A DNA stretch of 22,456 bases from an uncultured bacterium (GTDB lineage Bacteria; Hydrothermota; UBA3073; NMUJ01), in contig CBFDTI010000014.1 of assembly GCA_965612795.1 (NCBI GenBank), positions 1-22,456 on the forward strand, written 5' to 3'. The notes beneath the pieces were generated by a model. It was given only the letters and a program-made list of their open reading frames with translations. It did no database searches and was not told the DNA's origin. The translations under genes were made by a program, and so were the position numbers. Position 1 is the stretch's first letter; each line of letters begins with the position of its first letter. Positions 1-22,456 of this stretch are shown piece by piece.

Positions 1-84
1 GTTACGACTACCACGGATGCAACCTTACTCGCTATCGTGACACCGAGGATACTGGAGTTTGGTGAGCTACCCGAGGGCAAATAA
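1..84 (+). CDS. 3' end of an upstream gene (partial), possibly a secretin (PilQ/GspD family) C-terminus
   Basis: Frame 1 is open from base 1 to TAA at 82-84: VTTTTDATLLAIVTPRILEFGELPEGK*. LLAIVTPRIL resembles the secretin terminal motif (ELLIFITPRII). Only 27 residues are visible. Confidence 0.4.
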   Translation, partial: VTTTTDATLLAIVTPRILEFGELPEGK

Positions 85-94
85 TAACCCAACC

Positions 95-1723
95 GTGAAA
101 TATTTTGAACTCCATGGCAGTATCGTTGATGTACTGAACTCCACGATATATCCAGGTACATTAAAAATCTGCAATGGTAGGATAGCAACCATCACACGTG
201 AACACAAGCATTATGATACCTATATCATACCGGGGTTTGTTGATGCACACGTACATATTGAGAGTGCGATGCTCACACCGTCGGAATTTGCACGTATCGC
301 TGCAGTACACGGTACGGTAGCTACAATCTCGGATGTACACGAGATAGCCAATATCTTAGGTATAGATGGTATCAAATATATGATAGAGGATGCAAGTCGT
401 GTAACATTTAAATTCTATTTTGGTGCACCCCCATGTGTACCAGCATCCGCGTTCGAAACCGCTGGCGCATCGATAGGTGTGAAAGAGATAGAGGAGCTGC
501 TGAGATTGGATAGGATAAAATGTTTGGCTGAGGTTATGAACTTCACCGCAGTTGTGGATAACGATCCCATCATTATGGAGAAGCTTCGTATCGCAAAGAG
601 ATATTCTAAACCAGTAGATGGTCATGCACCTGGGTTACGTGGTGAACCATTGAAGAAATACGTACGTGCGGGTATATCCACCGACCATGAATGTACCACT
701 GTAGATGAAGCGCTGGAGAAACTCAGCTTAGGTATGAAGATACAGATACGTGAAGGTTCAGCTGCTAAGAATTTCGATACGCTCATCTCGATTATAGATA
801 AACATTATACAGATTGTATGTTCTGTAGCGATGACAAACATCCACACGACCTTATGAAAGGTCACATAAATGAGTTAGTCACCCGCGCATTAGTTTATGG
901 GTTAGATCTGATGAAAGTGCTAAGGGTTGCCTGCGTAAACCCTGTCCTACACTATAAACTGGATGTTGGGTTATTACAGGTGGGCGATCCTGCCGACTTC
1001 CTGGTGATAGATAACGTACGGGATTTCAACATATTAAAAACCTATATCAATGGCGAGCTTGTCGCCGAAACAGGTAACCCACTCATACCCAGGGTGATGC
1101 CAACGATTGTGAATAACTTCAATACCAGCAAAAAGAAGCCCCATGATTTCGCCATCTCCTATAGAGGGAGTAAGCTCAACGTTATTGAAGTCATTGATGG
1201 CCAGCTGCTAACTAATTGGCTGGTTGTACCACCGAAAGTTGTCAATGGTTACGTTGTACCAGATGTCGAACGCGATATACTCAAAATAGTTGTCGTTAAT
1301 CGCTACAAGGATACAACCCCATCTGTAGGGTTTGTCAAAGGGTTTGGCCTCAAACATGGTGCTATTGCATCAAGTGTAGCACATGATTCGCACAACATCG
1401 TAGCAGTTGGAGTAACCGACGAATCCATATGTAAAGCGGTTAACCTAATCGTCGACCATAAGGGTGGCATATGTGCTGTATCTAAAGACATAGAGGCAAT
1501 TTTACCATTACCCATAGCTGGTATAATGAGTGATGCTGATTACTCGGAAGTCACACACCGGTACGTTGAGCTGGATAGGATCGCCAAATCGCTTGGCTCA
1601 CAACTGCATGCACCGTTTATGACGCTATCGTTTATGACGTTACCTGTTATACCCAAACTAAAACTCACCGATAAAGGGCTATTCGACGTAGAGAAACACG
1701 AATTTATCAATATTTTAGCATAA
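95..1723 (+). CDS. ade: Adenine deaminase (amidohydrolase superfamily)
   Basis: PGFVDAHVHIES metal motif, DGHAPGL, STDHE, IREGSAAKN, FCSDD, SSVAHDSHN and LPLPIAGIMS motifs. GTG at 95 is preferred over TTG at 59 because the upstream ORF stops at 84. Confidence 0.95.
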   Translation: MKYFELHGSIVDVLNSTIYPGTLKICNGRIATITREHKHYDTYIIPGFVDAHVHIESAMLTPSEFARIAAVHGTVATISDVHEIANILGIDGIKYMIEDASRVTFKFYFGAPPCVPASAFETAGASIGVKEIEELLRLDRIKCLAEVMNFTAVVDNDPIIMEKLRIAKRYSKPVDGHAPGLRGEPLKKYVRAGISTDHECTTVDEALEKLSLGMKIQIREGSAAKNFDTLISIIDKHYTDCMFCSDDKHPHDLMKGHINELVTRALVYGLDLMKVLRVACVNPVLHYKLDVGLLQVGDPADFLVIDNVRDFNILKTYINGELVAETGNPLIPRVMPTIVNNFNTSKKKPHDFAISYRGSKLNVIEVIDGQLLTNWLVVPPKVVNGYVVPDVERDILKIVVVNRYKDTTPSVGFVKGFGLKHGAIASSVAHDSHNIVAVGVTDESICKAVNLIVDHKGGICAVSKDIEAILPLPIAGIMSDADYSEVTHRYVELDRIAKSLGSQLHAPFMTLSFMTLPVIPKLKLTDKGLFDVEKHEFINILA

Positions 1724-1746
1724 TACGGGCGGTTGCCCGCCCGTAT
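1723..1746. terminator. Probable bidirectional intrinsic terminator hairpin between convergent genes
   Basis: Perfect 10-bp stem ATACGGGCGG-ttgc-CCGCCCGTAT between the stops at 1723 (+) and 1753 (-). No long U-tract. Confidence 0.7.
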
Positions 1747-1752
1747 AGTGTG

Positions 1753-4596
1753 CTACTGTGCGATTTTGATCACCTTCGTCGTAATATTGTCCAGCTTCAA
1801 GAAGTACACGCCTGGTGTCACGTTGGGTTTCCACCGTACGGTATGTGTGCCAGGTGTGAGTTTGCCCAGCTTCATGCTCGCCTGTAACCTGCCCATCACA
1901 TCATAAAGTTTGAGCTCCGCTTCCGTTTCCTTATCCACAACATATCGGATGCTGAGTGCATCATGAAATACTGTGGGATATACAGTTAGCCTATCCGTGC
2001 TTATGGGGTGGGTCTCCTCCACACCCGTTGTCACACTAAACCTATACACGTTACCTTCACACGGTACTTTGTGACCTGCAGCATCCACCGCCCATATATC
2101 GCCATCACCTGGCGGTATGGTCATCTCACCGTACTTGTTGAACCAGAACACTGTACTTGCAAGGTATATCTTCTTATCCTGTGTGGGGTCGAGGTATCGC
2201 GCATGCCTGCTGCCAATGTACCAACCCGTACCGCCATCTGGATTGTATGGCACCTCTACACCGTTATCGATATCGTATATTTTCAACGTAAGTGAATCCA
2301 CAGTGGTATCTATCACCCAATGCATCTCGTAAGCTGAACCACGCCATGCCCATCTATGTATGTAAGGTGGATGCGCCATACCCAATGTATCCTGGCCATG
2401 TATCAACAGCTGACCATCGTATCCGCTTAGATTCTGTACCGTACGGAAGCTATAAAACGTATACGTGGATGCATCTATCTGTACATCAAACTCAAGCACA
2501 AACCCATGCACCTGTGGCGAATAGTGTATGTGAAGTGTACCATCGAGTGGCGGTTTGATTGTATCCACCAATATCGTATCATCCAGCTGATGATCGTACA
2601 GCTTGTAGATGTAGATTGGCTCCCTACCTATCCGCTGAATGGGTTGGAATATCACATCATACGTATGGTTACGTAGCTCTGCCGGGTTGTATTCTAACGG
2701 CAATATCGTCACTGTGTTACATGCACCACTTATGTGTTCAGGTATATCGAGCACAAAGTGGTCGTTCACCACCTCAATCCATCCCGTAGATGTGTCAGCT
2801 GCAAACGTATCCGCATCGTATGCAAGCACTTTCACTCTGTACTCACCGTTGTTGGTCAATTTCGTATTCCATAGATAGCTACCGGTGTTGGGTAACCCAG
2901 CTGCGAGTAGCTCCCACTCACCATATGTATCACCGAGGTATATGTCAACCGTTAACATATCGCCGTCGGGGTCACCCGCGTACCAGGTTATCCTCACCGT
3001 ATCCTGTACCCTACCCTTTTGTGGCGCTATCAACACCACATCCGGTATGCCATTACCGGGGTTGTTCACAACAAACGTCGTATCGGATATGTCTTCACCC
3101 ACACATACCGTATCGTATGCGGTTACCCTTATCCTGTATCTTGTACCATCGGGTACATCCAGCGTATTCCACGTAAATTCATGTAGGTCAACCGTATCCG
3201 CTATCACGTGCCAGGTTTCACCATTATCTCGTGACCACGCTATCTTCACCCGCATAGGTGCCCCTATAGCGCTACTATCCTCCCATGTGATGTTCACGTC
3301 ACCGGATACTTCCTCACCACCGTTCGGATACGTAACGTGTACCCAATTCGTGAGGAACCCCACATCGTACAGCGCCTGTGCACGTGTATCATTATCCAAA
3401 AAGTCGTCCATATCACCGCCAGCGCCACCACATATTACCGCGATGACGATTTTGGCTGTATCGTAAGGTTCAAGTTCAAACGGGCCGGTTGATTGCAGGA
3501 ACCGCACATCGGTTGGTGTCTCTATGGAATCCACTGGATGATAGATATTAAGTGAATGCGAGTATCCAGCTAACACCATATAAGTTTCGTCGTCGTTGGA
3601 CGGATCTGGATCGCCCGGCCCTGGTACGCCTGGGTTACGTAATATCTTGAATGCGGTCAACCCGATACGGTTGCCGAGACTATCTCTTGGGCTTTCGAGA
3701 AAGTCGTACCCTATGAAGCCCGGTGGTGTTGTCCAGCCCGGTTCGTAGAAGTCTGAATCGTATGCATAACCGAGGTCACGCTCAAGTGCTGCACCAACTA
3801 GGTCATCAACGTAATTACCGATATCTGCGTCACACAGTGCACCAAGGTAACAGTGATCCAACGTGTATGGGTTGATGTTTACCACCTTAAACGTGAGGAA
3901 TACGAAATCCTCGTACTGCTCGATCGACCATGCATAACCTATCTGTATGATTTTAATACCAATCCGCCTATCCGTGGTATCGTCGTCGTTGTAGATACAG
4001 TAGCTGTCTTGATTCGACACTATGGGTTCACCTGGCCAACCTACCGTATCGATTGTCGACCAGTATATGCGGTCGGTAGTATCTGTAAACCCAGGTTCGT
4101 TAGGTAAATCACCGGGATAGAACTCGCTCGCTGCACTGCTGGGATTATATCCCATACGTGTCTTAGGTATACGTTCGATCACTATTGTGCCCGCATCGTA
4201 AGCACCAGTATCAGTTTTGGCAAACCCTCTCAAACAATGTAGGAACGACGTGTCAGTTTTCTCAGTGTAGTGGATGAACTCATCCCCTATCTGTATGACA
4301 CCACGATCGGCAAACCCCTCTGTAGAGCTTACATAGACTATTGTGTCACCCACCCCAAGTGGTTGCGTCAACTCCGTGGTATCGTCACCATACACAAGTG
4401 TACCAAACCATATGCCTGCACCAAATATATAATGTTGACCGCTACCTGCTGGCCATATGCCTGCATTTTCAAACCCTATCCTACCGTAATTGGTGATCTT
4501 CAAGTATAGTTTACCCACATCGTGTGCACCTTCATCCCATATAGCGGATAACATTAGAGGTAAAATGAACCCCAGCACACAAATATAGCGTTTCAT
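1753..4596 (-). CDS. Large secreted protein with two Ig-like repeats and a T9SS type A C-terminal sorting domain
   Basis: ATG at 4596 with GGAGG RBS (4601-4605) and signal peptide MKRYICVLGFILPLMLSA. Tandem PNGGE...TWNT...YRIRVTAYD-type repeats. C-terminus LTVYPTVF...LKLYDVMGR...GVYFLKL...KVIK. Confidence 0.8.
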   Translation of the reverse strand: MKRYICVLGFILPLMLSAIWDEGAHDVGKLYLKITNYGRIGFENAGIWPAGSGQHYIFGAGIWFGTLVYGDDTTELTQPLGVGDTIVYVSSTEGFADRGVIQIGDEFIHYTEKTDTSFLHCLRGFAKTDTGAYDAGTIVIERIPKTRMGYNPSSAASEFYPGDLPNEPGFTDTTDRIYWSTIDTVGWPGEPIVSNQDSYCIYNDDDTTDRRIGIKIIQIGYAWSIEQYEDFVFLTFKVVNINPYTLDHCYLGALCDADIGNYVDDLVGAALERDLGYAYDSDFYEPGWTTPPGFIGYDFLESPRDSLGNRIGLTAFKILRNPGVPGPGDPDPSNDDETYMVLAGYSHSLNIYHPVDSIETPTDVRFLQSTGPFELEPYDTAKIVIAVICGGAGGDMDDFLDNDTRAQALYDVGFLTNWVHVTYPNGGEEVSGDVNITWEDSSAIGAPMRVKIAWSRDNGETWHVIADTVDLHEFTWNTLDVPDGTRYRIRVTAYDTVCVGEDISDTTFVVNNPGNGIPDVVLIAPQKGRVQDTVRITWYAGDPDGDMLTVDIYLGDTYGEWELLAAGLPNTGSYLWNTKLTNNGEYRVKVLAYDADTFAADTSTGWIEVVNDHFVLDIPEHISGACNTVTILPLEYNPAELRNHTYDVIFQPIQRIGREPIYIYKLYDHQLDDTILVDTIKPPLDGTLHIHYSPQVHGFVLEFDVQIDASTYTFYSFRTVQNLSGYDGQLLIHGQDTLGMAHPPYIHRWAWRGSAYEMHWVIDTTVDSLTLKIYDIDNGVEVPYNPDGGTGWYIGSRHARYLDPTQDKKIYLASTVFWFNKYGEMTIPPGDGDIWAVDAAGHKVPCEGNVYRFSVTTGVEETHPISTDRLTVYPTVFHDALSIRYVVDKETEAELKLYDVMGRLQASMKLGKLTPGTHTVRWKPNVTPGVYFLKLDNITTKVIKIAQ

Positions 4597-4597
4597 G

Positions 4598-6748
4598 TTA
4601 CCTCCCAAGTTTTACCCACTTATATGTGGTTAGGTTATCACCCTGTTTTACATGTACAAAGTATATACCCGCAGATACGTTGGGTTGCCATAGATGATGG
4701 CCAGGCTGCGTAAATTCTCGTGTAGCTACTGTCCTACCGGTAAGATCGTACAGCTTCAATGCTATTGGTTGCCTATGCTCTACTGCTATGCCTTTTGTCA
4801 ATATCCGTACGTTAAATTTGGGGTTACTGACCTGTTCAACCAGCATGGACTTGCTACTTAGCCGTACCTTGAGGTCCACCCCATACGTAGTGGATAGGCT
4901 TGACCTATTCGATAACACGATGTACCAATCACTCTCATAAGGTGCAGTGAAGCTAAGTGTCTCCGCAGGCAAGTTATCACCAATATAGTAAGCTACGGCT
5001 ACCCCTCCTTCTACATAGGCTTCGTAGCCCAGTGAATCAAATATGTACATGTCGATGGTACCACCATCCTCTTCTTCCGAATATGTATGTTGGATAGGGT
5101 TAGCATCACCCGTGTTGCGTCTACCCCATGCATACCCATGTAATATCTTATACGGTACGGTTAGCTCAATATCTACAGCGTAGGGGTTGGTTGTATCAGT
5201 AGGTGCACCTGCAGGTACCACACGTACAAACGGCACAATATACGGTAGATAGAGCGTCTTGTAGTAGTTACCACCCGTCTGTCCATAGTATATGATCTGC
5301 ATTATGGTATTCTCATCCGGATACGTACCCAATGGCGTACGTATCTGCAGATATATATTACGCAAGTTACCTACTGCAAATGCTGTCATACCCAATGGGT
5401 TGGTAAATTTCCAACAACTTATCGAGTATCCCCCGTAGTAGTATTCAGAATACAGCAACACACGTGCACCGTCCACTGGCATACCTCTTGCATCCAGCAC
5501 CTGCACATATAATGAACATGCGTTTGAATACCATGGTGTAACCGTTTCTGTTAATCCATCTGACCGCCACGCCATAACTGAGGATACCTGTTTGCTACCA
5601 CCCCAATCAACATCATATGCAGTACGCCAATCGTTCAGATGTACCACACCACCACCGCGATCTACCTGATATTCGTGCCAACCATAGCAGTAGAATGCGT
5701 TCCATACGTGATCCTCTGCTATGCTGAAATGTGCATCCACTGGTATAAGTGCCGTACGTGCAGCCGCCTGAAGTAGATCCTGTACCTCACCACAGTTACC
5801 GTTATGTTCATGTGCTATGACGTTTGGCTGTATGGGACGGTTACCCCATGCAAGTTCGGGTAGAGTATAAGATACCCATCTACCTACTGTGACGAGTGCG
5901 GGAGCGGTTGAATCAAACGGTGCCGAACTTCCGGGGTACACCTGTGCAGTATCGGTAACTTCCCACAGCACTTTTGTGTGTTTCAACACTTCCGAAAGCT
6001 TTGGATACCCGGAATCTGCTTCATTAAACAGGTAATCACGCCAGAACCTGTTGTAAACATATTCATCCATACGGGGTATCTCATCCGATAGCTCCGGATG
6101 TACAATGTAGTAATAATAGTATGGAAACGGTAGCTCGTAATCTATGGTATCGCCATCTACTACTATCTTATACCGTGTTGTGGTGTATTCCGGGTACTCT
6201 ACCAGCTCGACATATTGTAACGAATCGTCGTATGCATATATGAGTTCGGCGTTCACAACTATAAGCTCAGGATCGAATATCGAATCCGTAAGTATCTCCG
6301 CCCCTATGTGGGCAACCTGAAACGCTACCTCATCACGTAGCTGTGGATCCGCGTCGAGTATAATTAACGCGTATGTATCAGCGTATTCACCCAATCGCCT
6401 GAAGTTATCCTCCAGCGCATGCTGTAACCAGCTTGGTGATACATCTATCGCCTGTTGTGCAAGTGTTGATAAGGTTTCTGGTAGCTCAACCACTGATATG
6501 CCGGAGCTGTTGAACTTCAACACCACAGATTCGCCCTCAGGTATCTGTACATGAAGTGTGAGCGAATCCATCGGCTGTAGAATCAACCCCTCAGGTGCAA
6601 TATACATAAGTGTATCGTAAGGGACGGGTAGGACGAAACTTGCTTCGGGTTCGGCGGGACTATCGATGATTTGATAATCGCCGATCTCTGGTTCATACGT
6701 CATACCCGTAACATGGGTTAAAATGAACAACATGGCCCAAAAATTCAT
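4598..6748 (-). CDS. Secreted transglutaminase-like (Cys-His-Asp) protein with T9SS C-terminal sorting domain
   Basis: AGGGAGG RBS and short signal-like N-terminus. GNCGEVQDLLQAAARTALIP...EDHVWN...W..QVD transglutaminase core. C-terminus LKLYDLTGR...SAGIYFV...KWVKL. Confidence 0.75.
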   Translation of the reverse strand: MNFWAMLFILTHVTGMTYEPEIGDYQIIDSPAEPEASFVLPVPYDTLMYIAPEGLILQPMDSLTLHVQIPEGESVVLKFNSSGISVVELPETLSTLAQQAIDVSPSWLQHALEDNFRRLGEYADTYALIILDADPQLRDEVAFQVAHIGAEILTDSIFDPELIVVNAELIYAYDDSLQYVELVEYPEYTTTRYKIVVDGDTIDYELPFPYYYYYIVHPELSDEIPRMDEYVYNRFWRDYLFNEADSGYPKLSEVLKHTKVLWEVTDTAQVYPGSSAPFDSTAPALVTVGRWVSYTLPELAWGNRPIQPNVIAHEHNGNCGEVQDLLQAAARTALIPVDAHFSIAEDHVWNAFYCYGWHEYQVDRGGGVVHLNDWRTAYDVDWGGSKQVSSVMAWRSDGLTETVTPWYSNACSLYVQVLDARGMPVDGARVLLYSEYYYGGYSISCWKFTNPLGMTAFAVGNLRNIYLQIRTPLGTYPDENTIMQIIYYGQTGGNYYKTLYLPYIVPFVRVVPAGAPTDTTNPYAVDIELTVPYKILHGYAWGRRNTGDANPIQHTYSEEEDGGTIDMYIFDSLGYEAYVEGGVAVAYYIGDNLPAETLSFTAPYESDWYIVLSNRSSLSTTYGVDLKVRLSSKSMLVEQVSNPKFNVRILTKGIAVEHRQPIALKLYDLTGRTVATREFTQPGHHLWQPNVSAGIYFVHVKQGDNLTTYKWVKLGR

Positions 6749-6935
6749 AGTGCCTCCCTTTTATATTAAGATATGGATTCTTAACTTCTAATCAATAGGA
6801 TTATCGGATACCCTCATCTCCAAATATAGTAGGAAGGTCTAAAGATGCAAAATCACGGGTCCAATAAATGAAGGTAATCAACATGCTCCATGGTATGGTT
6901 GATGCCCCTTACACACACTATATATTAAACCCATC

Positions 6936-7895
6936 ATGAATCCTGTCTTGGTCACCACCGCACGTGTCTATAGAGGTTCACAATACGTGAGGATAAACGT
7001 CGAGAGTATTGATAATAAATTCTGTGATACGTTCGACCCCAGATGCATAAGATACTGGATAGATGTAGCACCTATCGAGTTGACGCAGTTTGACGATAGT
7101 GATAGGCTCAACTTCTTGTTTGTGTTTAATGCGATCAATTTCTGTTACTGGGGTGACCCCAAATGGGCTGTTGAATACAGAGGTGAACGCTACGATGGTG
7201 CATGGGGTATGATGGTAGCACTTAAACGTGCATTAGATGATGGTATCCCTATACTTGATGCAAAATACCTGTCAAACCTGACACATGGGGAGTTAGCAAC
7301 CATATTAAGAGGTGATGGTGAGCTCCCGTTGTTTGATGCAAGGTTGCAGATTTTGCGTGAGGTTGGTAATATACTGCACCGTAAATTTGGTGGCCGGTTC
7401 AGTAACGTGGTCAAGCTCGCAGCTGGTGATACGCTGAAGTTGCTCGATATTGTCACGCATGAGTTTCCGTCGTTTAACGACTTTGCGTCCTACAGAGGTT
7501 ATAAAGTATATTTTCACAAACGTGCACAATTGCTTATAGCCGATATATATAGGAGTTTTAAAGGTCAGGGGGTTGGTAACCTACACGGTATCGAGCAGCT
7601 CACCTGTTGTGCAGATTATAAGATACCACAGGTGTTACGTAAGCTCGGCATATTGGAATACGCAACGGAGCTGGCGGATAAGGTCGACAATAAGGTTATC
7701 ATACCACACGGTAGCACGGAAGAAATAGAAATACGTGCCAATACCATCTGGGCGGTGGAATTCATCAAAAGCAAGTTGAAATCCAAATCCGTGCAAATCG
7801 CGGCTATGGATATCGACTCATATCTGTGGCTGTTGGGGCAAAACAAATCGCCTACGGATAAACCGTACCACAGGACGTACACGATTTTCTATTGA
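6936..7895 (+). CDS. Queuosine salvage protein, Qng1/DUF2419 family (queuosine-nucleotide N-glycosylase/hydrolase)
   Basis: NAINFCYW, FPSFND, FHKRAQLLIADI, ADYKIPQVLRKLGIL, EIEIRA, IDSYLWLLGQ and the terminal PYHRTYTIFY are characteristic of DUF2419/C9orf64. Confidence 0.9.
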   Translation: MNPVLVTTARVYRGSQYVRINVESIDNKFCDTFDPRCIRYWIDVAPIELTQFDDSDRLNFLFVFNAINFCYWGDPKWAVEYRGERYDGAWGMMVALKRALDDGIPILDAKYLSNLTHGELATILRGDGELPLFDARLQILREVGNILHRKFGGRFSNVVKLAAGDTLKLLDIVTHEFPSFNDFASYRGYKVYFHKRAQLLIADIYRSFKGQGVGNLHGIEQLTCCADYKIPQVLRKLGILEYATELADKVDNKVIIPHGSTEEIEIRANTIWAVEFIKSKLKSKSVQIAAMDIDSYLWLLGQNKSPTDKPYHRTYTIFY

Positions 7896-7907
7896 CCTTA
7901 TAAGTAC

Positions 7908-8106
7908 TTACAAGTTGATTCTGTTAGTAAATGCGCGGTTTACCATATCGTAGAGGTACCGGGTATCAAGATAGGTTAGCATAACTTTGGTTGGTCTGCC
8001 TACCCTCAGCAAACGACCCGAATATTACAGCAAATATAACATCAGGATGGGTTGAAAGATATTCTCTGATGAGTTCTATTTTATCCGGTTTACGTTGTAC
8101 CGTCAT
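7908..8106 (-). pseudogene. Internally deleted minimal nucleotidyltransferase (MNT/Pol-beta-like) gene
   Basis: Not in the ORF track. ATG 8106 reads MTVQRKPDKIELIREYLSTHPDVIFAVIFGSFAEGRQTNQS, stopping just before the expected DxD, with a stop at 7966. A second frame reads TKVMLTYLDTRYLYDMVNRAFTNRINL* (stop 7908), resembling an MNT C-terminal helix. Confidence 0.65.
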
Positions 8107-8114
8107 GCTACTTG

Positions 8115-8141
8115 ATTATACTTTATGGTGAAGTCTGTCAA
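8115..8141 (-). promoter_or_regulatory. Sigma70-like promoter of the MNT remnant
   Basis: TTGACA (8141-8136) and TATAAT (8120-8115) on the minus strand, but the spacer is only 15 bp. ATG lies 8 nt after the -10 box. Confidence 0.4.
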
Positions 8142-8264
8142 CTATAACCATAGTTTTGGTTTATCCGCACTCTGCAATGTAATATCAAGCTATGTGAAAC
8201 TTGATTTTTTACCTGTTGGTTGCATACTATTAGGATGCTTTCAACCGAGCCAACAGGAGGTACC

Positions 8265-9854
8265 ATGCGTTACTTACTATTATCAATGTTTCTTGTTGCA
8301 ACCACCATCGTGGCGGTACCAGGTGATGTAGAATATAAGTTACCAACACCGGGGCCATGTCCTACGGGGTTGGCGTTTGATGGCAAATATCTATGGGTGG
8401 CGGATCGCAAAACTGACACCCTGTACGCTATAGACCCCGTAACTGGTGAGATAAATAAGGTGATACCATCGCCGGGCTATTGGCCGATGGGGTTAGCATT
8501 TGATGGCAAATACTTATGGAATGTGGATCTTGACAATAGGCTGATTTATAAGATTGAGCCCAACTCAGGCACTATAGAGGATATTATCTACTGTCCATGC
8601 GTATATCCACAAGGGCTTACATACGATGGTACCTATCTATGGGTGAGCGATAGCAAAACGGATATGATCTATAAGCTTGACACCAAGGATGGTACTGTGT
8701 TGACATCATTTGTAGCGCCAGCGTCGGCATCTACGGGGTTGGCGTTTGATGGCAAATATCTATGGGTAAGCGATCATGGTAAGGACGAGATCTATATGGT
8801 TACGAAGGATGGTGAAGTATTGCTTATCATTGCATCGCCATTCCATTACCCCTATGGGATGGCGTTTGATGGTAAGTACATATGGAGTGTTGATTACGCA
8901 GCTGATACCATCTACAGGATGCGTATCGCAGACGATGAATATTATTCCGTAAGTGATGTAAAATATGCAACTGTCGAATATACGCAGGAATTGAGGAATT
9001 ATGGGCCTGATATGGTCATGCAGCTGGATTTCTACCTCGCTATACCAGAAAATAGAATGAATCAGAAGCTGCTTGGTGAGCTGGAATTCAACCCCTATCC
9101 CACAGATTTCGTAACCGACAAGTGGGGGCAGCGGTTCGCTCATTACAGGTTTACAAACGTTAAAGTAGCGCATTCCATAAAGGTGAGCATGAAAGTGAGA
9201 GTCAAAACCTGTGACGTACGATACTATATATTACCGGATAGGGTTGGTAGCTTAAGAGATATTCCTCGTGAAATAAAAAGGAAGTGGTTGGTTGATGGGT
9301 CAAAATATCAGATACACAATCCTATCATACAAAAAGCGGTAAAAGAAGCGGTGGGTGACGAACGTAATCCGTATTGGATGATGCGTAAAATATTCAAATA
9401 TGTGGTCGACCATGTAGATTATGAGCTTGCAGGTGGTTGGGAACCTGCCCCTGTTGTGTTGCAACGTGGTAAAGGGTCGTGTTCCGAATATTCGTTCGTA
9501 TTTATCGCACTCTGTAGGGCAGCAGGCTTACCGGCAAGGTATGTGGGTGCAGTAACACGAAGGGAAGAGGATAGTTCATGGGATAGGGTGTTTCATCGGT
9601 GGACAGAGGTGTACATACCACCTTATGGCTGGATACCGGTTGATCCATCAGGTGGTGATACTCCATCACCAAGGGGGCAAGCTAACGCTATTGGGCACAT
9701 ACGTAATTGCTATCTTATAACCACAGTAGGTGGCGGTGATTCAGAATATCTGGGGTGGTCGTACAACTCAACCGCTAAACTGAAGTCGTACGGTAAGTGT
9801 GAGGTGGAGCTTGAAAAGGTTGCTGAGTGGGAGCTGTTAAAACTACAGCCTTAG
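8265..9854 (+). CDS. Secreted protein with an N-terminal beta-propeller (GLAFDGKYLWV repeats) and a C-terminal transglutaminase-like domain
   Basis: AGGAGG RBS before ATG 8265 and signal peptide MRYLLLSMFLVATTIVA. Five G[LM][AT][FY]DGxY[LI]W repeats. GSCSEYS...ALCRAAGLPARYV...HRWTEVY..PYGWIPVDP triad. Confidence 0.85.
   Translation: MRYLLLSMFLVATTIVAVPGDVEYKLPTPGPCPTGLAFDGKYLWVADRKTDTLYAIDPVTGEINKVIPSPGYWPMGLAFDGKYLWNVDLDNRLIYKIEPNSGTIEDIIYCPCVYPQGLTYDGTYLWVSDSKTDMIYKLDTKDGTVLTSFVAPASASTGLAFDGKYLWVSDHGKDEIYMVTKDGEVLLIIASPFHYPYGMAFDGKYIWSVDYAADTIYRMRIADDEYYSVSDVKYATVEYTQELRNYGPDMVMQLDFYLAIPENRMNQKLLGELEFNPYPTDFVTDKWGQRFAHYRFTNVKVAHSIKVSMKVRVKTCDVRYYILPDRVGSLRDIPREIKRKWLVDGSKYQIHNPIIQKAVKEAVGDERNPYWMMRKIFKYVVDHVDYELAGGWEPAPVVLQRGKGSCSEYSFVFIALCRAAGLPARYVGAVTRREEDSSWDRVFHRWTEVYIPPYGWIPVDPSGGDTPSPRGQANAIGHIRNCYLITTVGGGDSEYLGWSYNSTAKLKSYGKCEVELEKVAEWELLKLQP
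8362..8767 (+). repeat. 37-bp exact intragenic direct repeat (8362-8398 and 8731-8767)
   Basis: CTACGGGGTTGGCGTTTGATGGCAAATATCTATGGGT occurs twice, in propeller blades 1 and 4. Confidence 0.9.
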
Positions 9855-9932
9855 GGTATCAGGGAAAACCATCAAGTTATATTAATGGTCAGCGGGGATC
9901 GTGAAGCTCATACATTACAATATGTTTTGGCT

Positions 9933-10622
9933 CTAAGCTGGGTTGGTAAACAGCAGGGAGGTGACAAAATTGGTAAATGTCTTACCTACATAACCGTACA
10001 GGTAGATCTCTATTATGGAGCGTGGTAACCTCCCCATCCAACAGAAAAGTAAAAACTTACCCAGCGGGTAGCGAAGTACACCTGCAGCTATGCCGAGGAA
10101 ATCGAAAATAAGAAAGGGAATTATAGCGAATGTGAAAATAGCGAGCCCTCCCCATTTTTTCATCCACCTTTTTGCTGTGTTATATCTTGATGAACCTTCC
10201 ATCGTGAAGGCTATTCTTCCAGCATATCCAACATAGTAGCCGGTTATTTCACCTAAGCTGCCACCAACACCTGCTACCACACCCGCAAGTATTGGGTTTA
10301 GCTGTAAGGTAACAACAGCTGTGGCCACAACCGCTATACCGGGTAGAGGTAAAATCACAGTAGCGTTACTTAATAGGCAGATCAGGAAGATTCCCAGATA
10401 ACCGTATTTTGTGAGCTGCTTCAACGTAGGCTGTGGAACCAACCGCAGCAACAATACGGAAATGACAACAAGGACAATAATGCATAACGAAGAAAGTAGT
10501 AACTTCGGCCAACTTTTTCTACCCTCCATTAAAAACGTATTACGTAAATCCCTTAGAAATTCGTTTATCTGCATTGATGTATCAAAAACACTTTGCCCAA
10601 ATCCTTTATTACCTCCTATCAT
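9933..10622 (-). CDS. DedA/VTT (SNARE-associated Golgi) family membrane protein
   Basis: GYLGIFLICLLSNATVILPLPG, GGSLGEITGYYVGYAGR, AIIPFLIFDFLGIAAG..RYP..F motifs. The start is uncertain; ATG 10529 is an alternative. Confidence 0.85.
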   Translation of the reverse strand: MIGGNKGFGQSVFDTSMQINEFLRDLRNTFLMEGRKSWPKLLLSSLCIIVLVVISVLLLRLVPQPTLKQLTKYGYLGIFLICLLSNATVILPLPGIAVVATAVVTLQLNPILAGVVAGVGGSLGEITGYYVGYAGRIAFTMEGSSRYNTAKRWMKKWGGLAIFTFAIIPFLIFDFLGIAAGVLRYPLGKFLLFCWMGRLPRSIIEIYLYGYVGKTFTNFVTSLLFTNPA

Positions 10623-10649
10623 GTGAGATCCGATACGCCAATGTAAAGT

Positions 10650-13445
10650 CTATCTTTTAATGGTTACAGGTTGTGGGCGCCTTGCTTCTGTACCCAGTAT
10701 CCTACGTAGTACTGCAGCTGTATGTGAAGTGGGGTGTTTGGCTACCTCCTCGGGTGGGCCAGCAACTACAACTTCACCACCTTCGTCACCACCTTCGGGA
10801 CCGAGATCTATTATCCAATCCGCGTATTTTACAACCTCGGGGTTGTGTTCGATCACCACCACTGTGTTACCTCTATTCACTAATCTATCGAGTACCTTAA
10901 GCAACAGCAACACATCTTCAAAATGCAAGCCGGTCGTCGGTTCATCCAATAGATACAGCGTGTTACCCGTACCTATTTTCGATAGCTCACGTGCGAGCTT
11001 GACACGCTGTGCTTCACCACCTGATAACGTAGTGGCAGGTTGACCCAACTTTATGTAGCCTAACCCCACATCTTTAAGTAACTGTAGCTTACGTTTGATC
11101 GCAGGTATATCCTTGAAGAATTCATACGCCTCGTCTACGCTCATGTTGAGTACATCGGCGATATTTTTACCTTTGTATTTAACTTCGAGTGTCTCACGGT
11201 TGTAACGTGTACCTTTGCATACCTCACACGGTATGAATATATCAGGTAGGAAGTGCATCTCCACCCGTATAAGGCCTTCACCGCGACAGGCTTCACATCT
11301 ACCACCGGGTAGGTTGAAGCTGAACCTCGACTGCGTGTATCCGCGTTTGCGGGATTCTTTGAGCTCGGCAAAAAACTGTCGTATTGGGGTGAATGCTGAC
11401 GTGTAGGTGGCTGGGTTAGAGCGTGGTGTACGTCCGATTGGTGATTGGTCGATGTTTATCACCTTATCGATCTTATCTAAGCCGATGATCTCGTCGTATT
11501 CACCGGGTACATCACGTGAGTTATAGAAGTGACGTGCTAACGCCTTATAGAGTGTATCGTTGATAAGGCTCGACTTGCCGGATCCTGACACACCGGTGAT
11601 CACTGTGAACAAGCCCAGCGGTATCTTCACGGTGATGTTTTTCAAATTATTGTGACGTGCACCCTTTATGATAAGCCATCCCTTGTATGGGCGACGACGT
11701 TTGGTGGGTATCGGTATCTCTTTTATGCCTGCAAGGTACTGACCGGTGAGCGATTCTTTGCATTTCATTATATCGGTGGGTGTACCAGTAACTACGACGT
11801 GACCGCCTTGCTCACCGGCACCGGGGCCGAGATCTATGACCCAATCTGCTGACATTATCGTGTCACGATCGTGTTCAACAACGACTACTGTATTACCCAT
11901 ATCACGTAGGTTCTTGAGTGCATCCAACAACCTATGGTTATCACGTGGATGTAACCCAATACTGGGTTCGTCTAAGACATAGAGTACACCGACGAGGCCT
12001 GACCCTATCTGGGTGGCCAACCGTACACGTTCCTCTTCACCACCCGACAATGTATCGATACGCCTTGATAGTGTCAGGTAGCTCAACCCCACATCTATGA
12101 GGAATTTAAGCCTACGTTTGATCTCCTTGATTAGCCCCTGGGCGATTTTTGCTTTGACACCTTCGAGTTTTAACGTGTCAAAGAATTCGTACGCTTTGTC
12201 GAGCGACATGTCGGTGATTTCGGCAATATTTTTGCCTGCAATCTTTATGGATAACGCTTCGGGTCGTAATCGTGTACCGTTACATGCGGGGCATGGCTTA
12301 AACACCATGTAGCGTTCGATCTCCTCACGTATCCAGTTAGATTCAGTCTCATGGTATCGACGTAGTAGGTTACCGCGTACACCTTCGAAGAACTCATCCC
12401 CATAGAGGATGACCTTCTGTATCTTTTCGGGTAGCTTACCAAACGGCTTATGTAGGTCAACCCTATAGCGTTGACTTAAACTGTGTAGGTGCCAACGTAA
12501 CCACTTGCCGGGTGGTCCCCATGGTCTTATGGCACCCTCGTATATGTTGAGGTCGGGATTAACAACAAGCTCGGGGTCGATATCCAACGTTGTGCCCAAC
12601 CCCTTACATACCTGACATGCACCAAACGGTGAGTTGAACGAAAACAGACGTGGCTCTATCTCGCCATAGGTTACCCCACAATAGGGGCAGGAAAATTTTG
12701 TACCAAACAACAGGTCACGCTTCTGATCGACAAGATGTATGATTACCAAGCCGTTGCTTTCGTTAACTGCTATCTCGATGGAATCTGCCAACCTCGACCT
12801 TATGTCGGGTTTGATGATTAGGCGGTCGACCACTATTTCGATGTTATGTTTCTTGTTTTTATCAAGTGTTGGCACCATATCCAGCTCGTAGATGGTGCCG
12901 TCCACACGTACGCGGATGAACCCCTTACGTGCTATCTTATCGAATAGGTCACGATATTCGCCTTTCTTGCCACGGACGAGTGGCGATAGTATCATAAACT
13001 TTGTACCCATAGGAAGGTTGAGCAATTTATCCACAATCTGGTCTATGGTTTGTGAGGATATCTCCCTACCACATTTGTAGCAATAGGGTGTACCCACACG
13101 TGCAAACAACACACGCATATAGTCGTAGATTTCGGTCACCGTACCGACGATAGAACGTGGGTTCTTGGCGATCGTACGTGGCTGTATGGCGATGGCGGGA
13201 GTTAACCCCTCTATGGCATCGACATCGGGTTTTTGCATGACACCCAGGAAATGGCGTGCATAGGAGGAGAGTGACTCCACGTAGCGACGTTGTGCCTCCG
13301 CATAGAGGGTATCGAAGGCGAGTGAGGATTTACCCGAACCTGATAACCCGGTTATCACGATGAACTTGTTTTTGGGTACCTCAACCGTTATGTTCTTTAG
13401 GTTATGTACACGTGCACCTCGAATTATGATTTTGTCGCTAACCAT
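10650..13445 (-). CDS. uvrA: Excinuclease ABC subunit A
   Basis: GARVHNLKN, two Walker A motifs ([18 protein letters not shown]), CxxC zinc fingers, LSGGE signatures, LDEP Walker B motifs; 931 aa. Confidence 0.98.
13211..13322 (-). repeat. Direct repeat, copy 1 (inside uvrA); partner at 21071-21182
   Basis: 112 bp, 106/112 identical to 21071-21182, offset 7860. Confidence 0.95.
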
Positions 13446-13537
13446 AATTTTATAAAGGTAGCTGAGATTTTCATCGAATCAATACCCTGGTTATTGTTCA
13501 TCTAAATGCACTCCCTTAGGCAACACTAAGAAATGCG

Positions 13538-13565
13538 TTGACTGCTTACCTTAATTCGCTATTAT
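13538..13565 (+). promoter_or_regulatory. Candidate cassette-array promoter (Pc-like)
   Basis: TTGACT-N16-TATTAT, pointing into the + strand gene array and divergent from uvrA. Confidence 0.5.
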
Positions 13566-13608
13566 TTATGGGATGGGAAACTATAGCATAAGTAAAAGAA
13601 TTAAAAGG

Positions 13609-13635
13609 AACGGTTCGTATATGAACGAGTTATAT
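13609..13635 (+). other. Candidate attI-like recombination site (array entry point)
   Basis: AACGGTTCGTATATGAACGA-G|TTATAT. GTTATATGAAATGC (13629-13642) is the 13/14 reverse complement of the left end of the next attC (GCACTTCATATAAC, 14190-14203). No full attC stem lies upstream. Confidence 0.5.
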
Positions 13636-13667
13636 GAAATGCTCGCGAAAATCAGGGAGGTAACAAA

Positions 13668-14159
13668 ATGGTGAACGTTATTGAACCGAAGAAGTACGTT
13701 GGTTATTGTGGCGTATACTGCAGAGGATGTGGTATGCTTAGGGGAAGGACGATAGCCAGAGTTGCTGAGTCGCTTAGGGAATTAATAGAGGTTTACAAAT
13801 TTGTGCATTGGGTACCTGAGCATGAACCAATAGATTTTAACTTCAAGGATTTCAAAGCAGGCATAGACTATTTTTCCGATAGCGCCAAAGGTCCCTATTG
13901 CCAAGTTCCGTGCAAGGAAGGAGGAGGAAATCCATTTTGTGAAGTACGTAAATGCGCGGAGAATAGAGGAATCGAATTTTGTTTTCAATGCACTGAGTTC
14001 CCATGCGATAAACTTTCACTTATCTTAAAAGAACACCCAGATTTGGTAAAAATCAAAGAAATTGGCATAGAAAAATGGGTGGAAGAAGAAGAAAAAAAAG
14101 CTCAAATAGGGTACGACTGCCATACAAGAAAGTACTATACAGAAGCGAAGATGAAATGA
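13668..14159 (+). CDS. DUF3795 family Cys-rich protein (cassette 1)
   Basis: YCGVYCRGC...CQVPC...CEVRKC...FCFQCTEFPC pattern; GGGAGGT RBS. Confidence 0.85.
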   Translation: MVNVIEPKKYVGYCGVYCRGCGMLRGRTIARVAESLRELIEVYKFVHWVPEHEPIDFNFKDFKAGIDYFSDSAKGPYCQVPCKEGGGNPFCEVRKCAENRGIEFCFQCTEFPCDKLSLILKEHPDLVKIKEIGIEKWVEEEEKKAQIGYDCHTRKYYTEAKMK

Positions 14160-14196
14160 AGTATCCTCATATGGTAATAGAATTTGCTCGCACTTC

Positions 14197-14284
14197 ATAT
14201 AACAGACGCATATCTGGCTACGGGCTGTCGCCCTCCGCCCAAATTCCCCTTCGGGGAACTTCAGATACGCTCAAAACGTTAGCT
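14197..14284 (+). other. attC site 1
   Basis: ATATAAC...GTTAGCT ends. Inner inverted arms GCATATCTG (14208-14216) and CAGATACGC (14262-14270). Central hairpins GGGC-tgtc-GCCC and TTCCCC-ttc-GGGGAA. 88 bp. Confidence 0.8.
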
Positions 14285-14307
14285 GACATGCCAATAAGAG
14301 GTAAAAA

Positions 14308-14336
14308 TGGACTCTTTAACTACGATAATTTAAAAT
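14308..14336 (+). promoter_or_regulatory. Cassette-internal promoter of the toxin-antitoxin pair
   Basis: TGGACT-N17-TAAAAT upstream of the MNT gene. Confidence 0.45.
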
Positions 14337-14359
14337 CGAGGATGAAATAAGATAAATAG

Positions 14360-14671
14360 GTGGCAAAAATGAAAAAAACGCTTGATAGAATAAAGGAAAT
14401 TCTTAAAAAGCACGAAAGAGAGCTGAAAGAAAAATATGGAATTAAAGAGATCGGTATTTTTGGTTCTTACTTAAGAGAAGAGGCTAAAGAAGAAAGTGAT
14501 CTCGATATTTTAGTGGAATTTAAGCATGATGCGAAGATTAGTCTTTTAGAATTTGTTGAATTGGAAAATTATCTCAGCGATTTGCTTGGGGTAAAGGTTG
14601 ATTTGGTTGAAAAATCCGCATTAAAACCAAGGATTGGCAAACGTATCTTAAGTGAGGTTGTATACGTATGA
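14360..14671 (+). CDS. Minimal nucleotidyltransferase antitoxin (MntA-like)
   Basis: IGIFGSYLR....ESDLDILVEF (GS-x10-DxD) and KVDLV motifs; ATGA overlap with the HEPN gene. Confidence 0.9.
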   Translation: MAKMKKTLDRIKEILKKHERELKEKYGIKEIGIFGSYLREEAKEESDLDILVEFKHDAKISLLEFVELENYLSDLLGVKVDLVEKSALKPRIGKRILSEVVYV

Positions 14672-14910
14672 AAAGAGAAATCGGCGACTATGTAGAGGAC
14701 ATTCTGGAGGCTATGACTAACGCTATGGAATTTACAAAAGATATGTCATACGACGAGTTCGTTAAAGACACTAAAACCGTATATGCGGTTATCAGAGCCA
14801 CAGAGATTATTGGAGAGGCGGTCAAAAATATACCGGAAGACATAAAAAAGAAGTAACCTGACATTTCTTGGAGAAGTATGGCTGGAATGAGAGATAAGGT
14901 TATACATGCC
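14668..14910 (+). pseudogene. HEPN (DUF86/HepT-like) RNase toxin, inactivated
   Basis: YAVIRATEIIGEAVKNIP, then in-frame TAA at 14854-14856 where Tyr is expected. The frame continues PDISWRSMAGMRDKVIHA (Rx4H motif), then similarity ends. Confidence 0.85.
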
Positions 14911-14938
14911 ATGCTGATGCGGGATTGGCCTTCGGGTC

Positions 14939-15020
14939 ACTTAACACGAGGGTATGTGGCTTCGCCTTCGGCTACGCCCAAACCCCGCCAAGGGGGCTTC
15001 ACATATCCCAGAGGTTGTGC
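14939..15020 (+). other. attC site 2
   Basis: ACTTAAC (RYYYAAC)...GTTGTGC ends. Inner arms GGGTATGTG (14950-14958) and CACATATCC (15000-15008). Shares the GGCTWCG...CGCCCAAA...CTTCA scaffold with attC1. 82 bp. Confidence 0.8.
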
Positions 15021-15057
15021 GAAATTGCATTAAAAAGTTACATTGGAGGTAAAAAGG

Positions 15058-15630
15058 ATGAGGAATCTTAAGGCAAAAATGTTCAACAAAAAGGCATCCG
15101 ACCCGCGAAATAAACCCCATCAGATTATTGAAACTATGGGATTGAAATCCGGTCAGATTGTCGCTGATATAGGAGCAGGTGGCGGTTATTTTACATTGAG
15201 GTTTGCTGAAATAGTGGGTGAAGATGGAAAAGTTTACGCTGTAGATACAGATGAAAAGCTTTTAGAATTCGTGAATAGTAACGCTAAACAGAAAGGATTG
15301 AATAATGTAGTTACGGTATTGGTCAAAGATAAATTGGAACTACCAAAAGAAAGTTTGGACCTTGTGTTTATGCGCAATGTGACACATCATATATCAAACC
15401 GTGTTAGTTACTTTAAGGAGCTGAAGAAATTTCTAAAGCCTTATGGCAAAGTGGTCATAATAGAATATAAGAAAGGCAAACCGTTTACATTCCGTGGAAT
15501 GTTTGGACATTATGTAACCAAGAAAGCTATTATTCGAGAAATGGAAGAAGCAGGGTATGTTTTGGAAAAAGAATTTGATTTTCTACCAGAACAACATTTT
15601 ACAATTTATTTAAATAAACAAAAGTTCTAA
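15058..15630 (+). CDS. Class I SAM-dependent methyltransferase (cassette 3)
   Basis: VADIGAGGGYFT, VYAVD, LDLVF and LKPYG motifs; GGAGGT RBS before ATG 15058. Confidence 0.9.
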   Translation: MRNLKAKMFNKKASDPRNKPHQIIETMGLKSGQIVADIGAGGGYFTLRFAEIVGEDGKVYAVDTDEKLLEFVNSNAKQKGLNNVVTVLVKDKLELPKESLDLVFMRNVTHHISNRVSYFKELKKFLKPYGKVVIIEYKKGKPFTFRGMFGHYVTKKAIIREMEEAGYVLEKEFDFLPEQHFTIYLNKQKF

Positions 15631-15670
15631 CACTTTGTAGGTGGACAACTTGAGGGTTCACATCTGAACC

Positions 15671-15752
15671 ACTCAACAGATGGTCATGTAGCTCGCTTAT
15701 GTTAATCAAAATTTGTTTGACAAGCAACTTTTACATATCCAGAACATTGATA
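15671..15752 (+). other. Degenerate attC site 3
   Basis: ACTCAAC left end, arms GGTCATGTA and TACATATCC, CAAAATT-hairpin-ACTT scaffold. The terminal GTT reads ATT (15746). Confidence 0.5.
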
Positions 15753-15770
15753 AGCTTACAGAAACGTAAC

Positions 15771-15798
15771 TTGACATGATTTGCGTTATGATTACAAT
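15771..15798 (+). promoter_or_regulatory. Sigma70-like promoter upstream of tsaA/trmO
   Basis: TTGACA-N16-TACAAT. Confidence 0.55.
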
Positions 15799-15827
15799 CC
15801 AGTGAAGAGAAACCAAATAGTAACGTC

Positions 15828-16313
15828 ATGGACGTGATAAAGTACAAGCCGATTGGGATTATTCATTCTCCATTTAAAGAACCCAAGGGGACACCCATAC
15901 AACCTACAGGTGCCAAGAATATTGATGCAACGGTTGAACTATTTCCCAAATATGTCGAGGGGTTGAAGGATCTGGAAGGCTTTTCTCACATCATTTTGAT
16001 ATATCACTTCCATTTATCCAAGCATACATCTTTAAGGGTGAAACCATATATGGATGATGAGGTACGTGGGGTGTTTGCAACACGAGCTCCAAGTAGACCA
16101 AATCCTATCGGCATATCGGTGGTGCGTCTTGTTAAGGTGGAAGGCAACATATTGCATATCCAAGATGTAGATGCCGTGGATGGAACCCCACTCTTGGACA
16201 TAAAACCCTATGTACCGGAATTCGACACAAGAGAAGTAGAGAAAATAGGATGGCTCGAGAAGAGGGTGCATAGACTTCGAGAGACAAAAGATGATGGAAG
16301 ATTCACAAAATGA
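15828..16313 (+). CDS. tsaA: tRNA (t6A37)-N6 methyltransferase TrmO/YaeB family
   Basis: KPIGIIHSPF, GLKDLEGFSHI, GVFATRAPSRPNPIG, DAVDGTPLLDIKPY. Confidence 0.93.
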   Translation: MDVIKYKPIGIIHSPFKEPKGTPIQPTGAKNIDATVELFPKYVEGLKDLEGFSHIILIYHFHLSKHTSLRVKPYMDDEVRGVFATRAPSRPNPIGISVVRLVKVEGNILHIQDVDAVDGTPLLDIKPYVPEFDTREVEKIGWLEKRVHRLRETKDDGRFTK

Positions 16314-16383
16314 TCCGGTACATTAAATGGAAGGGAGAATAGGGAATTTACAGATTTTTCGAAAAGGTTAAAGACCATGGTTA

Positions 16384-16397
16384 ACTTCATACGACAG
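16384..16397 (+). other. Possible attC left-end remnant
   Basis: ACTTCATACGACAG is 12/14 identical to the attC1 left end ACTTCATATAACAG. No right arm seen. Confidence 0.3.
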
Positions 16398-16583
16398 CGA
16401 AGATTTAGAAATTGAAATTCCGGATCAGGTAGATGATAGATGGATAGGCTTACCTATAGAAATACGGTGCCTATAATATAGTCGGGCTTGAGTATTTCTG
16501 CTGGAACTCTTTCGAACAACCATGCATTTTCCATGGCAACTTATTTTATTGACAAACTAATATTATCAGCGAAATTAACAAGG

Positions 16584-17840
16584 ATGGAAAGGAATACGGC
16601 AAAAATATCTCCTACCGAGATGGTAAAAAAGCAATTAGAAAAGGCAGCAAAGATTATGAAACTTGATCCAAATTTGCTGGAAATATTAAAGCATCCCAAG
16701 CGAGTGGTTGAAGTGTCGATCCCTGTAAAAATGGATGATGGCTCAATAAAAGTATTCACAGGATACAGATGCCAGTATAATGATTTCAGGGGACCATTTA
16801 AAGGGGGTATACGATTTCATCCTGATGTAACAAAGGAGGAAGTTATAGCACTCGCTGCTTGGATGACTTGGAAATGTGCAGTAATAGATATTCCTTTTGG
16901 TGGAGGCAAAGGAGGGGTAAAATGTGACCCCACTAAGCTCTCTATAAGGGAATTGGAAAGATTAACAAGACGTTTCACATATGCTCTCATGCCGTTACTG
17001 GGGCCATCTATTGATATCCCTGCTCCTGATGTATTTACAGGTGAAAAAACCATGGCTTGGATTATGGACACTTTTAGCGTATTCCAGGGTCAAACAGAAC
17101 CTGGTGTTGTAACAGGCAAATCACGCACTATAGGGGGATCAGCAGGAAGGAGAGAAGCTACTGGCAGGGGAGTAGCCATCTGCACAAGGGAGATGATGAA
17201 ATTATACGGAGACGATATAGAAGGGAAAACTGTGGCAGTTCAGGGATTTGGTAATGTTGGTTCTTATGCCTCAAAATATTTAACTGAAATGGGTGCAAAA
17301 ATAATAGCTGTAACAGATATCACAGGTGGGGTATTTGATGAAAATGGGTTAGATATTGATGGTTTAATGGAATATGTGAAAGAAAAGAAAAGAGTAAAAG
17401 GATTCACAAAGAAATCGATAACAAATGAAGAATTATTCAAACTGGATGTCGATATAATAGTTCCTGCTGCCCTCGAATGCGTTATAACAGAAGAAAATAT
17501 GAAAGATATAAAAGCAAAATATATCTCCGAAGGTGCAAATGGTCCAACAACACCAGAGGCAGATGAATATCTTTACAATAATGGCAAAATAGTAATTCCT
17601 GATATTCTGGCAAATTCTGGGGGTGTGCTCGTAAGTTATTTCGAATGGGTGCAGGATAGAATGAGCTACTACTGGACTGAAGAAGAAGTTTTCACAAAGA
17701 TGGAAGAAAAATTGAAAAAAGCAGTAAAGGAAGTTTATGAAACAGCAAAGAAATACAACATAGATCTAAGGACAGGTGCATATATACTTGCAATAAAAAG
17801 GGTGGCAGATGCATATTATGAAAGAGGTCTATTTCCATAA
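16584..17840 (+). CDS. gdhA: Glu/Leu/Phe/Val dehydrogenase, probably glutamate dehydrogenase
   Basis: GPFKGGIRFHP, MTWK, GGGKGG, DIPAPD, ATGRG, VQGFGNVG, EGANGPTT, PDILANSGGV motifs. ATG 16584 is preferred as start. Confidence 0.9.
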   Translation: MERNTAKISPTEMVKKQLEKAAKIMKLDPNLLEILKHPKRVVEVSIPVKMDDGSIKVFTGYRCQYNDFRGPFKGGIRFHPDVTKEEVIALAAWMTWKCAVIDIPFGGGKGGVKCDPTKLSIRELERLTRRFTYALMPLLGPSIDIPAPDVFTGEKTMAWIMDTFSVFQGQTEPGVVTGKSRTIGGSAGRREATGRGVAICTREMMKLYGDDIEGKTVAVQGFGNVGSYASKYLTEMGAKIIAVTDITGGVFDENGLDIDGLMEYVKEKKRVKGFTKKSITNEELFKLDVDIIVPAALECVITEENMKDIKAKYISEGANGPTTPEADEYLYNNGKIVIPDILANSGGVLVSYFEWVQDRMSYYWTEEEVFTKMEEKLKKAVKEVYETAKKYNIDLRTGAYILAIKRVADAYYERGLFP

Positions 17841-17935
17841 ACTTTCTTCGTTTGATTCACCTGAAAAAATTGCACAGGCGATAAATAGAAAAATAACACC
17901 TATTAAAAAATTCGAAGTAGAATTCTATTATCCAG

Positions 17936-18348
17936 TTGAAAAAATCCAGCAGAAGTAACTTAGTCAAAATATATATTAGTCTCATTATAGCCCTCGCTAT
18001 CTTAGCAGCGATTAATGTTTTCTTACCCCAAGGTTCTTTCCTACTAATTTTGCCAGCAAAAGAACTTCCAGCTTCCAAACCAGTACTTGCCTTTGTGAGT
18101 GCAGTCATTATGCTCATCCTTTATGGTGGCTTAGGCTTTATTGGATTAAAGCTTTCACAAAAACTCGGCTTTGCCGATATCTGGGATTCAAGAGTTACGA
18201 ATAAACAGAGGTTTTTGATTCCCGCACCTGTTGGGATAGCTATTGTGTTTTTCATCTTCGTTACTTCAGGAAGTTTGGATTTCTTGCTGCAGTTAGCATA
18301 CACTTCTGGACAGATGTTATATGGCATGTCATCTGGAGGATGATTTAG
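17936..18348 (+). pseudogene. CPBP (CAAX protease/Abi) family intramembrane metalloprotease, internally deleted
   Basis: N-terminal transmembrane region in one frame. From 18262 a second frame reads YFRKFGFLAAVSIHFWTDVIWHVIWRMI* (CPBP terminal HxxxD motif). The central EExxxR and FxxxH motifs are missing. Confidence 0.7.
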
Positions 18349-18350
18349 TT

Positions 18351-18803
18351 ATGCCACTTCATATAACACAGTATAAAAGGTTTGCTTTTACGCCGGGAAT
18401 CGCTTTGATTTTGTTGCTAATTGTACTATTTCTCGTAGCTGGATGCTTTCATAAAACCGATCAATGTGTAAATTGGGAGAATGGATTCGAAGATGTGGAA
18501 AATTTTAGGAAAGCGACACCCGAAGGGCTGAGGGAGGCTGTTGAGGATTGCATTCTACACGGAGATTGTTGGATCGAGGAGGAAAACTGGTTGGAGGTGG
18601 GACCCACAGATACGGCACGAAATTACGAACTCGCCCCAGATATGGCGGATGCAAGTGTAACCCCTGAGATAGCTCATATTACAATCCCGCCTATAAAGGA
18701 TATAGAGCCTTTAATTTCTATGCTGGGTTGGTTAGCTTCAATGATAGAAGAGGTCAAGAAGTATATCTTGACAATTTCTATGCAAGGGAAATTGAATAAA
18801 TGA
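18351..18803 (+). CDS. Hypothetical lipoprotein-like protein, true start uncertain
   Basis: Hydrophobic stretch ending in lipobox-like LVAGC. No recognised domain. Confidence 0.45.
   Translation: MPLHITQYKRFAFTPGIALILLLIVLFLVAGCFHKTDQCVNWENGFEDVENFRKATPEGLREAVEDCILHGDCWIEEENWLEVGPTDTARNYELAPDMADASVTPEIAHITIPPIKDIEPLISMLGWLASMIEEVKKYILTISMQGKLNK
18355..18367 (+). other. attC left-end remnant
   Basis: CACTTCATATAAC is identical to 14191-14203 and lies 6 nt after the CPBP stop. The rest of the site is absent. Confidence 0.6.
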
Positions 18804-18804
18804 G

Positions 18805-19346
18805 ATGAAAAGCAGCATTACCTCTTCAGTTATGTTGCTGGTGTTTTTCATATTCGAAGGCTGCTTATACTTTAATGAAAGTAACCAGAGCATAGACTGG
18901 AATCTGTTAAAAGAAGATGGATTTGAATATGAGAAAGTATTCGATTTTCCAGAAAATTGGCAAGACCAAACTGCACACCCTAAGTAGTAGCTCCAGATTT
19001 TACCCATTAGTATATTGCCATAGTGGGTTTCAACCGTAAAGGGCTTATCAAGTATGGAACAAGTTACGGGGTAACCGGAGGTAAATAAACTATGAATCTT
19101 TAGATGGCGGATTCGTTATCGATTGCAACAAATGGTATAAAGCAGGGCTATCCGCAGATTTCAGCAAATTCGGGGTATGGTGGGATGGAAATTCCCGCTT
19201 ACAGTTTGGACTGATTATATGGTATATGCTTCTCGTTTGGAGCTTGCTATTTTGGTATCTCAAATTATTTAAATTACGAAGCAGCAGCTTATTTCGATGA
19301 AGCAAAAATCTACGTGGGGAAAAGAAATGATCCGCATTTCACCTAA
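18805..19346 (+). pseudogene. Fragmented exported/lipoprotein-like gene
   Basis: Signal-like MKSSITSSVMLLVFFIFEGC, stop at 18987. Protein-like pieces continue in other frames and end AAAYFDEAKIYVGKRNDPHFT*, where the stop overlaps an attC-like ACCTAAC (19341-19347). Confidence 0.4.
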
Positions 19347-19370
19347 CGAGGACGTACTGCGAGGAATAGA

Positions 19371-20114
19371 ATGGAGCCAATAACACAAATGTTGATATAT
19401 CTCTTCATAGGTCTTTTTGCCGGATTTATGAGTGGTATGTTTGGAATAGGAGGAGGATCTGTAAGGACGCCGCTCCTTTACGTGGCCGGGTTGCCTTTAC
19501 TAAGTGCTTTTGGAATAAATCTAGTGGTTATACCTTTCTCCTCGCTTATTGGCGCTATAAGTCACAGAAAGAATATAGACTGGAAAATTGCCCGATATGT
19601 AATAATTGGCGGGATAATGGGTACTTTGGCAGGTGCATTTTTAACAGGAATTATGCCAACTTTAACTTTAGCGATTATCTTTGTTATTGTTTCCATAGTA
19701 ACAGTATTTGGGATTTATTTCGATAAGATTTTCCCGGAAATTGCTCAAAAAATTAATCCAAATGCAAAGATTGTCATTTTAGGGACATTCTTTCTCAACT
19801 TCCTAACAATTCTACGTGGAGGTAGTGGTGGCAGTTTATTTCCCCCTTTCCTAAAAATGATAGGCCTTAATATTCGAAAAGCAATAGCCACATCACTGTT
19901 TGCGACCATCTTCACAGCAACTGCAGGAGCGATTGTGTTTTGGTCTCGTGGCAATGTACCATTTCTCCCCGCTGTAATGGTAGTTGCAGGTTCAATAATC
20001 GGAGCCCGAATAGGTAGTTTAACGTCTTTGAAGACAAAGCCAATGTGGTTAGAAATTGGACTTTCATTATTCATTGTGATTCTTGCTATAATTGTGCTGG
20101 TTAAAGCAATATAA
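19371..20114 (+). CDS. Sulfite exporter TauE/SafE family membrane protein
   Basis: GLFAGFMSGMFGIGGG..P, second repeat GGSGGSLFPP..AIATSL, multiple transmembrane helices. Confidence 0.9.
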   Translation: MEPITQMLIYLFIGLFAGFMSGMFGIGGGSVRTPLLYVAGLPLLSAFGINLVVIPFSSLIGAISHRKNIDWKIARYVIIGGIMGTLAGAFLTGIMPTLTLAIIFVIVSIVTVFGIYFDKIFPEIAQKINPNAKIVILGTFFLNFLTILRGGSGGSLFPPFLKMIGLNIRKAIATSLFATIFTATAGAIVFWSRGNVPFLPAVMVVAGSIIGARIGSLTSLKTKPMWLEIGLSLFIVILAIIVLVKAI

Positions 20115-20156
20115 TAACTGAATATTTTTGCTCACAAACTCTGCAACAACTTCATT

Positions 20157-20211
20157 GCTTCACCTAAATTACCTTTGGTATCTCCTTTTATCACAAAAGT
20201 TGTACGATATT
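20157..20211 (+). other. Degenerate attC right half
   Basis: GCTTCACCTAAATT-ACCtttGGT...CAAAAGTTGTACGATATT mirrors the attC1 scaffold. GTTGTACGATATT is 11/13 identical to GTTGTGCGAAATT (15014-15026). Confidence 0.5.
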
Positions 20212-20260
20212 CCGACTTCGTTGCTGGGAAAGGAGCTAAGAAAAAGTCAATAGTGTTAAG

Positions 20261-20863
20261 ATGAAAAACAAAAAGGAAATAGCAAAATCGATCTATGATG
20301 GATTGAGAAAAGGAGATATTGAATCAACCCTATCTTTAATCTCAGAGGAACTTAAAGAGGAGAAAACCGGTAAGCTTAAAATTACCAAAACCCCCTTACT
20401 TAACTCAATAGGGCAAGAATTGGGCAAATTACTGATTGAGGAGAGCTGGAAATTTGAAAGATTATTGGAATTATGGGAAAGAGGTAAAAGAGACGAAAGA
20501 TTAATTGTAATAAGTGCCTTAGAGAAGGTAAGCAAGAAGGATTATGAGAACTCAAAACAATTTGTTTTTGAGATCCTCGACGATATCGCGGATTGGGAAA
20601 TTTGCGACCAATTAGCTTTAAGGGTGATTGTAAATTTAGCAGTCCAGAATCAAAAAGAGACATTTTCTTTGATGGAACGATGGATAAACTCCGAGAATAA
20701 ATGGTCGAGAAGATTGGCAGTAGCAACAAATCCCACCTTACATAAGGGCGAGAGAAACAGAATCAAAAGTTTGCCTCCAGTTTTTAGATAAGACGATGCG
20801 CGAGAAGGATGGAGATGTCAAAAAGCAATCAGCTGGGCTTTAAGAGAGGTTACGAGGAAAGAT
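20261..20863 (+). pseudogene. DNA alkylation repair protein (AlkD-like HEAT repeat), frameshifted and truncated
   Basis: IADWEICDQLA and W..SENKWSRRLAV motifs. An extra A at 20728-20730 hides IPPYIRARETESKVCLQFLDKTMREKDGDV, and a missing A at 20820-20824 hides KKAISWALREVTRKD. Confidence 0.8.
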
Positions 20864-21070
20864 ATGGAATTAAAAATAGGATTATCTAATGGTGACCTCG
20901 GAGGAAACGCTTCGTCGCTTCACTCCTCGTACTCACCTCGTTTATGTATGTTAACAGCGGTATGCAGGTCGCTTCAAACAAAATAAAAGGAGAAAAAAAC
21001 TATTGCCACGGTGATAAATTAAACGAAGCGATTCCGTAGAGAATTCCACTTCGTAGGTGGATAGTGACAG

Positions 21071-21182
21071 CTATAGCATCAACATCGGGGTTTTGCATAA
21101 CACCCAAGAAATGGCGTGCATAGGAGGAGAGTGACTCCACGTAGCGACGTTGTGCCTCAGCATAGAGGGTATCGAAGGCGAG
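21071..21182 (-). pseudogene. uvrA: uvrA fragment (direct repeat copy 2)
   Basis: Encodes [37 protein letters not shown]; 106/112 identical to 13211-13322. Confidence 0.9.
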
Positions 21183-21208
21183 CTCCTTAAGCATTAAATT
21201 GAGGAGCT
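21181..21208 (-). terminator. Hairpin downstream of mscS, possible terminator
   Basis: AGCTCCTTAA-gcattaaa-TTGAGGAGCT (9/10 stem), abutting the uvrA fragment. Confidence 0.4.
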
Positions 21209-21230
21209 AACCCGAAGTTAGGTCATATGA

Positions 21231-22262
21231 TCATGAACCTGGCTGTGCTTTATCCTTTGGAGTACATTCCAGATACACCGTAGTAATAGGAAACGGTATT
21301 GTGATACCAGCTTCACGGAATTTAGTGTCGATAAGCGAGTTGATCTCATCCACAACATCCCATTGGTAACGGGGTTCTTTCACCCATACTATTAACCTGA
21401 AGTTGAGCGCAAAGTCTGCAAACTTCATAAAGTACACTTGTGGAGAGGGTTCATCTAAGACATACTGGGCGTCACGTGCACATTCAAGCAGAACTTGTTT
21501 GACTTTGACTATATCGCTACCATATGCGACACCTATATCTATGAATACCTTCATCGGTGGCATAGGTAATGTGAAGTTAATTAACTCCGAAGATGCTATT
21601 TTGGAATTCGGTATCACCACAATCCGTTCTTCGAGTGTTTTTATCTTTGTAGTCCTTAACCCAATATCTATCACATCACCTAAAAAGTCACCTACTTGTA
21701 TTCTATCGCCGATAATAAATGGCCTATCTGCAAGTATGAAGAAGCCCGCAATTATATTAGCGAGTACATCTCTTGCTGCAAATGCAAACGCTAACCCGGT
21801 GATACCCACCCCAGCAACCAACCCTTTGATATCATAGCCTGCCACCCTCACGATACCAGCCATACCAGCGATCACGACAATGAATTTGGTAATACGGCCA
21901 CTGAACGTCACCACTGCTTCATAGAGGCGCGATTCTACACGTCCTACTAACCTACTGCGTAGGATTGAGAAGATCACATCTACAATCTGATACATAAGGT
22001 AAGTGCCGACAATCACGAAGGCTATCTTAAACCCTTTATCGATTGTTTGCATAAACGGTAGCTTGAAATACAACACTATGATATAAAGTGTAACCAAAAA
22101 CAGTAGCAGGAGTAACGGTTTTTCTATCTTCAGGATAGCACGGACAACTTTTGCACCTCTGGTGAAGCCTTTTACATACATACGTATGAGCAAACTCAGT
22201 ATTATACCTAATACAATAGTAGAGCTACAGATAATAATTAACCGCATATCAATTAATTTCAT
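21231..22262 (-). CDS. mscS: Small-conductance mechanosensitive channel (MscS family)
   Basis: GLAFAFAARDVLANIIAG, DRPFIIGDRI, GDVIDIGLRTTKI, IPNS, IGVAYGSD, GITIPFP motifs. Confidence 0.93.
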   Translation of the reverse strand: MKLIDMRLIIICSSTIVLGIILSLLIRMYVKGFTRGAKVVRAILKIEKPLLLLLFLVTLYIIVLYFKLPFMQTIDKGFKIAFVIVGTYLMYQIVDVIFSILRSRLVGRVESRLYEAVVTFSGRITKFIVVIAGMAGIVRVAGYDIKGLVAGVGITGLAFAFAARDVLANIIAGFFILADRPFIIGDRIQVGDFLGDVIDIGLRTTKIKTLEERIVVIPNSKIASSELINFTLPMPPMKVFIDIGVAYGSDIVKVKQVLLECARDAQYVLDEPSPQVYFMKFADFALNFRLIVWVKEPRYQWDVVDEINSLIDTKFREAGITIPFPITTVYLECTPKDKAQPGS

Positions 22263-22339
22263 CACACTTTAATACTACTACTTAACCCCTAACGTCAACT
22301 TAAATGTTGACTTTTATGTAAATTTCGTATTTTACCCAT

Positions 22340-22456
22340 ATGGTTATTGTGAGCGCATGTTTGGTAGGCTTAAATACAAGGTATGATGGTACCAACGCAT
22401 CACGTGACACCATAGTGGCAATGTTACGCAATGGTGAAGCCATCCCCCTATGTCCA
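22340..22456 (+). CDS. DUF523/YbbK (TudS, thiouracil desulfidase-like) family protein, 5' part only
   Basis: Not in the ORF track. MVIVSACLVGLNTRYDG...GEAIPLCP matches the DUF523 SACLxGxxxRYDG...PxCPE signature and runs off the window. Confidence 0.85.
   Translation, partial: MVIVSACLVGLNTRYDGTNASRDTIVAMLRNGEAIPLCP

Follow-up and report, generated by a model that had tools for sequence, protein, structure and literature searches.

How does an internal piece of a core DNA-repair gene come to stand by itself, almost 8 kb from the intact gene and beside a channel gene that the closest genomes lack? The question is raised by a locus in an uncultured marine bacterium with a small genome, whose assembly is a metagenome bin of 128 contigs. 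The window, that is, the whole stretch of DNA that was analysed, comprises 22,456 nucleotides. Its intact uvrA (10650..13445, minus strand) encodes 931 amino acids in an open frame, with two ABC ATPase halves (ABC_tran, PF00005), an interaction domain (UvrA_inter, PF17760) and a DNA-binding domain (UvrA_DNA-bind, PF17755), and is the sole full-length uvrA of the genome. Codons 1-41, including the Walker A motif GLSGSGKS, occupy 13323..13445 (minus strand) and are followed by a divergent intergenic region (13446..13667), whose promoter-like sites are at consensus level only, and then by the first gene of a low-GC block.

A repeat scan of the window yields one two-copy direct repeat of 112 nt with 95% identity and a spacing of 7860. 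By repeat scan and similarity search, copy L (13211..13322, minus strand) is codons 42-78 of uvrA, and copy R (21071..21182, minus strand) is a stranded version of the same codons. The copies agree at 106 of 112 bases, a match far above chance (E = 1.7e-45), and are the only two in the whole 1.42-Mb genome. Their similarity ends abruptly at both borders, and neither similarity search nor translation finds uvrA codons 1-41 or codon 79 onward beside R. The six mismatches (13215, 13221, 13230, 13239, 13247 and 13299 in L) correspond, in ascending codon order and given as L/R, to A49 GCG/GCT, L67 CTG/TTG, V69 GTC/GTT, K72N AAA/AAC, V75 GTC/GTT and A77 GCC/GCT, hence five synonymous changes and K72N as the sole non-silent one, with N in R. 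The repeat coordinates, the mismatch positions and the five-to-one count in a preliminary description of this DNA were all reproduced. Its identical core of 51 nt (13248-13298) also stands, whereas the one-sided clustering of the mismatches lacks significance, since placing six differences at random leaves an identical run of 51 nt in 12-16% of cases, and a crossover point or gene conversion cannot be read from it.

Is R a real part of the genome? With a bin of so many contigs and several strains per run, an assembler might have pasted R in from a strain variant of uvrA. We consider this very improbable. A 77-nt overlap of contig ends points to a graph k of 77, longer than the identical run, and with sequence other than uvrA on either side of R, the assembler would have had to make two chimeric joins within 112 nt. 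A 64-residue open reading frame that spans both borders of R (21000-21194) is on record, exactly, on two further contigs of up to 8883 nt (JGI/IMG, ENA), and the adjacent mscS is found on four. Logan contigs of runs X1 and X2, built with k=31 and thus unable to bridge the 51-nt core, cover 21129-22335 and beyond with 0 and 7 differences, respectively.

The neighbour of R is an mscS-family channel gene (21231..22265, minus strand), an open frame with the MS_channel domains PF21088, PF00924 and PF21082 at or above their cut-offs; 48 nt separate its stop from the start of R. A homologue occurs in none of the three closest genomes (G001-G003), the best identity within the phylum is 34-39% (272 genomes) and the best global match reaches 45%. 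The genes on the four mscS-bearing contigs, three of which measure 8883, 4729 and 1880 nt, are 99-100% identical. By these comparisons mscS is an orphan in the host lineage and would have been gained horizontally.

Population data from runs X1-X4 show that R and mscS travel together. They are contained in a strain-variable segment of 1.24 kb (21061..22305) made up of 8-10 nt, R, 48 nt, mscS and 40 nt, in place of which other strains have 5-7 nt. The corresponding joint, from 21060/21062 to 22306, is found in runs X2 (depth 21.8), X3 (302.6) and X4 (159.5) from three studies; its shorter side in X4 is just 23 nt, and for X2 and X3 it stands in the table of joints only. Over 21154-22140 the depth in X3 and X4 is near zero (0-7 vs about 75-300 on the flanks). 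Run X2 holds the mscS-bearing form too, 99.4% identical to the window, and strains with neither R nor mscS are 1-3% diverged from it. R and mscS are one physically tied, strain-specific segment. Because the strains that lack R keep the gene block between uvrA and R, this segment, not the 7.86-kb interval between the repeats, is the variable unit. Its polarity is a different matter: uvrA and mscS are both missing from the assemblies of G001 and G002, of the same genus, as is any DNA match to 21061-22456, and the valS contig of G001 stops short of the region upstream of DUF523. The indel is therefore unrooted, with deletion in other strains and gain here equally parsimonious.

Known vehicles do not account for the segment. 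Among nine inverted and seven direct short repeats there are no terminal inverted repeats and no target-site duplication at 21061/22305, and a transposon or MITE origin was rejected. A hairpin with 10-nt arms just downstream of mscS (21181..21208, minus strand) overlaps the border of R by 2 nt, and one of 6 bp across the right border of the segment (22294..22311, plus strand) may be due to chance. A plasmid or phage vector was likewise discarded: only the uvrA piece (query 13-123) finds matches, to uvrA genes at 74-84%, and mscS matches nothing. Nor does the strain joint restore a longer minus-strand gene, as translation of 20800-21058 meets a stop after only about 35 residues.

What, then, lies between the two repeat copies? 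The block (13668..20880, plus strand), delimited by Pfam annotation, GC content and population joints, has all its genes on one strand: DUF3795, MNT/HepT, a SAM methyltransferase, TrmO, glutamate dehydrogenase, two unknown ORFs, TauE and a DNA-alkylation-repair gene. HepT has a broken frame and the DNA-alkylation-repair gene carries two frameshifts. The GC content is 33-43% against 44.8% for the genome, and other runs show presence/absence joints of gene size within the block, stretches that lack contigs in single runs being left aside. The methyltransferase and TrmO are as diverged from the congener G001 as core genes are, and were therefore vertically inherited. An element at 14190-14300 has no second copy in the genome, and Rfam and tRNA scans of the window gave no match. 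An integron cassette array or CALIN was considered for the gene-by-gene variation and rejected. The attC-like motif is RYYYAAC ... GTTRRRY; its pattern matches the window five times, always inside coding regions and never at gene borders. To the right follows the start of a conserved DUF523-like gene (22340..22456, plus strand), which, across a 77-nt overlap between the end of this contig (C14) and the start of C105, runs on into the latter and is succeeded there by valS; a 51-residue minus-strand ORF at the window end is spurious. The block between uvrA and the DUF523-valS operon is thus hypervariable, low in GC and decaying, and R and mscS sit at its end away from uvrA. Flexible genomic islands are hypervariable regions of low GC whose place in the chromosome is fixed and whose content differs among co-occurring strains. 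The block resembles them in its fixed flanks (uvrA and DUF523-valS), a GC content 2-4 sd below the genome, gene-sized presence and absence among strains of the same samples, a toxin-antitoxin module and decaying genes. It differs in being small (about 7.5 kb) and in carrying R, a datable scar that records one exchange.

Direct repeats around a low-GC interval invite another reading, which the preliminary description adopted in outline: a 7.86-kb circle carrying a promoter and uvrA codons 1-78 entered uvrA by a single crossover of the Campbell type, either site-specific or homologous. For this to hold, the native 5' end must later have been deleted. Together with a precursor in which mscS was joined to a truncated uvrA, such a circle would lead to the same final map as the explanation we prefer, and the atypically low GC of the interval would agree with it. 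Several findings are against it. The contig has no integrase, transposase or other mobile gene (Pfam on 19 window ORFs, PHROGs on eight); the two matches of the genome to the tyrosine recombinase family PF00589 (Phage_integrase) are on other contigs, C15 and C28. The interval varies gene by gene, not as a single unit, and two of its genes, the methyltransferase and TrmO, match core genes in age when compared with G001. Strains lacking R (X2, X3, X4) retain the island, and their uvrA 5' end is unchanged. In X4, a run without R, one contig extends unbroken through L and that 5' end (12706-13532). Unitigs of X1, X2 and X3 break at 13298, which is what the presence of an R copy predicts. No joint that skips 7860 bases is among the 15 of 22 joints listed.

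The expected footprints in uvrA are missing as well. Native codons 1-41, which an incoming replacement 5' end should have displaced, are absent beside R, and the similarity ranking of the 5' end is not discordant with that of the remainder of the gene (Spearman 0.83 over 22 relatives). Nor is mscS a conserved chromosomal flank, uvrA and mscS being adjacent at none of 28 uvrA loci and none of 19 mscS loci of relatives. As far as the data reach, the two genes are never neighbours and the 5' end has no discordant history, the very combination that the description had named as speaking against its model. We regard the model as distinctly unlikely. Integrative elements that target 5' ends, such as SXT/R391 in prfC or those in dusA, resemble this locus: in both, direct repeats fall within the 5' region of a conserved gene, and the intact gene has its first codons between the repeats. 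Unlike them, the locus has no recombinase gene beside an att site and no displaced native 5' end or promoter at the distal junction; its interval is partly vertical and variable gene by gene, and strains without the far repeat still hold it. Given the recombination history that we infer, L and R do not represent attachment sites, and the interval contains nothing self-mobile.

If R did not arrive by integration, could it have arisen in place? A tandem duplication of the stretch between uvrA codon 78 and the island's end, most of whose second copy was then deleted, would leave R behind; R would have drifted while L changed at silent sites only, and strains without R and mscS would reflect a later deletion. 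This scenario requires no donor, and direct repeats in the same orientation are the expected leftover of a tandem duplication. K72 is invariant in 22 of 22 relatives, and the N of R at this position shows a copy that is now unconstrained. The silent changes speak less clearly than had been thought. With both copies drifting as the null, the synonymous excess is strong (P 0.004-0.010); with the fairer null, in which R drifts while purifying selection acts on L, it comes out as borderline (P 0.036-0.071), and not clearly against duplication. Set against the scenario is the expectation that drift over a dS of 0.22 would produce several non-silent changes, whereas one of six was observed. Also, with mscS 99-100% invariant, the X2 form 99.4% identical and the mscS-less strains 1-3% diverged, the near-invariance of mscS and of the X2 form makes the segment seem too young for a divergence of 5.4% in place. 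The orphan mscS, finally, would be left as a coincidence. We judge duplication in place to be rather unlikely.

A second allele fits the divergence better. R and L differ by a dS of 0.216 and a dN of 0.012, which falls within the range of G000-G001 orthologues, a comparison of congeners (dS 0.21-0.32, dN 0.010-0.042), and R is therefore read as the remnant of a congeneric allele. L and R also have A51 and H65 in common, where 21 of 22 relatives have G and Q. R thus appears to come from a second allele of uvrA that was once functional and belonged to the same genus-level lineage. Its divergence from L is that of congeners, and the G001 and G002 assemblies offer no uvrA for assigning the allele. 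The earlier proposal of two functional alleles holds in so far as the divergence and the shared A51 and H65 agree with it, less so in the synonymous excess on which it was built.

Might R do something today? Read-through of the plus strand could give an antisense RNA to the uvrA 5' region, with complementarity to the uvrA mRNA at 106 of 112 positions, or the ORF at 21000-21194, open for 64 residues, could encode a small protein. We find either role highly improbable: at R there is no promoter-like site or Rfam match, the ATG of the ORF has no preceding Shine-Dalgarno-like run, the dominant strains of three runs do without R, and K72N hits an invariant residue. That R is now non-functional is the best explanation of its sequence.

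Taken together, we give about an even chance to the following: a second, congeneric allele of uvrA left R behind as a stranded remnant, in connection with the gain of mscS and through recombination that was illegitimate or was homologous on one side only. The order and mechanism of the events would be as follows. In a related genome, foreign mscS DNA would have been joined to uvrA at codon 41/42 by illegitimate recombination, creating the right border of R. This mscS-uvrA genome and one that bore the island would later have exchanged DNA, with homologous recombination on one side and illegitimate recombination on the other. The exchange would have created the left border and stranded codons 42-78, by homology-facilitated illegitimate recombination (HFIR) or an equivalent. 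None of the genomes and contigs examined showed the intermediate that this predicts, in which mscS is joined to a truncated uvrA extending beyond codon 78. A degenerate pattern of the 51-nt core matches two metagenome contigs and seven genome contigs, none of the nine with the mscS of the window nearby. None was taken for a close relative: the former are distant by DNA (65-70% over short stretches), and the latter belong to other phyla (Moraniibacteriota, Bdellovibrionales, Patescibacteria), set apart by record titles only.

How well does the locus agree with HFIR? Illegitimate junctions typically show short microhomology of a few nt. Here it amounts to just 1-2 nt (1 nt shared at the left border, the 2-nt hairpin overlap at the right), with about 8 filler nt between the strain joint and R. 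This is less than typical for HFIR and counts against the preferred explanation. The inserted mscS, for its part, has the HFIR trait of lacking a homologue in the recipient lineage. ComEC and DprA homologues in the genome would be compatible with DNA uptake and are permissive only, being found in non-competent controls too. HFIR is documented in PMC5361080 and PMC3240628 and is proposed for displaced 3' ends of T6SS effector/immunity and Rhs genes, where orphan fragments are left, with reference to de Vries & Wackernagel 2002 and Prudhomme et al. 2002. As in the orphan fragments described there (PMC5361080), a piece of a conserved gene is stranded beside new DNA that has no homologue, with no recombinase and with a direct repeat of one intact and one orphan copy. 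Unlike those 3' ends, R is internal to its gene (codons 42-78) and 7.9 kb from the intact copy; the gene in question has a housekeeping role in repair, the junctions share no more than 1-2 nt of microhomology and the postulated intermediate was not found.

A more dramatic history is conceivable, though we think it rather unlikely. In a related strain, foreign mscS DNA could have replaced uvrA codons 1-41 and the neighbouring block, a knock-out that was later repaired: two crossovers, one of them homologous and the other illegitimate, would have brought in an intact 5' end with its block from a different strain. If this is true, R is the scar of a natural loss of an essential repair gene and its rescue by horizontal transfer. 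Homologous recombination across the 51-nt core would delete 7860 bp together with codons 1-41 and Walker A, a consequence of the geometry that was already pointed out in the preliminary description. As it would destroy uvrA, such a deletion should be selected against, and under knock-out and rescue R would now shield the 7.9-kb block. Otherwise R is an ordinary recombination scar.

What can be learned from so small a fragment? Direct repeats around a low-GC block are not sufficient to call an integrative element, and it was population contigs that shifted the variable unit from a 7.86-kb interval to a 1.24-kb segment. Should knock-out and rescue be shown, the locus would represent a natural case of recombinase-free gene capture beside, and repair of, a core DNA-repair gene. 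The locus also illustrates how a short fragment from the interior of a gene allows one exchange in a flexible region to be dated and oriented, here in an uncultured bacterium with a small genome.

The window spans the full length of contig C14 in a metagenome bin of 1,423,495 bases and 128 contigs (99.5% complete). Its sole long direct repeat consists of two 112-nt copies, L (13211–13322) and R (21071–21182), which lie 7860 nt apart and are identical at 106 positions. L is part of an intact uvrA gene (10650–13445, minus strand, 931 aa; assigned by ORF and Pfam), where it covers codons 42–78. Five of the six differences between the copies are silent (codons 49, 67, 69, 75 and 77) and the sixth is K72N; a recount returned the same mismatch coordinates as the preliminary description, and the repeat itself is real. 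The longest identical run is 51 nt, and the crowding of mismatches towards one side does not reach significance (P 0.12–0.16). Similarity stops sharply at either border: nothing resembling uvrA codons 1–41 or codon 79 onward was found beside R. A genome-wide search returned L and R as the only copies (E 1.2e-53 and 1.7e-45) and no second uvrA. Within uvrA two short direct repeats (11002–11100 and 12025–12123; 1023 nt apart, 77–80% identical) reflect the two homologous ABC halves of the protein.

The surroundings of the two copies differ. Pfam places a VTT-domain gene and ordinary genes to the left of uvrA. To the right of its start, on the plus strand, follows a block of DUF3795, an MNT/HepT pair, a SAM methyltransferase, TrmO, glutamate dehydrogenase, two unknown ORFs, TauE and a DNA-alkylation-repair gene. 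The block ends in about 280 nt of non-coding DNA, after which come R, a further 48 nt and an mscS-family gene (21231–22265). As the latter is on the minus strand, R sits directly downstream of mscS in the minus-strand sense. The window closes with 117 nt that hold the plus-strand start of a DUF523-like gene, which continues on contig C105 and is followed there by valS; the window is linked to this pair by an exact 77-nt overlap of contig ends (22380–22456 with C105 1–77), and contig C73 in turn ends in the sequence with which C14 begins. Elsewhere in the window, a 544-aa transglutaminase/beta-propeller-like ORF (8220–9854) contains five in-frame copies of a 60-nt unit (8367–8915; spaced 120–123 nt, 63–72% identical), probably blade repeats.

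Could R have been produced by the assembly? The contig overlap points to an assembly graph at k=77, and a repeat whose longest identical run is 51 nt would not collapse or be mis-joined at that length. Since both flanks of R are non-uvrA, a chimera would also require two joins within 112 nt, and the 64-aa ORF spanning both of its borders is recorded unchanged in JGI/IMG and ENA on two contigs of at most 8883 nt. The mscS gene itself is recorded on four contigs (8883, 22456, 4729 and 1880 nt). Assembled contigs from two other metagenome runs, X1 and X2 of the Logan collection, match the sequence from position 21129 on, differing at 0 and 7 sites; at k=31 they cannot span the 51-nt core, and none of the contigs listed covers 21061–21128, at the left junction of R. 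An assembly chimera is thus very improbable.

The genes of the block have a GC content of 33–43%, where the genome has 44.8% (sd 2.5 points, 835 long ORFs), uvrA 47.9% and mscS 41.2%. HepT (14668–15040) is interrupted by a stop 62 codons in, beyond which its frame is lost, and the DNA-alkylation-repair gene (20261–20880) carries two frameshifts; its frame is restored by deleting 1 nt near 20728 and inserting 1 nt near 20819. Strains in runs X2 and X3 carry exactly these two changes, so the gene is broken here and whole elsewhere. The methyltransferase and TrmO pieces differ from those of the same-genus genome G001 by dS of 0.255 and 0.214, similar to core genes (0.261 for a 951-codon surface protein, 0.324 for valS); this stretch of the block, if not more of it, is therefore older than the divergence of the two species. 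In G001 a 1728-aa ORF (contig C88, 292–5478) separates the methyltransferase and TrmO genes that are adjacent in the window, which is another large indel within the same block, and the nearest match there to the glutamate dehydrogenase has only 66% DNA identity.

Population data from four runs of four studies (X1–X4, contigs placed at at least 90% identity) show what varies between strains. A joint from 21060 to 22306 with seven other letters occurs in X2 (depth 21.8) and X3 (302.6), and one from 21062 to 22306 with five letters in X4 (159.5), the shorter side of the latter being only 23 nt. The X2 and X3 joints are documented in a single table (5c) of the contig comparison. Depth across 21154–22140 is 0 in X4 and 4.5–7 in X3, versus about 75–300 on either side; in X2 (8.1, 99.4% identical) and X3 the form with mscS occurs as well, at low depth. 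The segment whose presence varies at the right end is R plus mscS (21061–22305), not the 7860-bp interval. Further joints, among the 15 listed of 22, skip genes singly or in groups (13646–14184, 13635–15021, 14262–19361, 16315–19253, 18533–18969 and 18997–19236), so the interval varies gene by gene. That at 16316–19252, which omits glutamate dehydrogenase and the two unknown ORFs, has a depth of 150 in X4 and 6.3 in X1. The very high summed depth of the MNT gene region (3409 in X1) indicates that close relatives of the MNT/HepT module occur in many other contexts. At the left end, an X4 contig runs unbroken through L and the uvrA 5' end (12706–13532), and unitigs of X1, X2 and X3 end at 13298, the point where the L and R k-mers part. 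The loose X4 ends at 12706 and 21040 resemble sequencing-adapter sequence, so some X4 contig ends are probably library artefacts.

Where did R come from? Both copies encode A51 and H65, two positions at which 21 of 22 relatives carry G and Q, so the fragment derives from this lineage's own uvrA. The two residues fall in the conserved YAEGQRRY...YARQF stretch of UvrA and recur in a few distant lineages. K72 is kept in all 22 relatives, and its replacement by N in R reads, from the alignment, as a sign of lost constraint. R and L differ by a dS of 0.216 and a dN of 0.012, the same pattern as orthologues of this genome and G001 (dS 0.21–0.32, dN 0.010–0.042). Duplication in situ followed by decay of R would have to account for five silent changes in six, which are improbable if both copies drift (P 0.004–0.010) and only borderline if R drifts while L is constrained (P 0.036–0.071). 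The mscS gene is nearly invariant (99–100% identity across four records), and this together with the restriction of the R-plus-mscS form to near-identical sequences suggests a young segment. The import of an already diverged allele appears to fit such a segment better than 5% decay in place, and we regard duplication in situ as unlikely.

With mscS as the query, MscS-family matches (E≤1e-20) exist in 215 of the 272 genomes searched in the phylum, the best at 34–39% identity, with none in two same-genus genomes and one same-order genome (completeness 87%, 66% and 97%). The best non-self match among 5.8 billion proteins reaches 45%; the next named ones come from archaea (Altiarchaeia) or Geobacter-like bacteria (38–39%), and no plasmid or phage record matched the mscS part. 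Neither direct mscS–uvrA adjacency in relatives nor a separate history of the uvrA 5' end, the checks raised by the preliminary description, was borne out. None of 28 uvrA loci of relatives (26 with 1.5-kb flanks, two with up to 10 kb) has mscS or block genes, no uvrA lies within 1.5 kb of any of 19 mscS loci in the phylum, and this mscS is at none of nine further uvrA loci. The similarity ranking of UvrA residues 1–41 tracks that of residues 79–931 (Spearman 0.83, n=22), with no discordance visible at this resolution. In G001 uvrB is present and uvrA undetected, probably because it is unassembled.

These observations can be joined in one possible history. The right border of R, where uvrA codon 42 meets the 3' flank of a foreign gene, would be the trace of an illegitimate insertion of mscS DNA into the uvrA of some related genome. 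At the left border codon 78 meets the block end, about 8 nt from where other strains enter the DUF523 promoter. A single exchange between such an mscS/truncated-uvrA genome and a block-bearing one, homologous on one side (in uvrA or DUF523–valS) and illegitimate on the other, would produce precisely the present map and its 112-nt direct repeat. Homology-facilitated illegitimate recombination follows the same logic (PMC5361080; PMC3240628). ComEC and DprA homologues are present in the genome and are merely permissive. The mscS/truncated-uvrA intermediate is not seen and junction microhomology is minimal, so that we infer the order of events. To the overall reading, a scar of illegitimate or one-sided homologous exchange tied to mscS, we give about an even chance.

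The preliminary description had instead proposed Campbell-type integration of a 7.86-kb circle into uvrA. From a truncated-uvrA precursor such an event would end in the same map, but the native 5' end that it should have displaced is missing, and the age of the interval and its gene-by-gene variation speak against it. It also lacks a recombinase: neither Pfam (19 ORFs) nor PHROGs (8 ORFs) found one in the window, and a PF00589 search found only two tyrosine recombinases genome-wide, on contigs C15 and C28. Gene borders in the window bear no attC-like sites, and no terminal repeats enclose R plus mscS. We hold this integration to be distinctly improbable; its two alleles and stranded fragment beside mscS stand, while its mechanism is not supported and its unit gives way to a 1.24-kb segment of R and mscS. 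The map resembles that of dusA/prfC elements, which insert in the 5' end of a gene and supply a new start, but the flanking repeat is the one feature found here out of the four that define them. A closer mechanistic likeness is offered by orphan gene fragments from recombinase-free displacement at T6SS and Rhs loci (PMC5361080).

The window has no tRNA or Rfam match, and a role of R as functional RNA or peptide is hardly to be expected. The setting of the scar is a flexible genomic island. As the preliminary description foresaw, a crossover between L and R within the 51-nt core would remove uvrA codons 1–41, Walker A motif included, and the repeat thereby penalises loss of the block. On the reading favoured here, R is a further example of an already known type of scar.

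Follow-up and report, generated by a model that had tools for sequence, protein, structure and literature searches.

The low-GC island beside uvrA

The window, i.e., the whole stretch of 22,456 nucleotides analysed here, belongs to a WOR-3 genome recovered as a metagenome bin of 128 contigs and 1.4 Mb. An intact uvrA gene is found on its reverse strand (10650..13445; Pfam UvrA_inter, UvrA_DNA-bind, and ABC_tran), sharing 60-74% identity with its relatives over the first 200 amino acids of full-length matches. It is divergent from the array described below and lies outside the integron. Adjoining uvrA is a 7.9-kb, strain-variable island (13323-21182) with a GC content of 0.35-0.41 against 0.43-0.50 in the flanks, headed by a probable integron stump. 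As the sequence-only reading had proposed for the island genes, every Pfam-matched open reading frame between 13668 and 20791 is on the forward strand.

The first genes of the island are carried by cassettes. Cassette 1 (13630..14278, + strand) holds a DUF3795 gene (13668-14159; Pfam DUF3795, E 7e-13) and its own attC, while cassette 2 (14279..15014, +) holds an MNT nucleotidyltransferase antitoxin gene (14360-14671; NTP_transf_2) and a broken HepT toxin gene. HepT (14668-14856) is frameshifted and cut short, its frame resuming at 14878 and reading into the attC, and the HepT-like Pfam match covers only positions 1-48 of the 120 in the profile. Contigs of run X1 have four additional bases after 14842, and other contigs part from the window sequence at 14909. 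A SAM methyltransferase gene (15043-15630; Methyltransf_31) with a decayed attC behind it (15664-15759) is probably a third cassette (15015..15759, +). The related genome G001, which has 5.4 kb in place of 129 bp of the host genome, carries the same methyltransferase gene, behind which a short AAC...GTT stretch gives way to different DNA; this stretch may be a cut-down site, and covariance model R2 (described below) found no site in it.

Further downstream are a low-GC TrmO-like gene with no attC (15828..16313, +; Pfam TrmO_N, E 5e-44) and a strain-variable block (16316..19252, +) encoding glutamate dehydrogenase (16488-17840; ELFV_dehydrog), a membrane protein, a lipoprotein, and a small open reading frame. 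In runs X3 and X1, a contig passes directly from 16315 to 19253 and is devoid of this block. A TauE gene (19371-20114, +) comes next, and then an AlkD-like DNA alkylation repair gene (20261..20870, +; Pfam DNA_alkylation, profile positions 32-144 of 213), which is frameshifted near 20790; on reading the sequence, its C-terminal portion sits in a different frame. Variable cassette content at the locus had been anticipated, and the content does differ between relatives and strains. Only two cassettes, perhaps three, retain their boundaries, and the remainder of the low-GC island is strain-variable DNA.

The island is bracketed by a 112-nt copy of uvrA codons about 42-78 (21071..21182, - strand), a direct repeat 95% identical to 13211-13322. 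One explanation of its arrival is that the entire segment 13323-21182, comprising the first 41 codons of uvrA, the promoter, and the array, entered whole by a single crossover in uvrA, the stump being a passenger and the repeat a scar. The sharp edges and high identity of the repeat, its exact bracketing of the segment, and the distinct composition of the block would all fit. However, such an event should have left the displaced 5' end of uvrA by the right-hand copy, where 48 unrelated bases and mscS are found instead. The copy also lies inside a 1.24-kb block with mscS (21063-22305) that is absent from some strains: in contigs from X2, X3, and X4, 21060/21062 connects directly to 22306. As these strains keep the end of the island, the repeat may belong to a separate 1.24-kb insertion, and entry by a single crossover is considered unlikely. 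This explanation concerns only how the DNA arrived, and it is compatible with an integron stump at 13606-15027.

The attC sites and their family

Two imperfect palindromes with AAC...GTT ends, previously noticed between unrelated genes, were both found. Site 1 (14190..14291, +; AAC 14201-14203, GTT 14278-14280) follows the DUF3795 gene and site 2 (14932..15027, +; AAC 14943-14945, GTT 15014-15016) follows the MNT/HepT pair; their starts are 742 nt apart in the same orientation. Model R1, whose training included the window's own sites, scored them at 82.1 and 82.0 bits, respectively. Model R2, a covariance model built from 58 sites in other genomes, none of them of the host's genus, gave 71.9 bits (E 4.5e-14) and 58.1 bits (E 6.3e-11). 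The training sites of R2 had been located using R1, so the two models are not fully independent. With its filters off, R2 found only these two sites in the entire window, the next best score being 12.1 bits.

The ends of both sites (ATATAAC / GTTAGCT in site 1, ACTTAAC / GTTGTGC in site 2) have the AAC and GTT of RYYYAAC / GTTRRRY, with three or four of the four flanking bases fitting, and the L stems of both carry a mismatch or bulge. Site 2 is 83% identical to a site in a genome of the same genus (G002:C39). The bottom strand of site 1 folds into an R box, a loop, and an L stem at -15.7 kcal/mol. The folding z-scores of four sites of the host genome were -2.3 (site 1), -0.6 (site 2), -1.3, and +1.5, and on its own, the folding energy of a single strand gives little support even to good sites. 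The circular-cassette signature ascribed to cassette 1 is real, with 21-nt arms (13629-13649 and 14183-14203) that are 81% complementary and a start that complements the left end of its own attC at 13 of 14 positions. On sequence grounds, both palindromes are taken to be genuine attC-type cassette recombination sites.

Sites of this family are not confined to the window. The host genome has five to six of them (two on contig C14, others on C8, C12, and C38, and a weak one on C61), all within low-GC, forward-strand blocks, and at least four such low-GC blocks besides the island carry single sites. The arrays on C61 and C38 run off the contig ends. Among 41 related genomes, 28 have sites, often in co-oriented clusters spaced 0.5-3 kb apart.

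Across the family, it is the structure of an attC (R box, unpaired spacer, L stem, and variable terminal part) that is kept rather than the sequence. For example, 80% of pair cells were paired in seven hand-collected sites compared with 21-51% when the partners were slid by 1-3 columns. The corresponding values in 49 model-aligned sites, an alignment fitted to the model, were 86% and 26-44%, with two-sided changes at 21 of 24 pairs, including 10 of the 11 pairs of the L stem. Standard forms of the three triplet pairs occur in 39-47 of the 49 sites, and the consensus ends (GCCTAAC and GTTAGGC) fit RYYYAAC / GTTRRRY fully. Sequence conservation is seen in an inner hairpin and a GCCCAAA box. Of the 45 sites that could be placed in register, 30 have an unbroken perfect stem of at least 9 bp and 24 have one of at least 11 bp; the spacer is asymmetric, with 1 versus 5 nt in 18 sites and 2 versus 5 nt in 5. 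Extrahelical bases in the L box define classical attC; among the same 45 sites, they showed no conservation.

The hallmark of crossover is also seen. In 18 adjacent site pairs compared over eight positions, the left end of a site agreed with the preceding site's tail at 5.83 positions on average, against 4.22 for its own tail and 4.08 for random pairs. The preceding site gave the higher match in 15 pairs and an equal one in the other three, never a lower one (Wilcoxon p 0.0003; 0 of 10,000 permutations). The sequence-only reading of these units as integron-type cassettes is supported by the model built from other genomes, by covariation, and by this hallmark.

The five remnants listed beyond site 2 fared less well: none of them folds into a hairpin, and all fail as whole sites. 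The stretch 15664-15759 scored 7.9-10.6 bits (E 4-4.5) with R1 and R2, the whole-site scores at 18354 and 20134 were 10-12 bits (E about 1.3-1.9), and neither model matched at 16384 or 19341. The sub-threshold attC-like stretch after TauE (20134..20233, +; R1 9.7 bits, R2 12 bits, E 1.6-1.9) is not significant. What stands is a pair of left-end-like 14-mers. The one at 18355-18368 repeats the left end of site 1 exactly, and the same 14-mer begins a site on contig C38; the other (19334..19347, +), a lone one preceding TauE, has a reverse complement that fits the cassette-start motif and has no model match. An array reaching 21000 is therefore not borne out, since only two sites pass any model and the third cassette is only suggested.

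A half attI and the recombinase of intact loci

Immediately ahead of cassette 1 lies a putative attI remnant (13606..13631, +), consisting of the crossover-proximal binding site and the GTT crossover triplet (13629-13631). The same motif recurs straight after the stop codon of a recombinase gene in about 25 loci of relatives and other phyla, and a 19-nt stretch of it is identical in two of them (L078 and L082). The alignment with G002:C39 and with intact loci elsewhere indicates that neither the distal binding site nor the recombinase gene is present here. A promoter-like site facing the cassettes (13538..13565, +; TTGACT, 16-nt spacer, TATTAT) matches the consensus at 10 of 12 positions, and comparable elements lie upstream of the arrays on C61 and G002:C39; this is a consensus match only, and a weak one by itself, as the whole scan gave 6 sites against 4.9 expected.

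The intact order in relatives is the recombinase gene, attI straight after its stop codon, and the cassettes. A co-oriented tyrosine recombinase immediately precedes arrays of the same attC type in relatives (e.g., G003:C9, G005:C2, G007:C120, and G013:C9) and in 15 loci of other bacterial and archaeal phyla, with 32 of 32 sites on the strand of the recombinase and 31 downstream of its gene. The earlier idea that uvrA occupies the position of intI presumed the classical divergent layout and does not apply to a platform with a recombinase gene located upstream in the same orientation, followed by attI.

The recombinase of the relatives has the catalytic core (Pfam Phage_integrase, E 1e-37 to 5e-42, plus Phage_int_SAM_4); among 28 sequences, Arg, Lys, and His never vary at their positions, and conservation of the C-terminal His and Tyr is 90% or higher. 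Against TIGR02249 it scores 212-228 bits, below the cut-off of 265, with the best stretch ending at profile position 173-181 of 315. A span of 71 residues in VchIntIA (175-245) corresponds to only 29 residues here, and thus about 42 residues of the IntI-specific domain around patch III are absent. XerA aligns with it in a single continuous alignment (150.8 bits). The profile NF040815, named 'site-specific tyrosine recombinase/integron integrase' by NCBI, matches over positions 1-260 of 263, with 231.8-248 bits in four of five full-length proteins and 214.4 in the fifth (cut-off 220). VchIntIA is the best sequence match in the PDB (154 bits; core-binding half and C-terminus of the recombinase), and Foldseek places XerA (E 1.1e-15) and VchIntIA (E 2.3e-15) level. 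Judged by these alignments, the recombinase is XerA-like and without the IntI-specific domain.

An additional N-terminal domain of about 75 residues (pLDDT of the predicted structure, 84) may be HARP/XPB-like. VIA-align returned UvsW (Z 7.1), XPB (6.3 and 5.9), and SMARCAL1 HARP (4.1), with eIF1-like folds in between (5.3-6.4); Foldseek gave HARP at E 0.06 and XPB at E 0.13-0.3, and Pfam HARP reached 23.2 bits in one protein against a cut-off of 25. The recombinase resembles the XerA, XerC, and XerD dimer resolvases (PDB 5HXY and 4A8E; NF040815) in its two-domain architecture with no insertion. Unlike them, it has this extra domain, is not a single housekeeping copy, and adjoins attI and arrays rather than dif. 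Genome G007, for instance, has at least five copies or fragments, and pseudogenes are common. The 77-82% identity between WOR-3 and Nitrospirae records points to horizontal spread, and at least 7,965 database proteins match the recombinase at E <= 1e-30.

Probable loss of the recombinase and rival readings

The segment 13606-15027 is best explained, with a probability of about 80%, as the stump of an integron-type platform whose recombinase and far attI half were deleted, leaving a frozen, decaying array, i.e., a CALIN. The stump would retain half of attI followed by two cassettes, each ending in a hairpin-forming attC, and probably a third cassette. By analogy with classical integrons, the cassettes would have moved as circles, with cleavage and rejoining at the step from G to TT in the right-end GTT. 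No circular cassette junction was seen among the assembled contigs, which could hardly show one. The array without an integrase was corroborated, as none was found on the contig or elsewhere in the assembly. The only Xer-like matches there are two genes, the host's own Xer pair, which is about 30% identical to the recombinase of the relatives over the N-terminal half. With the recombinase gene and the distal attI half presumably deleted and no replacement in the assembled genome, the array would be frozen and decaying, as the broken HepT and the eroded later sites suggest.

The sequence-only reading had left loading in trans and loss of the integrase as alternatives. The array could be live if a recombinase on an unbinned contig, a plasmid, a virus, or the DNA of a neighbouring cell served it. 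The presence of six sites at five loci in a genome of 1.4 Mb hints at earlier spread, and excision between two attC sites in classical integrons requires no attI. The host genome is fragmented into 128 contigs, and elsewhere the recombinase is found on short, high-coverage contigs, suggesting copies that are easily left out of bins; a recombinase that is mobile or present in several copies could have gone unassembled or unbinned here, which makes 'lost' indistinguishable from 'not captured.' However, the three genomes of the genus (99.5%, 87%, and 66% complete) yielded no homolog of the recombinase and the distal attI site is gone, and the frameshifted and truncated HepT together with the eroded downstream sites is what would be expected without recombination or selection. 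Loss fits better than trans loading, as only the crossover-proximal half of attI is left and cassette 2 itself has decayed; trans loading is thus quite improbable.

That the palindromes are intergenic repeats (REP/MITE-like) or transcript hairpins (terminators or RNA stabilisers) merely resembling attC is very improbable and was already disfavoured: they are imperfect palindromes of about 100 nt after stop codons, recur within and between genomes, share a sequence-conserved inner hairpin and box, and have weak folding z-scores, but such elements predict neither a left end that complements the tail of the preceding site instead of its own, nor a lone right-end half fused to the recombinase-linked attI motif, nor the strand and position of the sites relative to the recombinase, and no T-run terminators were detected within 13380-15100 and no Rfam 15 family matched the window except for one chance-level SECIS_4 match. 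REP/MITE repeats spreading as independent units were rejected, since the left end depends on the preceding site and the right half is fused to attI.

The integron stump agrees with the description of CALINs, clusters of attC sites lacking an integron integrase, in the IntegronFinder definition as given by Neron et al. (2022; PMC9024848) and Cury et al. (2016; PMC4889954). It has two or more co-oriented attC sites spaced by under 4 kb, promoterless cassettes, and no tyrosine recombinase on the contig, and CALINs are likewise read there as degraded integrons. In contrast to a CALIN, a recognisable half attI is still attached, and the family has mostly perfect 11-bp L stems, no conserved extrahelical bases, and a spacer of 1-2 versus 5 nt. 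The platform shares with classical integrons (IntI, attI, Pc, and cassettes; VchIntIA, PDB 2A3V) the RYYYAAC / GTTRRRY ends, the G|TT crossover, and an attI with two recombinase-binding repeats by the crossover. It differs in the co-orientation of the recombinase gene with the cassettes, in the place of attI after its stop codon, and in a recombinase that has the N-terminal domain, lacks the IntI-specific one, and falls below the TIGR02249 cut-off. The window also differs from a complete integron as the integrase gene is absent from it and from the assembled genome but present in relatives. The platform probably represents an integron variant that has yet to be described. No paper in the literature searched mentions integrons together with WOR-3.

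A broader reading, held tentatively at somewhat below even odds, is that the XerA-like recombinase represents a second, very widespread class of integron integrase in Bacteria and Archaea, acting on attC without extrahelical bases. This class would have no IntI-specific domain, possibly a HARP/XPB-like N-terminal domain, and attI after its own stop codon. If true, many CALINs described from candidate phyla, from Nitrospirota, and from Archaea would represent integrons of this class, complete or decapitated only recently, to which current detectors are blind, and the WOR-3 window would be one relic of them.

According to Ghaly et al. (2022; PMC9668308), most archaeal integrons are CALINs, a putative attI lies immediately downstream of intI and is semi-conserved across phyla, and six archaeal IntIs carry the IntI-specific domain, unlike the recombinase family described here. 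Four contig accession prefixes and one taxon word from our archaeal loci are absent from the portion of its supplement available, although the two sets may still overlap. The position of attI right after the recombinase gene is common to both, and the present set likewise includes archaeal loci with recombinase and attC, from Altiarchaeum, Micrarchaeota, Methanosarcinales, and Methanoperedenaceae records.

Two attC sites and their structural family

Integron detection and theory have been built on a single integrase family, whose defining feature is an additional domain for reading the extrahelical bases of the folded attC. The window points to what looks like an undescribed and widespread integron variant; classical cassette logic is found tied to a recombinase devoid of the IntI-specific domain in at least 10 phyla of Bacteria and Archaea. 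The shared logic comprises canonical ends of the sites, a predicted G|TT crossover, and an attI with two binding repeats; the extrahelical bases are mostly absent from the attC sites tied to this XerA-like recombinase.

The sequence-only reading had proposed an integrase-less, integron-type array in the window, which holds good in kind but not in extent or layout. Both palindromes that it had placed between genes were found at its positions, namely site 1 (14190-14291, plus strand, AAC at 14201-14203, and GTT at 14278-14280) 3' of a DUF3795 gene, and site 2 (14932-15027, plus strand, AAC at 14943-14945, and GTT at 15014-15016) 3' of an MNT/HepT pair. The circular-cassette signature claimed for the first cassette was also recovered, as its first 21 bases (13629-13649) are 81% complementary to 14183-14203, and a search of the genome for an integrase gave only two Xer-like genes, in line with the array having none. 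Bottom-strand folding gave a split answer, with an R box, a loop, and an L stem in site 1 (-15.7 kcal/mol, z -2.3) and a site 2 that does not stand out (z -0.6), and the further proposed remnants form no fold at all. Single-strand folding alone is a weak witness for attC.

Look-alikes were collected from contigs C38 and C61 of the same genome and from G002, a bin of the same genus. The G002 sites are cleaner, with perfect L stems of 11 bp that differ in sequence from site 1 and yet retain the pairing, and in one G002 cassette the first 10 bases are exactly complementary to its own left end. The alignment of seven sites supports three helices, which are the R box, the L stem, and a small inner hairpin 3' of a conserved GCCCAAA box; 80% of the helix cells pair, against 21-51% when the partners are slid by 1-3 columns. 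The covariance model R1, built from these seven sites, detected six sites in the genome of the window. Of 41 related genomes, 28 also contain sites, and many of these sites form co-oriented clusters spaced by 0.5-3 kb. Among 49 model-aligned sites, 86% of the cells pair against 26-44% when slid, a comparison favored by the fitting of the alignment to the model, and 21 of the 24 pairs have changed on both sides. The consensus ends, GCCTAAC and GTTAGGC, are the textbook RYYYAAC and GTTRRRY.

A second model, R2, was built from 58 sites of other genera and phyla only to break the circularity of R1, although its training sites had been found with R1 and the independence of the two models is hence partial. 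Under R2, site 1 reached 71.9 bits (E 4.5e-14) and site 2 reached 58.1 bits (E 6.3e-11), with nothing else in the window above 12.1 bits. Rfam matched no attC family in the window, and its sole match, SECIS_4 at 9440-9476 (E 0.62), was taken as chance. The C61 site, a training member with 61 bits under R1, reached only 15.5 bits under the independent R2 and was kept as doubtful. A scan of the whole genome for AAC...GTT hairpins returned 1,567 candidates headed by coding-sequence noise and was replaced by the covariance models. Single R2 sites occur elsewhere in the genome at C8:24589-24676 (66.9 bits) and C12:21480-21566 (45.1 bits), each 3' of an ORF stop in a low-GC block of plus-strand genes with no second site nearby.

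In classical integrons, the IntI-specific domain reads conserved extrahelical bases of attC, whereas such bases are missing in the present family. The L stem is perfect and uninterrupted over at least 9 bp in 30 of the 45 sites that could be placed in register (out of 58), and over at least 11 bp in 24 of the 45. The asymmetry sits instead in the spacer, which in 23 sites measures 1-2 nt on the AAC side and 5 nt on the GTT side.

The palindromes could also be read as members of a repeat family or as terminators, and the crossover itself offers a way to distinguish these readings. A cut between G and TT at the right end would make the bases that follow GTT part of the next cassette, whose own left end they should complement. 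From the 49 R1 hits, three with E > 0.01 were removed, and the AAC and GTT of 32 of the remaining 46 sites stood in register, giving 18 adjacent pairs not more than 6 kb apart. Out of 8 positions, the left end agreed with the tail of the preceding site at 5.83, compared with 4.22 for its own tail and 4.08 for unrelated tails. The preceding site gave the better match in 15 of the 18 pairs and an equal one in three, and in no pair did it score lower (Wilcoxon p 0.0003; 0 of 10,000 permutations). This complementarity is a prediction of integron recombination; a repeat or terminator reading does not predict it and gives no reason why a left end should match the tail of the preceding site.

The island next to uvrA

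The genome bin has 1.42 Mb in 128 contigs with a GC content of 0.448, and the window is one complete contig of it (C14, 22,456 bp); close homologs of the proteins of its relatives carry WOR-3 or Stahlbacteria titles. The uvrA gene occupies 10650-13445 on the minus strand. Between 13446 and about 21180, all ORFs with Pfam matches are on the plus strand, and the GC content of this region is 0.35-0.41 against 0.43-0.50 in both flanks. The window is a small, dead CALIN, an attC cluster without integrase of a kind already catalogued, and the construction of the island is still readable only in its first 1.4 kb. The overall picture of the region is that of decaying, strain-variable accessory DNA. 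For example, HepT is frameshifted and ends at its catalytic R-x4-H motif, where the attC begins (14668-15033), with the antitoxin intact; in contigs of metagenome run X1, 14842 is followed by four additional bases, and others diverge from 14909. Likewise, an AlkD-like DNA alkylation repair gene (20261-20870) is split by a frameshift near 20790. A 2.9-kb segment with glutamate dehydrogenase and three small membrane or lipoprotein ORFs (16316-19252) is skipped by one contig of run X3 (depth 150) and one of run X1, which join 16315 to 19253 and thus the end of a TrmO-like gene straight to the upstream region of TauE.

The methyltransferase gene 3' of site 2 is 93% identical in G001, another bin of the genus, where a short AAC...GTT stretch, taken to be a cut-down site, and a 1,728-codon ORF come next in this order, until both genomes converge again 80 bp 5' of the TrmO-like gene. 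This ORF (G001:C88, 292-5478) begins with what resembles a signal peptide, has a promoter-like site of its own, and fills an interval that measures only 129 bp in the genome of the window. In many short contigs, the match is confined to the conserved core of site 1, with loose ends at 14232-14236 and 14272-14281, a divergence expected of a shared repeat. A back-joint of 14278 to 13630, the circular junction of the first cassette, was not seen among contigs, which cannot show rare circles. Joints of 13635 to 15021 (run X2, 28-nt side) and 13646 to 14184 (18-22 nt sides) were too short to be trusted and may come from other arrays sharing the right-end motif, such as that of C61.

A 112-nt stretch of uvrA (13211-13322, codons ~42-78) is repeated with sharp edges and 95% identity at 21071-21182, 7.86 kb away. 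As the repeat brackets the island, it could be the scar of a single crossover, but the displaced uvrA start expected beside the copy is absent, and some strains lack the copy together with mscS, which it adjoins in a 1.24-kb block (21063-22305). This block is skipped by contigs from three other metagenome runs that join 21060 or 21062 to 22306 with 5-7 other letters at the joint. The uvrA of the nearest genomes is only 72-74% identical, and both bins of the same genus are without uvrA.

An array-linked recombinase and its attI

A search of 272 WOR-3 genomes with the IntI profile TIGR02249 at E <= 1e-40, run with no positive control, gave no match, and no protein in these genomes exceeded its 265-bit cut-off. 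The search was too strict to be read as an absence of integrases from the phylum, as it missed array-linked recombinases that match the profile in two pieces at 212-228 bits, leaving its middle unmatched. In annotated long contigs of relatives, a tyrosine recombinase gene or pieces of it lie directly 5' of the arrays on the same strand. Co-oriented homologs were found 0.8-3 kb 5' of sites at seven loci (G003:C9, G005:C2, G007:C120, C114, and C96, G013:C9, and G031:C70), and the array of G015:C95 contains a recombinase pseudogene.

On NF040815 ("XerA / integron integrase"; cut-off 220), the recombinase scored 214-248 bits. Its best sequence match among solved structures is VchIntIA (2A3V, 154 bits), which aligns in two pieces, the recombinase having 29 residues where VchIntIA has 71; XerA (5HXY) aligns in one piece at 150.8 bits, and Foldseek placed the two level. 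These comparisons together indicate that the array-linked recombinase is without the IntI-specific domain, and the joint absence of this domain and of the extrahelical bases of attC suggests that the two are linked. The recombinase has a conserved N-terminal domain of ~75 residues, for which Foldseek found no match in the PDB at E <= 0.001. Among its nearest folds are the N-domains of UvsW (Z 7.1) and XPB (Z 6.3 and 5.9), which bind branched DNA, and the HARP domain (Z 4.1); this likeness is a hint, with unrelated eIF1-like folds scoring similarly.

Directly 3' of the recombinase stop codon, the same attI layout recurs locus after locus. Two short palindromic repeats built on CGAAC...GTTCG with TATA-rich arms are separated by a CCAAATTTGG-like spacer, and the second repeat runs into AACGA and then the GTT that starts the first cassette. 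Of this layout, the window retains exactly the second repeat with the junction (13606-13631), including 19 consecutive nt that loci L078 and L082 share without change; the spacer and the first repeat are both absent, so the platform is truncated ~25 bases 5' of the crossover point. An array loaded in trans by a remote integrase had been offered as an alternative to loss of the gene; the truncation makes trans loading the less favored of the two and speaks for loss of the integrase. At some loci, an attC is found directly 5' of a recombinase gene or bare attI (L050 in G015:C95, 6045-6926; L080, 6716-6808; L016, 280-720), and the recombinase-attI module may itself be located within arrays or be mobile in the manner of a cassette.

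Distribution beyond WOR-3

The recombinase family numbers at least 7,965 proteins at E <= 1e-30 among 8,000 candidates scored, named, where names are given, as integrase, XerD, or "site-specific tyrosine recombinase/integron integrase". On 80 loci from species-representative genomes, R1 detected 32 sites (E <= 0.01) at 15 loci. All 32 are on the strand of the recombinase, and 31 lie downstream of its gene and one upstream, with 203 kb searched downstream and 397 kb upstream. Where at least 1 kb of downstream DNA was available, a site was found at 12 of 17 loci with at least 54% identity against 3 of 24 more distant ones (mostly Bacteroidota and Clostridia), counts in which relatives are not independent and R1 may overlook attC of other types. 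Among the positive loci are Nitrospirae, Atribacteria, Thermodesulfobacterium, Deferribacteres, Gemmatimonadota, Ignavibacteriaceae, a complete Desulfitobacterium genome, and four archaeal records. At locus L105, from the cultured Desulfitobacterium sp. Sab5, five sites lie 3' of the recombinase gene.

The family is common in Nitrospira, and CALINs without integrons are recorded for Nitrospira inopinata (Neron et al., 2022, PMC9024848). Archaeal integrons are reported to be CALINs for the most part, their attI sits directly 3' of intI, and all six archaeal IntIs are stated to have the IntI-specific domain, unlike the present recombinase; the accession prefixes of the archaeal loci found here are absent from the searched part of that study's supplement (Ghaly et al., 2022, PMC9668308). 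Literature searches, partly confined to titles and abstract openings, gave no description of an attC-linked recombinase without the IntI domain, and a search pairing integron with WOR-3 gave no integron report for the phylum. In the titles and abstract openings covered, neither atypical or non-canonical integrons nor work on integron integrases from 2022 on brought up anything relevant, and one review mentions both attC and XerA with no link between them.

If the recombinase does the work, it would explain why integrase-less cassette arrays are so frequent in uncultured lineages, extend the range over which cassettes are known to be exchanged between domains, and provide a natural experiment on how tyrosine recombinases recognize folded single-stranded DNA.

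The recombinase is 70-82% identical across records of WOR-3, Nitrospirae, and Deltaproteobacteria (L071-L075 against L065; L117 and L110), and in some genomes it stands alone on contigs of 1.5-2 kb whose titles give high coverage, which together suggests a recent cross-phylum spread and multiple copies. Restriction-modification and nuclease genes abound in the cassettes of relatives; examples from arrays L048, L053, and L054 (of G003, G009, and G005) include AccI, MjaI, and DpnII endonucleases with methylases, GmrSD, PD-(D/E)XK, and a NucS-like protein. Such a content fits the idea, reportedly put forward in a preprint, that integrons serve as stores of anti-phage defence.
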